The notes below the pieces were generated by a model. The model was not told the origin of the DNA. It worked only from the letters and a program-made list of their open reading frames with translations, and searched no databases. This document shows, piece after piece, positions 1-64,000 of a DNA stretch of 64,000 bases. How positions within the stretch are numbered: position 1 is the first letter of the stretch; each line of letters starts with the position of its first letter. The position numbers and the translations under genes are program-made. This stretch comes from an uncultured delta proteobacterium (GTDB lineage Bacteria > Desulfobacterota > RBG-13-43-22): positions 160,001 to 224,000 of the forward strand of contig CAWBOS010000013.1 of the NCBI GenBank assembly GCA_963790475.1. The letters run 5' to 3'.

Positions 1-210
1 TTTGTCAAAAATATTGGGTACGAGAAAAAGTTTGGAAGATTATTTAATAAGATGGGATTTAATAATGTCCAATCTACAATTTTTTGGTCAAACGAAGTCG
101 TTATGAAAAAACCTAATTGGGTTTACGCTATTAACATGAATTATGGAGGGAAAAGTCGACATAAGAAAATAGCCAAACATTGCATTTGGCCTGTGAGATC
201 TGAATGTTAA
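1..210 (+). CDS. Partial (5' end outside window) DUF1566/Lcl-domain protein
   Basis: Frame +1 is open from base 1 to TAA at 208-210. It reads ...FNNVQSTIFWS...WVYAINMNYG...CIWPVRSEC, which resembles the DUF1566 C-terminal pattern (F.NVQ...YWS...W.V.M..G...VWPVR). Confidence 0.6.
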   Translation, partial: FVKNIGYEKKFGRLFNKMGFNNVQSTIFWSNEVVMKKPNWVYAINMNYGGKSRHKKIAKHCIWPVRSEC

Positions 211-492
211 TGATCTTTCAATAGGGCAGAGGTCCATAAAGTGTTGAGAAAGGGCTTTCTCAATCTGAAGGGGACTTCTTCGGCCAAGATTAAGATAAGT
301 AAGATAGGATGTTGCATTACAGCGAATCTTACTATCTTACTTGCAACCGTGAAGGGCCTTCCATTGGCTCTGCCCTGTAAATAAATTAAGTTTTTGTGAT
401 ATGAATAGCAATGAATGACCAATTTGTATATAAATTACCCAAGTTTTCTTGTTGGCAACCCTCTCATTAAGGAGTTCCAATGGCAGAATGAT

Positions 493-530
493 AACCCCCA
501 TTCCTCAAAAGAGAAGTGGGGGTTTTTTTT
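493..530 (+). terminator. Rho-independent terminator-like hairpin; inverted copy at 14424-14469
   Basis: AACCCCCA-TTCCTCAAAAGAGAAG-TGGGGGTT followed by a T run. Confidence 0.65.
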
Positions 531-574
531 CGATCTAAGCGATCACGAAATAAATTATGGAATAGAGAGTTATT

Positions 575-2827
575 ATGCCTCGATTGACTGAACAGGAACA
601 ACAAGAGATTATCCGCTATATTGAGGCCGACAAACCCCTGCCGGACAAGTACCGATTCTTATTGTTTGAAGACAAACGCGAAGTGGAGTTGGTCTGGAAT
701 GGGAAGACTAATGAGGTCTGCAACATCGTGTTGCCGTTTCAGGTGATCGAGCAGGTGGACGAGCCGCGGGCCGAAAAGCCGGCCGATACGGCGCTACAAA
801 TGGGCCTCTTCGACTCCCGGGGGCGTCAGCTAAAGGGGTGGACAAACAAGCTCATCTGGGGGGACAACAAGCTTATTCTCTCCTCCCTGAAGAACGGCCC
901 CTTGCGTGAGGAGATTGAGAAACAGGGCGGCATCAAGGTGATGTCTATTGATCCCCCCTTTGACGTAGGTGCGGATTTCTCCATGGATATTGAGATCGGT
1001 GACGACACCTTCACCAAAAAGCCCAACATTCTTGAAGAGATCGCCTACCGTGACACCTGGGGCAAGGGTGTGGATTCCTTCATCGCTATGATTTATGAGC
1101 GGCTAACACTGATGCGAGATCTCCTGGCTGAAGATGGCAGTATTTATGTCCATTGTGATTGGCATATTGGGCACAGTATTAAACTTGTGTTAGATGAGGT
1201 TTTTGGTGCGATTAATTTCAGAAATCATATTTCCTGGAAAAGGAGCACTCCGAGGGGTAATGCGAAAAATAAATATCCTGAATTAACGGATTTCATTCTT
1301 TTTTATTCAAAGTCTGAGGACACCATTTGGAATGACCAGTATACTGATTATAGGCCAGAATACATTGAAAAATACTATTCATATGTTGATGAGAAGACAG
1401 GAAAGAAGTTTCAACCTACAAGTTTGCTTGGGCATTCCGGCGTTAACCCAATTTATGAGTGGCGAGGCATCAAAAGACCTTGGAGATACCCAATAAACCG
1501 GCTCGAAGAGTTAGATATTCAAGGAAAGATTTATTGGCCTGAAGGAGAAGGTATCCCCAGGTTAAAACGTTTTTTTGATGAACAAAAAGGGGTACCAGTT
1601 CAGTCATTATGGGATGATATTCCACCTGTTAATTCTCAAGCGCTCGAAGATACAAAATACGCGACTCAAAAGCCCGAAGCCCTACTCGAACGCATCATTA
1701 AAGGCTCTTCAAATGAAGGCGATCTCGTTGCTGACCCTTTCGGTGGTTCTGGAACCTTGGCAGCGGTGGCGGAGAAATTAGGCCGCAAGTGGATTGTAGC
1801 CGACCTTGGCAAGTTCGCCATCCACACGACGCGCAAGCGGTTGATCGGCGTCCAGCGGCAACTGAAAGCCGAGGGTAAAGACTACCGCGCTTTTGAAATC
1901 CTAAACCTGGGCAAGTACGAGCGCCAACATTACATCGGTATCAATCCGAACCTACGTCAGGCAGAACAACAAAAACAACTGGAAGAAAAGGAAGCCGCGT
2001 TTCTCGACCTGATTCTACGTGCCTACCGGGCCGAGAAGACCGAGGGTTTTGCCGCGTTCCACGGCAAAAAAGCTGGACGGTTGGTGGCGGTGGGACCGGT
2101 CAATCTGCCGGTAACACGCCTGTTCGTTGAAGAAATCATTTTGGAATGCCGCAAAAAACATATTACAAAAGTGGACCTTCTCGGTTTTGAGTTTGAAATG
2201 GGGCTGTTCCCCAATGTATTGGATGAAGCCAGGGCCAAGGGCATCGACATTTCGCCTAAGTATATCCCCGCTGATGTCTTCGACAAACGGGCTGTGGAAA
2301 AGAATCAGGTGGTCTTCCATGACGTGGCCGCCATTGAAGTCAAGCCGCATGTCAAAAAAAATAATGTGGCGGTGGAGCTGACAGACTTTTCGGTTTTTTA
2401 TTCCCAGGATTCCATCGCCGGCGCCGAGGCCACGCTTAAGGACAAGGCCAGCAAGATCGTGGTGGAGAAGGGCCAGATCATTAAATTGATTAAGGACGCG
2501 AAGGGCCTCGTGAAACGGGAGTATTTGACTAAGAAGTGGACTGATTGGATTGATTACTGGGCGGTGGATTTCAACTTCGAAAACAAGCGAGAGATTATCC
2601 GCGTACAGAACGAGGAAAACGGTGAGTGGGAGGAGCGTTGGACTGGAGACTACATCTTTGAAAACGAGTGGCAGTCCTTCCGTACCAAGAAAGACCGCTC
2701 GCTGGAAATGACCAGCGTCTTTCACGAATGCCCGCCCGGACGGCGCAAGCTGGCGGTGAAGGTGGTGGATATTTTCGGCAACGACACCATGACCATTGTC
2801 GAAATCTCTGTGGGAGGGAAGAAATAA
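575..2827 (+). CDS. mod: Type III restriction-modification DNA methyltransferase (Mod)
   Basis: NKLIWGDN, IDPPF (motif IV), YATQKPEALLERII and DPFGGSGT (motif I) in beta-class order. An AT-rich central TRD lies at about 1150-1660. The stop overlaps the res start (TAATG). Confidence 0.9.
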   Translation: MPRLTEQEQQEIIRYIEADKPLPDKYRFLLFEDKREVELVWNGKTNEVCNIVLPFQVIEQVDEPRAEKPADTALQMGLFDSRGRQLKGWTNKLIWGDNKLILSSLKNGPLREEIEKQGGIKVMSIDPPFDVGADFSMDIEIGDDTFTKKPNILEEIAYRDTWGKGVDSFIAMIYERLTLMRDLLAEDGSIYVHCDWHIGHSIKLVLDEVFGAINFRNHISWKRSTPRGNAKNKYPELTDFILFYSKSEDTIWNDQYTDYRPEYIEKYYSYVDEKTGKKFQPTSLLGHSGVNPIYEWRGIKRPWRYPINRLEELDIQGKIYWPEGEGIPRLKRFFDEQKGVPVQSLWDDIPPVNSQALEDTKYATQKPEALLERIIKGSSNEGDLVADPFGGSGTLAAVAEKLGRKWIVADLGKFAIHTTRKRLIGVQRQLKAEGKDYRAFEILNLGKYERQHYIGINPNLRQAEQQKQLEEKEAAFLDLILRAYRAEKTEGFAAFHGKKAGRLVAVGPVNLPVTRLFVEEIILECRKKHITKVDLLGFEFEMGLFPNVLDEARAKGIDISPKYIPADVFDKRAVEKNQVVFHDVAAIEVKPHVKKNNVAVELTDFSVFYSQDSIAGAEATLKDKASKIVVEKGQIIKLIKDAKGLVKREYLTKKWTDWIDYWAVDFNFENKREIIRVQNEENGEWEERWTGDYIFENEWQSFRTKKDRSLEMTSVFHECPPGRRKLAVKVVDIFGNDTMTIVEISVGGKK

Positions 2828-5508
2828 TGGCCTTGCATAAAGACTTTCCTGAATCCCCCTACGATATTCTTGACCCGGTCTTGCGTTGGTTTCCGGCCGA
2901 CGAATCGTTGCGCGAGACCACGATGGAAAAACTGATACCCCCGTTGGTGTCGCAACTACGCAATAAGGTGAAGGAATGGCGGGACAGCAGTTATGCCGGG
3001 GCCACGGATACCAGCAAGAGTTTGCTTAAATGGTGGTTTATTACCCCACACCTGCTGCCCAAGGCTGACGGCACCATGACCGAGTTTCAGTATTACTTTG
3101 CCCAGCGCGAGGCGCTGGAGACGATTATCTATCTTTATGATGTGGTTGGCGTCCAAGACAAGTTTGATCTCATGCGCTTTGACAGTTCCGGCGCGGTTTC
3201 GGCCGGAATGTTCGATGAAACCTGGCGACGTTTTGTGGTAAAAATGGCGACCGGCTCCGGCAAGACCAAGGTGTTGAGTCTTGTTCTGGCTTGGAGTTTC
3301 TATCATAAGCTTTATGAACCGGGGTCGGAGTTGGCTCGGAATTTTCTGGTAATCACTCCTAATATTATCGTCCTGGATCGCATCTATAAGGATTTTAAGG
3401 GCCTTGATATCTTTTTTAAAGACCCGGTTATTCCCGACAATGGCGTGGGCGGACGGAACTGGCGCGATGATTTTCAACTGACCCTGCACGTGCAGGACGA
3501 GGTGCGGATTACCCGTCCCACCGGTAATATCTTTTTAACCAACATTCACCGTGTTTATGCCGGGAATGATATTCCCCCTTCTCCTGATGACGAAGACCTC
3601 CGGGATTATTTCCTGGGGAAGCGTCCCAGCGGCGCAACTACCGATTCCAAAGTTGACTTGGGAATGATCGTGCGCGACGTTGATGAGCTGGTGGTCTTGA
3701 ACGACGAGGCCCATCACATCCATGACCCTCGCATGGCTTGGTTCAAATCCATCGAGGACATCCATAATCGATTGAAACAAAAAGGCGCGGCTCTCTCCCT
3801 GCAAGTGGACACTACCGCCACCCCAAAACACAATAACGGGGCAATCTTCGTCCAGACGGTGGCCGATTATCCATTGGTTGAAGCAATCTCGCAAAACGTG
3901 GTTAAACACCCGGTCCTGCCCGATGCCCCCAGCCGTGCCAAATTAGTGGAACGTCAGAGCGCCAAATTCACCGAGAAATACACAGATTACATCCACCTCG
4001 GGGTGATCGAGTGGCGCAAGACGTATACCGAGCATGAAAAACTGGGCAAGAAGGCCATCCTGTTCGTTATGACGGACGATACCCGCAATTGCGACGACGT
4101 GGCTGAATACCTTGAAAATAATTATCCCGATCTGAAAAACGCAGTCTTGGTCATTCATACTAAGACCAATGGTGAGATTTCCGAATCAACCTCGGGCAAG
4201 AGCAAGGAAGAGTTGGACAAACTTCGTGAGCAGGCGAACATTATTGATGAACTGGACAGTCCTTACAAGGCTATCATATCCGTGATGGTGCTCAAAGAGG
4301 GTTGGGACGTGCGCAACGTTACCACCATTGTGGGTTTGCGGGCCTATTCCGCCCAAAGCAATATTTTGCCCGAACAAACCCTTGGTCGCGGATTAAGAAA
4401 AATGTACCCCGGCAGCGTGGAAGAATACGTCAGCGTAGTCGGAACCAATGCCTTTATGGAATTTGTTGAATCGATCCAGGCCGAAGGGGTGGTCCTGGAC
4501 CACAAGCCTATGGGCGAGGGGACAGGCCCCAAAACCCCCCTGGTTGTGGAGGTTGATAGAGACAATATCAAAAAGGACATCGAGGCGCTGGATATCGAAA
4601 TTCCGGTGCTGTCCCCGCGGATCTATCGGGAATATAAGAACCTTAGCAGCCTGGACGTAAGCGCGATTGGGCACCAACGTGTCTTATACCTTCAATTCAG
4701 CGAAGAGGAGCAACGGGAGATCGTCTTTAAGGACATCACCACCGGGGAGGTATCCCACACAACAATTTTGGATACAGGAGGTGTTGCCGATTACCGCAGC
4801 GTTATCGGCTTCTTCGCCCAATCCATTATGAAAGAATTGCGGCTGGTAGGCGGTTATGACGTTCTATATGGAAAGGTCAAGGCGTTTATCCGGGATGATC
4901 TGTTCGACAGGGAAGTGGACCTCGAAAGCCCAAACACCTTGCGAAACCTGTCAGAGCCGGCAGCAACGATGACTCTGATTGGGACCTTTAAAAAAGCGAT
5001 CAATGCTCTCACAGTCCAAGACAAAGGGGACGCTGAAATCCGCGATACTATCAAACTAAGGCAGACGAGGCCCTTTGTGGCGAAGGAGCAAAGCTACCTT
5101 ATCCCGAAAAAAAGCGTTTTTAATCGTATTATCGGCGATAGCCATTTTGAATTGCTATTCGCCCGGTTCTTGGAAGACTGCGAAGATGTGATTTCCTACG
5201 CCAAGAATTATTTGGCTGTTCATTTCAAGCTGGACTACGTTAATGCGGCCGGTGATATTTCCACCTACTATCCGGATTTTTTAGTAAAGCTATCCGATAA
5301 TCGCATGGTCATTGTTGAAACCAAGGGGCAGGAAGAATTAGACGTACCCCAAAAAATGGACCGTTTGCGGCAATGGTGTGAGGATATCAACCGCGTCCAG
5401 TCCGATGTAAGATATGGCTTTGTTTATGTGGACCAGGAAAGCTTTGAGAGATTCAAGCCGGTCTCATTCAGGCAATTGGTTGAAGGCTTCAGGGAATACA
5501 AAAAATAA
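2827..5508 (+). CDS. res: Type III restriction endonuclease/helicase subunit (Res)
   Basis: ATG at 2827 is coupled to the mod stop. SF2 motifs MATGSGKT, NDEAHH, TATP, LKEGWD and QTLGRGLR are present, with a C-terminal PD-(D/E)xK nuclease (YPDFLV...IVETKG). Confidence 0.9.
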   Translation: MALHKDFPESPYDILDPVLRWFPADESLRETTMEKLIPPLVSQLRNKVKEWRDSSYAGATDTSKSLLKWWFITPHLLPKADGTMTEFQYYFAQREALETIIYLYDVVGVQDKFDLMRFDSSGAVSAGMFDETWRRFVVKMATGSGKTKVLSLVLAWSFYHKLYEPGSELARNFLVITPNIIVLDRIYKDFKGLDIFFKDPVIPDNGVGGRNWRDDFQLTLHVQDEVRITRPTGNIFLTNIHRVYAGNDIPPSPDDEDLRDYFLGKRPSGATTDSKVDLGMIVRDVDELVVLNDEAHHIHDPRMAWFKSIEDIHNRLKQKGAALSLQVDTTATPKHNNGAIFVQTVADYPLVEAISQNVVKHPVLPDAPSRAKLVERQSAKFTEKYTDYIHLGVIEWRKTYTEHEKLGKKAILFVMTDDTRNCDDVAEYLENNYPDLKNAVLVIHTKTNGEISESTSGKSKEELDKLREQANIIDELDSPYKAIISVMVLKEGWDVRNVTTIVGLRAYSAQSNILPEQTLGRGLRKMYPGSVEEYVSVVGTNAFMEFVESIQAEGVVLDHKPMGEGTGPKTPLVVEVDRDNIKKDIEALDIEIPVLSPRIYREYKNLSSLDVSAIGHQRVLYLQFSEEEQREIVFKDITTGEVSHTTILDTGGVADYRSVIGFFAQSIMKELRLVGGYDVLYGKVKAFIRDDLFDREVDLESPNTLRNLSEPAATMTLIGTFKKAINALTVQDKGDAEIRDTIKLRQTRPFVAKEQSYLIPKKSVFNRIIGDSHFELLFARFLEDCEDVISYAKNYLAVHFKLDYVNAAGDISTYYPDFLVKLSDNRMVIVETKGQEELDVPQKMDRLRQWCEDINRVQSDVRYGFVYVDQESFERFKPVSFRQLVEGFREYKK

Positions 5509-5557
5509 ATATAACACGGCGCTTCCCCGGACGACTATTCCGCTGCCGCTCCATAGC
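5509..5557 (+). other. Truncated integron attC-like site after res
   Basis: ATATAAC (R''-like) directly follows the stop, then CGGACGACTATTCCGCTGCCGCTCCATAGC, which resembles an attC left arm and loop. The right arm and GTT core are missing. Confidence 0.35.
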
Positions 5558-5580
5558 AATGGTTTGATGAAGGGGGGAAC

Positions 5581-5850
5581 TTGAAAAGCAAAATCACTGA
5601 GATTCCGATTTCATACCTTACCCGCTCAAAAAACAGACTGGGTAAAGGGGCCGTCCCCTGCGTGGCTACCGGTCGTTGGTTGGAATTCCCACCTGTATCC
5701 TCTGGCCACTTCAAGGAGGGCGAGTTTATCTTATTGAAAGTAATGACAAAAGATAAAAACAATAGAGACAAAATAATTTGTAAACTTGTTATCACCAGGG
5801 AAAACCTGCTGGACGCAATAAATTTTACAGGAAGTCCCTTAAAATATTGA
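5581..5850 (+). CDS. Small hypothetical protein
   Basis: 89-aa ORF with a G-rich RBS before the TTG start; no recognisable family. Confidence 0.4.
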   Translation: MKSKITEIPISYLTRSKNRLGKGAVPCVATGRWLEFPPVSSGHFKEGEFILLKVMTKDKNNRDKIICKLVITRENLLDAINFTGSPLKY

Positions 5851-5998
5851 TAACTATATCAGGGGGATATGGGATAGCACCAAATGGAGGTTTGAGAACT
5901 TCTTCCTGCTATACGTACCAAAGTGATGATTGACAGATAAGGAGATTTTGATCATCATCTGTCTGATTTTCTTATTGATTTAAGAAAAGGAGACAGAG

Positions 5999-7138
5999 AT
6001 GACGAGCCTATATAGTGATATACAGAAGGCAGATATAACTTCAGATCATTTTAAGAGTCCCACCCCAACCCCACCCCGTTACTATCAGACGCGGTTACGA
6101 TTCACCTCCCATCTTGAAGGAAGTTTAGAAGCGCTCGGAAAGATTTTGAAACGGTTGGCCGGAATGGACCTCCCGGGGAGAGATCAGGTAGCCGCCTATC
6201 TTCGCCACTTAACTCACGGCAATCGCCGACCGAGAACCCTGTACAGTCGGTTTGGCACCCTCGTTCTTTTTCTGGGACTGATACGGGACACCGGCAAAGG
6301 CTTTGAAGCCATTACCCGAAGTGATGTAGAGGCCTTTATCGAGCGAGAGCAGGACCGGGGGATTAAGATAACGACGATCAGGACCAGGCTGGTGAGTGTG
6401 CAGGCCTTTCTCCGCTATCTGGTGGAGGAAGGGATCGTTTCTGGGGATATATTCCGCAGTCGGAGGATACGGTTGCAGTTACCGGAGCGGCTGCCGCGGG
6501 CCATGGATCCTGACGATCTGCAGAAGCTGCTTTCCGTTATTCATGATATCCGTGACCGAGCTTTGATCCTGGTCTTGTTGCGGACTGGCCTGCGGATCGG
6601 CGAGTTGCTTCAGACCAAGATGACCGACGTCCATCTCCAGGAGCGGAAGATAGAGATTTACGAAGGGGAGAAGAACCGCCTGGGGAGGGTGGTCTATCTC
6701 AGCGACGATGCAGTTATAGCCCTGCGGAAGTGGTTGAAGAAGAGGAATCCCGGAGAGGAGTACCTGTTCTATGGGAAGAACGTCGAGACTTTGTGTTACA
6801 GCACCGCCCGGATCATCTTTCTGCGATATATATCCAAAGCGGGATTAGAGGGCAAGGGATATTCCCTGCATACCCTGCGTCACACCTTTGCCACGGAGTT
6901 GCTCAACGCCGGCATGCGTCTGGAGTGCCTCCAGGTATTGCTGGGACACCGGAGCATCGAGGAGACGCGACGTTATGCCCGGTTGACCGATAAGACCCGG
7001 GAGGAGGAGTATTTTAAGGCCATGTCGAAGATCGAGAGGAGGAAGAGTCATGATCGATGCGATCCTGAACTGGCGGCGATTTTTGAAGCGAAGGAACTGT
7101 TCGCCCCATTGCCTGAAGAACTATCTGAACCTCATTAA
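5999..7138 (+). CDS. Tyrosine recombinase (XerC/D-like)
   Basis: Catalytic set present: GLRIGE, GEKNR, HTLRHTFAT, LLGH, TRRYA, with a SAM-like N-terminal domain. Confidence 0.9.
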   Translation: MTSLYSDIQKADITSDHFKSPTPTPPRYYQTRLRFTSHLEGSLEALGKILKRLAGMDLPGRDQVAAYLRHLTHGNRRPRTLYSRFGTLVLFLGLIRDTGKGFEAITRSDVEAFIEREQDRGIKITTIRTRLVSVQAFLRYLVEEGIVSGDIFRSRRIRLQLPERLPRAMDPDDLQKLLSVIHDIRDRALILVLLRTGLRIGELLQTKMTDVHLQERKIEIYEGEKNRLGRVVYLSDDAVIALRKWLKKRNPGEEYLFYGKNVETLCYSTARIIFLRYISKAGLEGKGYSLHTLRHTFATELLNAGMRLECLQVLLGHRSIEETRRYARLTDKTREEEYFKAMSKIERRKSHDRCDPELAAIFEAKELFAPLPEELSEPH

Positions 7139-7937
7139 ACACTTTGTCATCTGGTTGGATGTGCCGGTGGAGGAGGTTACCTCTGCGGTCGTCTCCCGCT
7201 ACATTGAGCATCTGATGAGGAAGAGACTGGCGCCCAAGACAGTCAACTGTCACTTAAACGGCATCCGCCAGTTCTACCATTATCTGCGGGAGGAAGAAGG
7301 TCTGACCATCACCAATCCCATCAGGAAGCATCACTTCCAGAAGATGTCCAGGCCCCTTCCCCGGCACCTGAGAGATGAACAGGTGGAGACCTTCTTCCAG
7401 GCCATCAAGGGGGCCCGCGACCGGGCCATGTTCATGCTTATGCTTAGATGCGGGTTACGGGTGGAAGAAGTCGCCCATCTCACCATAGGCGTCATCGACG
7501 TCAAGCGCAGGACCATCCTGGTGGAAGACGGCAAGGGTGGAAAAGACCGGGTCGTCTATATGAGTCATGATGCCCTTCAGGCCCTGACCGCCTATCTGAG
7601 GGTGAGGCCTCTATCCAGAGCCAGTAGGATCTTTCTGGCGGAAAAGGCTCCCTGTAAGGGACAGCCCATTTCCATTCGTGGCATTCAGAGGCGCATGGAA
7701 TATTATGGCCGCCAAGCGAAGCTCAAGGTGTCCTGTCATCATCTTCGACACACCATGGCCACCCAGCTGCTCAACGCTGATGCCGATCTCTGCACCATCC
7801 AGGATCTCTTGGGTCATAGCAATGTGAAAACCACGCAACGGTACTGCCGGATATCAAACCTGAAAGTGCAGAGAGACTACTTCAAGGCCATGGAGGTGAT
7901 CAGGCTACAAACGGCTGGCAACCCAAATAATCCTTGA
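7050..7937 (+). CDS. Second tyrosine recombinase (XerC/D-like)
   Basis: GLRVEE, GKGGKDR, HHLRHTMAT, LLGH, TQRY. It overlaps the first gene, with an AGGAGG upstream of the ATG. Confidence 0.9.
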   Translation: MIDAILNWRRFLKRRNCSPHCLKNYLNLIKHFVIWLDVPVEEVTSAVVSRYIEHLMRKRLAPKTVNCHLNGIRQFYHYLREEEGLTITNPIRKHHFQKMSRPLPRHLRDEQVETFFQAIKGARDRAMFMLMLRCGLRVEEVAHLTIGVIDVKRRTILVEDGKGGKDRVVYMSHDALQALTAYLRVRPLSRASRIFLAEKAPCKGQPISIRGIQRRMEYYGRQAKLKVSCHHLRHTMATQLLNADADLCTIQDLLGHSNVKTTQRYCRISNLKVQRDYFKAMEVIRLQTAGNPNNP

Positions 7938-8183
7938 CAAAAGAACTAAACTATGAAATTTTAAACAGTACCTAACCCATTAACTTCAATAAGAAAATCA
8001 GACTTTAGTACGTATAGCTTCCTGTAGTCCGCAGATCTCTATTTTTGAAAAACCGCAAGAGTACGAACGGAAATCGTTAATAAAAATACCTTGTTATTTC
8101 AGGAAATTCAACAGATAATAAAGTATTCCCAACAAGTTTACCTATTTTTTGCTTTCAATCCCTCTCGATAGAATTGGAGAATA

Positions 8184-9605
8184 ATGAGCATACGGGATAC
8201 CATGAAGAAGCTATTGGGTGGTAAGCCCGTTGATATCGGTGAGCTTAATAGGCGAACAACACGGGAATCTTTGCAGAAGGTTCCTATCCCCGTACCCAAA
8301 AACCCTCTTGAAGGGATTCACATCACTGATGAATTTAGAACAGTCGAGTCTTTGCTTGATGCTGGCTACCCAGTAGTCTTCGTCTCTGGCAATGCTGGCA
8401 CGGGAAAGTCAACATTGATCCATTATCTACGAACTGTCCTAAAGAAGAAGTTGGTAGTTGTAGCCCCAACTGGTGTGGCTGCCCTGAACGTCGGCGGCGT
8501 TACAATTCATTCATTTTTCCATCTCCCCCCGAAGATCCACGAAGACGAAGATATCAAACTCGTATATGACAGGAGGCTTTACCAGAAACTAGACTTGCTT
8601 ATTATCGATGAAGTCTCAATGGTCCGATGTGATCTCATGGACAGCATTGACAATTTCCTCAAAAAGAATAGGGCGAACAATGACCCCTTCGGTGGCGTTC
8701 AATTGCTACTGATTGGCGACCTCTTTCAATTGCCGCCTGTCGTTCCTAGGCAGGAAATGGTTATATTAAAAGAGAAGGGATACTTCAGCCCTTACTTCTT
8801 TAGTTCGTTTAGCCTGCAGAAAAGTTCCCTGGTTCCCATTGAGCTTACATTTGTCTATAGACAAGAGGACTCCTTTTTCGTATCTCTGCTGAATAGTTTG
8901 CGGATAGGGGAGAACGTAGATTTAGCAACTGCCGAGGTCAATTCCCGGTGTTATTGGAACGGAGATGTATCTACAGACATCACTCTGACTTGCACGAACA
9001 TAAGGGCTGACCAAATCAACATGGATGAATTGCACCAGATACTTGAAAGAGAGTATGCCTTCAAAGGCGAAATCAAAGGACGGTTCTCTCTTGAAGAAGA
9101 CAAACTGCCTTCCCCGCTTGACCTAAGGTTGAAAGTCGGTGCACGAGTTATGTTCACCAAGAACGACGATCACCGAAGGTGGGTCAATGGAACTCTCGGT
9201 ATCATACGACATATAGACCAAAAATCAATCGGCGTTGAACTTGTTACTGATCAGAAAGGGTCAAACTTTGATGTTCAAAGGGTTACATGGGAGACATACA
9301 AGTATGCCTACAGCCCCGAGAAGGACCAGATACTTGCGAAAAAAGTAGGCGAGTACACACAGTATCCCTTAATGCTGGCATGGGCCGTCACTATACACAA
9401 GAGTCAAGGCAAGACCCTGAAAAACGTCCTGGTTGATCTGGGCAATGGTGCATTTACTTCTGGCCAGGTCTACGTGGCGCTTAGTCGTTGTCGATCTATA
9501 AAAGACATCCGTCTCGCACGTCCACTTCGGAATACAGACGTGAAATGTGATCCTTTGATTAAAAGATTCTACCTAACTTTGGATGAAATGAAAAAGAGAA
9601 TGTGA
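8184..9605 (+). CDS. PIF1/RecD-like SF1B DNA helicase
   Basis: GNAGTGKS, APTGVAA, TIHSFF, IIDEVSM, GDLFQLPPV, YPLMLAWAVTIHKSQG, YVALSR. Confidence 0.9.
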   Translation: MSIRDTMKKLLGGKPVDIGELNRRTTRESLQKVPIPVPKNPLEGIHITDEFRTVESLLDAGYPVVFVSGNAGTGKSTLIHYLRTVLKKKLVVVAPTGVAALNVGGVTIHSFFHLPPKIHEDEDIKLVYDRRLYQKLDLLIIDEVSMVRCDLMDSIDNFLKKNRANNDPFGGVQLLLIGDLFQLPPVVPRQEMVILKEKGYFSPYFFSSFSLQKSSLVPIELTFVYRQEDSFFVSLLNSLRIGENVDLATAEVNSRCYWNGDVSTDITLTCTNIRADQINMDELHQILEREYAFKGEIKGRFSLEEDKLPSPLDLRLKVGARVMFTKNDDHRRWVNGTLGIIRHIDQKSIGVELVTDQKGSNFDVQRVTWETYKYAYSPEKDQILAKKVGEYTQYPLMLAWAVTIHKSQGKTLKNVLVDLGNGAFTSGQVYVALSRCRSIKDIRLARPLRNTDVKCDPLIKRFYLTLDEMKKRM

Positions 9606-9609
9606 TTTA

Positions 9610-10390
9610 ATGGAAAATTATTCAGACCACCTAATGCCCGAAGAGAAAGAACTTTTTGAAAAAAAGAAGGAATTAACAGTTCTTGAAGAAGAGTTGTTCC
9701 AGCAGGAGTTGGATTTGGCAACGACAAAGGCCGATCTTCTGGTATATGAAGGGAAGTATATTCGTATTGTTGGTAGCCTTTATGCAGAACTTGATGAGAT
9801 AGAGGCCCAAATATCTGAAGCAGAAGCAAACCTTGACCTTAATAACAAAGAGACTTTATTTAAAGCCAAAGAGGCCCGTCGAAAGGCACAAGAATCCCAC
9901 GAGGCTACCACATCTGCCATAATAGAAAAGGCACAAAAAAAATTCCGGCCATCAGATGAAATTAAAAAACTTTATCGTCAGGCGGCTAAAGCTATGCATC
10001 CGGATTTGTCAACAGACGAAAAGTCACACACTATACGAAAACAAATGATGGCTGAAGTAAACCTCGCTTACGAAGAAGGAAGCGAAGAAAAGCTGTGTGA
10101 AATTTTAAGACGGTGGGAAACTAGTCCGGATTCTGTTGAGGGGGAAGGGGTTGGAGCGGAGCTAATTAGAATAATCAGAAAAATTACTCAAATAAAGGAT
10201 CGATTAAAGGCTATTAAAGTTGAAATTTCGGATTTAGAGAAATCAGAATCTTTGGAAGTTAAAGGAAGAAATCAAAAAAGCAGAAAAAGAGGGAAGAGAT
10301 CTTCTTAAGGAAATGGCCGATAGACTATATGATCAAATACTGTCGGCAAGAGCCAGATTAAAAAATGTGAATATAAAAACCAGTGGTTAA
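9610..10390 (+). CDS. Coiled-coil J-domain (HPD) protein; apparent +1 frameshift near 10248
   Basis: KKLYRQAAKAMHPDL...MAEVNLAYEEG is a J-domain. The ORF track ends it at 10308. Removing one A near 10248 gives ...SDLWKLKEEIKKAEKEGRDLLKEMADRL...KTSG*, ending at TAA 10388-10390, which overlaps the next ATG (TAATG). Confidence 0.75.
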
Positions 10391-12045
10391 TGGTTAATGG
10401 AATGACTGATAATACTGAAAAGCAAACAAGTTTAATCTCCTTAAGCAAGTTAGAAATAGCAAAATATTCTCAAGGCTTAATTAAAAGGGGGATAGAGTTA
10501 ACTAAGGAGATAAATTTACAAGTCATAAAGAGCGCAAATGACTATTTTGACGTAGGGATAGGATGCTATGAAAAGAAAGATTTTGAGGGGGCTATTGCAA
10601 ATTTTACGAAATCGATTGCAATAGATGTTGATTTTTCTCAAGCCTACCTATATCGGGGGAAAGCTTTTTGTTATAGAACAAATAAAGAATGGAAAGCTGA
10701 ATACACAAATTTAATAGTCAAAGGAAGTTATGTTAAAGACGACAATGACCCTTTTGTTTTTAGTTCACGGCTAACTCACTTGGATACTTTCAATAATGTC
10801 TGTTTTTATTTACTCCAAGGGATTTGTTTTATGCAAGATATTTCCGGGGATGATAATGCACCTAATCGGCCTAATGGAGAAAAATTTGAAATATCCTCTG
10901 ATGATTTATTTTCTTATTTTGCAAAGCCAATAGTTCCTATGCGTGTTAAATCTGTCAATATTTTTTTGGCTTCTCCTGCAAAGATTGAAGGGAATTCTTT
11001 TGGTGAGATAAAAACGCCTGATACTCTTATCAAAATCAGATTGGGGCAGATAGATCGAAGACCATTCCGGTCTAAATATAGTTATAAGCCAAAAATGAAG
11101 GGATTATTTTGTTGTAGGATATTTGGGCCTATTAAGGACTATGAGTGTATTTGTGGCAAATACAATCTGATGAAGCACCGCGGAGTTGTCTGCGAAAAGT
11201 GTAGGGTTGAGGTCATTCAGTCCAAGGCCAGGCGACAGCGCATGGGACATATTAAGCTGACAATTCCAGTGGTCCACACTTGGTTTCTTAAATATCTCCC
11301 TTATCAAATTGACATACTTTTGGATATGCCAAGAGAGGAATTAGAAAAAATAATCTATTATAACTCATGGATTGTTCTTGACCCTCGTCAAACATCACTT
11401 AAGAGAAGAGAAGTGCTGGATAAAGAGGGATATAAACAGGTTATAAAGAATTATGGTTTTAATTCATGTGAAATGAGTTCGGGGGCTGAGGCAGTTAAAA
11501 GATTACTTGAAGAGTTAGATCTTAAAAAAACAACCGACCAAATACTATCAGACATTAATAAAACAAATTCAGAAATAAAAAAGACTTTTCTAAAGACAAG
11601 ATTGGAGACTATTAATTATTTCATTAGAACAGGAGTTAAACCGGAATGGATAATTCTTAACGTTTTGCCTATAATACCACCAGGTTATAGGCCGCTCTTC
11701 CCAGATAGTTTTGAAATAAGTCTCAATCATCATTACAAAGTTGTCATTAACCAGAATAATTATTTGAAGCGATTACTTGATCAAAATCTCCCTGAGGCAA
11801 TTATTACGATGGCGAAAAAAACCCTTCAGAGGTCTGTCGATGCTCTTTTTGAGAACGAGCAATTTGGAAAAGATCCAAGGGATTATGAACAAGCTATTTC
11901 TGATTTTGATACTTTTATGAGATTAGAACCCAACAGAGAAGAGCCGTATTTTTATCGAGGAGTATTTTTTTTAGAAAGAGGGAGGATTGATGAGGCGTTT
12001 AAAGATTTAAATCATATATCATCTTTTAGAAAGAAAGAAGATTGA
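10390..12045 (+). CDS. TPR protein with an inserted RNA polymerase beta' (RpoC) N-terminal/clamp domain
   Basis: TPR motifs at both ends. About 10900-11859 aligns by eye with RpoC residues ~1-310: LASP..I...SFGEIK.P, GLFC.RIFGP.KDYEC.CGKY...KHRGVVCEKC.VEV, RR.RMGHI.L, GAEAV, KPEW.IL.VLP..PP..RPL, NN.LKRLLD, LQ..VDAL. Confidence 0.9.
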   Translation: MVNGMTDNTEKQTSLISLSKLEIAKYSQGLIKRGIELTKEINLQVIKSANDYFDVGIGCYEKKDFEGAIANFTKSIAIDVDFSQAYLYRGKAFCYRTNKEWKAEYTNLIVKGSYVKDDNDPFVFSSRLTHLDTFNNVCFYLLQGICFMQDISGDDNAPNRPNGEKFEISSDDLFSYFAKPIVPMRVKSVNIFLASPAKIEGNSFGEIKTPDTLIKIRLGQIDRRPFRSKYSYKPKMKGLFCCRIFGPIKDYECICGKYNLMKHRGVVCEKCRVEVIQSKARRQRMGHIKLTIPVVHTWFLKYLPYQIDILLDMPREELEKIIYYNSWIVLDPRQTSLKRREVLDKEGYKQVIKNYGFNSCEMSSGAEAVKRLLEELDLKKTTDQILSDINKTNSEIKKTFLKTRLETINYFIRTGVKPEWIILNVLPIIPPGYRPLFPDSFEISLNHHYKVVINQNNYLKRLLDQNLPEAIITMAKKTLQRSVDALFENEQFGKDPRDYEQAISDFDTFMRLEPNREEPYFYRGVFFLERGRIDEAFKDLNHISSFRKKED

Positions 12046-12204
12046 TGAAGCGTTTGCGGATTTAAACATTTAACATCGCTAAAATAGAATTGGTTCAACA
12101 AGAAAAGTTTGGATTTGTTCAAAAAGTAAGCGACTATTTATTAAGTTTTTGGAAAAGAAACGGATTCAGTCAAGATATTGACCCGAGATTAAAAGGCAAG
12201 CAAA

Positions 12205-13053
12205 ATGGAGTTTGTAGATTGTCGTAAATGCGGGTTTAAAAATCCTCTTCCTATCTATGAGATGATATGCGGTAATTGCGGATATCGTCTTTACCTTGGT
12301 CGAAATGCTCAATATGTAGAAAGGGAACTTACGCAAGGTACGCCCACGTGGCATGATTGGCGAAGAGAAGGAATAGGTGCGTCGGAAGCGCCTACTGCTA
12401 TGGGCGTGTCTAAGTTTATGTCTATTGAGAAGTTGGTAAAGATTAAGACCGGAAAGACGCCCGAACCGCCTTCAAATAAATATATGAGTCGAGGGAAAGA
12501 ACTGGAGAAACCTGCAAGGGAATTGTATATCAAAAAGACAGGCATAACCGTTCATCCGTCATGTCTTGAATCGCTTGACCGGGGATGGATGAGAGCAAGC
12601 CTGGACGGATGGTCAAAAGAAAACCATCTCGTAGTCGAAATCAAGTGTCCGCAGGGAGAGAAAGACCACTCGCAAGCACTTAGGGGAAAAGTTCCAGAGC
12701 ATTACTATCCACAACTTCAACACATTCTTGCGGTAACTGGCTTTTCAGAGATTGACTATTGGAGCTTTCGGAAAGGTAAGGGAGTCCTCCTGAAAGTTAA
12801 GAGGGATGAGAATTATATCCAAAAACTTATTTCGACTGAAGTGAAGATATGGCATAGAATTACATCGGATAAAAATTTTAATAGTGGCAGCAAAGTTGTT
12901 TTAACCTGCCCAAATCCAAGTTGTTCAAAAGGGCTGAAGGTCTCAACTGGTGGAGATTTACCAAGGAGGGTATTTGTCTGTATGCACTGCGGGATTGAAT
13001 TTGAATTATATGAGAGTCCTTGGGGTATCAAGCCTCGTATCAAATCTAATTAG
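12205..13053 (+). CDS. YqaJ / lambda-exonuclease-family PD-(D/E)xK nuclease with N- and C-terminal Zn ribbons
   Basis: QGTPTWHDWRREGIGASEA, RGKELEKPAR, ASLDG...VEIKCP and YYPQLQH. Cys clusters CRKC..CGNC (N-terminal) and CPNPSC..CMHC (C-terminal). Confidence 0.85.
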   Translation: MEFVDCRKCGFKNPLPIYEMICGNCGYRLYLGRNAQYVERELTQGTPTWHDWRREGIGASEAPTAMGVSKFMSIEKLVKIKTGKTPEPPSNKYMSRGKELEKPARELYIKKTGITVHPSCLESLDRGWMRASLDGWSKENHLVVEIKCPQGEKDHSQALRGKVPEHYYPQLQHILAVTGFSEIDYWSFRKGKGVLLKVKRDENYIQKLISTEVKIWHRITSDKNFNSGSKVVLTCPNPSCSKGLKVSTGGDLPRRVFVCMHCGIEFELYESPWGIKPRIKSN

Positions 13054-13895
13054 TGTCCATCCGGAAGTGGACTTTCCCATATCATATAGATAGGGTTGGG
13101 GTATTGAGCGTGGATATGAAAATCCTGGATAATCTGAGCTACGTTCCGATTGGTAGATGCATATACTGCGGAGATACTGAAGACCTGCAGAAAGAACATA
13201 TCCTCCCATTCGGTTTAGGGGGCACTACCGTTTTGCCAGATTCAACATGTAGAGAGTGCGCGAAAATTACAGGGCAGGTGGAGCAGAAGGTCCTCCGCGG
13301 TCCAATGTGGGGTCTACGGATTTACCGAGGACTAAAGTCCAGAACAAAACATGAAGAGGCTCCTAAATGTTACCCCCTTAAAATCATAAAGAACGGAGCG
13401 GAACAGTTAGTTGAACTGTCTATCAATGAATTCCCCATAATGTTGCATTTTCCGATTTTTGAACCGCCTGCATATCTGAATCCAAATGCCTATAAAAAAG
13501 GCATCTTGGTGAGCGGTGTTGTTACCGTTTCTTTCGGGCCACGCCCCGAAGAAGTTGCTCGGACATTAGGTGCCAAATCTATCTCTATTAGCCAAGACCA
13601 GGAACCAGTTGCATTTGCCCGCATGATAGCCAAAATAGCGTATTCTTGGGCGGCAGCAGAGGGCAAACTTGATCTTTTGCGAGGCGCTTCTCCAGTTGTC
13701 TCAGCTATTTTGGGCAAGACAGACGATATCGGTCGCTGGGTTGGTACGGTTACTGATCACATACAGAAGCATAACGGTTTGCTGCACCGTATACTGATTC
13801 ATGAAGATGACGACAGGCACCTTCTAATCGGGGAGGTCCACCTGTTCAGTGACTCTGAAACGCCCAAATATGGAGTAATCCTTGGTGAAATCTAA
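13053..13895 (+). CDS. HNH endonuclease-like protein (alternative start ATG 13116)
   Basis: CIYCG...KEHILP..LGG.....CRECA is a zinc-bound HNH N-terminus. The GTG overlaps the upstream stop. Confidence 0.75.
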   Translation: MSIRKWTFPYHIDRVGVLSVDMKILDNLSYVPIGRCIYCGDTEDLQKEHILPFGLGGTTVLPDSTCRECAKITGQVEQKVLRGPMWGLRIYRGLKSRTKHEEAPKCYPLKIIKNGAEQLVELSINEFPIMLHFPIFEPPAYLNPNAYKKGILVSGVVTVSFGPRPEEVARTLGAKSISISQDQEPVAFARMIAKIAYSWAAAEGKLDLLRGASPVVSAILGKTDDIGRWVGTVTDHIQKHNGLLHRILIHEDDDRHLLIGEVHLFSDSETPKYGVILGEI

Positions 13896-13973
13896 GCCTA
13901 CCTACTTATCGCTTAAAGAGACAGTGCACTGGATCGCCGACAAATCCAGCTCTCGGTGACCTCAGCGTTATTT
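13896..13973 (+). other. Degenerate attC-like site after the HNH gene
   Basis: GCCTACC (R''-like) right after the stop, an internal CTGGAT...ATCCAG hairpin, and an end at CAGCGTTATTT (GTT core). Confidence 0.4.
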
Positions 13974-14048
13974 ACTAACTTTCATATCGTAAGTGTTGCC
14001 CTTTTTGCTTCGCAAAAGTAACCATTTGTAGGTGAACTTAGCATTTGA

Positions 14049-14360
14049 TTATTGGCAATGAGGCCGGTCCGGGTTCTTCCACCGGCCTCCCCAAACTCCT
14101 CCAACCGATTCCCAAAGGTGGCCCGCCTCATCATAATCAGGCCCGGCGCTCTGATTGGTATCGACCTTGATATCCCAAACGGGCTTTCCGTCCCAGGTGA
14201 TCGCAAAATCAAAGACCCGGGCTTTGTCGTTATCCGGATCATGGGCTCGATGTCAACGATATGCAACGACTTCAAGGTCCAGGTGATTATCCTGTTTTTG
14301 GGATCGTGGATGGGGGTTAGCCCAACCAGCCAGCGATAGGAACAGGCCACCCTGGTCGGA
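14049..14360 (-). pseudogene. M15-family peptidase (phage endolysin-like) relic
   Basis: Two frames join to give ...IITWTLKSLH...DKARVFDFAITWDGKPVWDIKVD...PDYDEAGHLWESVGGVWGGRWKNPDRPHCQ*. The SxH, D and WGG.W...D.PH motifs fit M15 endolysins. It is frameshifted and 5'-truncated. Confidence 0.65.
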
Positions 14361-14415
14361 CAATACCGTAATCTCTTCCCCCCCGGTTACTATTTTAGAT
14401 CTCATTCCTTTGTCT

Positions 14416-14456
14416 CATAAAACAAAACCCCCACCTCTCTTTGAGAAATGGGGGTT
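14416..14456 (-). terminator. Terminator-like hairpin; inverted copy of 480-526
   Basis: The minus strand reads AACCCCCA-TTTCTCAAAGAGAGG-TGGGGGTTTTGTTTTAT. Confidence 0.6.
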
Positions 14457-14575
14457 ATCATTCTTCCATGGATGCTCACATTCTGAAGGCTGCCGGTGTA
14501 ACGGTCAAGGGGAAAGCTATCTCTATCCCACATTCGTCGCGGTATGATTTTCGGAATAAAGTGTCAGAGTTTTTT

Positions 14576-15186
14576 TTAATTTCTCAACCTTTCCTGTTTT
14601 TTCCATTTATAGTATTTCTCGTTTGCCAACCGCAACATATCAAAGTCTCCAGGACTATCCCCATAGGCATATATGTTTTTAAAATTTTCCAGATTGAAAT
14701 ATTCTTTTATCCTCTTTATTTTTTCCGCACCGTAACAGTTTTTTCCTGCTATTCTTCCTGTAATTCTCGATTCAATCACCTCCAACTCTGTGGCAATCAA
14801 ACCAAAACCATATTTTTTACACCAATGCTTTAAATAATCTTCGATTGAAGCTGAGACAATCACAATTTCATGTCCGGCGGCTTTATGAAACTGTAATCGT
14901 TCTATGGCTACCTTTCTTATTAAATTGGGCAATTTTTTATTAGAGAAGTGGATAGCCTGTTCCTCGAATAATTTTTTTTCCCATCCACCAAAATAATATC
15001 TGAGAACAGCCTCTTTAGCCTTCCAGTTTGGCAATACTTTGAGTTTATAGGCGATAACAATTGGGCTTAATAATAAAGAACCCATTAAAACCTAGGGTAG
15101 CCAACGGCAAACAGTATAAAATCAATGAAGCTGTCACGATAAGTGATTGTGCCGTCAAAGTCAAAAAGAACAAGCGTGTTTTTCAT
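14576..15186 (-). CDS. HAD-IB family hydrolase, frameshifted in a T run near 15088
   Basis: The N-terminus MKNTLVLFDFDGTIT (motif I) from 15186 stops after ...GYPRF*. It continues in the 14576-15085 frame with IVSAS, NCYGAEK and AYGDSPGD. Confidence 0.8.
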
Positions 15187-15539
15187 GGTTTTTGGAAACG
15201 GATCATTTTATATATGATTTGTCATTGAAAAAATTTGATATTAATTTTCTCGAAATTTCCTATTCTTTAATTAGAAAAAAGCCAATGAATTTAATAAACA
15301 GAAAGCATTTGCACCGAATTTTTTACCCTTGTGTGTGTGAAGCGAAAGGAGTCCCATTCCCTATTGACACCCCCCCTCACTTTTGGTCCCCCCCTACCCA
15401 CTGTGCTTTAACTGTGCAGTTGCCATTAATAACCAGCATGAAATGACATCACGTCTCAAAGGCTTTTCTTCCGCCATTTATCTTGAATTTATTGTAATTA
15501 TGAGTTATGATGAAATAAAAAGTGGGATATGGAAAATAC

Positions 15540-15584
15540 TTCGTAATCAGCAGGCCGCGGGTTCAAATCCCATCGCCGGCTCCA
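15540..15584 (+). other. 3' half of tRNA-Thr(CGT); probable integrative-element attachment site
   Basis: TTCGTAATCAGCAGGCCGCGGGTTCAAATCCCATCGCCGGCTCCA contains the anticodon loop, T-loop GGTTCAAATCC and CCA. There is no D-arm or 5' acceptor strand upstream. Confidence 0.75.
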
Positions 15585-15646
15585 CTTCAAATCAACTGGT
15601 TACGAATGAGTTGATCTATGGCCGCGTCGTGATCGGATGATCTGGG

Positions 15647-15764
15647 CAGGTCTCCATAAATATCCGATGTGCCCTCTAACTACTATCACCCAATTGCTCC
15701 TGCATGTACTTGGGATTCTGACCGGCCTCAATTTTCAGCTGGGGTTGGTATGCTTGAGATCGTG
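15647..15764 (-). pseudogene. Tyrosine integrase C-terminal relic
   Basis: HDLKHT / LKIEAGQNPKYMQEQLGDSS / DIYGDL across frameshifts matches HDLRHT...QLGHSS...DIYGHL. It sits next to the tRNA fragment. Confidence 0.65.
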
Positions 15765-16065
15765 AGATCTGTTTTTGGCAACTTTCGCCCGGCTCAAAGC
15801 CGGATAAAAAATCCTTTTCAGCATATAGGGTTGAAGATGGAAGCAGATAGGTAAACGCGGAAAAATAAAGTTTTAAGTAGTGGCATGTGGTTCTTTTCTC
15901 AAACGTCATTTTAAAATTTGGACGATTCTGGCTGATTTCTAATGAGAATCATTGGCAAAACATCCTAACAAGAATTCATATCCTATAATGTCCAAATACA
16001 CTTAACAAAACGGTATGGGTCCTCCTGGATTTTATCAGTGATTCCGCTTGAGGGGAAACCGTTGA

Positions 16066-16770
16066 GAGATGCCTCTACATAGCGGCGGAGCTTCTTCTTG
16101 GCCCGTTTGGTATCGAACTCCGGGTCACCCTCAATTTTCTTAATCAGCTTATAATAGCTTTCCACAGGCGCATAAGTTTCGAGAACGTCCAGAATAAATT
16201 TTTCCTGAATAGCCTGTTTCATGGTGTAACTGTGAAGAGGGCGGTGTTTGATTTTACCGCCCAGTTCATAACCCTCGCCGAAAATTTCAAGGGTCTTATT
16301 CTTTGGCGTGGCCGTAAAGGCAAAATAACTCGCATTAGACAGGAGCTTCCGGGCCTCCATGATGCGGTTGATTTTATCCTCTGTGGTTTAACCATCTTCT
16401 TCTGCCCCGGTTGTGGATAGTGCTGCGCTTACCGCCGCTGAGGTTTTGCCGCCCTGACTCGAATGGGCCTCATCGATGATGATAGCAAAGTTGTTCCCCC
16501 GTTGCTCGTTCCCGATTTCGTCGAGGATATAAGGGAACTTTTGGACCGTGGAGATAATGATTTTCTTGCCGCTTTTAATAAACCTGCGCAAATCTCCCGA
16601 ATGCTCGGCATGTCCAACCGTCGCCCCCACCTGGGCGAACTGCTTGATGGTATCACCGATCTGTTTGTCGAGGATCCGCCGGTCCGTAACGACGATGATC
16701 GAATCAAAGACGACCTTATCGTTTATAGTAAGGCCGATGAGCTGATGGGCGAGCCAGGCGATGGAACAAC
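16066..16770 (-). pseudogene. hsdR: Internal fragment of Type I restriction subunit R
   Basis: SIAWLAHQL, VVTDRRILDKQ, STVQKFP, IIDEAHSSQ, FAFTATPK and YTMKQAIQEKFILDVL. There is an in-frame TAA at 16388-16390, and both ends are missing. Confidence 0.85.
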
Positions 16771-16907
16771 TCCGGGCTGTGGCTTTTATCACCGGGCAAA
16801 CTCTTCGAGCAGTTGATAGCTCTTTCCAGATAACCTGTCTGGTGTCATCTTCTGCTACGGGACCGTGTTGAAATAAATCAGACATATTACAAAAGTCTCT
16901 GTCATTT

Positions 16908-17510
16908 TTACCGATCGTAGCCGGAACAAGGGATGCAGACATGTTTTTCGCCCAGAACCCGGAGATAGGCCTTGGCCGTCAGCTCCCCGCAAACGGCGCA
17001 GGGGGTGAACCCCATTATTTCGGGAAACCAATCACCTTCGTATTGTTTGACTTCACCGATGGTAAGGACATCAGACTCCGGGGCATCCCAGACGAGATTT
17101 ACCAGCTCTTCCTGCTCTTCAAGGGGAATGTCGTCGGGCATGATGCCCATCCCCCGTTTACGCATAAAGGCCGATTCGCCAATCTGTTTTTGCAACGTGG
17201 GTTTATAGCTGACCCGTACAGAGCGGTTGGTAGCCTTGTCAATGAGGGTGAAAGCAAGCTTGCCAAGGGGTTTTTTGTTGATGTTGCCCTTGCCGAAAGT
17301 GCAACCGGTGGCATACTGGACACCGTCGCCAAAGCACATCCCGCCATGGTCCTCCCCGATCTCTACGATACCGAAAAGCTGTGTGCCGCCGGAGCGCTTC
17401 ACGCCCAACGTCCGCAAAGCCGCCAGCCCGACACGCACACCCGCTACGCTGGCCCAGCACTTATGTCCGTGAAATTTCAATGCGTCCATCAAGATTACTT
17501 TGTCATCCAT
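16908..17510 (-). CDS. FmdE/FwdE family metal-binding protein
   Basis: FHGHKC, CFGDGVQ..TGCTFGKGN and a C-terminal CxxC...CxxC zinc finger. Confidence 0.85.
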   Translation of the reverse strand: MDDKVILMDALKFHGHKCWASVAGVRVGLAALRTLGVKRSGGTQLFGIVEIGEDHGGMCFGDGVQYATGCTFGKGNINKKPLGKLAFTLIDKATNRSVRVSYKPTLQKQIGESAFMRKRGMGIMPDDIPLEEQEELVNLVWDAPESDVLTIGEVKQYEGDWFPEIMGFTPCAVCGELTAKAYLRVLGEKHVCIPCSGYDR

Positions 17511-17613
17511 AGTTTCCTCCCTTCAAATTTATTTATCTGAAAAATGAAAATTATTAATCCGCTCTTTAAAAAATGACCCTCCAGTGTCCATGGCCGTCGC
17601 TCCTTTTAGTCCA

Positions 17614-18381
17614 TTAGAAAACGTGCAAGAGTTTAAGGGCGATCTGGGTTGCGAAAAACCACATGATGAATGAGAAGGCCACCTTGACGAAGGTCGGGCT
17701 CGCCTTCACGGTGACGTGTGAACCCACGGCCGAACCGATAATGCAGGCCACGGTAGCCGCCGCCAGGAAGCGATAATCCACCTGACCTAAGGCGAAGTGG
17801 CCGATGGTTCCGACGAAGGAACTCACGGTCACGATAAGGGAGTTGGCCCCGGCCGCCATCTGCGCCCTATACTTCATGTAAAGCACAAGAAAGGGGAAAA
17901 TGATGAGCCCGCCGCCCACGCCAATGAGGCTCGAGAGGATGCCTACCCCAAAAGAAAAGGCGGTGATCAGTACGATCATCGCCGTGGTCATTTTCCTCAC
18001 CGTTTGGCCGGCCTTTTCCTTGGCGGAGAAGATCATGAGAAGGCCCACACCGTACAGGAAAACGGAGAATATCCCGAGCAGGAGGTTTCTGGGGGCCATG
18101 CTGGAGAGCACCGCCCCTATAAATGAGCCCACGATCGTCCCCGGAAGAAAGACAAGGCAGAAACGGTAGTCCACCAGCTTATTCCGCTGGAAAACAATGG
18201 TTGCCACCAGCGCCGTCACCAAGTTGAGGAAGATGGCGGTGGAGATAGCGGGCTCTACCGCCATGCCAAGCATCACCAGCACGGGAGTATAAAGTGAACC
18301 TCCTCCCTTGCCAAACATGGAAAAGACGGACGAGATCACTAAGATGGTTACGAAGCCAATAAACAGAAACGAGGTACTCAT
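17614..18381 (-). CDS. TauE/SafE family sulfite exporter
   Basis: About 8 TM helices with the repeated G.GGG...P motif (FGKGGGSLYTP; IGVGGGLIIFP). Confidence 0.85.
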   Translation of the reverse strand: MSTSFLFIGFVTILVISSVFSMFGKGGGSLYTPVLVMLGMAVEPAISTAIFLNLVTALVATIVFQRNKLVDYRFCLVFLPGTIVGSFIGAVLSSMAPRNLLLGIFSVFLYGVGLLMIFSAKEKAGQTVRKMTTAMIVLITAFSFGVGILSSLIGVGGGLIIFPFLVLYMKYRAQMAAGANSLIVTVSSFVGTIGHFALGQVDYRFLAAATVACIIGSAVGSHVTVKASPTFVKVAFSFIMWFFATQIALKLLHVF

Positions 18382-18471
18382 TTTCCTCCTCCTTAAATGA
18401 CGCAGGGCGTAAAGCCCCGCGCCCGAAAATCTATTGACCTGGATTTTACTTTAAAATCAGATCAACTCGCT

Positions 18472-19080
18472 TCAGGCGGTATAGCCGGAACAAGGGATAC
18501 AGACTAATTGACCCTCATCGGTCACGCGCATCCTGTTTATAAAAGTCAGCTCACCGCATCCGGCACAACGCTTTGCCGTGAAGCATCCTTTCCCCTTTTT
18601 GACTTCCACCTGATGCACGGCGCCGATATCCAAAAATGCGCTTTCTTCCAGGGCAAGAATTCGCTCGACAAGGGGATCGGTTATTTCGGGCTCGATGTTC
18701 TGTGGCGGCACTCCAGCTTTACGTTTCTGAACAAAGGGTGAAGCGAGGGCCTTTTCGAAAAAATCCGCCTTTAGTGAGACTCTCACCGCTCGACCGGTCT
18801 TCTGATCGATTAACGTGAAGGCCATCTTATTGAAATAGCGTTTCTCAATATTCGATTTGCCGTAGGTGCAACCTGTCGCGGTCATGATGCCATCCAAAAA
18901 ACAGCCCGCCGCATGGTCCTTCCCGGTCTCCGAGACCACCAAGAGTTCTTTATCCTGGGCACGGTCCACCCCAAGGACCTTCATAGCCGCCATTCCAGCC
19001 CTTAGACCCATAGGCATGGCCGGACACTTATGTCCATGAAATTTCAAACCCACTTCAAACAATTCTTTTAAATCCTTCAT
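18472..19080 (-). CDS. FmdE/FwdE family metal-binding protein (paralog)
   Basis: [25 protein letters not shown] and a C-terminal Zn finger; GGAGG RBS before ATG 19080. Confidence 0.85.
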
Positions 19081-19140
19081 AATAATACCTCCTTCGCCAT
19101 ATTTTTTTCTTTCATTCAACTACACCTTATCTCTGTGTTC

Positions 19141-19231
19141 AAGACTGACCCTCACGCGTACCCAGGTGGCTATGATTAAGTGGTATTCGGGTTACGGGAC
19201 TGCCTTGCTTGCTGCAACTCCCGCCAGTCTT
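19141..19231 (-). promoter_or_regulatory. Candidate structured leader RNA upstream of the fmdE-tauE-fmdE operon
   Basis: Closing stem AAGACTGGC/GTCAGTCTT encloses CGGGA-G-TTGC...GCAG-TCCCG and a TACC/GGTA stem. The family was not recognised. Confidence 0.3.
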
Positions 19232-19270
19232 TCTATTTTTTACATCCGGGCTAATCCTTTATCTGTAACT

Positions 19271-20455
19271 TCAGTTCAACTTAAATCCTTTAACCGGGAA
19301 GTATTGCACCTGAATGCGCCAGACGGGGGCTGGTCCCGTTCCTGTATCGGACCAACTATAATCAGTAGCCAGTCGCAAAGGCAGCCAGGGCAAATCGTAG
19401 GTTGCCGCAATCGTCACTCTGCCGGTGGAGGAGGCTGTTGGTTCATTCACATCAGGGTTGAACCACTCCTGGCGCAATCCCAGAATTACGCTTTTGATGG
19501 GCTGATAGGCCACTTGCCCGTAAGCGCCGGTAGCCGCGATTTCGTTTCCCGAAGCGGGATCAAGCCAGACCCTGAAATACTCTCCCTGAGCACTCAACGG
19601 TCCCCAGTTGATCTGCGCAAAGGCGTTTAACCGACTGTCCTGTCCTCGGAAATGGCTCGTCAAATTCTTGCTCAAGCCGGGCAGCTGAGCCGAAAAATCC
19701 AGGTCGGCAACGTCCCGGACCGATCCCGCCAATCCAGCACGCCACAACCACGGTCGACCTTCTTGAACTCCTTCGCTGCCATAACTCAAGCGCGCCACTC
19801 CCAAGGGACCGTTGCCGCGAGTGTCCTCATTAGCTCCCGCACCAAGAAAGAGGCCCGCGGAGAGCTGCCAGCCGCTATGGTCCCAATCACATTCGAGGCC
19901 CCGGTCCCGGGCAAAGGTGTCCCCCAAATTCCCATTGATCACCAGCCGGTTGGTGACATCGGTGCGCTCTACAAAATCCAGGTTCCAATCGGGCTGAAAT
20001 CGCTCCAAACCAAATGGTGGAATAAATTGGCCGCCTTTAAGAGAAAGGCCAAAACCGGACGGATAGATTAGGTAAGCGTCTTGCAAAAAGATTTGATCAT
20101 CGGTAGCACTTCCATTGTTGTCCTTGTAGATGAATTGGAAATGGTAATGGAGCTTGTCCGAAGACCCGCCATCCAGCATGGCCTTGAACCGGCGGAGAGC
20201 TACACCGGTACCGGGATCGGTATAACGAACCTGGAGGTAAGAGCTCAGTGTTGGCAGGTAAGCCGAGGGCGGATCTATCCCGCCTGCGCACCCAGTTTCA
20301 GCCAACCACAGAACCAGACTGAGCATTACGATGCTGACCGGAAACGCGGGCGAAACGATAGCGCGCTTACAGATACCGCCAGCCACGCGGGCCGTTGGGA
20401 TGGTGAACTTGAATCCCAAAGCAATCATTAAGCGAAAACCACAAGTACTGTCCAC
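19271..20455 (-). CDS. Outer-membrane porin (OprO/OprP-like); start uncertain
   Basis: Alternating beta-strand pattern, LQDAY...GQFIPPFGLE, RDRG and an aromatic terminal strand (WRIQVQYF). Confidence 0.7.
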   Translation of the reverse strand: MDSTCGFRLMIALGFKFTIPTARVAGGICKRAIVSPAFPVSIVMLSLVLWLAETGCAGGIDPPSAYLPTLSSYLQVRYTDPGTGVALRRFKAMLDGGSSDKLHYHFQFIYKDNNGSATDDQIFLQDAYLIYPSGFGLSLKGGQFIPPFGLERFQPDWNLDFVERTDVTNRLVINGNLGDTFARDRGLECDWDHSGWQLSAGLFLGAGANEDTRGNGPLGVARLSYGSEGVQEGRPWLWRAGLAGSVRDVADLDFSAQLPGLSKNLTSHFRGQDSRLNAFAQINWGPLSAQGEYFRVWLDPASGNEIAATGAYGQVAYQPIKSVILGLRQEWFNPDVNEPTASSTGRVTIAATYDLPWLPLRLATDYSWSDTGTGPAPVWRIQVQYFPVKGFKLN

Positions 20456-20724
20456 ATAAAACTCCCGATTATCATAGAAAAAGCATCCTTAAACCTATTT
20501 TTTCGTGTCTTTTTTATTATGCCTTTATTAATAATACCCTGAACATGGTAAACAGAGCTCTTTACCGTCCTTCAGTCCTACGTAGCGCTCAAAGACGTAC
20601 TCGCCGCATCCTGCGCATTATAAGTTTGTTCTCCAATCCTTTTCCACTTGTTAATTAAAATAGTTTCCATAAAGATATCACAAGGATAAGCTTAAAAATG
20701 GGGATCGAGCCCTTAAACTCCAAA

Positions 20725-20767
20725 ATAACTATTTAGTTATATAGTAATGGTTTTCTCTTCCTTGTCA
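20725..20767 (-). promoter_or_regulatory. sigma70 promoter with a perfect 7-2-7 operator
   Basis: Minus strand TTGACA-N16-TACTAT, followed immediately by ATAACTA-AA-TAGTTAT (20725-20740). Confidence 0.65.
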
Positions 20768-21020
20768 AGCAAAAAATATTCTCCTCATTAAATATTTTTC
20801 CAATGGCAAGTCAAATAGTACAAATAGGGAGGATTCCGGTTTTTTCAAAAATCCAGCCGTTTCGAAAGTTCCTGGTTTTCCTGGGAAGTATCATTTCCCA
20901 ATCCGTTTAATAAGAATAATCTGGGAAAAAATTCATTTTGACTTTTCAAGAAGGGTGTGAAATTAAATGAAAATCTGAAAAATAACGAAAATAGTGATCA
21001 AAAGTTGAAAGGGGTCGTTT

Positions 21021-21173
21021 ATGGTATTGACAATTCGACAAGATGAATTTCAGTTGATGAAGATGATTGTTCTGGATAAGGACAAGGAGGAGGCCCTGCG
21101 GTTGATAAAACAATTTGTGGCCCGTTTGGAACAACAGGCCAATCAGGGTCTGAAATCCCATTTGGATCGGTAA
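21021..21173 (+). CDS. 50-aa small protein (not in ORF track)
   Basis: GAAAGGGG RBS; MVLTIRQDEFQLMKMIVLDKDKEEALRLIKQFVARLEQQANQGLKSHLDR*. It resembles 32075-32299. Confidence 0.6.
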   Translation: MVLTIRQDEFQLMKMIVLDKDKEEALRLIKQFVARLEQQANQGLKSHLDR

Positions 21174-21273
21174 AATCATGTCAGCCTGATGAAAAGAATC
21201 CGGAAGATGAACCCTGAGAAACTCGCTACGGATTGTTTGAGCTGCCGGATACAATTCAATCAGCTCTTACCGT

Positions 21274-21327
21274 ATAAAGTGGTTCATCCCAATAAAGTGG
21301 TTCATCCCAATAAAGTGGTTCATCCCA
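21274..21327. repeat. 3 x 18-bp perfect tandem repeat
   Basis: ATAAAGTGGTTCATCCCA repeated three times with no spacers. Confidence 0.95.
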
Positions 21328-21679
21328 TTGAGATACTCCGAGAATCCTATTCTTTAAATTTTAAATAAGATTCCAGTTCAAAAATATCTCCTCCCTTTTC
21401 CCTCGTATAAAATAAATTGCGGAGGCGCCCTCTTCCACTTGAATGACCCAGTTCCGGTCAAAACCAGGAGTAACGGCCGAACCCCACCAATACCCATCGG
21501 CCCCCATCCCGGCGGTTGGCAACCCTATCATGGAGGCCACCAGAAGAATAACCCGGAAAAAGATCCCTTTTGTTCCCCGTAGCCTTGCTTTATACGGTGG
21601 CTTTCTTTCTCTTGGCCCATTTTTTTCCCTGCCGAGAAGGCGGTTTTTATCACTGGTTGAAGGCCTTAAATTCGGAATT

Positions 21680-22618
21680 CTATTTTTTCCTCAACTCTAC
21701 CGGATAATTCCGTGATCGCCAGGCCTTGAAACCGCCGGCCAGAGGTCGTACCTTGGCCGCCCCCCTTTTCTTTAACATTAACGCCGCCCGGGCGCTGGAG
21801 GCCTCTTTGGGTCAGTCGCAGTACAAAACCACTTCCCGTCCCTGGGGAATATCCGGCGGATGCTTATGCAATTTTTCCAGAGGACAACAGAAAGCCCCGG
21901 GGATGACCTGAGGTTCGGCTTCAAATTCATGGGCATTGCGAACATCGAGGATAAAGAGGTCTTCGGCATTATCGATCTTTTGCTTCAGTTCCTCCGGAGT
22001 AATGCGGGCCAGTCGCATCTGGTGCAGAAATTGTTTCCATTGAATGAACTTCCAGGTGACATAGGCCATTAAAATAGTCAGGATCAGGGCCCAGAATATC
22101 TTTCCGGCCAAAGACAGGTAGGCCGTTGTTTGTTCGATTTGACTGCTGAACCAATATCCGAGGCCGGTGAAAGTGCTCACCCAAATAATCGTTCCCAGGC
22201 CATCCAATAGGATAAATCGGATCACCTTCATGTGGGTAATCCCCGACAATGGGGGGGCTAAGGTATTCACCCCGGGAATAAATTTGGCCACCAAAAGCGA
22301 TTTGGCCCCGTGCCGAAAAAAAAGGCTTTTGGTAAGGCTGACACAAGAGTCGGGGTTGAAGGAGATGCGGCAGAGAAAAGGTAATAGGGAACTGCCCATT
22401 CGTCGGCCGACCTGATGCCAGAAGACATCGCTCAGTAAGCAGGCCAGGGTGGAGAGAAGAAATATGAGGCTGAAATTGAACTGTCCTCCCCCGGCCATCG
22501 CCCCGGCGATAAGCAACAATAATTCAGCCGGTATGGGCAAGCCGAGTTGTTCTCCTAAGACCCCCAAAAAAAGAATAACATAGCCATGCTGGATCAGGGT
22601 GTGCATTAGATCATTCAT
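21680..22618 (-). CDS. DedA/VTT-rhodanese fusion, probable selenoprotein (UGA at 21812-21814)
   Basis: DedA domain (GLPIP, LLVAKFIPG) followed by rhodanese (ILDVRN). Read-through of TGA gives VLYCD-U-PKEASSARAALMLKKKG..VRPLAGGFKAW...*, completing the domain. Homologs usually read YCxCPNE.SSAR.A. Confidence 0.8.
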
Positions 22619-22629
22619 AGCTGTGCCTA

Positions 22630-24459
22630 CTAAACGGTGTTTCCGCCAAGGAGATTGCGGCCCAGGGATTGGCTGCGATGCAGGACGGTGGAGTTGTCAA
22701 AGGTACCTGGTAACTCCAAGCCGGCTCTCTCATATTCGCGAGAGAGAAGCTTTTCGATTTCTTCAACCGAGGAGAGACTTAAAACTACCCTGGCAATTGA
22801 CCGCCACTGCTCATAGGCGATAGAGCGGACGATTTTCTTCGCTTCCAGAAGGGCAACAGGACTCATGCTCAGATCCACCAGGCCCATTCCGACAAGCAAA
22901 GGGATATACTTTGGATCTCCGGCCATCTCCCCACACACGGCTACTGCTTTGTTGGCGGTCTGAGCTACATGGGCCACGCCCTGAATCAGTCGAAGCACAG
23001 CCGGGGCAAGGGGCTGATAAAGAGGACTCACCAGTTCGTTATCCCGATCTACGGCCAGGGTATATTGGATCAGGTCATTGGTCCCAATGCTCAAAAAATC
23101 GAGGTCATTAATCAATTGGTCTGCCACAACGGCCACCGAAGGGACTTCGATCATCGCGCCGAGCGGAATTCGTCCATCAAAAGGGATCCCTTCTGCCCGA
23201 AGCTCTCTTTTTGATAGTTCGACCAGTTGCCAGATCTGCCGAACCTCCTCGATGCTCGAGATCATCGGGAATAGAATCTTCACCGGCCCGTAGGCGCTTG
23301 CCCTGAGGATAGCGCGAAGTTGTTGTTTAAAAAGGTCCTTTTCCCTCAAGAAAATGCGAATCGATCGATAGCCCAAGAAGGGATTTTTTTCCTTCGGACT
23401 CCTTCCCTCTCCGAAGAATTTATCCCCGCCAAAATCGAGCGTCCGGATAATGACTTCCTTGCCGTTAGCTTGATGAACCACCTTGCCATAGAGCTCAAAT
23501 TGTTCCTCTTCTGAGAGGAAACGTCCCAAGGCCAGAAAGGGCAGCTCCGTCCGGAACAAGCCGATTCCATGGGCCCCGAAATGCAGACCATATTCCAGAT
23601 CGACGAGACTTCCGATATTGGCCCATAATCGAACGGTGCGCCCATCCAGCGTCTCCGACGGGAGGGGAATGGTTTGTTTAAGCGCTGACTGGTAGGCTTC
23701 CCGTTTCTTCCGGAGGTCCTGGTAATTTTGGGTGACCTCTGCCGGTGGGTTTATGACCACGGTCCCCATGTCCCCGTCAACCGCCAATTGATCTCCCTTA
23801 TTTACCTTAAGGAGTAAGCCTTCGATACCAATCACCGCCGGAAGGCCAAGGGATCTTGCGAGAATAGCCGCATGGGATTCTTTGCCCCCTGATTCTGTCG
23901 CAAAGGCAAGGACCTTGTCTCTGTCGAGTCGCACCGTATCGGAAGGGGTCAACTCGCGGGCCACAATGATGACAGGCTCCTTGAAATCGCAGGCGGATTC
24001 TTGTGAAGACATGAGTTTTTCGATCAGCCTTCTTCCAACATCCCGAAGGTCGGCCCCTCGTTCACGAAAGTAAAGATCCTCCAGCTCCTCGAAGACCTTT
24101 CCGAAGGCCTCCACCTGCTGCAGAACGGCTGCCTCTGCATTCATTCCGTTTTCCCGAATCTCTTTTAAAATCCGGGCGATCCAATAAGGATCCTCAAGCA
24201 TGGCTACGTGGGCAAGAAAAATTGCCGCTTCCGCCTTACCGATCCTTTGAGAGGTCTGGAAGTGGTCTTCCATCAATTCATCGATCACCTGGCGGACCGC
24301 CTCCTTGAGGCGTATCACCTCTTGTTCTGTTTGTTCCTCTGCCAGAGTGTGTTTCTCCACCCTGAACAAAATATCCTGAAAGACGCAGGCCTTACCGATG
24401 ACAATCCCGGGGGAGGCTGGAATTCCTTTTAAAAAGCGTTTTGAAATCTCTGATTCCAT
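22630..24459 (-). CDS. ptsI: PTS enzyme I (PEP-protein phosphotransferase)
   Basis: GIPASPG, SHAAILARSLGLP (phospho-His), GIGLFRTE, IRTLDFGGDK, NPFLGYR, SIGTNDLIQY and CGEMAG. Confidence 0.9.
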   Translation of the reverse strand: MESEISKRFLKGIPASPGIVIGKACVFQDILFRVEKHTLAEEQTEQEVIRLKEAVRQVIDELMEDHFQTSQRIGKAEAAIFLAHVAMLEDPYWIARILKEIRENGMNAEAAVLQQVEAFGKVFEELEDLYFRERGADLRDVGRRLIEKLMSSQESACDFKEPVIIVARELTPSDTVRLDRDKVLAFATESGGKESHAAILARSLGLPAVIGIEGLLLKVNKGDQLAVDGDMGTVVINPPAEVTQNYQDLRKKREAYQSALKQTIPLPSETLDGRTVRLWANIGSLVDLEYGLHFGAHGIGLFRTELPFLALGRFLSEEEQFELYGKVVHQANGKEVIIRTLDFGGDKFFGEGRSPKEKNPFLGYRSIRIFLREKDLFKQQLRAILRASAYGPVKILFPMISSIEEVRQIWQLVELSKRELRAEGIPFDGRIPLGAMIEVPSVAVVADQLINDLDFLSIGTNDLIQYTLAVDRDNELVSPLYQPLAPAVLRLIQGVAHVAQTANKAVAVCGEMAGDPKYIPLLVGMGLVDLSMSPVALLEAKKIVRSIAYEQWRSIARVVLSLSSVEEIEKLLSREYERAGLELPGTFDNSTVLHRSQSLGRNLLGGNTV

Positions 24460-24691
24460 ATGGTCTAACCCTTTTTCTTGTTCGTGATCTTTATCCTTCT
24501 TCAACCCTAAGGTCACTTCATTGGCTTCTCTTCAGTCCTAAGGCCCGACTCTTCCAATCTCAGGGCATCGATGTAAAACTTCCTTAAATATTCCTTTACC
24601 TTAATGATAGGCCGGTTACCATGATAGCATAAGAACCATAAGCCAATAGATAGGTCCCGCTCCCATATTCGATCTCCTTTGACTGTATTAT

Positions 24692-24736
24692 ACAACCATA
24701 TAGTTATAAAGTTAACATAAGGGACTGGCCTTGTCA
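24692..24736 (-). promoter_or_regulatory. sigma70 promoter with a 7-2-7 operator upstream of ptsI
   Basis: Minus strand TTGACA-N17-TAACTT; operator ACAACCA-TA-TAGTTAT at 24692-24707. Confidence 0.55.
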
Positions 24737-24915
24737 AGAAAAAACTTAGCTTATCCATCATTCACTTTTCTCATACCGCATGCTTCCCCTTTAGCCTGTT
24801 TGGGACCCGGCTTACCCTGGGGCTTGGTCAATAATATATACAAACAGGTATCAAAGAAAGTGAACCAGGCATGACCGCCAAGAATCCTTCCAGGATCGAT
24901 CCCGGCGGCTTGAGG

Positions 24916-26409
24916 CTAAAATTCTCTGCCGCTGTTATCCATCATCTGCCAGCCGCCTCCCAATGATTTGATTAAAGCCACCGCTGTGGCCAGTTGCTGA
25001 CCGCGCAGGCGCATGGCGGAGCGCTCGATCCCCAACGCAGTATTCTGCGCCGTCGCCACCTCCAGATAGGTCACCAGGCCTGCGTCATAACGATTGTTGG
25101 CGACTTCCAGTTGCCGGCGCGCGGCCTTTAAGGCAGCCAGCACCTCCTCGTATTGGCGGGCGAGCAGATACTCGGCGGCCAGGTTGTTTTCGACGTCCGC
25201 AAAAGCGGTCAGCACGGTTTGGTGGTAACGGGCGACCGTTTCCTCATACCCCGCCTTGGCCTGACTGAGGTTGGCGCTGAGCTGGCCGCCCTGGAATAAT
25301 GGGAGCGTCAGGGAGGGGCCGACGGCCCAGAACAGGCTCGGCCAAGTAAGCAGTGTGCTCATATCTCTGTTGGCGTTCAAATCCCCGCTCCAGAATCCCG
25401 CCTGGCCGCCGAACTTGATGGTCGGAAAAAACGCTGCCGTGGCCACGCCGATCGTGGCGTTGGCGGCGGCCATGCGCCGTTCAGCGGCGGCGACGTCGGG
25501 CCTCCTTTCGAGCAGTTCCGAAGGCAGGCCGGAGGGAACAAGGGGAGGTTCCGGGTTCAGCGCCCGCTCCGCCAGACGGAAAAGGGACGCATTCTTCCCG
25601 GACAGCACGGCCAGTGCGTGCTCAAACCTGGCACGCTGCAGCGCGTTGTCCGGCAGTTGCGCCTCGGCGGTTTTAAGGACAGTTTCGGCCTGGGCCACAT
25701 CCAGGTCGGAAACCATGCCCCCGGCCCTGCGGTTGCGGACCAGTACCAGCGACTTGCGGTAGGCTTCGATGCTCCAGAGGAGCAGAGCCTTGTCGGCATC
25801 GAGGGCGCGAATCGTGAAATAGTCGGCGGCGACTTCGGCCTGGATGGCCAGTCTCACCGACTCGACATCGTCGGCCACGGCCTGCACTTGAGCCGTCGCC
25901 GATTCAACGCTGCGCCGCACCCGCCCCCAGAGGTCGAACTCATAGCTTAAATCAAAGGGCAAGGTGAACGTGTCGTAAGTCTTGCCCGGCTTGCCCCCCA
26001 CGGGGCGATTTTCGGAGTCGAGCTGCTCGGTCGGATAAAAAGAGGCGCCCAGACGGGGGAAAAGACCGGAGCGGGCCACATCGGCCACGGCCCGGGCCTG
26101 GTTGAAGCGGGCGTAAGCCGCCTTGAGGTCCTGATTGGCTTCTGTGGCCTCGGTCTCCAGGCGACTCAGTTCAGGGTCGCCGAAAATTTCCCACCAGTTG
26201 CCCTTGGGCAGGTGTGCCTGGGGCACGGCTACTTTCCATTCGTCGGAGACACCGGTATAAGCGGCGGGGATTGTCGTGGCTTCGGGCCGTTGGTAGTTCG
26301 GGCCGACCGTACAACCGCTCATCACCATGGCTAACACCAGCAGGACCGGGAAAGCCAGGATACGGCCACTTCTCGAAAAAAGGCGAATAGATAGTGGCGT
26401 CATCTTCAT
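24916..26409 (-). CDS. RND efflux outer-membrane lipoprotein (NodT/OprM family)
   Basis: Lipobox MSGC-TVGPNY, WW..F.DP.L, LPSELLERRPDV and a LIKSLGGGW terminus. Confidence 0.9.
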   Translation of the reverse strand: MKMTPLSIRLFSRSGRILAFPVLLVLAMVMSGCTVGPNYQRPEATTIPAAYTGVSDEWKVAVPQAHLPKGNWWEIFGDPELSRLETEATEANQDLKAAYARFNQARAVADVARSGLFPRLGASFYPTEQLDSENRPVGGKPGKTYDTFTLPFDLSYEFDLWGRVRRSVESATAQVQAVADDVESVRLAIQAEVAADYFTIRALDADKALLLWSIEAYRKSLVLVRNRRAGGMVSDLDVAQAETVLKTAEAQLPDNALQRARFEHALAVLSGKNASLFRLAERALNPEPPLVPSGLPSELLERRPDVAAAERRMAAANATIGVATAAFFPTIKFGGQAGFWSGDLNANRDMSTLLTWPSLFWAVGPSLTLPLFQGGQLSANLSQAKAGYEETVARYHQTVLTAFADVENNLAAEYLLARQYEEVLAALKAARRQLEVANNRYDAGLVTYLEVATAQNTALGIERSAMRLRGQQLATAVALIKSLGGGWQMMDNSGREF

Positions 26410-27611
26410 TGGCTCTTCTCCTTTTTGGCAGACTGGGCAATGGACACCGCGGCGCCGGTCGCCAGCGAGTCAGAGGGGTTGACGATGACCCGGTCCTTGG
26501 CACTCACCCCGGACAGTATCTCAATCGTCGGCCCGAAGTCGCGTCCGAGCTTTACGGTGCGCAGCTCGACCTTGCCATTGGACTGTACGATGCCCACCTG
26601 CGGTCCTTCGGGGCGGGATAAAATCGTGTTCGCCGGAAGCGTCAGGGCCGCCTCCATCTTCGCCTCGGTGAAACGCACCTGGGCATAGCCGCCCGCCAGG
26701 ATCTCCTCCTTCGGGTTGTCCAGCGCCAGTTCCACCAGGAGGGTCCTGGAATCCGCGGCTATCACACCCGCGTTACGGATCACCTTGGGTCTAAACGCCC
26801 GACCGGGAATTTCCAGAACGCTCATCTCGGCGGTCTGGCCGGGTCGAACGCTTCGAGCCATGGTCTGAGGGACCTGCACGAATACGCGAAGTTTCCCCGT
26901 CTGCGCCAGGTGGAAAAGCTCCTTGCCGCCGCCGGCGACGATGAGATCGCCCGCATCGATATTACGGGCCGTGATGGTACCGGCAAAGGGCGCTGTTATC
27001 CGGGTATACGACTCAAGTTTCTCCAGCCGGCGCACCTCGGCCCGGGCCGCCGCGGCACTGGCGGTCTTGAGCTTGAAGTCGGCCTGTTTTTCGGCGTTTT
27101 CCTGTTCGCTGACGCTGGCGGTCTTCAGGAGACCGGCCCAGCGCTCGGCCGTGAGCTTCGACAGCGCGAGGGCGGCTTCGGCCTGGTCGAGCTGGGCTCG
27201 GGCGCGATCGAGCTCCTGGTTGAGTTCCGGCACATCGATCACGGCCAGAAGCTGCCCGGCCTGGACATGGGCGCCAATGTCCACCAGCCTCCGTTTGAGA
27301 TACCCGTTAGCCCGCGCATAGATCGGCGCTTCGACCCAGGGCTTGACTTCAGCAGACAAAGGCAGGTTGGAAGTGGATTGCCCCGGCTTCGGCAAGACCA
27401 CGGTAACCATGGGAACAGAGATCTTTCGCGTCTCGGCACCCAACTCGGTTTGCTGACGAAGCCGCGGAATGAGACCGGCGACCACACCGGTCGCGATCAG
27501 TATTGCTACGACGGCTGCCGCAAATAAGAACTTGACCGGCGAGCGTCTAAGCTCCGCTTTCGGTTCCGGGTTTTTCGACAATTCTGTCGGATTATCTGGT
27601 TTTAAATTCAT
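26406..27611 (-). CDS. RND efflux periplasmic adaptor (MFP)
   Basis: N-terminal TM, lipoyl-like halves (IYARANGYL; ITAPFAGTIT) and a hairpin coiled coil. Confidence 0.9.
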   Translation of the reverse strand: MNLKPDNPTELSKNPEPKAELRRSPVKFLFAAAVVAILIATGVVAGLIPRLRQQTELGAETRKISVPMVTVVLPKPGQSTSNLPLSAEVKPWVEAPIYARANGYLKRRLVDIGAHVQAGQLLAVIDVPELNQELDRARAQLDQAEAALALSKLTAERWAGLLKTASVSEQENAEKQADFKLKTASAAAARAEVRRLEKLESYTRITAPFAGTITARNIDAGDLIVAGGGKELFHLAQTGKLRVFVQVPQTMARSVRPGQTAEMSVLEIPGRAFRPKVIRNAGVIAADSRTLLVELALDNPKEEILAGGYAQVRFTEAKMEAALTLPANTILSRPEGPQVGIVQSNGKVELRTVKLGRDFGPTIEILSGVSAKDRVIVNPSDSLATGAAVSIAQSAKKEKSQ

Positions 27612-27623
27612 GGGTACACCTCT

Positions 27624-30600
27624 TTAGTTTTTGATTTCATTTAAGTCAAGCGCCTCGGGTTGAGGGTCCTTTGGGGTCCGTCGGTGAAGCAGACTGAACA
27701 CCACGGGCACGAAGAACAGCGTCGCCACAGTGGCGATCACCAGGCCTCCAATCACCGCTCGGCCCAGCGGGGCGTTCTGCTCACCGCCCTCGCCCAGAGC
27801 CAGTGCCATAGGAAACATACCAATGATCATGGCCAAAGCCGTCATCAGCACCGGGCGCAGGCGGACGATACCCGCTTCCCGGGCCGAGGCCAGCGGGTCA
27901 CCGCCTTGCTGGAGCTGGCTGCGGGCAAAGCTTACCACCAGGATTGAGTTGGCCGTGGCCACCCCCAGGCTCATGATCGTCCCCATCAAAGCGGGAACAC
28001 TCACAGTGGTGACCGTCAGATAGAGTCCCCAGACCACGCCCGCCAGGGCACCGGGAAGCGCGGTAATGATGATAAACGGGTCGAGCCAGCTTTGAAAGAA
28101 AACGACCAGCAGCAGGTAGATGAAGACGATGGCCAGCCCCATTCCTACGGCCAGCCCGGTAAAGCTGGTGCTCATCGTATCCGCCTGTCCGCGCAACGCG
28201 ATGGAGCTCCCTTTCGGCAATTGTTTTTTCGCCTGCTCGATGAGGGGCTTGATGTCGGCCAGCACCCCGCCCAGATCCCGACCGCTGACGCCGCCGAAGA
28301 CGTCGATCACCGGCAGCACGTTGTAATGGGAAAAGATAGGGGATCCGCTGAGGCGTTCGAAGGTAGCGACGTTGGCCAGAATCTGGGCCCCGTTTTTGCC
28401 CGCCTGACCGGCGTTGACCGGGATCGAATTGAGCGCATCAAGCGAATCCATGGGATACTCGGGCACCCGCATGTTGACCGGATATTGGATGCCGTTTTTC
28501 GGGTTGAGCCAGTAGTTGGGTTGTGTCTGACTGCTGCCGCTGAGGCTGATGAGCACCGAGTTGGCCACATCGCGCTCGGTCAGGCCTATCTGAGAGGCCT
28601 TGGTACGATCCACGGCGAAGTGGATCTCGGGCTGGTCGGCCGGCTGTTGAACGCGCACATCGACCGCTCCGGGCACCCGGCGGATTTTTTCAACGAGGGT
28701 TGCCGCGATGGTCCGGCTTTTGTCGCGCTCCCGGCCGACGACCTGGATGTCGAAGGGGGCCGGCAGCCCGAAGTTGATGGTCTGATTGACAATGTCGGCG
28801 GGCAGGAAATAGAAGGTGGCCCCCGGAAAGTCGCGGTTGAGCCGGGCGCGCAATCGGCGCACGTACCCTTCGGTGGGCCGGTGGCCGTGGCTCAGTGAGA
28901 CGAGAATGTCGGCATCGCCGGTTCCTGTTAGACCGTTGTCGATGTACGCGAGGGGGACACCCCCGGAAGGCATGCCGATGTTATCGAGGATGCCCGCGAG
29001 GTCCCTGGCCGGGATCTCTTCCCGGATCACGGCCTCGACCCGGTCCACCATCCGGGTAGTCTCTTCGATGCGCGTCCCGCCGGGGGATCGCAAGTGCAGC
29101 CGGAACTGTCCGGCATCGACCGACGGGAAGAAGTCCTGGCCGAGATGCGGGATGAGCAGCCAGGTGCCGAGGCAAAAGACCAGGAAGAAAATTACGAAGA
29201 GTGCCCGATGCGCCAGTACGGTGCCCAGCATCCGGCGGTAGCCTTCCCTGAACCTACCGAAACCGCGGTCAAAGCTACCCTGCAGCGCCACAAACGGACG
29301 CCACCACAGCGAAACCGTGCCCGGATCGGCCGCATGGCCGCTATACTCGATGTTACGGTAGAACCACATGACCAGGGTCGGGACGAGCGTTCGCGAGAGC
29401 ACATAACTGGCCAGCATAGCGAAGACGACTGCCTCGGCCAGGGGCACGAAGAGATAATGCGACACGCCGGTGAGGAAGAACATGGGTACGAAGACAATGC
29501 AGATGCACAGCGTCGAAACCAGGGCCGGCAGGGCAATTTCCTGCGCTCCGTCGAGAATGGCCGGCACGGTCGTCTTGCCCAGGCGCCATCTGGCGATGAA
29601 TGCTCTCGATGGTCACCGTGGCATCATCCACCAGAATCCCGACGGCTAAAGCCAGTCCTCCCAGGGTCATCAGGTTGATAGTCTCACCCAAGGCGCTGAG
29701 CAGGACAATGGAACTCAGAATCGAAAGCGGAATCGAGATAGCAATGATGAACGTGCTCCGCCATGACCCCAGGAAGAGCAGAATCATGACCGCCGTCAGT
29801 AGCGCTGCGATCACCCCTTCCTTCACCACCCCACTTACGGCCGCGCGGACAAAGAGCGATTGGTCGGCGAATTCCTTGGCTTCCAGCTCGGGCGGCAGAC
29901 CGCTCAGGATCCGCGGCATGGCCTTTTTCACGCTGTCCACGACGCTGAGGGTCGAGGCCGCACCGCTCTTGAGGATGGTGAGCAGCACGCCGCGCACTCC
30001 GTTCAACCGGACCACATTGGTCTGTGGTAGGTAGCCGTCGTGGACCTGGGCCACATCGCCAACCCGGATCACGGCGCCGTTTACGGTTTTGACCGGGAGA
30101 TCGTTCAAAGCCGCGAGCACTGCCGGATTGCTGTTCAAGGAAACGTTATACTCCGTCTCGCCGATTTTTGCGGTGCCGCTGGGGAGGACGAAGTTCTGGG
30201 CATTGAAGGCATTGACCACATCCTGTGGAGCCAGGTTCTTCGCTTTCAGGGCCGGCAGATCGATATCAACGGCCACGACCCGCGCCTTCCCGCCGGCCGG
30301 ATAGGGCATGGAGGCGCCACGAACGGTTGAAAGACCTGGCTTCACGCGGTTCAGCGCCATATCCTGCAGCTCTTGCTCTGACAAGCTTTTGCTTGCGAGG
30401 CTATATTGGAGGATCGGCACCGAGGAAGCATTGTAGCGGATAATAAAAGGCGGGGTGATTCCCGGGGGAAGCAAACGGAGCGCCGTCTGTCCGGTGGCCG
30501 TGATCGACGCCACGCCTTCGGAAACCGAGGCGCCTGGCTGGAGGAAGACCTTGATCACGCCGGCGCCGTTGTAGGCGGTGGACTCCATATGCTCGAGATC

Positions 30601-30828
30601 GTTGACTAAGGTGGTGATCACGCGCTCGTGGTTGTAGATGATGCGCTCCTCCATCTCCCGGGCATTCAGGCCGTTATAGGTCCAGACCACACTGATGACC
30701 GGGATGTTGATCTCCGGGAAGATGTCCGTCGGCGTGCGGAGCAGCACGAACGGTGTCAGCAGCAAAAGCACCAGCGCCGCCACCACGAAGGTGTAGGGCC
30801 GGCGTAAGGCGAGTTGAACAATCCACAT
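27624..30828 (-). CDS. RND efflux permease (AcrB family), split by a frameshift near 29583
   Basis: ORFs 29353-30828 (GILVDDATV) and 27624-29567 (RLRPVLMT) join if one base is removed at ...CAG ATG GCG C(C)TG GGC AAG ACG ACC GTG CCG. Confidence 0.85.
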
Positions 30829-30966
30829 AATTTATTTCCTCGTTAGAAATATTTTCATTTTCCCACCCCTCGGGGAAAAGGCCATACCTTGATATAAGGG
30901 ACAGGAAATGTTCGTTGACGACCCTGGTCAGGGCCGGAACAAGATAACTGATTCCTGTAAAGCTAT

Positions 30967-31008
30967 AAAACTATTTAGTTATATAATCAAGTTATTTTCT
31001 ATTATCAA
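30967..31008 (-). promoter_or_regulatory. sigma70-like promoter with a 7-2-7 operator upstream of the RND operon
   Basis: Minus strand TTGATA-N17-TATATA; AAAACTA-TT-TAGTTAT at 30967-30982. Confidence 0.55.
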
Positions 31009-31570
31009 GAAAAAAATTATTTTAAAGGCCCGTTTGTTGATACTGGTTATGTCAGGAATCGATCAAAGAATAATCTTCCATTTCTTTCGAGGTGTAGACC
31101 CGAGTTTAGGAAAATTTTGAGGGGTGTCGAACAACTAAAAAGATTCAGTGATCCTTTTTTCTATTCATGAAATTAAAGCTCCTTTTTCATTCTCTTGAAT
31201 TCCTCTTCCGTGATCTCTCCCAAGACAAACCGATTTTTTAAAATCATTAACGGGTCTTGAGTTTTCTGAACTTCATCGGTCGGAAGATTCCTGAGACGCG
31301 AAAAGAGATAAAAAATACCCCCCAAAAGCAACCCCCACACACTCAACTGAATCCATCAGGTCAACGGCCCCAACCCAAAATAGCGGTTTCCCCACCAGTA
31401 ACAATTCCACCACATGATTCAACCTCATTAAATCCTTAGAAGTCCCAAGTTAATCGGTTTTTGGAAATACTCATAAGGAACAGTCTTGATTGGTTATTTT
31501 TTCTTCTTGACATGGTCCTTATCCAACCATATTATTATGTAGTAATATATAAAAAACGCTGTGAGGGAAA

Positions 31571-32071
31571 ATGGGTTCTGGGGATATCACGCCAATACAG
31601 ATTGGGAATTTTCAGGTCGGGATGGTCGGGCTCAAGGAAATCATGGCCGACCTGGCCCCCTCTTTTTCCAAGGCCTCGGACGAAGAAATGGCCGGGGCCT
31701 TGATCCAACGGCTCTCCCCAAAAAATTATATACCCGAAAAGGCCAAACCCGAATACGGACGGGCCTTGGTTCGGGAATTCAGAAAATTTTTGGGTCAGGA
31801 AATCCATCCAGACCGAGAAGCTCAAGGCCTGGTCATCAGGGTCCTGGGTCAGGGCTGTGCCAATTGTCAGGCCCTTAGCCAGCGCATTATCGAGGTCCTG
31901 GCGGAATTGAAACTGGCGGCTGATTTTGAGCATGTTACCGATATCAAAGAGATCGCCCGTTACGGGATCCTGCAAAGCCCGGCCCTGCTGATTAACGATA
32001 AAATCGTAGCCAAAGGGTCGGTTCCGTCCAAGGCCCAACTGATTGAATGGTTTAAAAAGGTGGAAGGCTAA
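31571..32071 (+). CDS. Small redox-active disulfide (thioredoxin-like) protein with an N-terminal extension
   Basis: IRVLGQGCANC...YGILQSPALLIND; TTGACA-N17-TATTAT promoter at 31507-31535. Confidence 0.8.
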   Translation: MGSGDITPIQIGNFQVGMVGLKEIMADLAPSFSKASDEEMAGALIQRLSPKNYIPEKAKPEYGRALVREFRKFLGQEIHPDREAQGLVIRVLGQGCANCQALSQRIIEVLAELKLAADFEHVTDIKEIARYGILQSPALLINDKIVAKGSVPSKAQLIEWFKKVEG

Positions 32072-32074
32072 AAC

Positions 32075-32299
32075 ATGGCCAAAGCGATTGTCTTAACCTT
32101 TACCGAGGAAGAAATTCAGACCATTTTGCGCATCGATCTGGACAGTGATCAAACAGGGGCCTTACATTTTATTCGAGAGACAATCGGCAAAAAATTAAAG
32201 GTCCTCAGCCGTCCCCATTGTGTACCGGTCTTTGAGGTCACTTACAGCCCCAGGCAAAAAGAGGCCTTTCAACCCACGGGAAAGAACGAAAATCTATGA
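32075..32299 (+). CDS. Small hypothetical protein
   Basis: In operon, 3 nt after the previous stop; contains PHCVPVF. Confidence 0.6.
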   Translation: MAKAIVLTFTEEEIQTILRIDLDSDQTGALHFIRETIGKKLKVLSRPHCVPVFEVTYSPRQKEAFQPTGKNENL

Positions 32300-32320
32300 A
32301 AAAACATAAGGTAAAAACCC

Positions 32321-32644
32321 ATGCTTAACATCCAACTTCTTCATACCCAAGGCTGACCGGCCAAAGACAAGGCGCTGGAAGCGATTCGAAAAGTACTTGA
32401 AGAAAAACGGATCGGTGGCTCGATTGAAGAAATTTTAATTGCCACCGAAGAAGAAGCCCGGAGAAATAATTTTTTGGGTTCTCCAACCATCAAGATCAAT
32501 GGGACGGACCTGGAGCCTTCAGCCAGGCATCTTTCCCAAACCGGCCTGGGCTGACGGTTTTATGTCTCTGAGGATGGTCGATTCTCAAAAATGCCGCCGG
32601 AATCTTTAATAAGAGAACAAATTGACTTTTTTATGAATAGTTAA
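32321..32644 (+). CDS. Thioredoxin-fold (DUF2703-like) protein with two in-frame UGA codons; probable double selenoprotein
   Basis: [28 protein letters not shown]...[15 protein letters not shown]...GLG-U-RFY...PPESLIR. TGA at 32354-32356 and 32552-32554 sit where homologs have GCP and CRxY cysteines. The gene fills the gap to acr3. Confidence 0.8.
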
Positions 32645-32660
32645 AAAGGAGGATGGTCAA

Positions 32661-33752
32661 ATGACCGAAACGATTCCTAAGAAACTTTCTTTTCTGGACC
32701 GTTTTCTAACCCTGTGGATCTTCCTGGCCATGCTGGTAGGCGTAGGATCCGGATATCTTTTTCCCCAGGTGGTCGGATTCTGGAATCTCTTTCAGGTGGA
32801 CACCACCAATATCCCTATCGCCATCGGGCTGATCCTGATGATGTACCCTCCCCTGGCCAAGGTCAAATATGAAGAACTCGGGGAAGTCTTTAAAAATTAT
32901 AAAGTACTGACACTTTCCCTGGTCCAGAACTGGGTCATCGGCCCGATCCTGATGTTTTTCCTGGCCATCCTCTTTCTGGCCGGATATCCGGAATACATGG
33001 TCGGTTTGATCATGATCGGTCTGGCCCGCTGCATCGCCATGGTCATCGTCTGGAACGAGCTGGCCTCCGGGGATACCGAATACTGTGCCGGCCTGGTAGC
33101 CTTCAATTCCATCTTCCAGGTCCTTTTCTTCTCTCTCTATGCCTATATCTTTATTACCATCCTGCCCGGCTGGTTCGGCTTGAAAGGCACGGTGGTCAAT
33201 ATCTCCATCGGTCAGATCGCCAAAAGCGTCTTTATCTATCTGGGGATTCCCTTTATCGCCGGGATCATTACCCGTTTCACCCTGATCAAGATCAAGGACA
33301 AAACCTGGTATCATGAAAAATTCATCCCCAAAATCAGCCCTATCACCCTCATTGCGCTGCTCTTTACCATCATCGTCATGTTTTCCCTCAAGGGGGAATA
33401 CATCGTTCAGCTGCCTCTGGATGTGATCCGTATCGCCATCCCGCTGACCATTTATTTCATCATTATGTTTTTTATCTCCTTTTATATGTCCATGAAAGTC
33501 AAGGCCACCTATGAACAGGCCACAACGTTAAGTTTCACCGCCGCCTCCAACAATTTCGAATTGGCCATTGCCGTAGCCGTGGCCGTCTTCGGCATCAACT
33601 CCGGCGCGGCTTTTGCCGCGGTCATCGGCCCCCTGGTGGAAGTCCCGGTCCTGATCAGTCTGGTCAGTGTGGCCCTGTGGTTTAGACGAAGATACTTTCC
33701 CTTTGCCTTGGAGACACCGACCGGTGTCTGTCATCTGACCTGCAAACCTTAA
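32661..33752 (+). CDS. acr3: Arsenite efflux transporter, ACR3 family
   Basis: [56 protein letters not shown]. Confidence 0.95.
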
Positions 33753-33769
33753 GGAAGGAGTAATCTGGA

Positions 33770-34294
33770 ATGTTATTGGAAACCTACAGGCTGGAAATTT
33801 TTAATTCAAAGTGCAACCCTGGGGCCATGGCCGTCCATTGTTTCGCCCATCTGGATCAGGACGTAAGCCCGGCCATCCCCTATTTAAACGCGGTTTTGGG
33901 CGGATTCGGCTTCACCAAGGACCCTCCCTCGGTCACCTTCCGGTCTCAGGGCAAGCTCATCACCGTCCATGGAGACAAAATCGCTGTGAATGCCCTAAAG
34001 GATGAAGCTGAAGCCCGAAAAATCGTCGAATGGCTGAAGAGAGAAATCAATGAGGCTTGGGAAAAACGGGATGAAATCGAGCCTTCCTACGAAAGCCTGC
34101 CCCGGCCCCAAGTCATGCCGATTCTTAAACTGCTGCCAAAAACCAATTGCCGGGAATGTGGAGAGCCGACCTGCATGGTTTTCGCCGTATCCGTTACCGA
34201 AGGGATAAAAGGAGCGGAGGACTGCCCCTCCCTGTCCCAGGAAAACAAACATAAACTGGGAATATACTTAAGTCCTTTTAAACTGGACTTATAG
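33770..34294 (+). CDS. Putative Fe-S cluster-binding protein
   Basis: LPKTNCRECGEPTCMVFA...CP motif. Confidence 0.75.
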   Translation: MLLETYRLEIFNSKCNPGAMAVHCFAHLDQDVSPAIPYLNAVLGGFGFTKDPPSVTFRSQGKLITVHGDKIAVNALKDEAEARKIVEWLKREINEAWEKRDEIEPSYESLPRPQVMPILKLLPKTNCRECGEPTCMVFAVSVTEGIKGAEDCPSLSQENKHKLGIYLSPFKLDL

Positions 34295-34400
34295 GCCGTC
34301 ATGGCAACGCTTTATAAAAATATTCTCTATTCTGACATCTTTTGGGTAATCGCCAACTAATCTATCATGGTATTGAATTACTTTTTATTTCTCTTTTTAC

Positions 34401-34442
34401 TTGACAAACAAGCCAGCAGAAACTATATTACCATATAGTTAT
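34401..34442 (+). promoter_or_regulatory. sigma70 promoter with a 7-2-7 operator upstream of the arsP-like permease
   Basis: TTGACA-N17-TATATT; ATTACCA-TA-TAGTTAT at 34427-34442. Confidence 0.6.
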
Positions 34443-34494
34443 TTAGGGAACAAAACAAGCGAGACTTAGGAACGGTTAGATTCGGAGCAAAGCC

Positions 34495-35571
34495 ATGAAT
34501 GATAAAGTATCCTGTGAATGTATGGAAACAACCATTACGGATTCAACTCAAATAAATCTAAGGAAAAAACTGGTTATCTTGCCGATAACCCTGGTGGTCT
34601 GGTGGATTATTTATCATCAATTACCGAAGGTTACCGGATGGTTGACCTTTGATCTATTCAGTTTGGGAAGAGGGACGCATTTAGGGGAGGCCATCGCCTT
34701 TTTTCTCTATGATGTTCCTAAGGTATTAATGCTTCTGGTCTTGGTCGTATTTGGCGTGGGACTCTTGCGCTCTTTCTTTACCCCGGAAAAAACGAGGGGT
34801 ATCTTAGCCGGTAAAAAAGAGTCCGTAGGCAATGTACTGGCCGCCGGGCTGGGGATTGCCACTCCTTTTTGTACCTGTTCAGCCATCCCGCTATTTATCG
34901 GCTTTGTCGAGGCCGGGGTTCCCCTGGGGGTGACCTTGTCCTTTTTGATCTCCGCCCCCATGATCAATGAAATCGCTCTGGTATTATTATTCGGCCTTTT
35001 CGGCTGGAAAGTGGCCGCCCTTTATCTGACCACCGGGTTGCTGATTGCCATTGTCAGCGGCTGGGTGATCGGCCGGCTGGGCATGGAAAGATATATCGAA
35101 GATTGGGTCCGGGAAATCAGGAGTAACGGTGTTCCGTTAATGATGGAAAAACTGACCTGGTCCGGCCGGATCGACTATGCCTGGCAAGCCGTTAAAGATA
35201 TAGTCGGTAAGGTCTGGATCTATGTCATGGCCGGTATTGCCGTAGGGGCGGCCATTCACGGCTATGTGCCGGTGGGTTTCATGGCCTCTTTCATGGGCCG
35301 GGAGGCCTGGTGGTCGGTTCCTCTGGCTGTGATCCTGGGGGTCCCTATGTATTCCAATGCCGCCGGGATCATCCCCATTGTCCAGGCCCTGCTGGAAAAA
35401 GGAGCCGCTCTGGGCACGGTGTTGGCCTTCATGATGGCGGTTATCGGTTTGTCTTTACCGGAAACGATCATTTTAAGAAAGGTATTGAAACCCCGGCTTA
35501 TCGCTGTTTTCATCGGGGTGGTAGCTACAGGGATTCTTCTGGTGGGTTTTCTCTTTAACGCCCTTTTGTAA
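34495..35571 (+). CDS. ArsP/DUF318 family permease
   Basis: FFLYDVPK, TPFCTCSAIPLF, FLISAPMINE, GVPMYSNAAG, LSLPE. Confidence 0.85.
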   Translation: MNDKVSCECMETTITDSTQINLRKKLVILPITLVVWWIIYHQLPKVTGWLTFDLFSLGRGTHLGEAIAFFLYDVPKVLMLLVLVVFGVGLLRSFFTPEKTRGILAGKKESVGNVLAAGLGIATPFCTCSAIPLFIGFVEAGVPLGVTLSFLISAPMINEIALVLLFGLFGWKVAALYLTTGLLIAIVSGWVIGRLGMERYIEDWVREIRSNGVPLMMEKLTWSGRIDYAWQAVKDIVGKVWIYVMAGIAVGAAIHGYVPVGFMASFMGREAWWSVPLAVILGVPMYSNAAGIIPIVQALLEKGAALGTVLAFMMAVIGLSLPETIILRKVLKPRLIAVFIGVVATGILLVGFLFNALL

Positions 35572-35618
35572 ATTTTTACTTGACTTTGATAAAAAACAAT
35601 ATAACCATATAGGCACTT

Positions 35619-35954
35619 ATGAAAAAATCAGCAGAGATGAACCAAAAAATACTGGAAGGCCAGGCCTCTATACTCAAAGCCCTGGGGCAGCCCACCCGTT
35701 TGCAAATCTTGGAATTGCTAAATAACGGTGAGCGCTGCGTCTGTGAAATATTTCCGGCTATTCATCAGGAACAGGCCAATGTCTCCAAACACCTTTCGAT
35801 CTTGAAACAGGCCGGTATTTTAGAATCCCGGAAGGACGGTTTGCGTATCCTCTACCGGATAAAAACGCCTGAGATTCTGGACCTGCTGACCGGGGTTTCC
35901 AAACTCTTAAAAGCCCAGGCCAATGAACAGCATCGTTTAATGACCCGATTATAA
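35619..35954 (+). CDS. ArsR/SmtB family repressor
   Basis: KALGQPTRLQILELL...ERCVCEI...QANVSKHLSILKQAG. Confidence 0.9.
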   Translation: MKKSAEMNQKILEGQASILKALGQPTRLQILELLNNGERCVCEIFPAIHQEQANVSKHLSILKQAGILESRKDGLRILYRIKTPEILDLLTGVSKLLKAQANEQHRLMTRL

Positions 35955-36005
35955 ATTTTTTTAGCCATTAAGTTACTAATTATTCATATAGTTAATAAGT
36001 GTTTT

Positions 36006-36953
36006 ATGGAATCTCATCCCCATAATCATAATCCGGAGACCTCCTGGGGTAAACGCCTGTTCATCACCATGGTGATGAATCTGTTGATCCCGGCCGTTCA
36101 GATTATCGTCGGAATCATAGCCGGCAGCATGGCCCTGATCAGCGATGCCTTGCACAACCTGAGCGATTTTGCCTCCATTCTGATCAGCTACCTGGCCTTA
36201 AAAATCGGCCAACGAGGTCCTACCCTTTCCCAAAGCTTCGGCTACCGGCGAGTGGAGGTCATGGCCGCTGTCTTCAATGTGGCTCTCCTTTTTGGAGCCG
36301 GGCTTTACATCACCGTCGAAGGCTGGATCCGTTTGAAAAATCCGACGGTCATTCATGGGGATTGGGTCATCTGGGCCGCCCTTCTGGGTATTGTCGCCAA
36401 CGGGATCTCTACCTGGATGCTCTATTCCGGGTCTAAAGAAAACCTCAACATGCGTGGGGCCTTCGTGCACATGTTGACCGATACCCTGACTTCCTTCGGA
36501 GTTGCTTTGCTGGGGGTCCTCTGGTTGTTTCGTCCCTGGTACTGGTTGGACCCGATCGTCTCCTGGGCCATCGTGGTCTTGATTCTATACAGCGGCTGGG
36601 GTATTCTGAAAGAAGCCTTGCTCATCTTAATGAATGCCGTCCCGGCAGGTATAGACCTGGAGACTATACAAAAAGAGGTGGAATTGATTGATGGTGTGGA
36701 TGATCTGCATCACCTCCATGTCTGGAACCCTGCTTCCGGGTCGATTGCCCTGGCTGCTCATGTGATCGTACCGGACCAGATGTTGGGAGGGGTTGATGTT
36801 CTGGCCCAAAAGGTAAGGGCACTGCTCCTTTCCAAATTCAACATTGACCATCCCATTTTACAATTTGAGACCAAGGCCTATGCGGCAAAAGATTTATTAT
36901 GCAACCTTTGTCAAAATAATCCCAATACGATAAAAGGAAATAATTGTAGTTAA
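36006..36953 (+). CDS. Cation diffusion facilitator (CzcD-like)
   Basis: SMALISDALHNLSD, SFGYRRVE, NMRGAFVHMLTD, HHLHVW. Confidence 0.9.
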   Translation: MESHPHNHNPETSWGKRLFITMVMNLLIPAVQIIVGIIAGSMALISDALHNLSDFASILISYLALKIGQRGPTLSQSFGYRRVEVMAAVFNVALLFGAGLYITVEGWIRLKNPTVIHGDWVIWAALLGIVANGISTWMLYSGSKENLNMRGAFVHMLTDTLTSFGVALLGVLWLFRPWYWLDPIVSWAIVVLILYSGWGILKEALLILMNAVPAGIDLETIQKEVELIDGVDDLHHLHVWNPASGSIALAAHVIVPDQMLGGVDVLAQKVRALLLSKFNIDHPILQFETKAYAAKDLLCNLCQNNPNTIKGNNCS

Positions 36954-36965
36954 GGAGGTTTTATA

Positions 36966-37214
36966 ATGGAAATCAAAGTTCTGGGACCCGGATGTCCCAA
37001 ATGTCAGCAAACCGAAAAAATCGTCAAGGAAGCCGTGGCCGAAGCAGGAGTGGATGCCCAAGTGGAAAAAATTACCGATATTATGAAAATCATGACCTTT
37101 GGGGTCATAAGCACCCCGGCCGTTGTAGTGGACGGTCAAGTCAAATCGTCGGGGAAAGTCCCCAAAAAAGAGGAAATAAAAGATTGGATTAGACAAGCAA
37201 AAGTCGCCTCCTGA
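36966..37214 (+). CDS. Small redox-active disulfide protein (MTH895-like thioredoxin)
   Basis: IKVLGPGCPKC...GVISTPAVVVDG. Confidence 0.9.
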   Translation: MEIKVLGPGCPKCQQTEKIVKEAVAEAGVDAQVEKITDIMKIMTFGVISTPAVVVDGQVKSSGKVPKKEEIKDWIRQAKVAS

Positions 37215-37379
37215 TCCTGGTCTCCGGTCCGGATGCAGGAAGTTCTCCTGCCCCTAAAGGAAACCTTGATCGGTCGATCCTGCTGCGGGGAGCCGATCTA
37301 TGATGATTAGCAGGAGACAAGGTCATCTCCAAATATTTATCCGAGAAAATAAAAGACTGCCACTATCTCCGAGGAAGAA

Positions 37380-37889
37380 TTGAAAATTTTATATAACCAA
37401 AACAAAGAGATGATAGGCAATGTCCCTTTTGAACAGGCTCAGCAGATTCGGGAGATATTGAAGGACTATCCGGTTGGGCAAAAGAGGGAAGCAGCCGTTA
37501 ACCAATACATCCTGACCCTTGGACGGCAAACACCTATTCAAGTAAATGAAGATTGGGTAAAAAAACAAAGCGTCTTAACTCTGGATAACCCAGTGGATCG
37601 GGCCAGACGGTCCGGCAAGCCAACCATGGTTGAATTCGGGGCCACCGGATGTGTCCCCTGCGATATGATGACCCCCATCCTGGCCGACCTTAGAAAGAAA
37701 TTTCCAGAGAAATTGAATGTCCTTTTCGTCCATGTAGGGCAGGAAAAAATATTGGGTGCCCGTTTTAAAATTCAGGGCATCCCGATCCAGGTCTTCTTCG
37801 ACAAAGACGGCCAGGAGGTTTTCCGACATACCGGTTTTTTCCCTCAATCGGAGCTTGAAAATAAAATGGGTCAACTGGGTTTGATATAG
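37380..37889 (+). CDS. Thioredoxin-domain protein, probably 5'-truncated
   Basis: EFGATGCVPCDMM...IPIQVFFD..G.EVFRH.GF. The start is a weak TTG, and the upstream sequence looks like degraded coding DNA. Confidence 0.65.
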   Translation: MKILYNQNKEMIGNVPFEQAQQIREILKDYPVGQKREAAVNQYILTLGRQTPIQVNEDWVKKQSVLTLDNPVDRARRSGKPTMVEFGATGCVPCDMMTPILADLRKKFPEKLNVLFVHVGQEKILGARFKIQGIPIQVFFDKDGQEVFRHTGFFPQSELENKMGQLGLI

Positions 37890-37939
37890 TTCGTACAGGA
37901 CATAGGATATCGAGAAACAAGGAAGTCCCGGTCAAAGGC

Positions 37940-38206
37940 ATGGTTAACCTGATCGACCTGGGGGCCGATTCCTGCCTGCCTTGTAAGATGATGGCCCCAA
38001 TTCTGGAAAAATTGGAAAAAATCTATCAAGGCAAGGCGGCCATCATTTTCATCGATGTCAGGAAGTTCCCGGATCAAGCCAAACGGTTTGGTATCCGGGC
38101 CATACCAACACAAATCTTTTTTGATAAAAAAGGCAAGGAAGTTTACCGCCATGAAGGGTTTATGAGCGAAAAACAAAATGTTGAAATTATTGCCCACATG
38201 CAATAG
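37940..38206 (+). CDS. Thioredoxin-family protein (possibly truncated)
   Basis: DLGADSCLPCKMM...AIPTQIFFD. Confidence 0.75.
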   Translation: MVNLIDLGADSCLPCKMMAPILEKLEKIYQGKAAIIFIDVRKFPDQAKRFGIRAIPTQIFFDKKGKEVYRHEGFMSEKQNVEIIAHMQ

Positions 38207-38225
38207 ATAGGGGCCAACTGAAAAA

Positions 38226-38930
38226 ATGCTGGAAAATATTTTTATGACCGTCAATGAATGGCTTATCGGGGGCACCACCATCGCCTTTATCGGGGCTTTT
38301 TTCTGGGGTATGATCAGTGTGGCCTTCAGTCCTTGTCACTTGGCTTCCATCCCTTTGATTGTGGCTTATGTGGGGGGTCAGGAAAAGATGATACAGGCCC
38401 GGCAGGCCGTTTATTACTCCATTGCCTTTACCTCGGGTCTATTTGTCACCATTGCCATCATAGGGATAATCTGTGCCCTCCTGGGCCGGATGCTGGGGGA
38501 TGTGGGCAATTACTGGCAAATCCTTGTGGGGCTGGTTTTGGTCTGGGTGTCTTTGGGTATGCTGGGGGTCGAGAAATGCTCCATGTCGGGCAACCTTTTA
38601 TACCGTCTTAATCTAAAAGGGATTCGGGGGGCCCTGGTTCTTGGTCTGGCTTACGGGGTCCTCTCCGGTTCTTGTACCTTCGGATTTATTGCCCCCATAC
38701 TGGCCATCATCACCATTCAAAAAATGGTCCTCTATGGGATCATCATGATCCTCCTTTTCGCCCTGGGGCATTGCTTGCCTATTGTTGTGGCTGGAAGTTC
38801 CACGGCCGCTGTCCGTAAACTTATTGAAAATCAATCCTGGCAAACCGGAGGCCAGTGGTTCCGCCGCGGGGCCGGTGTGCTCATCGGGCTTCTGGGTCTC
38901 TATTTTATAGTTAATCCATTTATTACCTAA
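38226..38930 (+). CDS. ccdA: CcdA/DsbD-type thiol-disulfide transporter
   Basis: SPCHLASIPL and GSCTFGF cysteines, about 6 TM helices, next to thioredoxins. Confidence 0.8.
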   Translation: MLENIFMTVNEWLIGGTTIAFIGAFFWGMISVAFSPCHLASIPLIVAYVGGQEKMIQARQAVYYSIAFTSGLFVTIAIIGIICALLGRMLGDVGNYWQILVGLVLVWVSLGMLGVEKCSMSGNLLYRLNLKGIRGALVLGLAYGVLSGSCTFGFIAPILAIITIQKMVLYGIIMILLFALGHCLPIVVAGSSTAAVRKLIENQSWQTGGQWFRRGAGVLIGLLGLYFIVNPFIT

Positions 38931-39026
38931 CCCTTAAACCTTTGTAAGCAGCTGACTCTATAAGGAATTGATCGAACCGGAGAATTTTCAATATTTATAC
39001 TCTTTTGAAGAGGAAGGGGAATCGGC

Positions 39027-39236
39027 ATGACCCGACCGACCATTAACGAAACGGACAAGCAAAAGCCTCAGGAGATCATCACTTCTTCGCCGCAAAGGAA
39101 TGAAAATGACCTGATGCTTTGCGGACCCGGTTGCGATTGTGGCAAGCAGACCAAAACCAGCAAATTGAAAATCGTGATCATGCTGATCATCCTGGCGGCT
39201 GTGGCGATCGCTTTGATTTACAAGAGAACATTATGA
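39027..39236 (+). CDS. Small Cys-rich membrane-anchored protein
   Basis: CGPGCDCG followed by a TM helix; G-rich RBS. Confidence 0.5.
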   Translation: MTRPTINETDKQKPQEIITSSPQRNENDLMLCGPGCDCGKQTKTSKLKIVIMLIILAAVAIALIYKRTL

Positions 39237-39511
39237 ATATAAACTAAGAGTTTTGTCCCACCCTCCCCCTCGTAAAAGCAGAAATCCTGGAATATTAGGA
39301 AGTTTTGGATCCTTACGCCTACCCCCGGACCAGATCCGGGGTTCGCTGGATTGGCAGATTTAGGACCTTCTGATAGGCAAAGGTTATCACGCTAAAACAA
39401 ACTTCCCTATCGTCCTTATTTTAAAAGCCCAATTTTTTTATTGACACATATACTACAATGTGGTACAAAAAACCTAAACTAATTTGTGATCGGGGGTAAC
39501 CCGAGTTAATT

Positions 39512-39892
39512 ATGGAAAGTGCAGAATTCGTTCATTACCGAAAACAATTAGGATTGACCCAGAAGAAATTGGCCCAACTGCTGGCGATTTCGATCAAGAC
39601 CGTCCACAGCTACGAACAAGGATGGCGCAACATTCCAGAGAATATAGAAAAGCAATTCTTTTTTTTGATTTCAAGACAAAACCCACCTACCTTAAACTCC
39701 CAACTATGCTGGTTTATTAAAAAATGCCCTGCCGAGAGAAAAAAGCAGTGCCCGGCCTGGAAGTATAAAACCGGCCACCTATGCTGGTTTATCAACGGGA
39801 CTATCTGTGAAGGAAAAGTTCACAAAAATTGGAGCGACAAGATCGAAATCTGTAAGACCTGCCAAGTTTTTAAACCTATTCTGGACTTTTAA
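39512..39892 (+). CDS. XRE-family HTH regulator with a Cys/Trp-rich (CW) C-terminal domain
   Basis: RKQLGLTQKKLAQLLAISIKTVHSYEQG, then CWFIKKC...CPAW...CWFINGTIC...CKTC. Confidence 0.8.
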   Translation: MESAEFVHYRKQLGLTQKKLAQLLAISIKTVHSYEQGWRNIPENIEKQFFFLISRQNPPTLNSQLCWFIKKCPAERKKQCPAWKYKTGHLCWFINGTICEGKVHKNWSDKIEICKTCQVFKPILDF

Positions 39893-39929
39893 TTGGCGGA
39901 TAAAACTTCCAAGTCGATGGAAGACCCTT

Positions 39930-40065
39930 ATGACAGACGAAGAACCATGCAGTTTTGACACCTTAGTCATCCGCTCCGGACAATCGCCGGAATCCCGGGA
40001 AGGGGCGTCCCTGTCTCCGATCTTCCAGACCGCCTCAAACCTTCATCCGACTGGAGAAATGAGCA
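39930..40065 (+). pseudogene. N-terminal relic of a PLP-dependent Cys/Met metabolism enzyme
   Basis: [14 protein letters not shown]...[12 protein letters not shown] resembles the MetB/MetY N-terminus; the rest is absent. Confidence 0.5.
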
Positions 40066-40099
40066 TTACCCTGCATCGCATTTTAGAAAGGAGATCTTT

Positions 40100-41074
40100 A
40101 TGACTGAAAAACTTTCATCCAATCGATCCGATCCCAAGCCCCCGAAAGGATCTGCCCAGAGGAAAGGGGACCAAGATTCCAGGGAGCAACAGACAGAATC
40201 TAATGGGGAGGCGATGGGGGTCGACTGGGAACGCCGGGATTTTATTGGCCGTTCGCTGGCGGCTATCAGTAGCATGGGGCTCTTGGGGTCCCTGACAGCT
40301 AAGGCCGCCTCGGCTCTGGAAACCGCCCCTGAGGCCAAACCGCTGGACTATCCGGAAAGCTTTGCCGATGGCAGCTCCCTGGAGCGGATGCGGACAGAAC
40401 TTTTGAAGGCCATGAAAAAGCCCGTCCGGGACCGCAAATGGGTGATGGTGATTGATCAGCAGAAATGTATCGGCTGTAAGGCCTGTACCGTGTCCTGCTG
40501 CGTGGAGAACAATCTCCCGCCGGGTGTGGTCTACCGGGTTGTGCCCGAACAGGAGGTAGGCCAGTTCCCGAATGTGCGCAGGATCTTCACCCCCAGACCC
40601 TGCATGCAATGTGACAACCCCCCCTGTGTGCCGGTCTGCCCGGTCACGGCAACCTGGAAGGGGGAGGATGGGGTCGTGGTCATAGATTATGAGGTATGTA
40701 TTGGTTGCCGCAACTGCGTGGCGGCCTGTCCGTACAATGCACGCACCGCGGATTTCGGGGAATTTTATGGGGCCTCCACCCCGGCGATTATGAATTATGA
40801 AATACGGCCTAATTACGAGTACAGCAAAAAGTGGCGGCGAGATCCCCACCGGGAACGCTCCCCCATCGGAAACGCCCGGAAGTGCCATTTCTGTCTCCAT
40901 CGGCTTCGCGAGGGTATGCTCCCGGCCTGCGTCACGACCTGTGTCGGTGGGGCCACCTATTTCGGGGATTACCATGACCTTCACAGCCTGGTCCATGAGC
41001 TTATAGGCTCTTCACGGGTCACGCGGCTGAAAGAAGAACTGGGAACGAACCCTTCCGTTTATTACCTGGTTTAA
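40100..41074 (+). CDS. 4x[4Fe-4S] electron-transfer subunit (TtrB/SrdB-like)
   Basis: Tat motif RRDFI; [37 protein letters not shown] and KCHFC...PACVTTC. Confidence 0.9.
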
Positions 41075-41086
41075 AGGAGAAATCTT

Positions 41087-42238
41087 ATGACAACAACGCA
41101 AAAAAAAGTCATCGGTATTGCCTGGGTCGCCCTGATGATCTGGGGCCTTTTCGGCGTAATGCAACGGCTGGTATATGGTCATCTGCTCGCTGATTACGGC
41201 AGCTACGTACCCTGGGGACTTTGGGTGGCCGCAAAAATCTATTTTATCGGCCTGGCCGAGGGGGTTTCCTTTTTTGTCTGGGTTTGTTATGCCTTTCAAA
41301 TTGAGCGATTCCGTGGTCTGGTGCGTCCCGCCTTGTGGCTGTCCCTGGTCAATATGGTGGTTGGGCTTACAATCATCTCCTTCGACCTGGGGCATATGTG
41401 GCGACTGCAGGAGGTCTTTTTTCGGCCCAACTTTTCCTCCCTGTTGACCATCTCCAGTTGGCTTTCGATGGGCTACCTGGCCTATATCGCCGTGATCCTG
41501 GCCATGGAGGTAAAACCCTATCCCTTAGCAACCAAGACCTACCGCCTCCTCGGCTGGATCGGTATGGCCATAGCCATTATTTTCTCAGGCGGCAACGGCG
41601 CTGAATTCGCCACCCTGATATCCAGTCCCTATTGGCACACTGCCCTCGGCCCGATCCTCTCCATCGGCTATGCCTTGTCTTCCGGCCTGGCCCTGATCTT
41701 AGCAACCGCAGCCTTTTTCTACTTCACGGATTCTTCCAAAGAGCGCGATACCCTGGCCCTCTTGAGTCGGACGGTCGTAGGCCTGCTCTTCCTGGTAATT
41801 ATCCTGGAGTGGTCAGAATTTTCGGTGACCATGTGGTATGGAAGGGATAGATCCTATACGGTGCTCTGGTCCATCCTCTTCGGTCCCTACTGGTACGTCT
41901 TTTGGATCGTTCACCTTCTGGCCGGGGTCATTATTCCCTTAGTGATGCTGATACGGAAACCAGTAAACCGTCTGAATGCCGGCTGGGCCGGTCTGCTGAT
42001 TGTGGTGGCCCACTTCGCGGTTCGCCTGAACCACGTGATCCCGGGCCAGGTAACTCCGGCCATGAAGGGACTGCAGACGGCTTATATGGATAACCGGCTC
42101 AAGTTCGAATACTTCCCGTCAATCCACGAATGGTCGGTCTTTGCCTTTGCTGTGGCCTTATTTATAGCCCTCTTCTATCTGGGCATCCGGTTTCTGCCAA
42201 TCCTTTCAACAAAATCTGTGAATGAGGGAGGGAATTAA
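41087..42238 (+). CDS. NrfD/PsrC-family membrane anchor
   Basis: PWGLWVA.KIYFIGL, DLGH..R, P.W, 9-10 TM helices and YFPSIHEW. Confidence 0.85.
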   Translation: MTTTQKKVIGIAWVALMIWGLFGVMQRLVYGHLLADYGSYVPWGLWVAAKIYFIGLAEGVSFFVWVCYAFQIERFRGLVRPALWLSLVNMVVGLTIISFDLGHMWRLQEVFFRPNFSSLLTISSWLSMGYLAYIAVILAMEVKPYPLATKTYRLLGWIGMAIAIIFSGGNGAEFATLISSPYWHTALGPILSIGYALSSGLALILATAAFFYFTDSSKERDTLALLSRTVVGLLFLVIILEWSEFSVTMWYGRDRSYTVLWSILFGPYWYVFWIVHLLAGVIIPLVMLIRKPVNRLNAGWAGLLIVVAHFAVRLNHVIPGQVTPAMKGLQTAYMDNRLKFEYFPSIHEWSVFAFAVALFIALFYLGIRFLPILSTKSVNEGGN

Positions 42239-42241
42239 CCC

Positions 42242-45200
42242 ATGCGCGTCAAACAAGACCAACAATCCATAGAAAACAAGGCCAACGGGCAAAAAGGAAT
42301 TACCCGTCGCCAAGTGATAAAGTCAACAGCCTTTGTGGGGGGATGTGCCCTCCTGGCCGCTCAGGCAAACAAAATTTTTGGAGTCCTGACCGAGACGACG
42401 GCGGCAGACAGCCAAGGCCCATACGAACTGGCCCAGCCCCACAACCAGCTTTATACCACCTGCCTGCAATGCCATGTTTCCTGCCAGATCAAAGCCAAAA
42501 TCTGGGACGGGACCCTGGCCAAGTTGACGGGCAGTCCTTACAGCCCTCAGACTTTTCTCCCCCATATCCCTTATAAGACCCGTCCCCAGGATACGGCGAC
42601 GATAGACGGGAAGCTGTGTGCCAAGGGACAGGCCGGTATTCAAACTTATTACGATCCCTACCGGATTCGTAAGGTGCTTAAACGGGCCGGCGAACGAGGG
42701 TCCAATAAGTGGCGGACCGTCCCTTTTACCCAATTTATCGAAGAAGTCGTCCGGGGGGGCAAGCTGTTTGCCGAGGTGGGAGACAGCCGCCCCTACCCGG
42801 GATTTGACGAGGTAGTGGTCCTGAGGGATGCCGAGTTATCGAAAAAAATGGCCGAAGACGCTCAGAAATGCGGCAAGGGTGAAATGAATGTCGCTGAATT
42901 CAAGGAAAAGTATCAGCCGCACCTGGATAAGCTTATTGACCCAGAACATCCCGATCTCGGACCGAAGAATAACGGCTTTGTCTTCCTGGCCGGCCGCATT
43001 CAACCCGGCCGGGCCCAATGGATGAAATGGTTTACCGAACAATCCCTTGGATCGAAGAATAATTATGAACATACCACAATTTGTGAGCAGTCCCACCATA
43101 TCGCCTATGACCAGATGACCGGACATAAAACGAACCACCTGAAGCCGGACCTGGCCAACGCCGAGTTTGTTATCTTCTGGGGAACCGGGGCCTTCACGGC
43201 CAACTTCAGCCTGGTGACCATGGCCGAAAAGGTCACCACCGGAAAGCTCAACCGGGGCTTGAAGACCGCGGTGGTGGATGCACGGCTCTCCAATGATGCC
43301 GGTAAGGCCAACTGGTGGCTGCCGGTCCAACCCAATGGCCACGGGGCCCTGGCTATGGCCATGATTCGATGGATACTGGAAAATCAGCGCTATGACCAAC
43401 GGTACCTGGAGAACGCCAACAAGGCGGCGGCCAAGGCCGATAATGAACCGACCTGGACCAACGCCAGCCACTTGGTAAAGATCGTAGAAGGACACCCCCT
43501 GGCTTTGTTGAAGGCCGATGAAGCGGGCATCGGCACAGCGGAACAGAGGGTGGTCTCCCGCGGAGGCCGGCTGATTGCCGTGAGTCCGGACGATGAAAAT
43601 AAGCCGGTAGAAGGAGATCTCCTGGTCAAGACCCAGGTGAAAGGCCTGTCCGTGAAGAGCGCCTTTCAGCTTCTGGTCGAACAGGCCATGGCCCGCACTT
43701 TGGAAGAGTATGCCGAAGAAAGCGGGGTGGATCCCAAAACCATTATCGATGTGGCTAGGGAGTTCACCTCTCACGGAAAAAGGTCCGTGGTGGAGATGTA
43801 TCGGGGACCGGTGCAGCAGACCGACGGATATTATAACGGTTGCCTGGTCATTACCCTGAATGTCCTCATCGGTAACGCCGACTATAAGGGGGGCCTCAGT
43901 AAGGGTGGCGGCCATTGGCACGAATTGGGAGATAAACCAGACAGTATCTATCCCTTTGAAAAGATGCACCCCGGGGCACTTAAGGCTTTTGGGCCCAAAA
44001 TCACCCGTGAGAAGAGCCGGTATGAAGATTCCACCCTTTTCAAAGAACATGGCTACCCGGCCAAGCGGCCCTGGTATCCCTTTACCAGCAATATCTACCA
44101 GGAGGTCATCCCCTCTTTCACGGCCGGATATCCCTATGCCGGGAAAATTCTTTTCCTCCACATGGGCACCCCGGCCCTTTCTACCCCCGGTGGGACCCAG
44201 CATATCATTAACATGCTCAAGGACCCGGCCCGGGTACCGCTCTTCATCGCCAGTGATATTGTTATTGGCGAGACCTCCATGTACGCGGACTATATCGTCC
44301 CGGACCTGACCTATCTGGAACGGTGGGGAATGCCATACGACACGCCGGATGTGCCGACCAAGGTAGGCAAGGTGCGACAGCCAGTGGCCATACCCTTTAC
44401 CGAAGACGTGGAGGTGAACAGCGAACGGATGCCTATCTGTATCGAAACATTTTTGATCGCGGTGGCGACCCGGATGAAGCTCTCCGGATTCGGCCAGGAC
44501 GCCTTTGGTAAGGGGATACCATTAACCCGGCCGGAGGACTGGTACCTGAAAGAGGTGGCCAATATCGCCTTTGGAGATAAGGCCGGCGAAGATGTCCCGG
44601 AAGCCGATGCTGCTGAGATGGCCCTCTTTCGTAAGGCCAGACGGCACCTGCCCCCTTCTGTTTTCGATGAAAAGCGATGGAGCCAGGCCCTGCGATCAGA
44701 GAAGGAATGGCGGAAAGTCGTCTATGTCCTCAACCGCGGAGGCCGGTTTGCAGATTTCAGCCAGGCCTATGAGGGCGATAAAATGAAAAGTGCCCTGAAT
44801 AGCATGTTTCACCTCTTCGTGGAGGAAGTGGCCTCTCAAAAAAACAGTCTCAGCGGGGCCTATTTCAGCGGCGTTCCGATTATCGGCGGCGAAATTGATG
44901 CTGGTGGTAAACCCCTAAAGCGGAGTCAAGAATATCCGTTTAAAATCATCACTTATAAAGAGGCCTTCGGCGGTCATTCCCGGACCATCTCCAATTACTG
45001 GAGCAACATCGCCTTGAGAACGGAGAACAAGATCTTGATTCATCGGCAAGACGCCTTAAAGATCGGCCTGAAACAAGACCAACGGGTGCGGTTGGTATCG
45101 GCGGACAATCCCGGCGGGAAGTTAGAGTTGAAAGACGGGGGAAATCGGGTGGTGCCCATGATCGCCCGAGTGGAAATCACTGAGGGGATCCGTCCGGGTA

Positions 45201-45418
45201 CCCTGGCCGTGTCCTGGCACTACGGCCACTGGGCTTATGGATCCAATGATGTAGTGGTGGATGGCCATAAAATTTATGGGGACCGCCGTCGGGCTTCGGG
45301 GATCTGTGCCAACCATATCCTGGCCGTGGACCCGGTGCTGAAGGATGTTTGCCTGACCGACCCCATCGGCGGCAGTGCCTCTTTTTCCAATAGCCGGGTG
45401 AACGTGGTTCCTGTTTAA
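42242..45418 (+). CDS. Molybdopterin oxidoreductase catalytic subunit, TtrA/SrdA-like
   Basis: Tat RRQVIK, CLQCHVSC...CAKG, HTTICEQSHH, ETSMYADYIVPDLTYLERWG and DPIGGSASF; 1058 aa; B-C-A gene order. Confidence 0.85.
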   Translation: MRVKQDQQSIENKANGQKGITRRQVIKSTAFVGGCALLAAQANKIFGVLTETTAADSQGPYELAQPHNQLYTTCLQCHVSCQIKAKIWDGTLAKLTGSPYSPQTFLPHIPYKTRPQDTATIDGKLCAKGQAGIQTYYDPYRIRKVLKRAGERGSNKWRTVPFTQFIEEVVRGGKLFAEVGDSRPYPGFDEVVVLRDAELSKKMAEDAQKCGKGEMNVAEFKEKYQPHLDKLIDPEHPDLGPKNNGFVFLAGRIQPGRAQWMKWFTEQSLGSKNNYEHTTICEQSHHIAYDQMTGHKTNHLKPDLANAEFVIFWGTGAFTANFSLVTMAEKVTTGKLNRGLKTAVVDARLSNDAGKANWWLPVQPNGHGALAMAMIRWILENQRYDQRYLENANKAAAKADNEPTWTNASHLVKIVEGHPLALLKADEAGIGTAEQRVVSRGGRLIAVSPDDENKPVEGDLLVKTQVKGLSVKSAFQLLVEQAMARTLEEYAEESGVDPKTIIDVAREFTSHGKRSVVEMYRGPVQQTDGYYNGCLVITLNVLIGNADYKGGLSKGGGHWHELGDKPDSIYPFEKMHPGALKAFGPKITREKSRYEDSTLFKEHGYPAKRPWYPFTSNIYQEVIPSFTAGYPYAGKILFLHMGTPALSTPGGTQHIINMLKDPARVPLFIASDIVIGETSMYADYIVPDLTYLERWGMPYDTPDVPTKVGKVRQPVAIPFTEDVEVNSERMPICIETFLIAVATRMKLSGFGQDAFGKGIPLTRPEDWYLKEVANIAFGDKAGEDVPEADAAEMALFRKARRHLPPSVFDEKRWSQALRSEKEWRKVVYVLNRGGRFADFSQAYEGDKMKSALNSMFHLFVEEVASQKNSLSGAYFSGVPIIGGEIDAGGKPLKRSQEYPFKIITYKEAFGGHSRTISNYWSNIALRTENKILIHRQDALKIGLKQDQRVRLVSADNPGGKLELKDGGNRVVPMIARVEITEGIRPGTLAVSWHYGHWAYGSNDVVVDGHKIYGDRRRASGICANHILAVDPVLKDVCLTDPIGGSASFSNSRVNVVPV

Positions 45419-45565
45419 CCGGGTCAGGGAGGGTCTCCAGCCAAGTGTGGCCCTTTTTCTTATGGCCGCGGCCATTATGTGTGGGGCCTACAGCGCTCAA
45501 ACCGTACTGATTCAACCTGGATTCCGCTCCTCGTTCAGATCGAGGATAGGCTTCGCGGGAAAGGC

Positions 45566-45602
45566 GGCATTAGGAACTTTGTAAAGCAGAGCTGGGGACA
45601 CT
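45566..45602. repeat. 37-bp dispersed repeat, copy 1 (REP-like element end)
   Basis: GGCATTAGGAACTTTGTAAAGCAGAGCTGGGGACACT; 34/37 identical to 47151-47187. Confidence 0.8.
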
Positions 45603-45715
45603 TGAGAATGGATAAAAGGATCTTCCGCTAATGCAATTTATATGTAAGCGATGCGGCAATTGCTGTCTCCACCTAACGGATGCTTATCAAATGGAAAGGA
45701 AGAAAGGGGAAAGCC

Positions 45716-46996
45716 ATGAATTGGAAAAAATGGAGTTGTAGTCTGATGGTTATTGGTTGCTTTTTGGTCTGGGGTAACCGAGCTCCCATTTGGGCCGGGG
45801 AGATGGATGTTATGCATCTTCTAAAGCTGCTTCAAAAAAAGGGGGTCATCACCCAACAGGAGGCCGATGATCTCATGAATGAAATGCGCTCCGACACCAA
45901 GAATGAAAAGACGGAAATCAAATCAGAAATCAAAGAAGACATGAAAGAAGCAGCCAAAAAAGGGGAATTTCTCCCCCCAGCTTTAAGGGGGTTTAAATTC
46001 GGAACTACCATCTTTGCCGAATGGAACGCCAAAAACATTACCAATGGGTCCAGTACCAATCAGTTTGCCTTAAATCGAGGGTATGTAACCTTGACCAAAG
46101 ATTTCAATAATTGGCTGGGGATGAACATCACCTCCGATCTGTTTACTTCCGTTGATCCCAACGACAAGGGCAATGGGTTGGAATTGCGTTTGAAATATGC
46201 CTTTGCGAATCTCAATCTCTTTGGTACAACCACCCAGCTTGGTATGGTTCCCACTCCTTCGGATGCCTATGATGTATCCATCTGGCCTTATCGCGTTCAG
46301 GGCAAGAACCTCCTGGATGATCTGGGAATTGAAGCCTCGTCCGATTTTGGTGTTTCCAATCAGGGGGTTTTCGGCGGCTATATGGATGATGATTACCTGC
46401 AATTCGCTTCCAAACAGTTTGCCGGGAAATGGGGCGGTTACTTTGTGGGGCTCTTTAACGGACCGGGCTATACCAATACGGAAGCCAACGGCAATAAGAT
46501 TGTTTCCGGGGTGGTCTATGTTCGTCCGGCCCCCATGGTTCCCGTGCTTAAGGGCCTTCAGTTGGCCTATGTCGGTACTTATGGATCGAGCAATTCCAAC
46601 TTCACCGCAGCCGGAAGGACTAATGATTTCCCGAATTTTCAGGTCAATATCGGACAGTTTTCATTGCAGCACCAGTATTTCACCTTAATGGGCCAATACT
46701 ATTGGGGACAAGCGACCTCGACCTCGACCGAAGAAAATAAACGCAGCGGATATTTAGTCTCCGGATTTGTCCGGATGCCGGGCATGGAGAACCTTCGGCT
46801 CTTTGGTAAGTGGTATAATTATGATCCCAATACCGATGTATCCAATGACAATTATGATACCTATATAGCCGGTGTGTCATACGATTTTTCCAAGGAGTTT
46901 ATGCCTTTTGCCGCCTGGGAACATCGGAGCTTTGCCTCCTCCAAGGCCGGCAGTGATTATGATAAATTCCAGGTCGGCTTTCAGTTGAAGTTTTAG
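45716..46996 (+). CDS. Outer-membrane beta-barrel/porin
   Basis: Signal peptide, LL.LL.KKGVIT..EA coiled N-terminus, beta-strand pattern and terminal FQVGFQLKF. Confidence 0.75.
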   Translation: MNWKKWSCSLMVIGCFLVWGNRAPIWAGEMDVMHLLKLLQKKGVITQQEADDLMNEMRSDTKNEKTEIKSEIKEDMKEAAKKGEFLPPALRGFKFGTTIFAEWNAKNITNGSSTNQFALNRGYVTLTKDFNNWLGMNITSDLFTSVDPNDKGNGLELRLKYAFANLNLFGTTTQLGMVPTPSDAYDVSIWPYRVQGKNLLDDLGIEASSDFGVSNQGVFGGYMDDDYLQFASKQFAGKWGGYFVGLFNGPGYTNTEANGNKIVSGVVYVRPAPMVPVLKGLQLAYVGTYGSSNSNFTAAGRTNDFPNFQVNIGQFSLQHQYFTLMGQYYWGQATSTSTEENKRSGYLVSGFVRMPGMENLRLFGKWYNYDPNTDVSNDNYDTYIAGVSYDFSKEFMPFAAWEHRSFASSKAGSDYDKFQVGFQLKF

Positions 46997-47003
46997 GGGC
47001 TAA

Positions 47004-47158
47004 CATTTTTCCAGGGATTCACCACCCGTCTCTATTGGAGCTTTCCAGATCCGTCCGGTTTTACTGGAACCCAGGAAGAAAAGCTGGAAAAAACGCGAGC
47101 GGTCAAAGAGGCCATCAGAGAGAAAATCGAAGTTTGGCTCATGGCGATGGGGCATTAG
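47004..47158 (+). pseudogene. arsC: C-terminal relic of a thioredoxin-coupled arsenate reductase (LMW-PTP fold)
   Basis: IFPG/FTTRLYWSFPDPSGFTGTQEEKLEKTRAVKEAIREKIEVW*; the CX5R active site is missing. Confidence 0.6.
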
Positions 47159-47187
47159 GAACTTTGTAAAACAGAGTTAGGGACACT
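47151..47187. repeat. 37-bp dispersed repeat, copy 2
   Basis: GGCATTAGGAACTTTGTAAAACAGAGTTAGGGACACT. Confidence 0.8.
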
Positions 47188-47241
47188 ACACGAGGCTATG
47201 GGTATTTTAACCTAAATCATCAAAAAAGAGCGAAAACAGAT

Positions 47242-47922
47242 ATGGGAAAAACGATGGTTTGCGGGAAGTCGGTAGAAGACTTTGTAAAAGTCATTGAAAA
47301 ATTTCATGGTTGGGCCGCCCCAGGTGTGGTCATTGGCGGTTTTATGGTCGATTGGGCTCAAGAACTTTTGGGCGACCATGTGGAAGCCGACGCTATCGTA
47401 GAGACCCGTCACTGTCTCCCGGATGCCGTTCAACTGTTGACCCCCTGTACCTATGGAAACGGCTGGATGAAGATCCTGGATTGGGACAAGTTCGCCCTGA
47501 GTCTCTATGATAAAAAAAGTCTCTCCGGACACAGGGTTTGGATGGATCTTGAGAGGCTCTCCGTCTTTCCCAATATTTATAATTGGTATATGCGCCTGGT
47601 AAAGAAAAAAGATCTGCCCTTATCCGTCTTAAATCAAGATATCCTGTCAGCCGGAAGAAAAATGTTAAATGCCGCCCCCGTTCAGGTCACCCGATACTAT
47701 GGAAAAAACAAAAAGGGGGAGATACGGATCTGTCCGGTCTGCCGGGAAGCCTATCCAGTCAAACAGGGCTTACAATGCCGGGCTTGCCAAGGAGAAGGTT
47801 ATTATGAATTTGAATCACTTCCTTCCAACAATTTTCAGCCGGCCATAGCCCCATTTTCGATCGTCCATTCTAACTCCGTGCCAATTTTTCCAGACCGTAC
47901 CTCGAAGGGGTTTCCCACATAA
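47242..47922 (+). CDS. FmdE family protein (third paralog)
   Basis: FHGWAAPGVVIG, CLPDAVQLLTPCTYGNGW and CPVCREAYP...CRACQG. Confidence 0.85.
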   Translation: MGKTMVCGKSVEDFVKVIEKFHGWAAPGVVIGGFMVDWAQELLGDHVEADAIVETRHCLPDAVQLLTPCTYGNGWMKILDWDKFALSLYDKKSLSGHRVWMDLERLSVFPNIYNWYMRLVKKKDLPLSVLNQDILSAGRKMLNAAPVQVTRYYGKNKKGEIRICPVCREAYPVKQGLQCRACQGEGYYEFESLPSNNFQPAIAPFSIVHSNSVPIFPDRTSKGFPT

Positions 47923-48168
47923 GACGGGAGCGGCAAGGCATCTGGCCCGGGTAGCGCGAAGTTCTAAATAGTGACCGGGTCTATAGGTGGGGGTAAGAGG
48001 GCTCGGACTTCTTTCTTCGCGCTGGTGCAGTTATGGGTTTTCATAATGGGCACCGAGCAAACCGAGTCTGCTCTCATGACTGAAATAGCGAGCTTGTACG
48101 TTAAAAAAAGGTATGATATATTCGCTTCTCATATTCATAATAAACCATTTCATCGGGGGTTTTCTGGT

Positions 48169-49335
48169 ATGAAACAGGTTCTTGCGGGATTCAGGGTGCT
48201 CGATTTTGGACACTACATTCCCGGTCCGTACACAGCTATGCTACTGGCCGAACAGGGGGCTGAGGTGATCAAGATCGAACCCCCTGCCGGCGATCCCCTG
48301 CGCTCGGAGAAAGGATTTGTGGTCCTGAACCGAAGCAAAAAAGGCATGGTTATTGATCTGAAAATGGATGAGGGTAAGAAAATTGCCCGGGACCTAATCC
48401 GGAAGGCCGACGTGGTTATCGAGAATTTCAAGCCGGGTAAGGCCGATCAACTGGGCATCGGATATGAAACAATAAAGAGGCTGAATCCTAAGACGGTTTA
48501 TTGCTCCATCTCCGGGTATGGCCAGTCCGGCCCCTACCGCAACCGACCCGGCTGGGATCCCATTGTGTCGTCTACCGCTACGGTCTATACCGAACAGGGC
48601 GGGGCCGGGATCGCCCCACCTGTCTTCCTGGTTCTGCCTCTGGCCAGTTATTATTCCGCTTTCATGGCCGCCTACAGTATCACCATCGCCCTGATTGCGC
48701 GGGAAAAAACCGGCCAGGGTCAGCAGGTTGACATCTCCCTGCTCAATAGCATTATGGCTGCGGGCTGCGGCGGCTTGGTGAATTTCGAAGCGCGTGAACG
48801 GGTACCCCGTTCCTACCAGCAGGGGGGATCTCCCGTCTATCGGTTGTATCAGGGAAGCGATGGGCGATGGTTCTTCCTGGCCTTGGGAAATCTGGCCTTT
48901 CTGGCCAAGTTCGCCATCGCCATGGGTCACGAAGAATGGTTGATTGATGAAAGATTCGAGGGAGCCCCTTTTATGATTCTGCCCCCCGTCAATGAAGAGC
49001 TGATTAAGATGTTTGAAAAAATATTTGCGGAAAAAACCAGGGACGAATGGCTCGAATTCCTTCGGGCTGAAGACATCCCCTGCGGCCCGGCCCTGCCCGT
49101 GGAGTCATTTTTGGATGATCCTCAGGTGATCGCCAATGACATGGTCAGAGAAATCGAGGAACCCGGACTGGGCCCGGTGCGCCAGATGGGGGTTCCGGTC
49201 CGGTTGAGCCGGGCTCCAGGGACCATAAAAGGCCCTTCACCTCAAAGGGGTGAGCACACCGAGGAGATACTGTCCGACCTACTCAATTACTCGGCCGAAG
49301 AAATCTTTTGGCTTAAACAAAAAAAGGTCATTTAG
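48169..49335 (+). CDS. CaiB/BaiF family III CoA-transferase
   Basis: LAGFRVLDFGHYIPGP, GAEVIKIEPPAGD, NRSKK, ENFKPG and SGYGQSGP. The usual catalytic Asp position appears as LAS. Confidence 0.85.
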   Translation: MKQVLAGFRVLDFGHYIPGPYTAMLLAEQGAEVIKIEPPAGDPLRSEKGFVVLNRSKKGMVIDLKMDEGKKIARDLIRKADVVIENFKPGKADQLGIGYETIKRLNPKTVYCSISGYGQSGPYRNRPGWDPIVSSTATVYTEQGGAGIAPPVFLVLPLASYYSAFMAAYSITIALIAREKTGQGQQVDISLLNSIMAAGCGGLVNFEARERVPRSYQQGGSPVYRLYQGSDGRWFFLALGNLAFLAKFAIAMGHEEWLIDERFEGAPFMILPPVNEELIKMFEKIFAEKTRDEWLEFLRAEDIPCGPALPVESFLDDPQVIANDMVREIEEPGLGPVRQMGVPVRLSRAPGTIKGPSPQRGEHTEEILSDLLNYSAEEIFWLKQKKVI

Positions 49336-49353
49336 GGATCAAGGAGATAAGCG

Positions 49354-50541
49354 ATGCATCCTCTGGAAGGTATACGAGTGGTTGACCTGACCACCATGAT
49401 AAACGGACCGGTGGCTGCCATGCTCCTGTCTGATATGGGTGCCGAGGTCATCAAGATCGAACCCCCGGACGGCGATCCCTGGCGGCCCATGCTGGGCGGT
49501 TTCCTGGCTTATAACAGGGGAAAGAGGGCCATTGCCCTTAACCTGAAAAAGGAAGCTGGTAAGGCGATCGCTTATGAACTCATTGCCAGGGCGGATGTCC
49601 TGGTGGAAAATGCCCGTTGGGGCGTATGGCACCGTCTGGGCCTGGATTACGAATCAGTAGTCAAGATAAAACCGGATATTATTTACCTCACGGTTACCGG
49701 ACACGGTACGAGCGGGCCTTTTATCCATATGGCCGGCTACGATCCGCTCCTTCAGGCCCGCAGCGGACAGATGGTGGGCCAGGGAGGGAAAGACCAGCCG
49801 CCGGTCTTTCACGTGATCGCCATCAATGACGTCGCCTCTCCCATGTTGGGGGCCTACGGCGTGGCCCTGGCCTTGCTTCAGCGTCTGCGGACAGGCCAAG
49901 GACAGCACGTGGTCATGTCTTTGACCAATGCCTCGGTCTGTCTGCAGGCCCTGGAATTCATGGATTACCCGGTCATGAAGCCTATCAATAAAGGCGGGGA
50001 CCGTCTTATTGGATTAAACGCCACCACCCGCCACTATCAGACTTCAGATGAACGGTGGCTTATGCTCATCTGTCCCAAGGAACCTCACTGGCAGGGTTTG
50101 TGCCGTTCCCTGGGACGGGATGACCTGTTCTCTGACCCGCGGTTCGCGACCCCTGAAAAGCGAGCCGAAAACGATAAGGCCCTGGCTGAACTTCTGGTAA
50201 AGGCTTTTGGGCAAAAACCGGCGGAGTACTGGCTGGAGGTCCTTTCACAAGCGGATGTGCCGGTGTCCCTGGGCCAGGTCAACGAGGAGCTTCTCGAAGA
50301 CCCCCACTGCTTGGAAAACGGTTTCTTCGAGGAGGAGGATCATCCGCAACTCGGCTGGGTCAAACACCACGGGATCACTCCCCGATTTTCGGACATGACC
50401 GGTATCATACGTCGAACCGGCCCACTGCTTGGCCAGCATACGGCGGAAGTACTGGCCGAATTGGGGTATACCCGGGAAGAGATAGATCATCTCGTGGAAG
50501 ACAAGGTCGCCTTTTTAATGGAGGAGATCGAGAAAGAATAG
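49354..50541 (+). CDS. CaiB/BaiF family III CoA-transferase
   Basis: PLEGIRVVDL, GAEVIKIEPP, NRGKR, GYDPLLQARSG, IND and LGQHT. Confidence 0.9.
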   Translation: MHPLEGIRVVDLTTMINGPVAAMLLSDMGAEVIKIEPPDGDPWRPMLGGFLAYNRGKRAIALNLKKEAGKAIAYELIARADVLVENARWGVWHRLGLDYESVVKIKPDIIYLTVTGHGTSGPFIHMAGYDPLLQARSGQMVGQGGKDQPPVFHVIAINDVASPMLGAYGVALALLQRLRTGQGQHVVMSLTNASVCLQALEFMDYPVMKPINKGGDRLIGLNATTRHYQTSDERWLMLICPKEPHWQGLCRSLGRDDLFSDPRFATPEKRAENDKALAELLVKAFGQKPAEYWLEVLSQADVPVSLGQVNEELLEDPHCLENGFFEEEDHPQLGWVKHHGITPRFSDMTGIIRRTGPLLGQHTAEVLAELGYTREEIDHLVEDKVAFLMEEIEKE

Positions 50542-50648
50542 GAGACTTCTTTAGAAAACCGGACCTTATGATTCAGTATGACACTAAATTTCTGTATATT
50601 CTCAAAAACATCATGATATACCGCGAGAATAAGATCAAAACCGGCAGA

Positions 50649-52259
50649 TTATGGTCGGACACTCCGCTTCGGACCCGCATTTCTCTTCAGGTATGGCTGA
50701 GCCGCCTTGATGAATTTACAGATTATCGATCTGGTATCCCGGGGGTCGATGATATCGATTACATCGCCGGCCTCGGCAGCCCGGAAGGGGGAGCGAACCC
50801 CGATTAACCTATCCTCCAGTTCCCGACGCTTGGCTTCGGGATCGGGGGAAGATTCAATCTCCCTGCGGTAGGCGGCGGCAACCCCTCCCTCCACTGGAAT
50901 TGCTCCCCATTCCCCACTGGGCCAGCCAAAACGCAGGTGGAGGGACATCATGCCCCCGACACTGGAGAAGGCGTCTCCCCCCATGCCGTAGGATTTCCGC
51001 ACGGCAATATGGACCTTAGGAACGGTCGCTTCCTGCGCAGCCATGACGGCTGCCATACCATATCGCAAAGTACCTCCCCTTTCCGACTCTTCCCCGATCA
51101 TAAAACCAGGCACATCCACCAGAAGGATCACCGGAATGTTGAAACAGTTGCAGATATCAATAAAACGTTCCATTTTCTGAGAAGACTTTCCTTCCAGGGC
51201 TCCGGCCAATTTCATCGGATTGCTGGCCAGAATCCCCACCACATAACCGTCCATCCGGGCCAGGACTGTTATGAGCGAAGAGCCATAATGTTTGCGCAGC
51301 TCGAAAAATTCACCCCGGTCAACGAGTAGGCTTATGACCTTGTACATGTCATAGGCTTTTTTACGGTCGATGGGCACGATCCTCAACAATTCTTCCGCCC
51401 GACGGTTCGGATCATCCCCGGTCTCTTTCCGGGCCGGCACCTCATAGACATTATTAGGCATATAACTGAGGAACTCTCGGATTTAGCGAAAGCAGTCCTC
51501 TTCATCCGCGGCTTCGTTATCAATGACGCCGGATTCCCGGGTGTGAATCCTGGTGCCCCCCAGGTCGTCTTTTTCTATTTCTTTGCTCAGAGCCCTGGAA
51601 ACGACGGGAGGGCCGGCGGGAAATATCTGCCCGCTTCCTTTGACCATAATGGAAAAATGTGAAAGGACCGCCCGGGCCGCCACGTGGCCGGCGCAGGAGC
51701 CCATCACGGCCGATATCACCGGCGCTTTCTGCAGCAGTTGCACATCTCCCCACCATAAGGTTGTTCCCGGAGGCAGAAACATCCGCCCTCTATCTTCGTA
51801 GCTTGCGGCGCTGGCGCCCGCGCCGTCACAGAGTTGGATCAGCGGGATGCCGTACTGCTGGGACATGGGCTGGGTAAAAAAACGCGCATCCTTATGGATT
51901 CCCGCAGGACTGCCACCGCTGATCGTGAAGTCTTCCCCTCCCACGGTAACCAGCCGCCCGTCGATTTCGGCCAGCCCTAAAACGAAAGCGGCCGGAGTGA
52001 AGCCGGTCAGATTCCCCTCCCCGTCGTATTGTCCTTTGCCCATCAAGGATCCGACCTCCATGAAAGTGCCCTTGTCCACCAGCTTTTCAATACGTTCCCG
52101 TATGGTCAGTTTCCTCTGGCTGTGATGGCGGGCAATTCGTTCCTTTCCTCCCATTCGTTTGGCAACTTCTCGGCGCTTTTCCAACTCCTCAATCGCCACC
52201 TCCCATCCCATGCCCGGCTTCCAGGTGGCGATTTTTCTGAATTCATCATCTTTCTTCAT
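50649..52259 (-). pseudogene. Acyl-CoA carboxylase carboxyltransferase with an in-frame TAA at 51483-51485
   Basis: ORFs 51483-52259 and 50649-51461 are in the same frame (...EEDCFR*IREFLSYMP...). Motifs KLTIRERI, DFTISGGS and DVPGFMIG..SE are present. Confidence 0.85.
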
Positions 52260-52465
52260 TACGAATCCTCCATTTATTAAGTTTCAATTTACCTGATCGA
52301 TCCGGAATCGATTTTATCTTTAAAAAACCATTTTTTCATCAAATAAATTATGCTCCTCCCATTATCAAAAGAGTGAATCGAAAAATCGAAGGGTTGCATC
52401 TTTTATCTAAATTTTGTGATATTATGTCTAAACCTAAAAAATCTAAAAAGAGAAAGGAGATGTTC

Positions 52466-53257
52466 ATGGCCTTTTCAGGAAGCGAGGTTGTATTATATGA
52501 GAAACGAGACAGAAAAGCCTATATCACCTTAAACCGTCCGGAAGCAATGAACGCCCTGAATAGTGCGGTGAGACAGGGCTTGCAGGAAGCGATCCTTGAT
52601 CTTCGGGATGATGACAATATCCTCGTGGGTATCGTCACCGGGGCCGGCGGACGTGCCTTTTCAGCAGGGATGGATCTGAAACAGCGGGCGCAATCAAACC
52701 AAACCGCAGGCCCCTCCAGGGAAGTCCCAACGGCAGATAATCGATGGACGGAATTAGGGGTCTGGAAACCGATAATCGCAGCCATCGACGGATACTGCCT
52801 GGCAGGCGGTTTGGAGCTCTCACTGCAATGCGACATTCGCATAGCAACAAAGCAATCCCAATTCGGCCTTCCCGAGCCGCGCCGAAGCCTCCTGGCTGGA
52901 TATGGTCTGCATAACCTGTCCCGTATGATCCCCTTGGGTCACGCCCTTTATATCCAACTCACCGGCAGTCCTGTTACAGCAGAAACCGCCGAAAAATGGG
53001 GGATCATTCAGGAAATTGTACCTGACAGGGCTGCCCTCATGGAGCGGGTAGAGCAAATCGCAGATGATATCATGCAGTGCGCCCCTCTCGCCGTTCAGGC
53101 GATAAAGCAGATCGTTATGCAAGGACGGAACCTGCCGGTCGAATACAGCCTGAAACTGGCACAACCCATCAGCCAAAAGATCGCCAAGACTGAAGACCGA
53201 TTAGAGGGACCGAGGGCTTTTGCTGAAAAACGCAAACCTGTCTGGAAAATGCGCTGA
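52466..53257 (+). CDS. Enoyl-CoA hydratase/isomerase (crotonase family)
   Basis: ITLNRPEAMNAL, FSAGMDL, KPIIAAIDGYCLAGGLEL, FGLPE and EGPRAFAEKRKP. Confidence 0.9.
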   Translation: MAFSGSEVVLYEKRDRKAYITLNRPEAMNALNSAVRQGLQEAILDLRDDDNILVGIVTGAGGRAFSAGMDLKQRAQSNQTAGPSREVPTADNRWTELGVWKPIIAAIDGYCLAGGLELSLQCDIRIATKQSQFGLPEPRRSLLAGYGLHNLSRMIPLGHALYIQLTGSPVTAETAEKWGIIQEIVPDRAALMERVEQIADDIMQCAPLAVQAIKQIVMQGRNLPVEYSLKLAQPISQKIAKTEDRLEGPRAFAEKRKPVWKMR

Positions 53258-53423
53258 GATCTCTCTCCCTCCGCACGGTGCAAACTGAGACTCAAGAGAA
53301 AGACCCAACGAACAAAAGGGCTGGAGTCAGGTCTATTTTCTTAACATTGTTTCTTTTATTCGCTTAATTCGACTTTGCATTGAAGCACCTCTGCGGTAAA
53401 AATCTTTGCCGGGGTGGGCCTGT

Positions 53424-53618
53424 TTTATTTCCGATGAAGTTTATAAAGATTTGATTTATGAGCGGGAAAATTACCTTCTGGAAGGAGAAAAAGTAATTAC
53501 GCTTAATTCTTTTTCTAAAACTTTTGCGATGTGCGGATTTCGGGTGGGCTATGTTTATGCCCGAGAGCAAGATTTAATTCAAAAAATAAGATCTTTTAAT
53601 TGCCAAAATTACTTATAG
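53424..53618 (+). pseudogene. Internal fragment of a class I/II PLP aminotransferase
   Basis: ISDEVY...NSFSKTFAMCGFRVGY; no N- or C-terminus. Confidence 0.65.
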
Positions 53619-53621
53619 AAC

Positions 53622-54209
53622 ATGTGTAACATTCGAGAGGCGACAGATCAGGACACAGCAGCCATTGCATTGCTGATCACCCAACTCGGCTATGAAACAA
53701 CCGAAGACAAGATGCGGAATCGGATGCAGTGCATAGGCGCCGACACTCGGTATGTAAGCCTTGTGGCATCGAACGAGAAAAGCGTCATGGGCTTTCTCGG
53801 CCTAGCCTTCGGATTGTACTACGAATACAACGGGATTTACGCCCGGATAGTTGCTTTGTCGGTTGCGCCAGAGTCGCAGGGTGAAGGCGTCGGAAGAAAA
53901 TTGATTGCGGCGGCAGAAGAGATCGCGAAGGCCAGAGGCGCGATTACATTCATTGTCAATTCAGGTTTGCAGCGAGCCGAAGCGCATAAATTCTATGAAG
54001 GACTCGGATTCCTATGGAAGGGGAAGGCATTCTACGAAGCACTTGGGACTGCCGAACCAATAAGGATTGAGACGATCGCGCGGACAGACCGCGCTCCGGC
54101 TGAATGGCGGCATTATGCTCACCTTCAACCAGTAATCATCTTTTTTCTGTTCATTCCCTGTTCAACAGTTGTAGGTCAAGTCCCAATCAGGCTTATGGGA
54201 CACTCCTGA
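53622..54209 (+). CDS. GNAT acetyltransferase (C-terminus runs through an attC-like site)
   Basis: IREA...D, LSV..ESQGEGVGRKLI and AHKFYEGLGF. Confidence 0.8.
   Translation: MCNIREATDQDTAAIALLITQLGYETTEDKMRNRMQCIGADTRYVSLVASNEKSVMGFLGLAFGLYYEYNGIYARIVALSVAPESQGEGVGRKLIAAAEEIAKARGAITFIVNSGLQRAEAHKFYEGLGFLWKGKAFYEALGTAEPIRIETIARTDRAPAEWRHYAHLQPVIIFFLFIPCSTVVGQVPIRLMGHS
54051..54118 (+). other. Degenerate attC-like site at the GNAT 3' end
   Basis: GCCGAAC...CGCG-CGGACAGAC-CGCG...GGCATTATGC; the core would be GTTATGC with one change. Confidence 0.3.
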
Positions 54210-54245
54210 AACGGTAAAGGCAGAAATTGGATCTGAGAACAAGAG

Positions 54246-56224
54246 GTAGAGTAGAGAGCTGGAACCTGACTGGTGCCACTTTTGGTCTTTCCGATGCACG
54301 CATCTACTACGAGCTATAGTGGTCAGCCGGGGCCAGCCCTCCCTCATCAAACCGTGCATGCGGTTTTCCCGCACACGGCTTTCCGATGTCCTTCACCGCA
54401 GGGCATGCGCTTTGTCCAGCCCGCCGAAGTCGGCACCTTGTAGAGACCGTACTTCTCGTATAGCGCCCTTCGTTTGAACCTGAGATACCCCATCTTTCTA
54501 TCTCTGACCTTGTGCCGCTTTCGCAGGTGTGTGATCAACCGCTCTTCCACATGCCCCCGTATCCGAGCCAGTGTGGTACTGCAATTGCGGTAATGAAAGT
54601 AGCCGACCCATCCCCGCACGGTGGCGTTAACTTCATTCACCACCCACTCGATAGGCATAATGGTTCGGGATCGATCCGTAATTGCCGTCACTCGGTCTTT
54701 GATAGATTGTATGGCTTTCTTTGAAGGTTGGACGTGAGGGTAGTACTTCCCCGTTCTATTGCTCCGTCCCATCCGGATCGTATATCCAAGGAAGTTGTAA
54801 CTCCCTTTGTAGGCATTGACGGTCTTCGTCTTGGCCTCGTTCAGGGTAAGCCCCAGTTTCGCCAGTATCCGTCGCAGCATCTGCATCGGGCGTTCGGTTC
54901 CGCACCGGCAGAGGACAACAATATCGTCCGCATAGCGCACGATCCGTGCCCCGAGTTTCTTCTCCAACTGATGCCGTTCCCATATCCTGTCCATTAGATG
55001 CAGGTACAGGTTCGCCAATATTGGTGAGATTACCCCCCCTTGCGGGGTGCCTTGACGGTTTTCCTTGCCACCGCCGATGTTCTTTTTCTTTCCATCCTGG
55101 TCCACTTCCATGACCGGGGCTTTGAGCCACATCTTGATGATGCGCAATATCTCACCATCACTGATCCGCTCGGCAACTACAGCCAGGAGGTTGGCGTGGG
55201 GAATGGTATCGAAGTATTTGCTCAGATCGGCGTCGATGATCTCCGTGTACCCTCTATGCATGGCCGAGGCTACATCATCAACGGCGTCGTGGGCTGACTT
55301 CCTGGGCCTAAACCCGTATGAGCTGTCGCAAAAGTCTGCTTCAAAGATCGGTTCGATGACCAGCTTTACGGCCATCTGGGCTACCCGGTCCCGTATCGTC
55401 GGTATACCCAATGGCCTTTTGTCACCGTTGGCCTTGGGTATCATCACCCGCTTTACCGGGTCCGGTCGATAAGTCTTGCTCTTCAGTGCTTCTTCCAACT
55501 CCGCCATAAAGGCGGTTATCCCTTCTTCCGTCTCGATAGCCTCAAAGGTAACTCCGTCTATTCCGGCGCTCCCTTTATTGGCCCGGACAAGACTGTAGGC
55601 ATGACTGAGAATGTCCGCCCGGTACACCTTGTCATATAAGGCGTAGAAACGATAGGCTTTCTCCTGCTTGGCCTTCCGGTAGAGCTTCCTCTGTAGTGTC
55701 CTGATACTTTCCGGGGTTGTTAGCATCGCTGCAATCCCCTCTCCCTCCACTCTTCGGTTACTTGAACAAAGCAGGGTCCCTTCCCTCGGGCCGGGTTTTG
55801 TTGTCCCTTGCCCTCAAGCGGTACTATGAACCCCTCCGACTCCCGATACGGCCCAATACGATTTCGTCTCCTTATACGTATCGGTTGATGTTCCTCTTCC
55901 ATCACCTCATCGGGTCTCCAGCACTGGACTGTTTATCTTCCACCGCATGCCGTCCTTGCTACCCCGGAAGATCTCAAAGGCTGCTTCCGTTTTCCAAGCC
56001 CTTAACATCGGCCTTCCCCATATGTCCACTGGGTCGGCATCTTCACTTTATATTTACGAGGCTACCTATTGGTTCATTTCCATTACGGCCTGTGGCTTTG
56101 CCAATTGGGAACTTACGACCCCCGGTTACCCGAACGCCGCTCCCTTGATCTACCGGGGTGAACGGACAACTCCCCGGACGGGACTTTAACCCGTAAGTGT
56201 AAACAGTTGTTACTGCGTACGGAC
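54246..56224 (-). mobile_element. Group II intron (~1.98 kb)
   Basis: Domain V (AAGCCGTGTGCGGGAAAACCGCATGCACGGTTTGATGAG), a long domain VI ending CTACTCTAC, a probable 5' end GTCCGTACGCAG (variant of GUGYG) and an internal RT ORF. The 5' boundary is less certain. Confidence 0.85.
54347..55726 (-). CDS. ltrA: Group II intron reverse transcriptase/maturase (no endonuclease domain)
   Basis: RPLGIPTIRDR, SYGFRP, DADLSKYFD, GTPQGGVISP, RYADD, FLGY and domain X RGWVGYF. Confidence 0.95.
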   Translation of the reverse strand: MLTTPESIRTLQRKLYRKAKQEKAYRFYALYDKVYRADILSHAYSLVRANKGSAGIDGVTFEAIETEEGITAFMAELEEALKSKTYRPDPVKRVMIPKANGDKRPLGIPTIRDRVAQMAVKLVIEPIFEADFCDSSYGFRPRKSAHDAVDDVASAMHRGYTEIIDADLSKYFDTIPHANLLAVVAERISDGEILRIIKMWLKAPVMEVDQDGKKKNIGGGKENRQGTPQGGVISPILANLYLHLMDRIWERHQLEKKLGARIVRYADDIVVLCRCGTERPMQMLRRILAKLGLTLNEAKTKTVNAYKGSYNFLGYTIRMGRSNRTGKYYPHVQPSKKAIQSIKDRVTAITDRSRTIMPIEWVVNEVNATVRGWVGYFHYRNCSTTLARIRGHVEERLITHLRKRHKVRDRKMGYLRFKRRALYEKYGLYKVPTSAGWTKRMPCGEGHRKAVCGKTACTV

Positions 56225-56368
56225 AGCATATTTATTAATGAAATGGAAATGAAAAAGATTACTGAATCCCGTAAACAACGCCCCTCACTTTCGCGGGACC
56301 TTTTGGGAAAATCAGACTGAAGATGGAAAAGCCGGAAGAGGCGAGGCCACGCCCTGATCGCGAAGAGC

Positions 56369-56815
56369 CTATCGTACGCCGCACACGGCATTATATGTGA
56401 ACATCAATAGAGAATTATCAGCGATGGGGATCCACTCTTTCACGGTGGAATTATCCTGAGACGTTAAGAGGTTATCCAGATCGTCATAGGTATTCTCCGA
56501 GAGGAAATTAACTCTTTTCGACGAACAGTTTATCTCTATGCGGCTGATGAAATACCGGAGTTCATTCCATCCCGCAGCAGACAATCCCGCGTCGCGTCTT
56601 TCCTTGATAAATTTTTGCTTTACGGCATCGTATTCAAAAAAGGTTTTCGTGTCCACTTTGATCTTTCCATTATAATCGGAGGTGATGCTGTCTCTGTCAT
56701 AGTAATAGTCCACACCGCCCTGGGAATAGACTGATATCCAGTCTGCAGCGATGGCACTTGAAAAGGTCCCACAAATCACAAAAAAGGTGACCGACATCAG
56801 GGTAATGAACTTCAT
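56369..56815 (-). CDS. Secreted protein, surface-adhesin-E-like
   Basis: Signal peptide, ADW, YYDRDSI, EINC, W.PI and a terminal AVC. Confidence 0.55.
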   Translation of the reverse strand: MKFITLMSVTFFVICGTFSSAIAADWISVYSQGGVDYYYDRDSITSDYNGKIKVDTKTFFEYDAVKQKFIKERRDAGLSAAGWNELRYFISRIEINCSSKRVNFLSENTYDDLDNLLTSQDNSTVKEWIPIADNSLLMFTYNAVCGVR

Positions 56816-57168
56816 TTCCCGATCCCCCCTTGAACATGGATAGCGAGCGCATTCTGTTCAGGCTAAATGCCTGACTTAAAAATTAGCGAGCGAACCTACA
56901 AAGAATTACCCCTCCATTGAGGAAAAGTATATTCTTAATTATTGTAATCCAAATTATCTTCATAAATCAAGGGCTATTTCCCCGCCCGTTTCATCCAAAA
57001 GGGAAATCGGTTTCGATCTCAAAAAAAAGCAGGCCCGATATGGCAGAAAAGGGTCCGTCCTCATGGATGGAAAAGAGATTAATCAGCATCTTTAAGGAAA
57101 CAATCGAGGAAATTCCAAGACAAGGGTATTAAAGGCGAACCGGCGCAGAAGGGCAGCAGAGGATAAAT

Positions 57169-57384
57169 TTGTTCGAGGAGATAGGAGACCAAGCTTTTTC
57201 CAGCAGGGGTTATTTATGGTTAGGTGAGGTCTATGCTGAGTCGGGGCGTAAGGAAGAGGCGCTGGAAAATCTTAAAAAGACCGAGACCATGTTCCGGAAG
57301 ACGGGCATGGATAACTGGCCGGCCAAGGCGCATAAGGCGCGGCGATTTTGTAAAGAAGAGGACCAATGGCCGGATCAGAAGTAG
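57169..57384 (+). pseudogene. TPR C-terminal fragment
   Basis: GYLWLGEVYAESGRKEEALENLKKTETMF..TGMDNW; no proper start. Confidence 0.4.
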
Positions 57385-57565
57385 CCTGGCCTTTTTTTGC
57401 ACATTTCGAATGGTAATTAATAAAGATTCTTCAAAGAATCGGGGCAGCCCGATTTTTTTTGACGAATTCCCCGGGAGACGTTATTATAGAGACCATAGTA
57501 TCGGACCATTGGTTCTCTCTGGTCGGGGATAGGAGAGCATTTATAAATGAAAGGAGAACCTGTCT

Positions 57566-58924
57566 GTGAATTCCTTTAAATCCAGGGCATCTCAAAAAAA
57601 GAAAAAAACTTTCTTTCTCGTGACCCTCGGTCTTGGCCTTTTAATCATTTCCGATTTTTCCTTCGCTAAGGATGCCACGTTGCTCTTTCAACAAGGGCAA
57701 TCTTTAGCAAAACAGGGGAAATATAAAGAGGCCCTGGCTGCTTTCGACCAGGCCATCGAATTAAACCCGGAGAATCCATATCCCTATATCATTGCCAGGG
57801 GGAATATTAAATTTCAGCAGGGCGACTTGAAGGGAGCCCTGGATGATTTTAACCAGGCCATCGAATTAGACCCCAAAAATCCATATCCCTATATTTTCAA
57901 AGGGAATATTAAATTTCAGCAAAGGGACCTGGGGGGGGCCCTGGTTGCTTTAGACCAGGCCATCGAATTAGATCCCAAGAATCCCTATCCCTATATTGTC
58001 GAGGGGGATATTAAATTTCAACTGGGGGCCCTGAATGGAGCCCTGGTTGCTTTCGACCAGGCCATTCAATTAGACCCCAGGAATCCCTATCCCTATGCTA
58101 TGGGAGGGCATATTAAATTTAAGCAAGGGGACCTGAAAGGAGCCCTGGCTGACTTTAACCAATCCATAAAACTAAACCCCAAGAATCCGTTTCCCTATGC
58201 CAACAGGGGGCATATTAAGTCTCAGCAGGGGGACCTGAAAGGAGCCCTGAATGATTATAACCGGGCCATCGATTTAAACCCCAATGATTCGGTTTCCCAT
58301 CATGCCAGAGGGGTTATTAAATTTCAGCAGGAAGACCTGAAGGGAGCCCTGGTAGATTTTAATCGGGCCATCGATTTAAACCCAAATAATTCGATTTCCT
58401 ATTTCAACAGGGGGGGTGTTAAAGTTAAGGAGGGGGACCTGAAGGGAGCCCTGACCGATTTTAACCGGGCCATCGATTTAGACCCAAACGATCCGGTCTC
58501 CCGTCATGCCCGAGGGGTTATTAAATTTCAGCAGGAGGATCTGGAGGGAGCTCTGGCTGATTTTAACCGATCCACCGATTTAAGCCCAAATAATCCCGCT
58601 CTCTATTTCTTAAAGGGGGCTGTTAAAGAACAGCAGGGAGATCTGAAGGGAGCCCTGGCTGACTTCCAAGAAAGTCGCGAATTAAAACCAGATGATCCTG
58701 AAGTCCTTAAGCAGATCGAGGCCCTCAAAAAAGAGATGGCCGAAGGTCCCAAAGGCCGTCAACAGATCGAGGACATTGATGACCAGGAAGAGGTGGCCGA
58801 AGGTCCCAAAGCCCGTCAAGAAAAAACAGCCGCAAGAAAAACCCTGAAACCGAAGAGAAAAGCGCCTTTTTCATTGGAGCTTGCCGATCTGATGAAATAT
58901 TTTCCCGCTTTTGGGCCTAGATAA
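57566..58924 (+). CDS. Exported TPR-repeat protein (~10 repeats, ~102-bp DNA periodicity)
   Basis: Signal-like N-terminus; repeated G.IKFQQGDLKGAL.DFN.AI.L.P. Confidence 0.85.
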   Translation: MNSFKSRASQKKKKTFFLVTLGLGLLIISDFSFAKDATLLFQQGQSLAKQGKYKEALAAFDQAIELNPENPYPYIIARGNIKFQQGDLKGALDDFNQAIELDPKNPYPYIFKGNIKFQQRDLGGALVALDQAIELDPKNPYPYIVEGDIKFQLGALNGALVAFDQAIQLDPRNPYPYAMGGHIKFKQGDLKGALADFNQSIKLNPKNPFPYANRGHIKSQQGDLKGALNDYNRAIDLNPNDSVSHHARGVIKFQQEDLKGALVDFNRAIDLNPNNSISYFNRGGVKVKEGDLKGALTDFNRAIDLDPNDPVSRHARGVIKFQQEDLEGALADFNRSTDLSPNNPALYFLKGAVKEQQGDLKGALADFQESRELKPDDPEVLKQIEALKKEMAEGPKGRQQIEDIDDQEEVAEGPKARQEKTAARKTLKPKRKAPFSLELADLMKYFPAFGPR

Positions 58925-59119
58925 TTCCGGCAAAAAGCCGGTTTCTTCAGACCAAGGCACGACCTATAGGCCCTCGAGTTACCCGTTAAAAAGCAACTTT
59001 TGCTTTCCTTTGGTGATTCATGCAAGAATCTCGTTGTTAAAGGATGGAAGCGGCGGAGATTTTTCTATAAGGATTAACAAAATCTACCCTGCTGAATACC
59101 AAAAGATAGGGAGAAAAAC

Positions 59120-60754
59120 ATGGCCTTGAAAACCCCTCAAACGATCGAAACCGATGTCCTGATTCTTGGCAGTGGGGCCGCAGGACTAAGAGCAGCCATA
59201 GAGGCCAGAAAACTCGGGGTCGAGGTTTTGCTGGTCTCTAAATCCAAGATCGGGCTGGGCAACAATACGGCCATATCCGGCAGCGGTATTGCCGCGGGCA
59301 CGGGCTGGAGGGACCCTGCAGATTCTCCGGCTCAACATTTCAAAGATACCATTATCGGCGGAAGATACATGAGTAACCAGCGTTTGGTAGAGGTAATGAC
59401 CCGAGAGATCGGACAGGAGGTACTGGAACTGGAAAGCTTAGGGGTTCGATTCAGAAAGCAGGGAGAAACCTTTCATATGGCACTCATGGCCGGACATACC
59501 CATCCCAGAAACGTTTTTGGTGATACGGCGGCCGGCACCGATCTGACTTTACCCTTGCGGAATTACGCAATCGACAAAGGTATTGCCCATAGATCAGGGG
59601 TGCTGATTACCGGGCTCCTGGTCACAGGAAAGGAAGCGATCGGGGCTGTCGGTCTGGATGAGGCCGGCGGTATTTATATTTTCAAGGCCCGGTCGATCGT
59701 TTTGGCCTCTGGCGGAGCGGGGCAAATTTATCTCCGAACCAGCAATGCAGCGGGCTCCACCGGCGATGGATATGTGCTGGCCCTTGATGCCGGGGTCCCT
59801 ATGGTGGATATGGAGTTTGTCCAGTTTTCTATTTCCGGCCCCAACACGGAAATGTTTTGCGCCAGGGAGGGGGCGGTCATTCGAAATGCCCTGGGGGAGA
59901 ATATTCTGGAAAAGTACGACCTAAGCGATCCGCTCAGGATGACCCGGGATGCCGTCTCCAGGGCTATTATGCTGGAAATTCAGGCCGGTCGTTCCGATGA
60001 TGGAGAAACCCTCACCCTGGACACCACGACCATTGATGCCGGGCGGTTTGAGAAATTACGCGTTCTATTGCCCAAAAACACCCCGGCGGACAAAAGGCAT
60101 TTTCCTATCGGCCTTTTTTCCCATTTCTCTATGGGTGGGGCGAAAATCAATGAACGGACGGAAACCGGGATAGATCGTCTTTACGCGGCCGGAGAAGTCT
60201 GTGCCGGTGTCAATGGTGCAAACCGGCTGGGAGGCAATGCCCTGGCCGAGACTTTTGTTTTTGGGAAAATAGCCGGTCAGATGGCGGCTCAAAGGGCCCG
60301 AGTAGAAAAAAAAGCGCCTGAGGGGCGCAAAGAAGCCGTCCAAGAGGTGGACCGACTCAGGGCCATGGCCTCCTTGGACGGAGGGGAAGAGGTCAAAGAA
60401 ATGAGGGGTCTTCTGAAAACCACCCTATGGAACAAAGCAGGAATTATAAGAAATGAAGAAGGACTTCAGGCCGCTCTGGGTGAAATCACCGATCTGAAAG
60501 CACGTTTTAAAAAGATATCCCTTAACCGTGACCAGGATCTTTCCGAGGCCCTCAAACTGGAGAACATGTTAAAGGTCTCGGACATGGTGGTGCAATCCGC
60601 CCTTCTCAGGACCGAGAGCAGAGGCGCCCATTACCGGTCTGATTTTCCGAAGGAGGACAACAACCTCTGGCTCAAAAACATCGAAATTTCAAAAAGAGAT
60701 GGACCCCTTTCGCTCCGAACAGTCCCTGCAGATCTTTCCAGAATGGCCCCTTAA
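59120..60754 (+). CDS. Fumarate reductase/succinate dehydrogenase/NadB-like flavoprotein
   Basis: GSGAAG, DMEFVQF, HFSMGG, AAGEV..GVNGANRLGGNAL and RTESRGAHYRSDFP. Confidence 0.85.
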   Translation: MALKTPQTIETDVLILGSGAAGLRAAIEARKLGVEVLLVSKSKIGLGNNTAISGSGIAAGTGWRDPADSPAQHFKDTIIGGRYMSNQRLVEVMTREIGQEVLELESLGVRFRKQGETFHMALMAGHTHPRNVFGDTAAGTDLTLPLRNYAIDKGIAHRSGVLITGLLVTGKEAIGAVGLDEAGGIYIFKARSIVLASGGAGQIYLRTSNAAGSTGDGYVLALDAGVPMVDMEFVQFSISGPNTEMFCAREGAVIRNALGENILEKYDLSDPLRMTRDAVSRAIMLEIQAGRSDDGETLTLDTTTIDAGRFEKLRVLLPKNTPADKRHFPIGLFSHFSMGGAKINERTETGIDRLYAAGEVCAGVNGANRLGGNALAETFVFGKIAGQMAAQRARVEKKAPEGRKEAVQEVDRLRAMASLDGGEEVKEMRGLLKTTLWNKAGIIRNEEGLQAALGEITDLKARFKKISLNRDQDLSEALKLENMLKVSDMVVQSALLRTESRGAHYRSDFPKEDNNLWLKNIEISKRDGPLSLRTVPADLSRMAP

Positions 60755-60835
60755 CCTTCCAACATCTTTTCCGATAGTAAGGCTTAAGGACCTCGACCAA
60801 GGAAAACATCCCTAATAAAAGAGAGGAGCTCGAAT

Positions 60836-62032
60836 ATGTCAAAGGTCATTTTACCGCTTTCCCGTTTTAAGGTCATTGATTTGACGGCGGCCCGGGCCGG
60901 TCCCACGGCCGTTCGAGTTCTGGCGGACTGGGGTGCGGAGGTAATCAAGATTGAACCCCCGCTGATCCGGGGATCCAATGCCAAGAGTGTTGAAACCCGA
61001 CGCCATGGTCCGGACTTTCAGAACCTGCATCGCAATAAGCGCAGTCTCACCCTGGATCTGAAAGCGGACCAGGGGAAAAGGATCTTTTTCAAGCTGTGCG
61101 AAAACACGGATGTCATTGTGGAAAACTTTCGCTCTGAGGTGAAATATCGACTGGCCATAGATTATGAGGCGGTTAAAAAAATCAATCCTCGTATCGTCTA
61201 TGGAAGTATTTCCGGTTTTGGTCAGGATGGTCCCTACCGCAAGCGGCCGGGTGTTGATCAAATAACACAGGGCATGAGCGGCTTGATGTCCATCACCGGC
61301 GAGCCGGGACGGGGACCCATACGCGTGGGGATCGCCATAAGTGATTCATCCGCCGGAATCTTGCTGGCCAACGGGATACTGATTGCCCTCCTGGACCGGG
61401 AAGTAACGGGCCAGGGGCGCTGGGTCCATACCTCCCTGTTGGAATCCATGATCAACATGATGGATTTTCAGGCAGCCCGTTGGACCGTAGCCAAAGATGT
61501 CCCCCGACAGGCCGGCAACGATCATCCAACCATGTCTCCCATGGGCGTTTTTGAGGCAGCCGATGGAAAGGTGAATATCGCCGCCGGTTCTCCGAAGATG
61601 TTCCGCAATTTTTGTGAGGTGCTGAACGCCCCTCATCTGCTAAAAAATCCCAACTATTCCAGTAACCATCAGCGTGTTCTCCATCGCCAGGAACTGAGCC
61701 GGGAGATCAATGAAATCACGGGAAAGATACCTATGGAGGTCCTGGTGGAAAAGCTGAATGGAGTAGGTTGCCCCTGCGGGCCTATTAATAGTATTGATCA
61801 AGCCTTTGCCGATCCCCAGGTTCGGCATCTGGAAATATCGAAACCGCTTGATCATCCAAGGCTTGGTCCGATGGGTTTGATACGCACCCCAATCAATATG
61901 CCTGATGTCCCCGGTGCCTCCGAGATCAGACAGCCGGCACCCGAATTGGGTCAGCACAGTGATGAGGTGCTGGCAGAGCTTGGCTATAACGAATCCGAAA
62001 TATCCGGCTTTCGAGAAGCAGGAATCATTTAA
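60836..62032 (+). CDS. CaiB/BaiF family III CoA-transferase
   Basis: VIDL..ARAGP, HRNKRSLTLDLK, ENFR, SGFGQDGPY, ISD and APELGQHS. Confidence 0.9.
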   Translation: MSKVILPLSRFKVIDLTAARAGPTAVRVLADWGAEVIKIEPPLIRGSNAKSVETRRHGPDFQNLHRNKRSLTLDLKADQGKRIFFKLCENTDVIVENFRSEVKYRLAIDYEAVKKINPRIVYGSISGFGQDGPYRKRPGVDQITQGMSGLMSITGEPGRGPIRVGIAISDSSAGILLANGILIALLDREVTGQGRWVHTSLLESMINMMDFQAARWTVAKDVPRQAGNDHPTMSPMGVFEAADGKVNIAAGSPKMFRNFCEVLNAPHLLKNPNYSSNHQRVLHRQELSREINEITGKIPMEVLVEKLNGVGCPCGPINSIDQAFADPQVRHLEISKPLDHPRLGPMGLIRTPINMPDVPGASEIRQPAPELGQHSDEVLAELGYNESEISGFREAGII

Positions 62033-62081
62033 AAAACCTCTGAGAACTCTGTGGGCTCTGTGAGAGACGAATGGAGAAAAA

Positions 62082-62876
62082 ATGCAACTAAATACCGACA
62101 AAATGCTTGCCGAAAAAGAAGGCCCTATCGGCTGGATTACCTTTAACAATCCGTTGAGGAGGAATGCCGTCTCACTGGAGATGTGGCAGGCTCTGGGTGT
62201 TATACTCACCAACTTTCAACAGGATGGGGATGTACGTGTGGTGATACTGAAAGGGGCCGGGGATAAGTCCTTTGTATCCGGGGCGGATATTTCGGAATTC
62301 GAAACGAAGCGTAATTCGGCCGCCGCCAGTGAAGCCTATGCAAAACAATCGGCCAAGGCCTACTCCATGCTGTACAAACTGGACAAACCCCTAATGGCCA
62401 TGATTCAGGGCTATTGTATCGGCGGTGGTCTGGCGGTCGCCCTGAATGCGGATCTCCGTTTTGCAACCCCTGATTCGACGTTCGGCATTCCGGCGGCAAA
62501 ATTGGGACTCGGATACGGCTTCGGAGCCGTGAAAGCCCTGGCCGACCTGGTAGGACCGTCCTGTACCAAGGATATCCTGTTCTCGGCCCGCTTTCTGGAC
62601 GCGGAGGAGGCCTTACGAATCGGTCTTATCAACAAAATCGTATCGAAAGATGAACTGGAAGCGACCGTACGTGATTACGCGAAGATGATTGGAGACAACG
62701 CGCCCTTAACCATAAAAGCGGTCAAGGCATCGGTAAGGGAATTGTTAAGGGACCCCGAAAAGCGCGATCTTGAAAAACTCAATAGACTGATTAATCAGTG
62801 CTTCGATAGTAAAGACTATGCCGAAGGCCGCCGGGCCTTCATGGAGAAACGCAAACCGGTTTTTACAGGCGAATAA
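62082..62876 (+). CDS. Enoyl-CoA hydratase/isomerase
   Basis: FVSGADI, KPLMAMIQGYCIGGG, FGIPAAKLG and EGRRAFMEKRKPVF. Confidence 0.9.
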   Translation: MQLNTDKMLAEKEGPIGWITFNNPLRRNAVSLEMWQALGVILTNFQQDGDVRVVILKGAGDKSFVSGADISEFETKRNSAAASEAYAKQSAKAYSMLYKLDKPLMAMIQGYCIGGGLAVALNADLRFATPDSTFGIPAAKLGLGYGFGAVKALADLVGPSCTKDILFSARFLDAEEALRIGLINKIVSKDELEATVRDYAKMIGDNAPLTIKAVKASVRELLRDPEKRDLEKLNRLINQCFDSKDYAEGRRAFMEKRKPVFTGE

Positions 62877-63127
62877 TTAAAGGTTCGGAACCTTTTCAAT
62901 CCTGTCCCTGTTCTCAACCATTTCCCCCGATGATAGATATTTTTACTCTTCCTATTTATAAAAAAACGGAGGTTTGAGGATTACAAAAATTTTAAGTTTT
63001 TCAATAGGTTAATAGCTTATTTATTCCAGGTGGATATATAGGACACTTGATTTGGTAAAATAATGTCTTAACTTTAATAGATAGAACTGCGTCTATTGTT
63101 TTAGTAGAAAAGTCCCAAAGGGAAAAA

Positions 63128-63784
63128 ATGAAATCATTGAAGCTATTCATAATGATATCACTGGCATTTTTGGCGGTTTTTACTGCCTGGAATGTCGAGG
63201 GGGGTGTGTTAGTTCCCCCGACCTGGCTTCCGGAGAAAAGTCCTTTTTCCGATGCGTTTTCCCAACCATCCGCCATCTTAGGGCTGGATTATGAGGCAGT
63301 CCTCCTCGGAGTGAGCCCCCTGTCCCATCCCTTCCTCAAGATAATCATGGAGGAAACCGCCCAGCAAATAGTACCGACAGTGCCTCTACCGACAGGCTTC
63401 AAGGCCAATAAAATGAAGGATGGCGGTGACAGCCTCTTTGCCGTTAAGAGGTCCTTTTATGGCTATTTCTGGGATACCTCCGGAAGGATCAATGATACCA
63501 ATGGTAAACATGAAATCGCCGATGTCGCCTACACTTTCGGTCGGGCTACCCCTCATATCTATTTAGGCCATGAAAACACCAAAAACAGCGATGACTGGAA
63601 AGTTGCCAACGAAGACATTACCCGGATGATGTACGGTGTCAGCCTCGATTACAAGGTGACCAACGCTTTTTATGTAATTCCGGTATTTACTTATTATGAT
63701 TGGAGTGGACAATCGGAGGTTTCCTCTAAACCGGGGCTTAACAAAGAATGGATTGGCGGACTTCAATTTCGGTTCATATTCTAA
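63128..63784 (+). CDS. Putative outer-membrane protein, short (possibly internally deleted)
   Basis: Signal peptide and C-terminal beta-strands ending GLQFRFIF. Confidence 0.45.
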   Translation: MKSLKLFIMISLAFLAVFTAWNVEGGVLVPPTWLPEKSPFSDAFSQPSAILGLDYEAVLLGVSPLSHPFLKIIMEETAQQIVPTVPLPTGFKANKMKDGGDSLFAVKRSFYGYFWDTSGRINDTNGKHEIADVAYTFGRATPHIYLGHENTKNSDDWKVANEDITRMMYGVSLDYKVTNAFYVIPVFTYYDWSGQSEVSSKPGLNKEWIGGLQFRFIF

Positions 63785-63859
63785 TATACTTTAAAATATT
63801 CTCCTCTTTTCTTCTCCTGCGGTAGAAGCCCTTAACCTTGACGACCGAGAGGCGCGATC

Positions 63860-64000
63860 TTAGAGTCCCTCTTCTTTGTACTCTGCGGCTAATTTGACCA
63901 TACCTTCCGGTGCTTCCTGCAGCCATTTCTGCATCTGCTGCTGGGAAACGTGTCTTTTGATTTCTCCCGGAACCCCGACCACAAATGAGTTATCCGGGAC
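63860..64000 (-). CDS. Partial gene (3' end), gamma-carbonic-anhydrase/hexapeptide family-like
   Basis: VPDNSFVVGVPGEIKR...LAAEYKEEGL*; open to the window edge. Confidence 0.55.
   Translation of the reverse strand, partial: VPDNSFVVGVPGEIKRHVSQQQMQKWLQEAPEGMVKLAAEYKEEGL

Follow-up and report, generated by a model that had tools for sequence, protein, structure and literature searches.

A TPR protein with an embedded RNA polymerase beta' clamp segment, read as the cargo protein of a J-domain/leader gene pair

An intact 551-aa open reading frame (ORF) at positions 10390..12045 of the window, the whole 64,000-nucleotide stretch analysed here, encodes in order a leader, a TPR region, an N-terminal clamp segment of the RNA polymerase (RNAP) beta' subunit and a second TPR piece. 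We consider, with a probability of about one half, that it is a real gene under selection and the cargo-bearing member of a two-gene J-domain/leader module, in which the clamp serves as a captured binding module. The best reading of the product is that of a DnaK/J-coupled cargo protein. The new elements are the upstream J-domain gene as the conserved partner and the leader family with its variable cargo. All features given with window coordinates lie on the + strand.

Layout of the open reading frame and its beta' insert

The remaining five frames across 10390..12045 contain 28-72 stops each, and the chance of a 551-codon open frame at the local composition is ~9e-21. An alternative start at 10402 is possible, and the database copy P0001 begins there. 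Pfam places RNA_pol_Rpb1_1 at residues 206-494 (E 8.9e-41, 140.7 bits versus a cut-off of 39.7), while TPR_2 scores marginally over the whole protein (28.3 bits versus a cut-off of 27, best stretch 51-79). With this model above its cut-off and helical hairpins predicted, the protein belongs among TPR proteins. The results confirm the central claim of a previous sequence-only reading, an intact ORF with a beta' clamp insert between TPR helices.

TPR1 and TPR2 occupy residues 49 to ~116 (10534..10737; Pfam TPR_2 51-79, TPR_11 59-93), the helix B of TPR2 being degenerate. This region matches the partner proteins of Calothrix and Nostoc (BLASTP E 3e-11 and 3e-10), and AF2 model 2 gives a pLDDT >90 at ~50-100. 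Residues 96-170 (10675..10899) possibly represent degenerate TPR helices and a linker: Pfam gives no family here even at E 10, pLDDT is low in both structure models, and a single weak BLASTP match (E 0.047) relates residues 58-149 to a TPR array. The N-side insertion border is somewhere within this stretch. The helix predicted over residues 98-111 could be what completes TPR2, and the orphan helix B at 497-513 may have its true partner in residues 134-147, which resemble a helix A. The TPR flanks thus agree with the proposal that the insert splits a TPR array, while, given these two helices, the split repeat may be another than the second TPR.

The C-terminal TPR piece (11872..12042) begins with the orphan helix B, which a complete TPR and then a capping helix follow. 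In isolation it is matched by Pfam TPR_2, TPR_9 and TPR_16, within the protein residues 496-542 are matched by weaker TPR models, and the piece resembles the TPR array of locus L041 (BLASTP E 1.6e-5) with a pLDDT of ~70 (496-546, AF2 model 2). Pfam and model scans of the 551-aa protein reveal no signalling, NTPase or effector domain.

The captured RpoC N-terminus spans residues 171-494 (10900..11871), equivalent to E. coli beta' ~2-314, and includes the N-terminal segment, zipper, zinc-binding domain, clamp core, lid and clamp helices. The rpoC of the same genome aligns with these residues (157/328 identical, BLASTP), and the E. coli beta' PDB chains align through 17-314 with residues 186-494; the insert reaches E 1.4e-86 against PDB beta' chains and is 48-53% identical to rpoC of the host's family. 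The homology begins at rpoC codon 2-3 and ends about E. coli 314, so that the RpoC identity first proposed stands and its end at ~310 was slightly short. The four zinc-binding cysteines, C253, C255, C268 and C271 (11146..11202), are kept as had been stated, and form the best-conserved part of the insert.

Although the insert passes the gathering cut-off of PF04997, the protein is not a functional RpoC. RNA polymerase domain 1 is the only polymerase domain that Pfam detects in the ORF, the rpoC_TIGR equivalog model scores 303.4 bits versus a cut-off of 963.5, and the sequence is not full length, lacking the catalytic NADFDGD domain and domains 2-5. The absence of an active site is thereby confirmed, and the 551-aa protein cannot polymerise RNA. 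A full-length rpoC (1390-aa open frame) is present elsewhere in the genome on contig C15, in line with the view of the insert as a domesticated clamp distinct from the working gene.

Comparison of the predicted structure with the clamp gives a divided answer. Foldseek relates the model to beta' chains (E about 5e-16, prob 1.00) with a TMq of only 0.25, and the global superposition on beta' is poor (rmsd 21-24 A). Given this superposition and the low confidence of residues 104-300 in both structure models, the models do not establish an intact clamp-like quaternary arrangement.

Divergence, selection and persistence of the insert

We defined 113 invariant columns on 39 rpoC rows. The insert retains 81 of them and departs from 32/113 of these universally conserved clamp residues, most densely in the clamp helices (14/32 changed versus 18/81 elsewhere; Fisher p 0.036, post hoc). 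Only 5/34 are altered in residues 241-290, and the N-terminal segment and zinc-binding domain are the better-kept surfaces. Compared to all rpoC sequences examined, the zipper region carries a 14-aa insertion (residues 214-227, 11029..11070), and rpoC alignments reveal a lid (431-446) shortened by 4 residues and remodelled clamp helices (447-489; together 11680..11856). The insert branch is very long, 7.57 versus a median of 0.24. After capture, the residues that determine the fold were retained together with the zinc site, while the surfaces specific to RNAP (zipper, lid, clamp helices) were remodelled. The 14-aa insertion and the shorter lid, as well as a conserved leader at residues 5-40, were absent from the sequence-only reading.

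At the positions of E. coli R275, E295 and A302, numbered by hand count on the E. coli beta' alignment, the insert has Q, A and S. In E. coli beta', the changes R275Q, E295K and A302D are described as causing deficient holoenzyme formation (PMC8321222). In view of the R275Q-type changes, the captured clamp has probably lost canonical binding of the housekeeping sigma factor. The notion of an RNAP clamp mimic holds as regards homology, and is weakened as regards a faithful sigma/NusG docking surface by the changes in the clamp helices.

To follow what neutral drift would produce, we simulated decay of the own rpoC to 51% identity: 0/400 sequences stay open (mean 10.2 stops). Retention in the insert increases with the conservation of the rpoC column, from 6/35 in the most variable to 81/113 in the invariant class, with G/P kept at 19/21 and Cys at 5/5 invariant positions. 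Against 8 rpoC sequences, the nonsynonymous difference (0.31-0.33) is lower than the synonymous one, which is saturated (0.77-0.995). On the assumption, common to these tests, that the divergence came after the piece left rpoC, neutral decay of the insert, an outcome that the sequence-only reading had raised against itself, is rejected, and from these substitution patterns the fusion gene looks maintained by selection. GC and GC3 are even over the TPR, linker, clamp and C-terminal pieces (0.32-0.36) as opposed to 0.50 at the 5' end of the own rpoC; as the insert composition is fully ameliorated to the host gene, the fusion appears old.

Near-identical pieces of the gene are present in contigs from three other studies. 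A second study's contigs extend over 10553-10716 and show 0 differences there, and 258-264-nt stretches of the diverged clamp recur in two further studies with 98.5-98.9% identity; over the data of all four studies, the identity is 96-100%. Position 10674 is spanned by independent Logan contigs of runs X1 and X6 and position 10900 by those of run X1, and the C-side junction near 11870 is covered by none of the compared other-study contigs. Five variants are listed from other runs, 3 nonsynonymous and 2 synonymous. The genome assembly itself comprises 20 contigs with 9.68% estimated contamination.

The J-domain partner and the leader family

Upstream of the ORF, a J-domain co-chaperone gene (9610..10390) encodes a coiled coil, a J domain with the HPD motif and a helical tail. 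HPD-bearing J domains stimulate the Hsp70 ATPase. The Pfam DnaJ score of the protein (25.7 bits) lies under the cut-off of 27.8 and NCBIfam gives only a weak DnaJ match; HPD is found in 81/81 members of the J family. The gene is frameshifted near 10247, about 140 nt before its end, and the called ORF stops at 10308. From about 10247 the +1 frame reads the family C-terminal tail up to a TAA stop at 10388-10390, so that the restored frame ends in TAATG and overlaps the ATG of our ORF at 10390. A contig of run X1 has one base fewer at 10247, and the frameshift is a probable 1-nt error; if it is real, the module may be damaged.

Among 98 J relatives from species genomes, 80 loci were kept. A leader-bearing ORF stands beside the J gene in 17/20 of the closest loci and in 27/80 overall, mostly overlapping the J stop codon, and the 551-aa ORF has this same placement directly downstream of a coiled-coil/HPD J gene; pairing is not universal, since 53/80 loci have no adjacent leader ORF. 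The module contains no dedicated Hsp70 gene. It is present in 0/40 related genomes, which indicates horizontal acquisition. Two relatives deviate in the J protein itself, which is fused to an SF1 helicase in locus L034 and carries DnaB_C in L035.

The N-terminal leader (residues 5-40, 10402..10509) ends in a conserved L-[IV]-x-R-G-[LI] motif and is common to proteins encoded immediately downstream of related J-domain genes. With its own row left out of the leader HMM, the ORF ranks first among 39,831 own-genome frames at a modest 14.8 bits (E 0.018); the profile including that row gives 45 bits (E 5.7e-7 over 1.84 billion proteins). The leader is 54% identical over 39 aa to that of the L034 partner (BLASTP E 8e-6), and the 551-aa protein thus shares both the ~40-aa N-terminal leader and its motif. 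In the 1.84 billion proteins, the profile search returned at least 222 clusters at E<=0.001 from many phyla, the match starting at residue 5 or earlier in 146/150 among the matches listed. The leader belongs to no Pfam family.

What follows the leader varies. The cargo in 94 leader clusters includes LRR (21), TPR (about 15) and WD40 (12), Sel1 and GGDEF prevail in another survey, and FGE-sulfatase also occurs; in most relatives the body consists of repeats that bind proteins (LRR, TPR, WD40, Sel1, ankyrin) or of a signalling output (GAF/REC-GGDEF). The one sigma-70-family case, with Sigma70 r1.2/r2/r4, carries the leader closest to that of the 551-aa protein. The J-leader gene pair appears undescribed in the literature searched, and suggests a general way to place chosen proteins under Hsp70 control.

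Based on these observations, we propose that the first ~314 rpoC codons, from a donor probably within the host's own phylum, were inserted at the DNA level into a short TPR array. The J protein, through its invariant HPD, would couple the leader-bearing protein to host DnaK, and the TPR-plus-clamp body would bind a partner that docks on the RNAP clamp or resembles such a docker, possibly a transcription factor or a mobile-element/phage protein. This partner might be sequestered or passed to DnaK; alternatively, DnaK might hold the cargo protein inactive until chaperone capacity is titrated.

Gene neighbourhood, rival explanations and known systems

A Pif1/Dda-like SF1B helicase gene (8184..9605; Pfam PIF1 E 8.9e-30, PHROG Dda-like helicase) ends 4 nt upstream of the J gene and is possibly linked to it. 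The same low-GC block contains a YqaJ/lambda-exonuclease-family gene and an HNH_5 gene (12205..13895), has two overlapping tyrosine recombinase genes at its left edge (5999..7937; Pfam Phage_integrase E about 1e-38 each), and adjoins, besides these integrase genes, HsdR-like fragments and a type III restriction-modification pair. A search of 1-30000 gave neither an attachment site nor a tRNA that would mark the borders of an element. The contig region of the window encodes no sigma factor or NusG paralogue as candidate ligand. The block 8184-13895 had been taken as the functional unit, which the comparison does not support: relatives of Pif1, YqaJ and HNH occur beside J relatives at 0/80 loci. 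As far as gene order can tell, it is the J-domain gene upstream that is conserved as a partner of the clamp protein, and the helicase/YqaJ/HNH block is not.

We weighed three other functions for the protein. It could be an integrated decoy that baits RNAP-hijacking phage proteins while the helicase and nuclease neighbours execute the defence. Phage proteins target the RNAP clamp region; the restriction-modification and integrase surroundings, the NLR-like kinds of sensor domain in the leader family (LRR, TPR, WD40, Sel1, FGE-sulfatase) and the better-kept N-terminal segment and zinc-binding domain agree with this, as do proposals of inactive host-derived decoy domains in prokaryotes (PMC7159879; PMC11702601) and a bacterial NLR-related sensor described as requiring host DnaJ (PMC12169576). 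However, relatives of the helicase and nuclease genes were found beside J relatives at none of the 80 loci, PADLOC-DB v2 has 0 families for the clamp protein, YqaJ or HNH (the J protein gives one weak unrelated match and the helicase generic helicase matches only), and 144 neighbours from 25 module loci gave scattered PADLOC matches with no family in more than 2/144. The protein also lacks an NTPase or effector domain, and 14/32 invariant columns are changed in the clamp helices, a main docking site, making the decoy rather unlikely. Of similarly low probability is a tool of an integrative element, in which clamp protein, helicase and J protein act on host transcription or replication-transcription encounters, perhaps by binding a clamp-using host factor to the element's benefit. 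The replication of lambda and P1 needs DnaK/DnaJ remodelling of helicase or initiator complexes, PHROG assigns the helicase, exonuclease and HNH genes near the integrases to phage DNA metabolism, and the J-helicase and DnaB_C fusions and the horizontal acquisition fit as well; on the other hand, most J-leader modules lie away from helicases or mobile-element genes, searches of the viral contig and phage collections gave no relative, and neither attachment site nor tRNA turned up in 1-30000. We hold it for a long shot that J/leader pairs are an Hsp70-powered counterpart of NLR/STAND sensors, in which a generic J protein would recruit host DnaK as NTPase switch and the exchangeable leader-tagged partner would supply sensor or output (LRR, TPR, WD40, Sel1, GGDEF, sigma factor). 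The remodelled clamp would then be a genuine integrated decoy that no longer titrates the host's sigma factor, and would trap phage or mobile-element proteins that attack the clamp N-terminal and zinc-binding region, with DnaK-dependent signalling or sequestration following.

Two further explanations deny the gene a function or an existence. An rpoC fragment that landed once in a TPR gene, and is tolerated and drifting there without function, would account for a singleton in every collection searched, the long branch, the 32 altered invariant columns, the frameshifted J gene and the 3 nonsynonymous against 2 synonymous variants; we find this improbable, because no neutral simulation keeps the frame open, residue retention follows structural importance, the full amelioration of the composition makes the fusion old, and four studies' data contain the sequence at 96-100% identity. 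That the contig is a chimera of a TPR gene and an rpoC read is hardly credible. The contamination estimate of the 20-contig assembly, at least one probable 1-nt error nearby (10247) and the uncovered C-side junction speak for it, but the insert is no organism's working rpoC, with its invariant changes, 14-aa insertion and shortened lid, its composition equals that of the flanks, both junctions are in frame, and independent contigs span 10674 and 10900. The concern about a chimera, voiced at the outset, is thus not supported.

The closest known systems share some features with the protein or its module and differ in others. As in bacterial beta' (RpoC, PF04997, E. coli ~1-314), the insert has the zinc cysteines, clamp core and coiled coil; unlike beta', it stops about 314 without the beta' C-terminal piece and the beta C-terminus of the clamp, and is embedded in another protein. 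Isolated beta' coiled-coil or N-terminal fragments reportedly provide the sigma-70 region 2.2 docking site in vitro. The insert has nearly the boundaries of a beta' N-terminal fragment said to suffice for sigma-70 binding, which suggests that such a piece can be a self-standing binding module, although Q, A and S in place of R275, E295 and A302 make canonical sigma-70 binding doubtful.

Specialised J co-chaperones include DnaJ/DnaK in the control of sigma-32 and the E. coli djlB/djlC-hscC cluster with the Sel1-repeat genes ybeQ/ybeT. The module resembles them in its J domain with invariant HPD, its TPR/Sel1-type partner genes and one leader sigma factor, and differs in having no dedicated Hsp70 gene and a leader outside Pfam. 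Like plant NLR integrated decoys and prokaryotic decoy effectors, the protein combines a catalytically useless host-machinery domain, here homologous to the RNAP clamp as putative target, with a repeat protein and a variable-cargo family; unlike them, it has no STAND/NB-ARC, MoxR-vWA or GTPase domain, no signalling NTPase (NB-ARC/NACHT/STAND) is fused or paired with it, and its sole conserved partner is a J-domain protein. Kaur et al. 2020 (PMC7159879) propose that inactive domains of host origin serve prokaryotic conflict systems as decoys, and the bNACHT11 preprint (PMC11702601) puts forward an integrated-decoy hypothesis for a bacterial NLR-related protein. The statement that no such system is described consequently holds for this architecture and not for the general idea of decoy domains; the main text of PMC7159879 has no mention of 'RNA polymerase', and its source-data tables could list related cases.

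No second protein with the TPR-beta' clamp architecture, or other case of a multisubunit RNAP clamp piece kept as a domain elsewhere, was found in any collection searched (5.8 billion clustered sequences). If the clamp piece still binds, it would be a natural probe for clamp-docking factors such as sigma, NusG-like proteins and phage regulators. With at least 222 clusters in many phyla, the pair of J co-chaperone and exchangeable cargo may matter more than the clamp fusion.

A polymerase clamp inserted between TPR repeats

The intact 551-aa ORF at window positions 10390-12045 (+ strand) lies in a stretch of 35% G+C, compared to about 49% for the genome. Pfam places RNA_pol_Rpb1_1 on residues 206-494 (E 8.9e-41), between TPR models at residues 51-93 and 496-542. 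By BLASTP, residues 171-494 align to the very start of the beta' subunit of the same genome (157/328 identical), the alignment to E. coli beta' PDB chains reaches residue 314, and all four zinc-binding cysteines are present. A separate full-length rpoC, with an open frame of 1390 aa, is found on another contig of the genome. Taken together, these results confirm the central observation of the sequence-only reading, namely that a piece of RpoC interrupts a TPR protein. The end of the insert moves from the proposed residue of about 310 to about E. coli 314. Relative to rpoC, 14 aa are also added in the zipper region of the insert (residues 214-227), and the lid is shortened by four residues.

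A TPR is indeed interrupted, but it may or may not be the second one, as proposed: TPR2 may be completed by a helix predicted at residues 98-111, and the orphan helix B (497-513) may have its partner in a helix-A-like stretch at 134-147. No family matches residues 96-170, a region that neither AlphaFold model predicts reliably. The related proteins of Calothrix and Nostoc, which carry the same conserved N-terminal leader (described below) followed by a long TPR array, align with the clamp protein to either side of the insert and on to the C-terminal capping helix, and thus look like its uninterrupted form. The codons just before the insert resemble, over a very short stretch, the RBS/GTG region upstream of rpoC in one genus (g3). 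Scans for promoters (18 found, 14.4 expected) and terminators (6 found, 6.1 expected) stayed at chance level.

The clamp protein is a singleton in the collections searched. Among the 120 matches listed for the full protein against 5.8 billion clustered proteins, 119 are rpoC fragments (at most 49% identity) and the remaining one is the protein itself; its N-terminal 175 aa recover from protein clusters only itself and one generic TPR protein. No relative of the same architecture appears in these clusters, in the JGI metagenome contigs (one generic TPR match), in the GTDB species genomes, in 40 related genomes (matches to their rpoC only), in IMG/VR or in phage records. The 34 matching phage records, all below 60% identity, are of two sorts: mislabelled entries that contain bacterial rpoC, and multisubunit polymerases of phages.

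Two groups of candidates were rejected. Short PF04997-only proteins on long contigs are not stand-alone clamps: all six examined run past residue 314 into normal beta', four of them ending in out-of-frame tails and one in a short divergent tail, and are therefore broken rpoC genes. A second rpoC-like match in a genome of the same family (G017) is not a TPR fusion; it belongs to a second rpoB-rpoC copy in many short frames (locus L013 on contig C19, about 7000-13350, minus strand), among which the zinc domain and NADFDGD can be recognised. The intact rpoC of that genome lies on another contig. The broken copy represents a pseudogene, a contig from a contaminant or the product of an error-rich assembly.

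The architecture has no precedent in the data searched. The kinds it belongs to are known, namely specialised J-domain co-chaperone modules and captured domains of host origin. In agreement with the sequence-only reading, which knew of no described system, the literature searched gives no account of an RNA polymerase clamp domain outside the polymerase or of a clamp-TPR protein, and none of the J-leader module described below; the effector tables in the supplement of PMC7159879 may be relevant to these points.

Integrity, selection and remodelled surfaces of the insert

A working rpoC piece mis-joined by the assembler is ruled out, because the insert departs from 32 of the 113 columns that are invariant across 39 rpoC sequences of several phyla and its base composition matches that of the TPR flanks (GC3 0.32 in the insert and 0.19-0.31 in the flanks versus 0.58 in the 5' end of the genome's own rpoC). 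Moreover, position 10674 is bridged by independent Logan contigs of two sequencing runs from different studies, and position 10900 by a contig of one run; one of the compared runs, X1, may be the source sample. Diverged clamp pieces of 258-264 nt occur at 98.5-98.9% identity in runs of two further studies. The bridging count leaves out X6 record 29 (10876-11036), which extends 24 nt to the left of 10900, and the small word shares of runs X3, X4 and X7 form no part of the contig evidence. Two X1 contigs meet at 10836-10839 with an overlap of just 4 nt, and none of the contigs compared covers 11833-12039, which leaves the C-side junction near 11870 uncovered. An assembly artefact is very unlikely. 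The zinc-domain DNA at 11118-11245, the least diverged stretch of the insert at the DNA level, draws many contigs of at least 80% identity in each of the four runs compared; this pile was rejected as copies of the clamp gene, since it consists of genuine rpoC zinc-domain DNA of other organisms.

A functionless accident of fusion fits the singleton status, but it is disfavoured by the selection tests. The chance of an open frame of such length and composition is about 1e-20, the other five frames of the same stretch contain 28-72 stops, and neutral AT-biased mutation of the genome's own rpoC down to 51% amino acid identity left none of 400 replicates open (mean 10.2 stops). The proposed dN/dS comparison with rpoC could not be computed properly because synonymous sites are saturated (0.77-0.995 against eight rpoC genes, with nonsynonymous differences of 0.31-0.33). 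Retention of the majority residue falls as rpoC columns become less conserved, from 72% at invariant columns through 53%, 44% and 43% to 17% at the most variable; 19/21 Gly/Pro and 5/5 Cys are kept, compared to only 18/32 charged residues. This pattern is that of a maintained fold whose enzyme-specific surfaces have been set free. These tests assume that divergence came after capture, as the 32 changed invariant columns support.

The shared N-terminal motif DLFSYFAKP hints at a donor from the group of the host's family. In the tree the insert branch is very long (7.57 versus a median of 0.24) and its placement lacks resolution; the AU test does not reject a grouping of the insert with the host family (p-AU 0.50), which is no proof of the donor's identity, and just one column is diagnostic for the donor lineage.

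The changes are densest in the clamp helices (14/32 invariant columns versus 18/81 elsewhere; Fisher p 0.036, post hoc) and sparsest in the zinc-binding region (5/34). In E. coli beta' numbering, counted by hand from the PDB-chain alignment, R270, R271, R275 and R278 have become K, V, Q and Y; R293, N294, E295 and R297 have become T, M, A and K; and M298, E301 and A302 have become T, R and S. The substitutions R275Q, E295K and A302D are reported in PMC8321222 to make holoenzyme formation deficient, and sigma region 2 binds the clamp helices according to PMC12000874. With these three positions changed on the surface where sigma region 2 docks, canonical binding of the housekeeping sigma by the captured clamp appears unlikely.

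In the structural comparison by Foldseek, the model hits beta' chains (E about 5e-16, probability 1.00), whereas global superposition is poor (TMq 0.25, rmsd 21-24 A). Within the insert, the clamp core (residues about 310-420) and the coiled coil are the only parts predicted with confidence. Residues of about 104-300 fall below pLDDT 50 in both structure models, so the models cannot show whether the TPR halves rejoin.

A J-domain gene and its leader-bearing partners

Just upstream of the clamp ORF lies a gene (9610-10308 as called) whose product combines a coiled coil with a J domain. The called ORF terminates early, at 10308, while the +1 frame from about 10247 (window 10240-10392) encodes the conserved C-terminal tail of the J family; the restored frame stops at TAA 10388-10390 and overlaps the ATG at 10390 as TAATG. 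A Logan contig of run X1 is one base shorter at 10247, which would restore the frame, and the frameshift is either an assembly error or very recent.

Species genomes yielded 98 relatives of the J protein, and 80 loci were retained for analysis. A search of the ESM Atlas returned unnamed J-domain clusters only, and the HPD motif is present in 81/81 J proteins. The sequence-only reading had proposed the block at 8184-13895, which holds the Pif1 helicase, J, clamp, YqaJ and HNH genes; none of the 80 loci carries relatives of the Pif1, YqaJ or HNH genes, and the block is therefore not a conserved unit. What recurs instead is a partner gene with a conserved leader of about 40 aa, whose acidic start is short and is followed by a hydrophobic LVP-like patch and by S-S-x-L-V-x-R-G-L. 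Of the 20 loci whose J proteins are closest, 17 have a leader-bearing gene beside the J gene, as do 27 of all 80 (53 have no adjacent leader gene). This gene almost always lies directly downstream and overlaps the J stop codon. The clamp protein bears this leader at residues 5-40: a profile built without it ranks the clamp ORF first of 39,831 frames of its own genome, at the N-terminus (E 0.018). Its closest leader is that of a Syntrophaceae MAG (L034; 54% identity over 39 aa).

The leader profile recovers 222 clusters at E<=0.001 from 1.84 billion representative proteins, and the match starts at residue 5 or earlier in 146 of the 150 listed. The cargo of 94 representatives of at least 140 aa comprises LRR (21), TPR (about 15) and WD40 (12), while Sel1 repeats and GAF/REC-GGDEF dominate in the 5.8-billion-protein search. 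Individual partners carry ankyrin repeats or an FGE-sulfatase domain, and that of L034 has Sigma70 regions 1.2, 2 and 4. PF04997 occurs as cargo only in the window's protein. Another housekeeping-type cargo is seen at L050 (1129-2796), where the partner joins uracil-DNA-glycosylase-superfamily and FGE-sulfatase domains. In an Acidobacteriota MAG (L090:9-9255), a J-leader pair lies about 300 nt downstream of rpoB-rpoC; its cargo is a 500-aa leader-bearing protein whose database match has response-regulator and GGDEF domains. The module can thus sit beside rpoC, although this adjacency may be coincidence.

The J module is found in 0 of 40 related genomes, which together with the low G+C and two flanking tyrosine recombinases indicates that it was acquired horizontally. 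These recombinase genes (5999-7138 and 7050-7937) overlap by about 90 nt, and no tRNA gene was found in window 1-30000.

Possible roles and surroundings

J domains with an HPD motif activate Hsp70, and sigma-32 is gated by chaperone availability. Because the J protein is encoded with, and translationally coupled to, the leader-tagged protein, the leader may couple its cargo either to the J protein or to DnaK. A complex prediction for the J protein and leader residues 1-60 (score 0.02, mark 0.32) gives no verdict either way. The cargo, mostly protein-binding repeats and in some cases an output (a diguanylate cyclase or sigma factor, for example), fits two roles: an adaptor that would deliver a chosen client to DnaK, or a protein whose own activity would be gated by chaperone availability, as for sigma-32. 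In the clamp member, the binding body would be a TPR array enlarged by the remodelled clamp, and it would therefore be expected to bind a factor that recognises the clamp features kept, namely its N-terminal segment, its zinc-binding domain and the general coiled-coil shape. This J-leader-clamp model is inferred as a whole. No sigma or NusG-family gene was found in the window's contig region; the host has two NusG-family proteins and, besides RpoD, alternative sigma factors.

That the clamp acts as bait for phage proteins, as the sequence-only reading proposed, is possible. The island holds integrases, HsdR fragments and, to the left of the integrases, a type III restriction-modification pair (575-5508; N6_N4_Mtase, then a ResIII helicase with a TnsA-like/endonuclease C-terminus), and the leader cargo repertoire is sensor-like. 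The decoy idea is also in print (PMC7159879 and PMC11702601), as is a DnaJ-dependent bacterial NLR-related sensor (PMC12169576). However, the clamp protein lacks a PADLOC match as well as NTPase and effector domains, the surroundings of 25 module loci show no recurring defence gene, and its clamp helices have been remodelled. Helicase links suggest a role for the mobile element itself: the Pif1 gene lies 4 nt upstream of the J gene, the J protein of L034 (4564-7871) forms the C-terminal part of an 847-aa SF1 helicase ORF (AAA_11/AAA_12), and the J-matching ORF of L035, a Deltaproteobacteria MAG (1647-2792), also has a DnaB_C helicase domain. The L034 locus has a HEPN gene upstream and lon downstream.

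On the right side of the island, two adjacent short ORFs with SWI2_SNF2/ResIII pieces (15983-16942) resemble a disrupted type I/III restriction subunit. The YqaJ/lambda-exonuclease-family gene at 12205-13053 encodes CxxC pairs at both ends of the protein, which look like zinc ribbons, with weak matches to IBR and Cas12f TNB.

Follow-up and report, generated by a model that had tools for sequence, protein, structure and literature searches.

A diverged copy of the RNA polymerase β′ clamp within a leader-tagged TPR protein encoded next to a J-domain protein

Closest described systems

The β′ subunit of RNA polymerase (RNAP), RpoC, carries an N-terminal clamp (RNA_pol_Rpb1_1) made up of a Zn-binding domain with four cysteines, a clamp core and a coiled-coil hairpin. 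The 64,000-nucleotide stretch of DNA analysed here (the window), from an uncultured delta proteobacterium, encodes a protein that is homologous to this clamp over β′ ~3–314 and shares these elements. Unlike RpoC, it is a second, accessory copy, embedded in tetratricopeptide repeats (TPRs), that stops before the rudder, lacks the catalytic domains and is changed at 52 of the 152 positions that are at least 95% conserved in 31 real β′ sequences (100 kept). The γ subunit of cyanobacteria (RpoC1, ~620 aa), a product of split β′, is likewise a stand-alone protein with the same N-terminal clamp region and matches ours at E 3.5e-70 (8syi_D). However, γ is a working RNAP subunit that continues through catalytic domains, whereas the copy ends at 314 with its sigma and nucleic-acid contacts changed; the NCBIfam γ model gives it a score of 262, below the cutoff of 1117.

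Arthur/Burgess and Young et al. (2001), cited in PMC8321222, are reported to have found that an isolated β′ coiled-coil fragment binds sigma-70 region 2 in vitro, which would show that the clamp helices can be an autonomous binding module; the copy carries R275Q and changes at E295 and A302. Integrated decoys of plant NLR proteins are copies of host targets that are built into another protein, have diverged and may act as bait. The likeness lies in the built-in, diverged copy of a target as possible bait, but our system has no NLR/STAND NTPase or known effector and no PADLOC match, and an immune role for it is putative. Class C/III J-domain proteins, including the phage-encoded Rki (PMC3486835), likewise pair a J domain with a binding domain that confers specificity. 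Here, in contrast, J domain and binding part sit on two translationally coupled polypeptides, apparently joined by a conserved leader. Literature searches at the level of listings and abstracts gave no description of a J-domain/payload system or of an RNAP clamp decoy.

The payload gene and its β′ copy

The gene, which we call the payload gene (10390..12045, + strand), encodes 551 aa in the order leader, TPR, linker, copy of β′ ~3–314, TPR. The leader (aa 1–48; 10390..10533, +), with the core LISLSKLEIAKYSQGLIKRGIEL, is common to J-gene partners with unrelated payloads. It is followed by an N arm (aa 49–101; 10534..10692, +) made up of a single TPR plus the first helix of another (Pfam TPR_2/TPR_11 at aa 51–93), which matches the TPR payloads L048 and L049 co-linearly in phmmer and returned generic TPR matches only in a search of 1.84 billion representatives. 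A linker without family match and with pLDDT below 50 (aa 102–169; 10693..10896, +) leads into the β′ copy (aa 170–494; 10897..11871, +), which ends at G313/K314, before the rudder. The C arm (aa 495–551; 11872..12042, +) consists of TPR-like helices that are matched by Pfam TPR_9 at aa 496–542, weakly (E 0.007), by an NCBIfam NlpI-type TPR model at 497–542 (E 1e-6) and by TPR payloads in phmmer. About three repeats are left in total, and the β′ block splits them.

Within the copy, Pfam RNA_pol_Rpb1_1 (PF04997) matches aa 206–494 (E 8.9e-41), and E. coli β′ 17–314 aligns to aa 186–494 (HMMER, E 3e-86); the clamp region delimited in the initial annotation (11020–11860) corresponds to aa 211–491. 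PF04997 is the sole RNAP domain found by Pfam, with none of the catalytic Rpb1 domains 2–5, and the homology stops at β′ 314. The NCBIfam rpoC model TIGR02386 has a cutoff of 963.5 and gives 303 bits here. A candidate β C-terminal tail at aa 109–165, suggested by co-linear-looking tblastn alignments at E 0.9–8, was rejected: a profile built from 34 tails gave no match there, and the copy's sole reported domain was outscored by the best of 2000 shuffles.

The host has a normal rpoC (1390 aa) elsewhere in its genome, to whose product the copy is 51% identical. The branch leading to the copy is 4.46 changes per site long, ~90 times the median tip (0.051). We conclude that the copy is a very diverged β′ piece of Desulfobacterota type. 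The motif YFAKP is common to the copy and the host's family; rare shared residues gave no excess in favour of descent from the rpoC of the host, and the branch is too long for the tree to place it. The payload protein is a singleton in a set of 5.8 billion proteins (P0001), and near-identical contigs carry its gene in runs of three studies, which shows that it exists beyond this assembly. The frame is open over 551 codons in DNA of GC 0.345 despite 4.46 changes per site, which points to a long-lived coding gene.

Parallels in other replicons and genomes were also considered. Phage and plasmid candidates from tblastn were rejected, as the matches were either bacterial rpoC under a wrong record label or a phage β′ of full length (1127 aa), and a scan of IMG/VR gave no relative. 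Stand-alone clamps hidden among 'partial rpoC' matches were rejected as well: the 10 inspected of 120 matches listed, chosen chiefly for being short with PF04997 alone or for lying on long contigs, were all ordinary β′ broken by frameshifts or contig ends, and they keep the invariant clamp-helix residues.

Substitutions in the copy were numbered from a HMMER alignment and from rpoC of E. coli K-12 aligned with MAFFT, and conservation was taken from the 31 real β′. The zipper carries an insertion of 14 aa after I44 (aa 214–227; 11029..11070, +), flanked by Y46K and R47Y. The equivalent of the Zn-binding domain (β′ 60–95; 11116..11223, +) is the best-kept part of the copy, with all four ligands (C70, C72, C85 and C88) and 22 of 24 invariant positions in place; besides G89R, it contains K76N and R77L in the stretch KYNLMKH, whose M78 is the phylum consensus. 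The lid (aa 435–444; 11692..11721, +) is reduced from PLVPLDGGRFATSD to PLFPDSFEIS, 10 residues instead of 14, and keeps 5 of 14 invariant positions. The clamp helices (equivalent of β′ 265–309; 11722..11856, +) retain the hairpin and bear 13 substitutions: R270K, R271V, R275Q, R278Y, L285Q, I290A, R293T, N294M, E295A, R297K, M298T, E301R and A302S. The substitutions R275Q, E295A, R271V, R278Y, R293T and I290A, the short lid, the zipper insertion of ~14 aa and the KYNLMKH stretch had all been proposed in the initial annotation, and the alignment with E. coli rpoC bears them out.

R275, R278, R293, E295, I290, R47 and Y46 are invariant in 31 of 31 real β′, and every one of them is replaced in the copy. 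Five of the eight β′ residues placed at the sigma-32 interface in PMC10216364 are also replaced (R281, L282 and I291 are kept), and the same paper has β′ R47 contacting phosphates of the spacer DNA. R275Q and E295K had been cited as published sigma-binding defects; PMC8321222 reports deficient holoenzyme formation for R275Q, E295K and A302D. The copy has lost most of the residues that grip sigma region 2 (R275Q, R278Y, L285Q, E295A and M298T), the NusG/RfaH contact residue (I290A), the spacer-DNA contacts (Y46K and R47Y) and, with a lid 4 aa shorter, the hybrid contact. With these losses it cannot form part of RNA polymerase, and housekeeping sigma is probably not gripped by it in the manner of the core enzyme.

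Retained in the copy are the Zn site, the coiled coil's hydrophobic seam and most of the clamp core. This agrees with the earlier proposal that the fold was preserved: the Zn ligands are complete (4/4), 55 of 63 invariant hydrophobic positions are still hydrophobic, and the clamp-helix hairpin (442–464 and 469–487) is modelled at pLDDT ~81–85 in an AF2 prediction of the payload whose mean pLDDT of 51 makes it too poor for surface mapping. A remodelled stand-alone clamp of this kind is a natural experiment that separates what the fold needs (Zn site, clamp core and coiled-coil seam) from what only the polymerase needs (sigma, NusG/RfaH and DNA contacts).

The initial annotation held that the surfaces touching sigma and nucleic acids had been altered, which is correct for the sigma residues, the zipper and the lid but not for the nearly intact Zn-binding domain (22/24). 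Changes at conserved positions are not evenly spread, as 34 of the 52 fall in the zipper, the lid and the clamp helices (permutation p=0.001); however, a comparison of hydrophobic with polar positions, used as a proxy for core and surface, was not significant (p=0.23). Neither was the excess of changes at the sigma interface (5/8 versus 12/32, p=0.25). Arginine is depleted throughout the copy (17 versus 25–33), FYMINK residues are enriched and the gene is AT-rich; arginine loss in the clamp helices was without excess (1/10 kept versus 6/19, p=0.37). The further claim that selection had removed sigma binding is therefore not supported in that form: given the branch of 4.46, the global loss of arginine and the p of 0.25 at the sigma interface, such removal is indistinguishable from relaxed constraint combined with AT pressure.

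The J-domain partner, its family and its neighbourhood

The context that bears most on function, missed in the initial annotation, is a J-domain partner gene directly upstream (9610..10390, +; Pfam DnaJ at aa 115–155). As assembled, its ORF ends at 10308, but reading on in the +1 frame yields the conserved C-terminus of the family, which finishes with a TAA (10388–10390) that overlaps the ATG of the payload gene; a profile search of the host's own genome recovered this +1-frame C-terminus as a second match. The 82-bp gap between the two genes as assembled is due to a 1-nt indel, and once the family C-terminus is read through, their stop and start overlap as TAATG. One base fewer at 10247 puts the J gene in frame in a contig of run X1, which may be the source sample; this form was seen in one contig only, at a depth of 2.88. 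The J and payload genes both have low GC3 (0.32 and 0.30) next to neighbours at 0.39–0.69, and this, with the stop/start overlap, marks them as one unit. The Pfam DnaJ match scores 25.7 bits, just below the cutoff of 27.8, the HPD motif is invariant in 19 of 19 aligned J relatives, and NCBIfam has no model for the J family.

Relatives of the pair number 99 in genome contigs and at least 469 in metagenomes. Among 103 J loci examined, 91 are pairs; of these 91, 70 have the leader motif and 69 have overlapping or abutting genes (49 overlap by exactly 4 bp). The family shares a leader of ~35 aa with the core L-V-x6-L-A-x-R-S-x2-L-V-x-R-G-L; aa 15–37 of the window's payload fit this core, with the invariant arginine kept, and its leader matches the N-termini of L041, L048, L049, L060 and L040 in phmmer. 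Behind the leader, 51 of the 80 classified partners carry TPR, Sel1, LRR, WG or ankyrin arrays, 10 are GAF/REC/GGDEF proteins and 4 are pieces of housekeeping proteins (one each sigma-32-like, LigA 313–582, UDG family 4 and DnaK 381–513). No second clamp payload was found: PF04997 occurs in none of the 80, and a leader-profile search, of low power with 13 matches, returned it only in the window's own protein (E 1.1e-8). The sister sigma payload keeps all of its β′ coiled-coil contacts (D403, Q406, E407 and N409), which shows that ablation of partner contacts is not a rule of the family. We conclude that the family is present in many phyla and that the binding domain of the partner is freely exchanged from genome to genome.

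In a co-fold of the relative L048, its J protein and the partner's leader scored 0.76 against 0.01 for the best of three controls; the pair modelled is that of L048 rather than the window's. Among solved complexes 116 of 157 reach this mark, as do 2 of 215 mismatched pairs, a calibration that is only rough given self-built alignments. The predicted interface brings leader residues 25–41 to J residues 48–59, 93–101 and 215–241, with a contact agreement between runs of at least 55% and a partner pLDDT of at least 65. The co-fold supports docking of the leader on the J protein.

The pair lies in an accessory island with a type III restriction-modification (R-M) system, two tyrosine recombinases, a Dda/PIF1-like helicase and YqaJ and HNH nucleases, and none of the 20 other genomes searched in the host's family contains the module. 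PADLOC-DB 2.0 returned no family for the J protein or the payload (E up to 0.001). A five-gene cassette of helicase, J, clamp, YqaJ and HNH was rejected, as helicase, YqaJ and HNH were found at 0 of 80 J genome loci (blastp, E up to 1e-5) and the differing GC3 also contradicts it. At 7 of 13 sampled J loci, PADLOC matches lie within ~8 kb (11 of 108 neighbour ORFs), a raw proportion without a control set from which 4 of the 17 chosen loci (L054, L138, L141 and L144) were left out. L041 has a fusion of the J region with a Mokosh MkoA-like helicase.

Possible roles of the clamp payload

The reading that we favour, and to which we give about an even chance, is that the ORF encodes the payload subunit of a J-domain module, with a clamp-shaped target-binding part coupled to DnaK. 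The leader of ~45 aa would dock on the J protein encoded directly upstream. The clamp block, which sits in an interrupted TPR array, would take the target-binding role that TPR, Sel1 and LRR arrays may have in sister modules. The J protein would then couple this binding part to DnaK, and the block itself may serve as bait or adaptor for a protein whose usual docking site is the clamp. If the partner does pick the targets of DnaK, such modules would give bacteria a modular way to aim Hsp70 at specific proteins. Several observations count against this reading: no second clamp payload turned up among the 80 partners or the leader-profile matches, the J gene is frameshifted at ~10247 as assembled, the co-fold comes from a relative's pair, ten partners are signalling enzymes and one is a sigma factor, and the substitution pattern can be had from lost RNAP constraints alone.

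An immune decoy, a sharper form of the reading in the initial annotation, is doubtful. The clamp block would mimic the RNAP clamp of the host and trap phage proteins that attack RNAP, the loss of sigma contacts would render it harmless to the host, and capture would be signalled or resolved through J and DnaK as part of an anti-phage system. The accessory island, with its R-M system, recombinases, helicase and nucleases, and the absence of the module from 20/20 other genomes of the host's family are consistent with this role, as are the PADLOC matches near 7/13 sampled J loci and the L041 fusion to an MkoA-like helicase. Sigma, UDG, ligase and DnaK are known phage targets, and pieces of all four occur as sister payloads. 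However, no PADLOC model matches either the J protein or the payload, the neighbour scan had no control set and omitted 4/17 loci, and helicase, YqaJ and HNH travel with J at 0/80 genome loci. Moreover, plain repeat arrays and GGDEF-type enzymes make up most of the payloads, the pair has no recognisable effector, and the sigma payload retains its core-binding D403, Q406, E407 and N409.

Extended to the whole family, and in our view unlikely, the same idea would make J–leader–payload pairs a widespread chaperone-coupled surveillance system, in which invader proteins are captured by swappable baits and passed to DnaK via J. The baits would be generic binders (TPR, Sel1 and LRR) or copies of the phage-attacked β′ clamp, sigma-32, LigA, UDG and the substrate-binding domain of DnaK. 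Were this so, the clamp payload would be the first case in bacteria of an integrated RNA polymerase decoy, one disarmed toward host sigma, and payloads derived from housekeeping proteins, if they are baits, would be a new kind of immune sensor.

Improbable, too, is that the payload is a client gated by DnaK, handed over by leader and J and held inactive until stress titrates the chaperone, much like sigma-32; once released, the clamp block would be a regulator acting on transcription factors. The ten signalling enzymes and the one sigma among the partners fit a regulated client better than an adaptor: the sigma-32-like payload has intact core-binding residues, and the GAF/REC/GGDEF proteins (10/80) would be outputs, not binders. 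With its hydrophobic residues and the R-G-L after them, the leader core may also resemble a chaperone-binding segment. Yet the co-fold places the leader on the helical groove of J, where it would not be free, and 51/80 payloads are repeat arrays without obvious output activity.

We consider it very unlikely that the gene is a functionless chimera, in which a chance rpoC fragment entered a TPR payload gene and RNAP constraints decayed under AT pressure. Because sigma-face selectivity is not significant and the loss of arginine is global, the substitution pattern needs no function beyond lost RNAP constraints; the enrichment of FYMINK, the non-significant core/surface test, the singleton payload and the frameshifted J gene of the assembly also suit this account. 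Against it, the 551-codon frame has stayed open at GC 0.345 through 4.46 changes per site, and 100 of 152 invariant positions, the four Zn ligands and 22/24 positions of the Zn-binding domain are kept. The changes form clusters instead of spreading evenly (p=0.001), the leader is intact and an in-frame J variant exists.

Weakest, and most improbable, is an anti-sigma-like regulator whose isolated clamp helices would bind sigma region 2 and keep sigma from core: the coiled-coil hairpin and R281, L282 and I291 are kept and an alternative sigma may have a co-adapted surface, but a core-like grip on sigma is unlikely given that the residues that hold it are replaced, with R275Q holoenzyme-defective according to PMC8321222, E295 (to A) and A302 also changed and 5/8 sigma-32 interface residues substituted, while R275, E295 and others are kept in 31/31 real β′.

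The clamp gene and the family of J-protein partners

The clamp gene (10390..12045, + strand) is a 551-aa ORF with the Pfam domain RNA_pol_Rpb1_1 at aa 206–494 (E 8.9e-41), flanked by TPR motifs at aa 51–93 and, weakly, at 496–542. Against solved structures, E. coli β' 17–314 aligns with aa 186–494 (E 3e-86; one insertion and one deletion), and β' homology begins at about residue 3 (copy aa ~170) and stops at G313/K314, directly before the rudder. We conclude that the clamp payload cannot be an RNAP subunit and that it is one of a family of leader-tagged partners of J proteins.

Relatives of the J-domain gene upstream (9610–10390) number 99 in genome contigs and at least 469 in metagenomes. The family has no NCBIfam model and bears only generic names in the protein atlas; HPD is present in all 19 aligned members. 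We examined 103 loci, the 23 closest in genomes and 80 from metagenomes, taking only L097 from the distant genome loci L061–L118. A same-strand gene lay downstream in 91, overlapping or abutting the J stop in 69 of these pairs (by exactly 4 bp in 49), and 70 of the 91 partners begin with a common leader (core L-V-x6-L-A-x-R-S-x2-L-V-x-R-G-L). When 80 partners were sorted by Pfam according to the payload following the leader, 51 carried repeat arrays (TPR 21, Sel1 15, LRR 8, WG 4, ankyrin 2, LRR+TPR 1), ten GAF/REC/GGDEF domains, four pieces of housekeeping proteins and three other domains (FGE-sulfatase, MFS, ADP-ribosylglycohydrolase), while 12 matched no family. The housekeeping pieces comprise a sigma factor with RpoH as its best-scoring match, LigA residues ~313–582 without the adenylation domain (L058:8756–9715), a family-4 UDG with an FGE domain (L057:1129–2793) and the substrate-binding domain of DnaK, residues 381–513 (L149:907–1440). 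PF04997 occurs in none of the 80, leaving the window's as the sole clamp payload found.

The window payload has the leader at aa ~15–37 and is co-linear with TPR payloads over aa 7–109 and again in the C-terminal arm. These matches argue that the clamp protein is a TPR payload with its array split by the β' block, probably after the first helix of the second TPR. No relative could be detected for the 68-aa stretch linking the N-terminal arm to the block (aa 102–169; 10693–10896); its resemblance by eye to the β C-terminal tail did not survive testing with a profile.

Leader docking was modelled on a relative's pair, by co-folding the L048 J protein and residues 1–60 of its partner, with family alignments that we built ourselves. 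The best of three controls scored 0.01 and the pair 0.76, a mark attained by 116/157 solved complexes and 2/215 mismatched pairs; contact agreement between runs was 55% or higher, with partner pLDDT of at least 65. The predicted groove for the leader core (25–41) comprises J residues 48–59, 93–101 and 215–241, and the model supports binding of the leader to the J protein.

In the window the J ORF stops early, at 10308, and the conserved C-terminus of the family, with the helices predicted to bind the leader, lies in the +1 frame and runs to a TAA overlapping the clamp gene ATG. The base at 10247 is missing from a single 200-nt contig (depth 2.88) of DNA sequencing run X1, which may be the window's source sample, and there the shift disappears. 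The extra base marks an assembly error or a difference between strains. On the evidence of this one low-depth contig, some of the population, if not all, probably carries an intact pair.

Residue changes in the clamp copy

Residue numbers follow the structure alignment and a MAFFT alignment that included E. coli K-12 rpoC; the zipper, ZBD, lid, clamp helices and rudder are named and delimited as is customary. The six substitutions proposed by the initial annotation (R275Q, E295A, R271V, R278Y, R293T, I290A) are all seen in alignments with E. coli β', together with A302S, N294M, R270K, R297K, M298T, L285Q and E301R. Its other structural readings were equally borne out: the lid is shortened (10 residues vs 14), 14 residues are inserted in the zipper after I44, the ZBD basic patch is altered (K76N, R77L), and the four zinc-ligand cysteines are retained. 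It had also cited R275Q and E295K as published sigma-blocking changes, and PMC8321222 describes R275Q, E295K and A302D as deficient in holoenzyme formation. Substitution of I290, an Ala in the copy, abolishes RfaH action (PMC2871177), and zipper R47, here Tyr, touches spacer DNA phosphates (PMC10216364). The payload is without most of the residues that give the clamp its hold on sigma, RfaH/NusG and DNA.

The initial annotation had further held that these surfaces were selectively altered. We compared the copy with 31 real β' N-termini (30 from phylum genomes, the host's own among them, and E. coli), in which 152 of 312 positions (β' 3–314) are at least 95% conserved. The copy keeps 100 of these and changes 52. 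Retention was 6/7 in the N-terminus (3–35), 10/21 in the zipper, 22/24 in the ZBD, 15/22 in β' 96–130, 19/26 in β' 131–250, 5/14 in the lid and 22/36 in the clamp helices. The zipper, lid and clamp helices, the three elements originally singled out, account for 34 of the 52 changes (Fisher p=0.0011, permutation p=0.001), so change is clustered rather than even.

Finer selectivity did not reach significance. Among the sigma-2 interface residues named in PMC10216364 (R275, R278, R281, L282, L285, I291, E295, M298; sigma-32 open complex), 5/8 are changed vs 12/32 in the remaining clamp helices (p=0.25). Identical or conservative replacement is found at 49/63 hydrophobic vs 42/62 polar invariant positions (p=0.23), and 55 of those 63 hydrophobic positions are still hydrophobic. 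Arginine loss is global (17 in the copy vs 25–33 in real segments; consensus-Arg columns kept 7/29), and the clamp helices show no excess of it (1/10 vs 6/19, p=0.37). The copy is richer in FYMINK residues (0.37 vs 0.29), as AT-rich DNA predicts, and GARP residues at invariant positions are lost no more than others (31/49, 28/40, 41/63). The structure model is poor (mean pLDDT 51) and usable only in the clamp core (aa ~310–430), the C-terminal arm and the coiled-coil hairpin (helices 442–464 and 469–487, pLDDT ~81–85).

Origin and genomic surroundings

The host has a normal rpoC of 1390 aa on a different contig, 51% identical to the copy. Matches to rpoC occur in 198 of the 201 phylum genomes sampled, and among the matches listed, which were all but 59 weaker ones, only that of the window's own genome spans aa 1–551. 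Ten of 120 listed partial matches, chosen as short or long-contig ones, proved to be ordinary frameshifted or cut rpoC rather than stand-alone clamps. Four genomes (G092, G055, G187, G167) have open frames of ~2750–2818 aa across rpoC, apparently fused rpoB-rpoC. The clamp protein is a singleton (P0001) in a 5.8-billion-protein set, and the J module occurs in 0/20 other genomes searched in the host's family. Near-identical contigs covering parts of the clamp gene occur in DNA runs of three studies (freshwater sediment, groundwater), one piece differing at 6 of 161 nt.

The copy sides with the phylum consensus against E. coli at M78, V84, I93, S95, N286, E289, I292 and F307 and has the variable N-terminal motif YFAKP in common with the host's family, with no excess of rare residues in common. 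A maximum-likelihood tree gave it no resolved position and a branch of 4.46 changes per column, vs 0.051 for the median tip and 0.59 for E. coli. GC3 of the β' block (0.32) is like that of its own arms (0.28 and 0.19) and the J gene (0.32), unlike host rpoC (0.575). The copy is therefore no recent duplicate: it is old, evolves fast and sits in a gene that is AT-rich and foreign. In the acidobacterial locus L097 (3466–10252), a genuine rpoC (1401 aa) immediately precedes a J gene with a REC-GGDEF payload; the arrangement may be coincidental or may show a way in which part of rpoC could have been captured.

The first 17 kb of the window form an accessory island. It opens with type III R-M genes (575–5508; Mod 575–2827, Res 2668–5508 with a TnsA-like endonuclease end), two overlapping tyrosine recombinases (5999–7138 and 7050–7937) and a Dda/PIF1-like helicase (8184–9605) ending 4 nt before the J gene. 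Downstream of the clamp gene are a YqaJ/RecE-like exonuclease (12205–13053), whose translation reads as Cys-rich and zinc-ribbon-like at both ends, and an HNH_5 protein (13053–13895) whose start the exonuclease stop overlaps. The two nucleases may belong together and have nothing to do with the J module (GC3 0.39 and 0.46 vs 0.30); a helicase and nucleases of the window's type lie beside J relatives in 0/80 genome loci. A truncated HAD hydrolase and two adjacent SWI2/SNF2-ResIII helicase fragments (14576–16942) look like decayed genes at the island edge.

Proposed role, alternatives and distant relatives

The reading we favour, at about even chances, is a DnaK-coupled J subunit with a specificity payload. 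The J subunit would recruit DnaK and the payload would supply specificity. The clamp block, a binding module in the shape of the clamp, would take up some protein whose usual docking site is the clamp; it would not hold the housekeeping sigma as core does. Its closest known counterparts are the β' N-terminus itself, the split gamma subunit of cyanobacteria, the isolated coiled-coil fragment from sigma-binding studies, and J-domain co-chaperones with dedicated client-binding parts. The parts of the literature consulted gave no account of a stand-alone remodelled clamp, or of a split J-domain module in which a swappable partner docks through a leader, and either may still be in print.

An anti-phage integrated decoy, close to the non-toxic decoy of the initial annotation, is unlikely. 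PADLOC matches occur in 11/108 neighbour ORFs and 7/13 scanned loci (13 of 17 chosen, with no control set), a weak association with defence genes. Neither the J protein nor the payload matches a PADLOC model. Moreover, the sigma-32-like sigma factor coupled to the J gene at L041 retains D403, Q406, E407 and N409, all four region-2.2 residues named as coiled-coil contacts, which speaks against a general rule of disarmed decoys. That the payload is instead a DnaK-gated client, as for sigma-32, seems distinctly improbable. We give still less credence to a functionless chimera: 551 codons have stayed open at GC 0.345 despite the 4.46 changes per column, which argues for long-term selection on the protein. 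A sigma-sequestering regulator is very hard to credit.

The more distant J relatives, which come from Pyrinomonadaceae and other Acidobacteriota, often lack a partner close downstream, and a YARHG-repeat protein (3–4 repeats) precedes the J gene in 7 of 25 upstream ORFs scanned (L062, L074, L080, L082, L089, L105, L115). At L041 (4564–7868; uncultured Syntrophaceae), an 847-aa ORF ends in the J region and has as its N-terminal part an SF1 helicase that is Mokosh MkoA-like or IGHMBP2-like.
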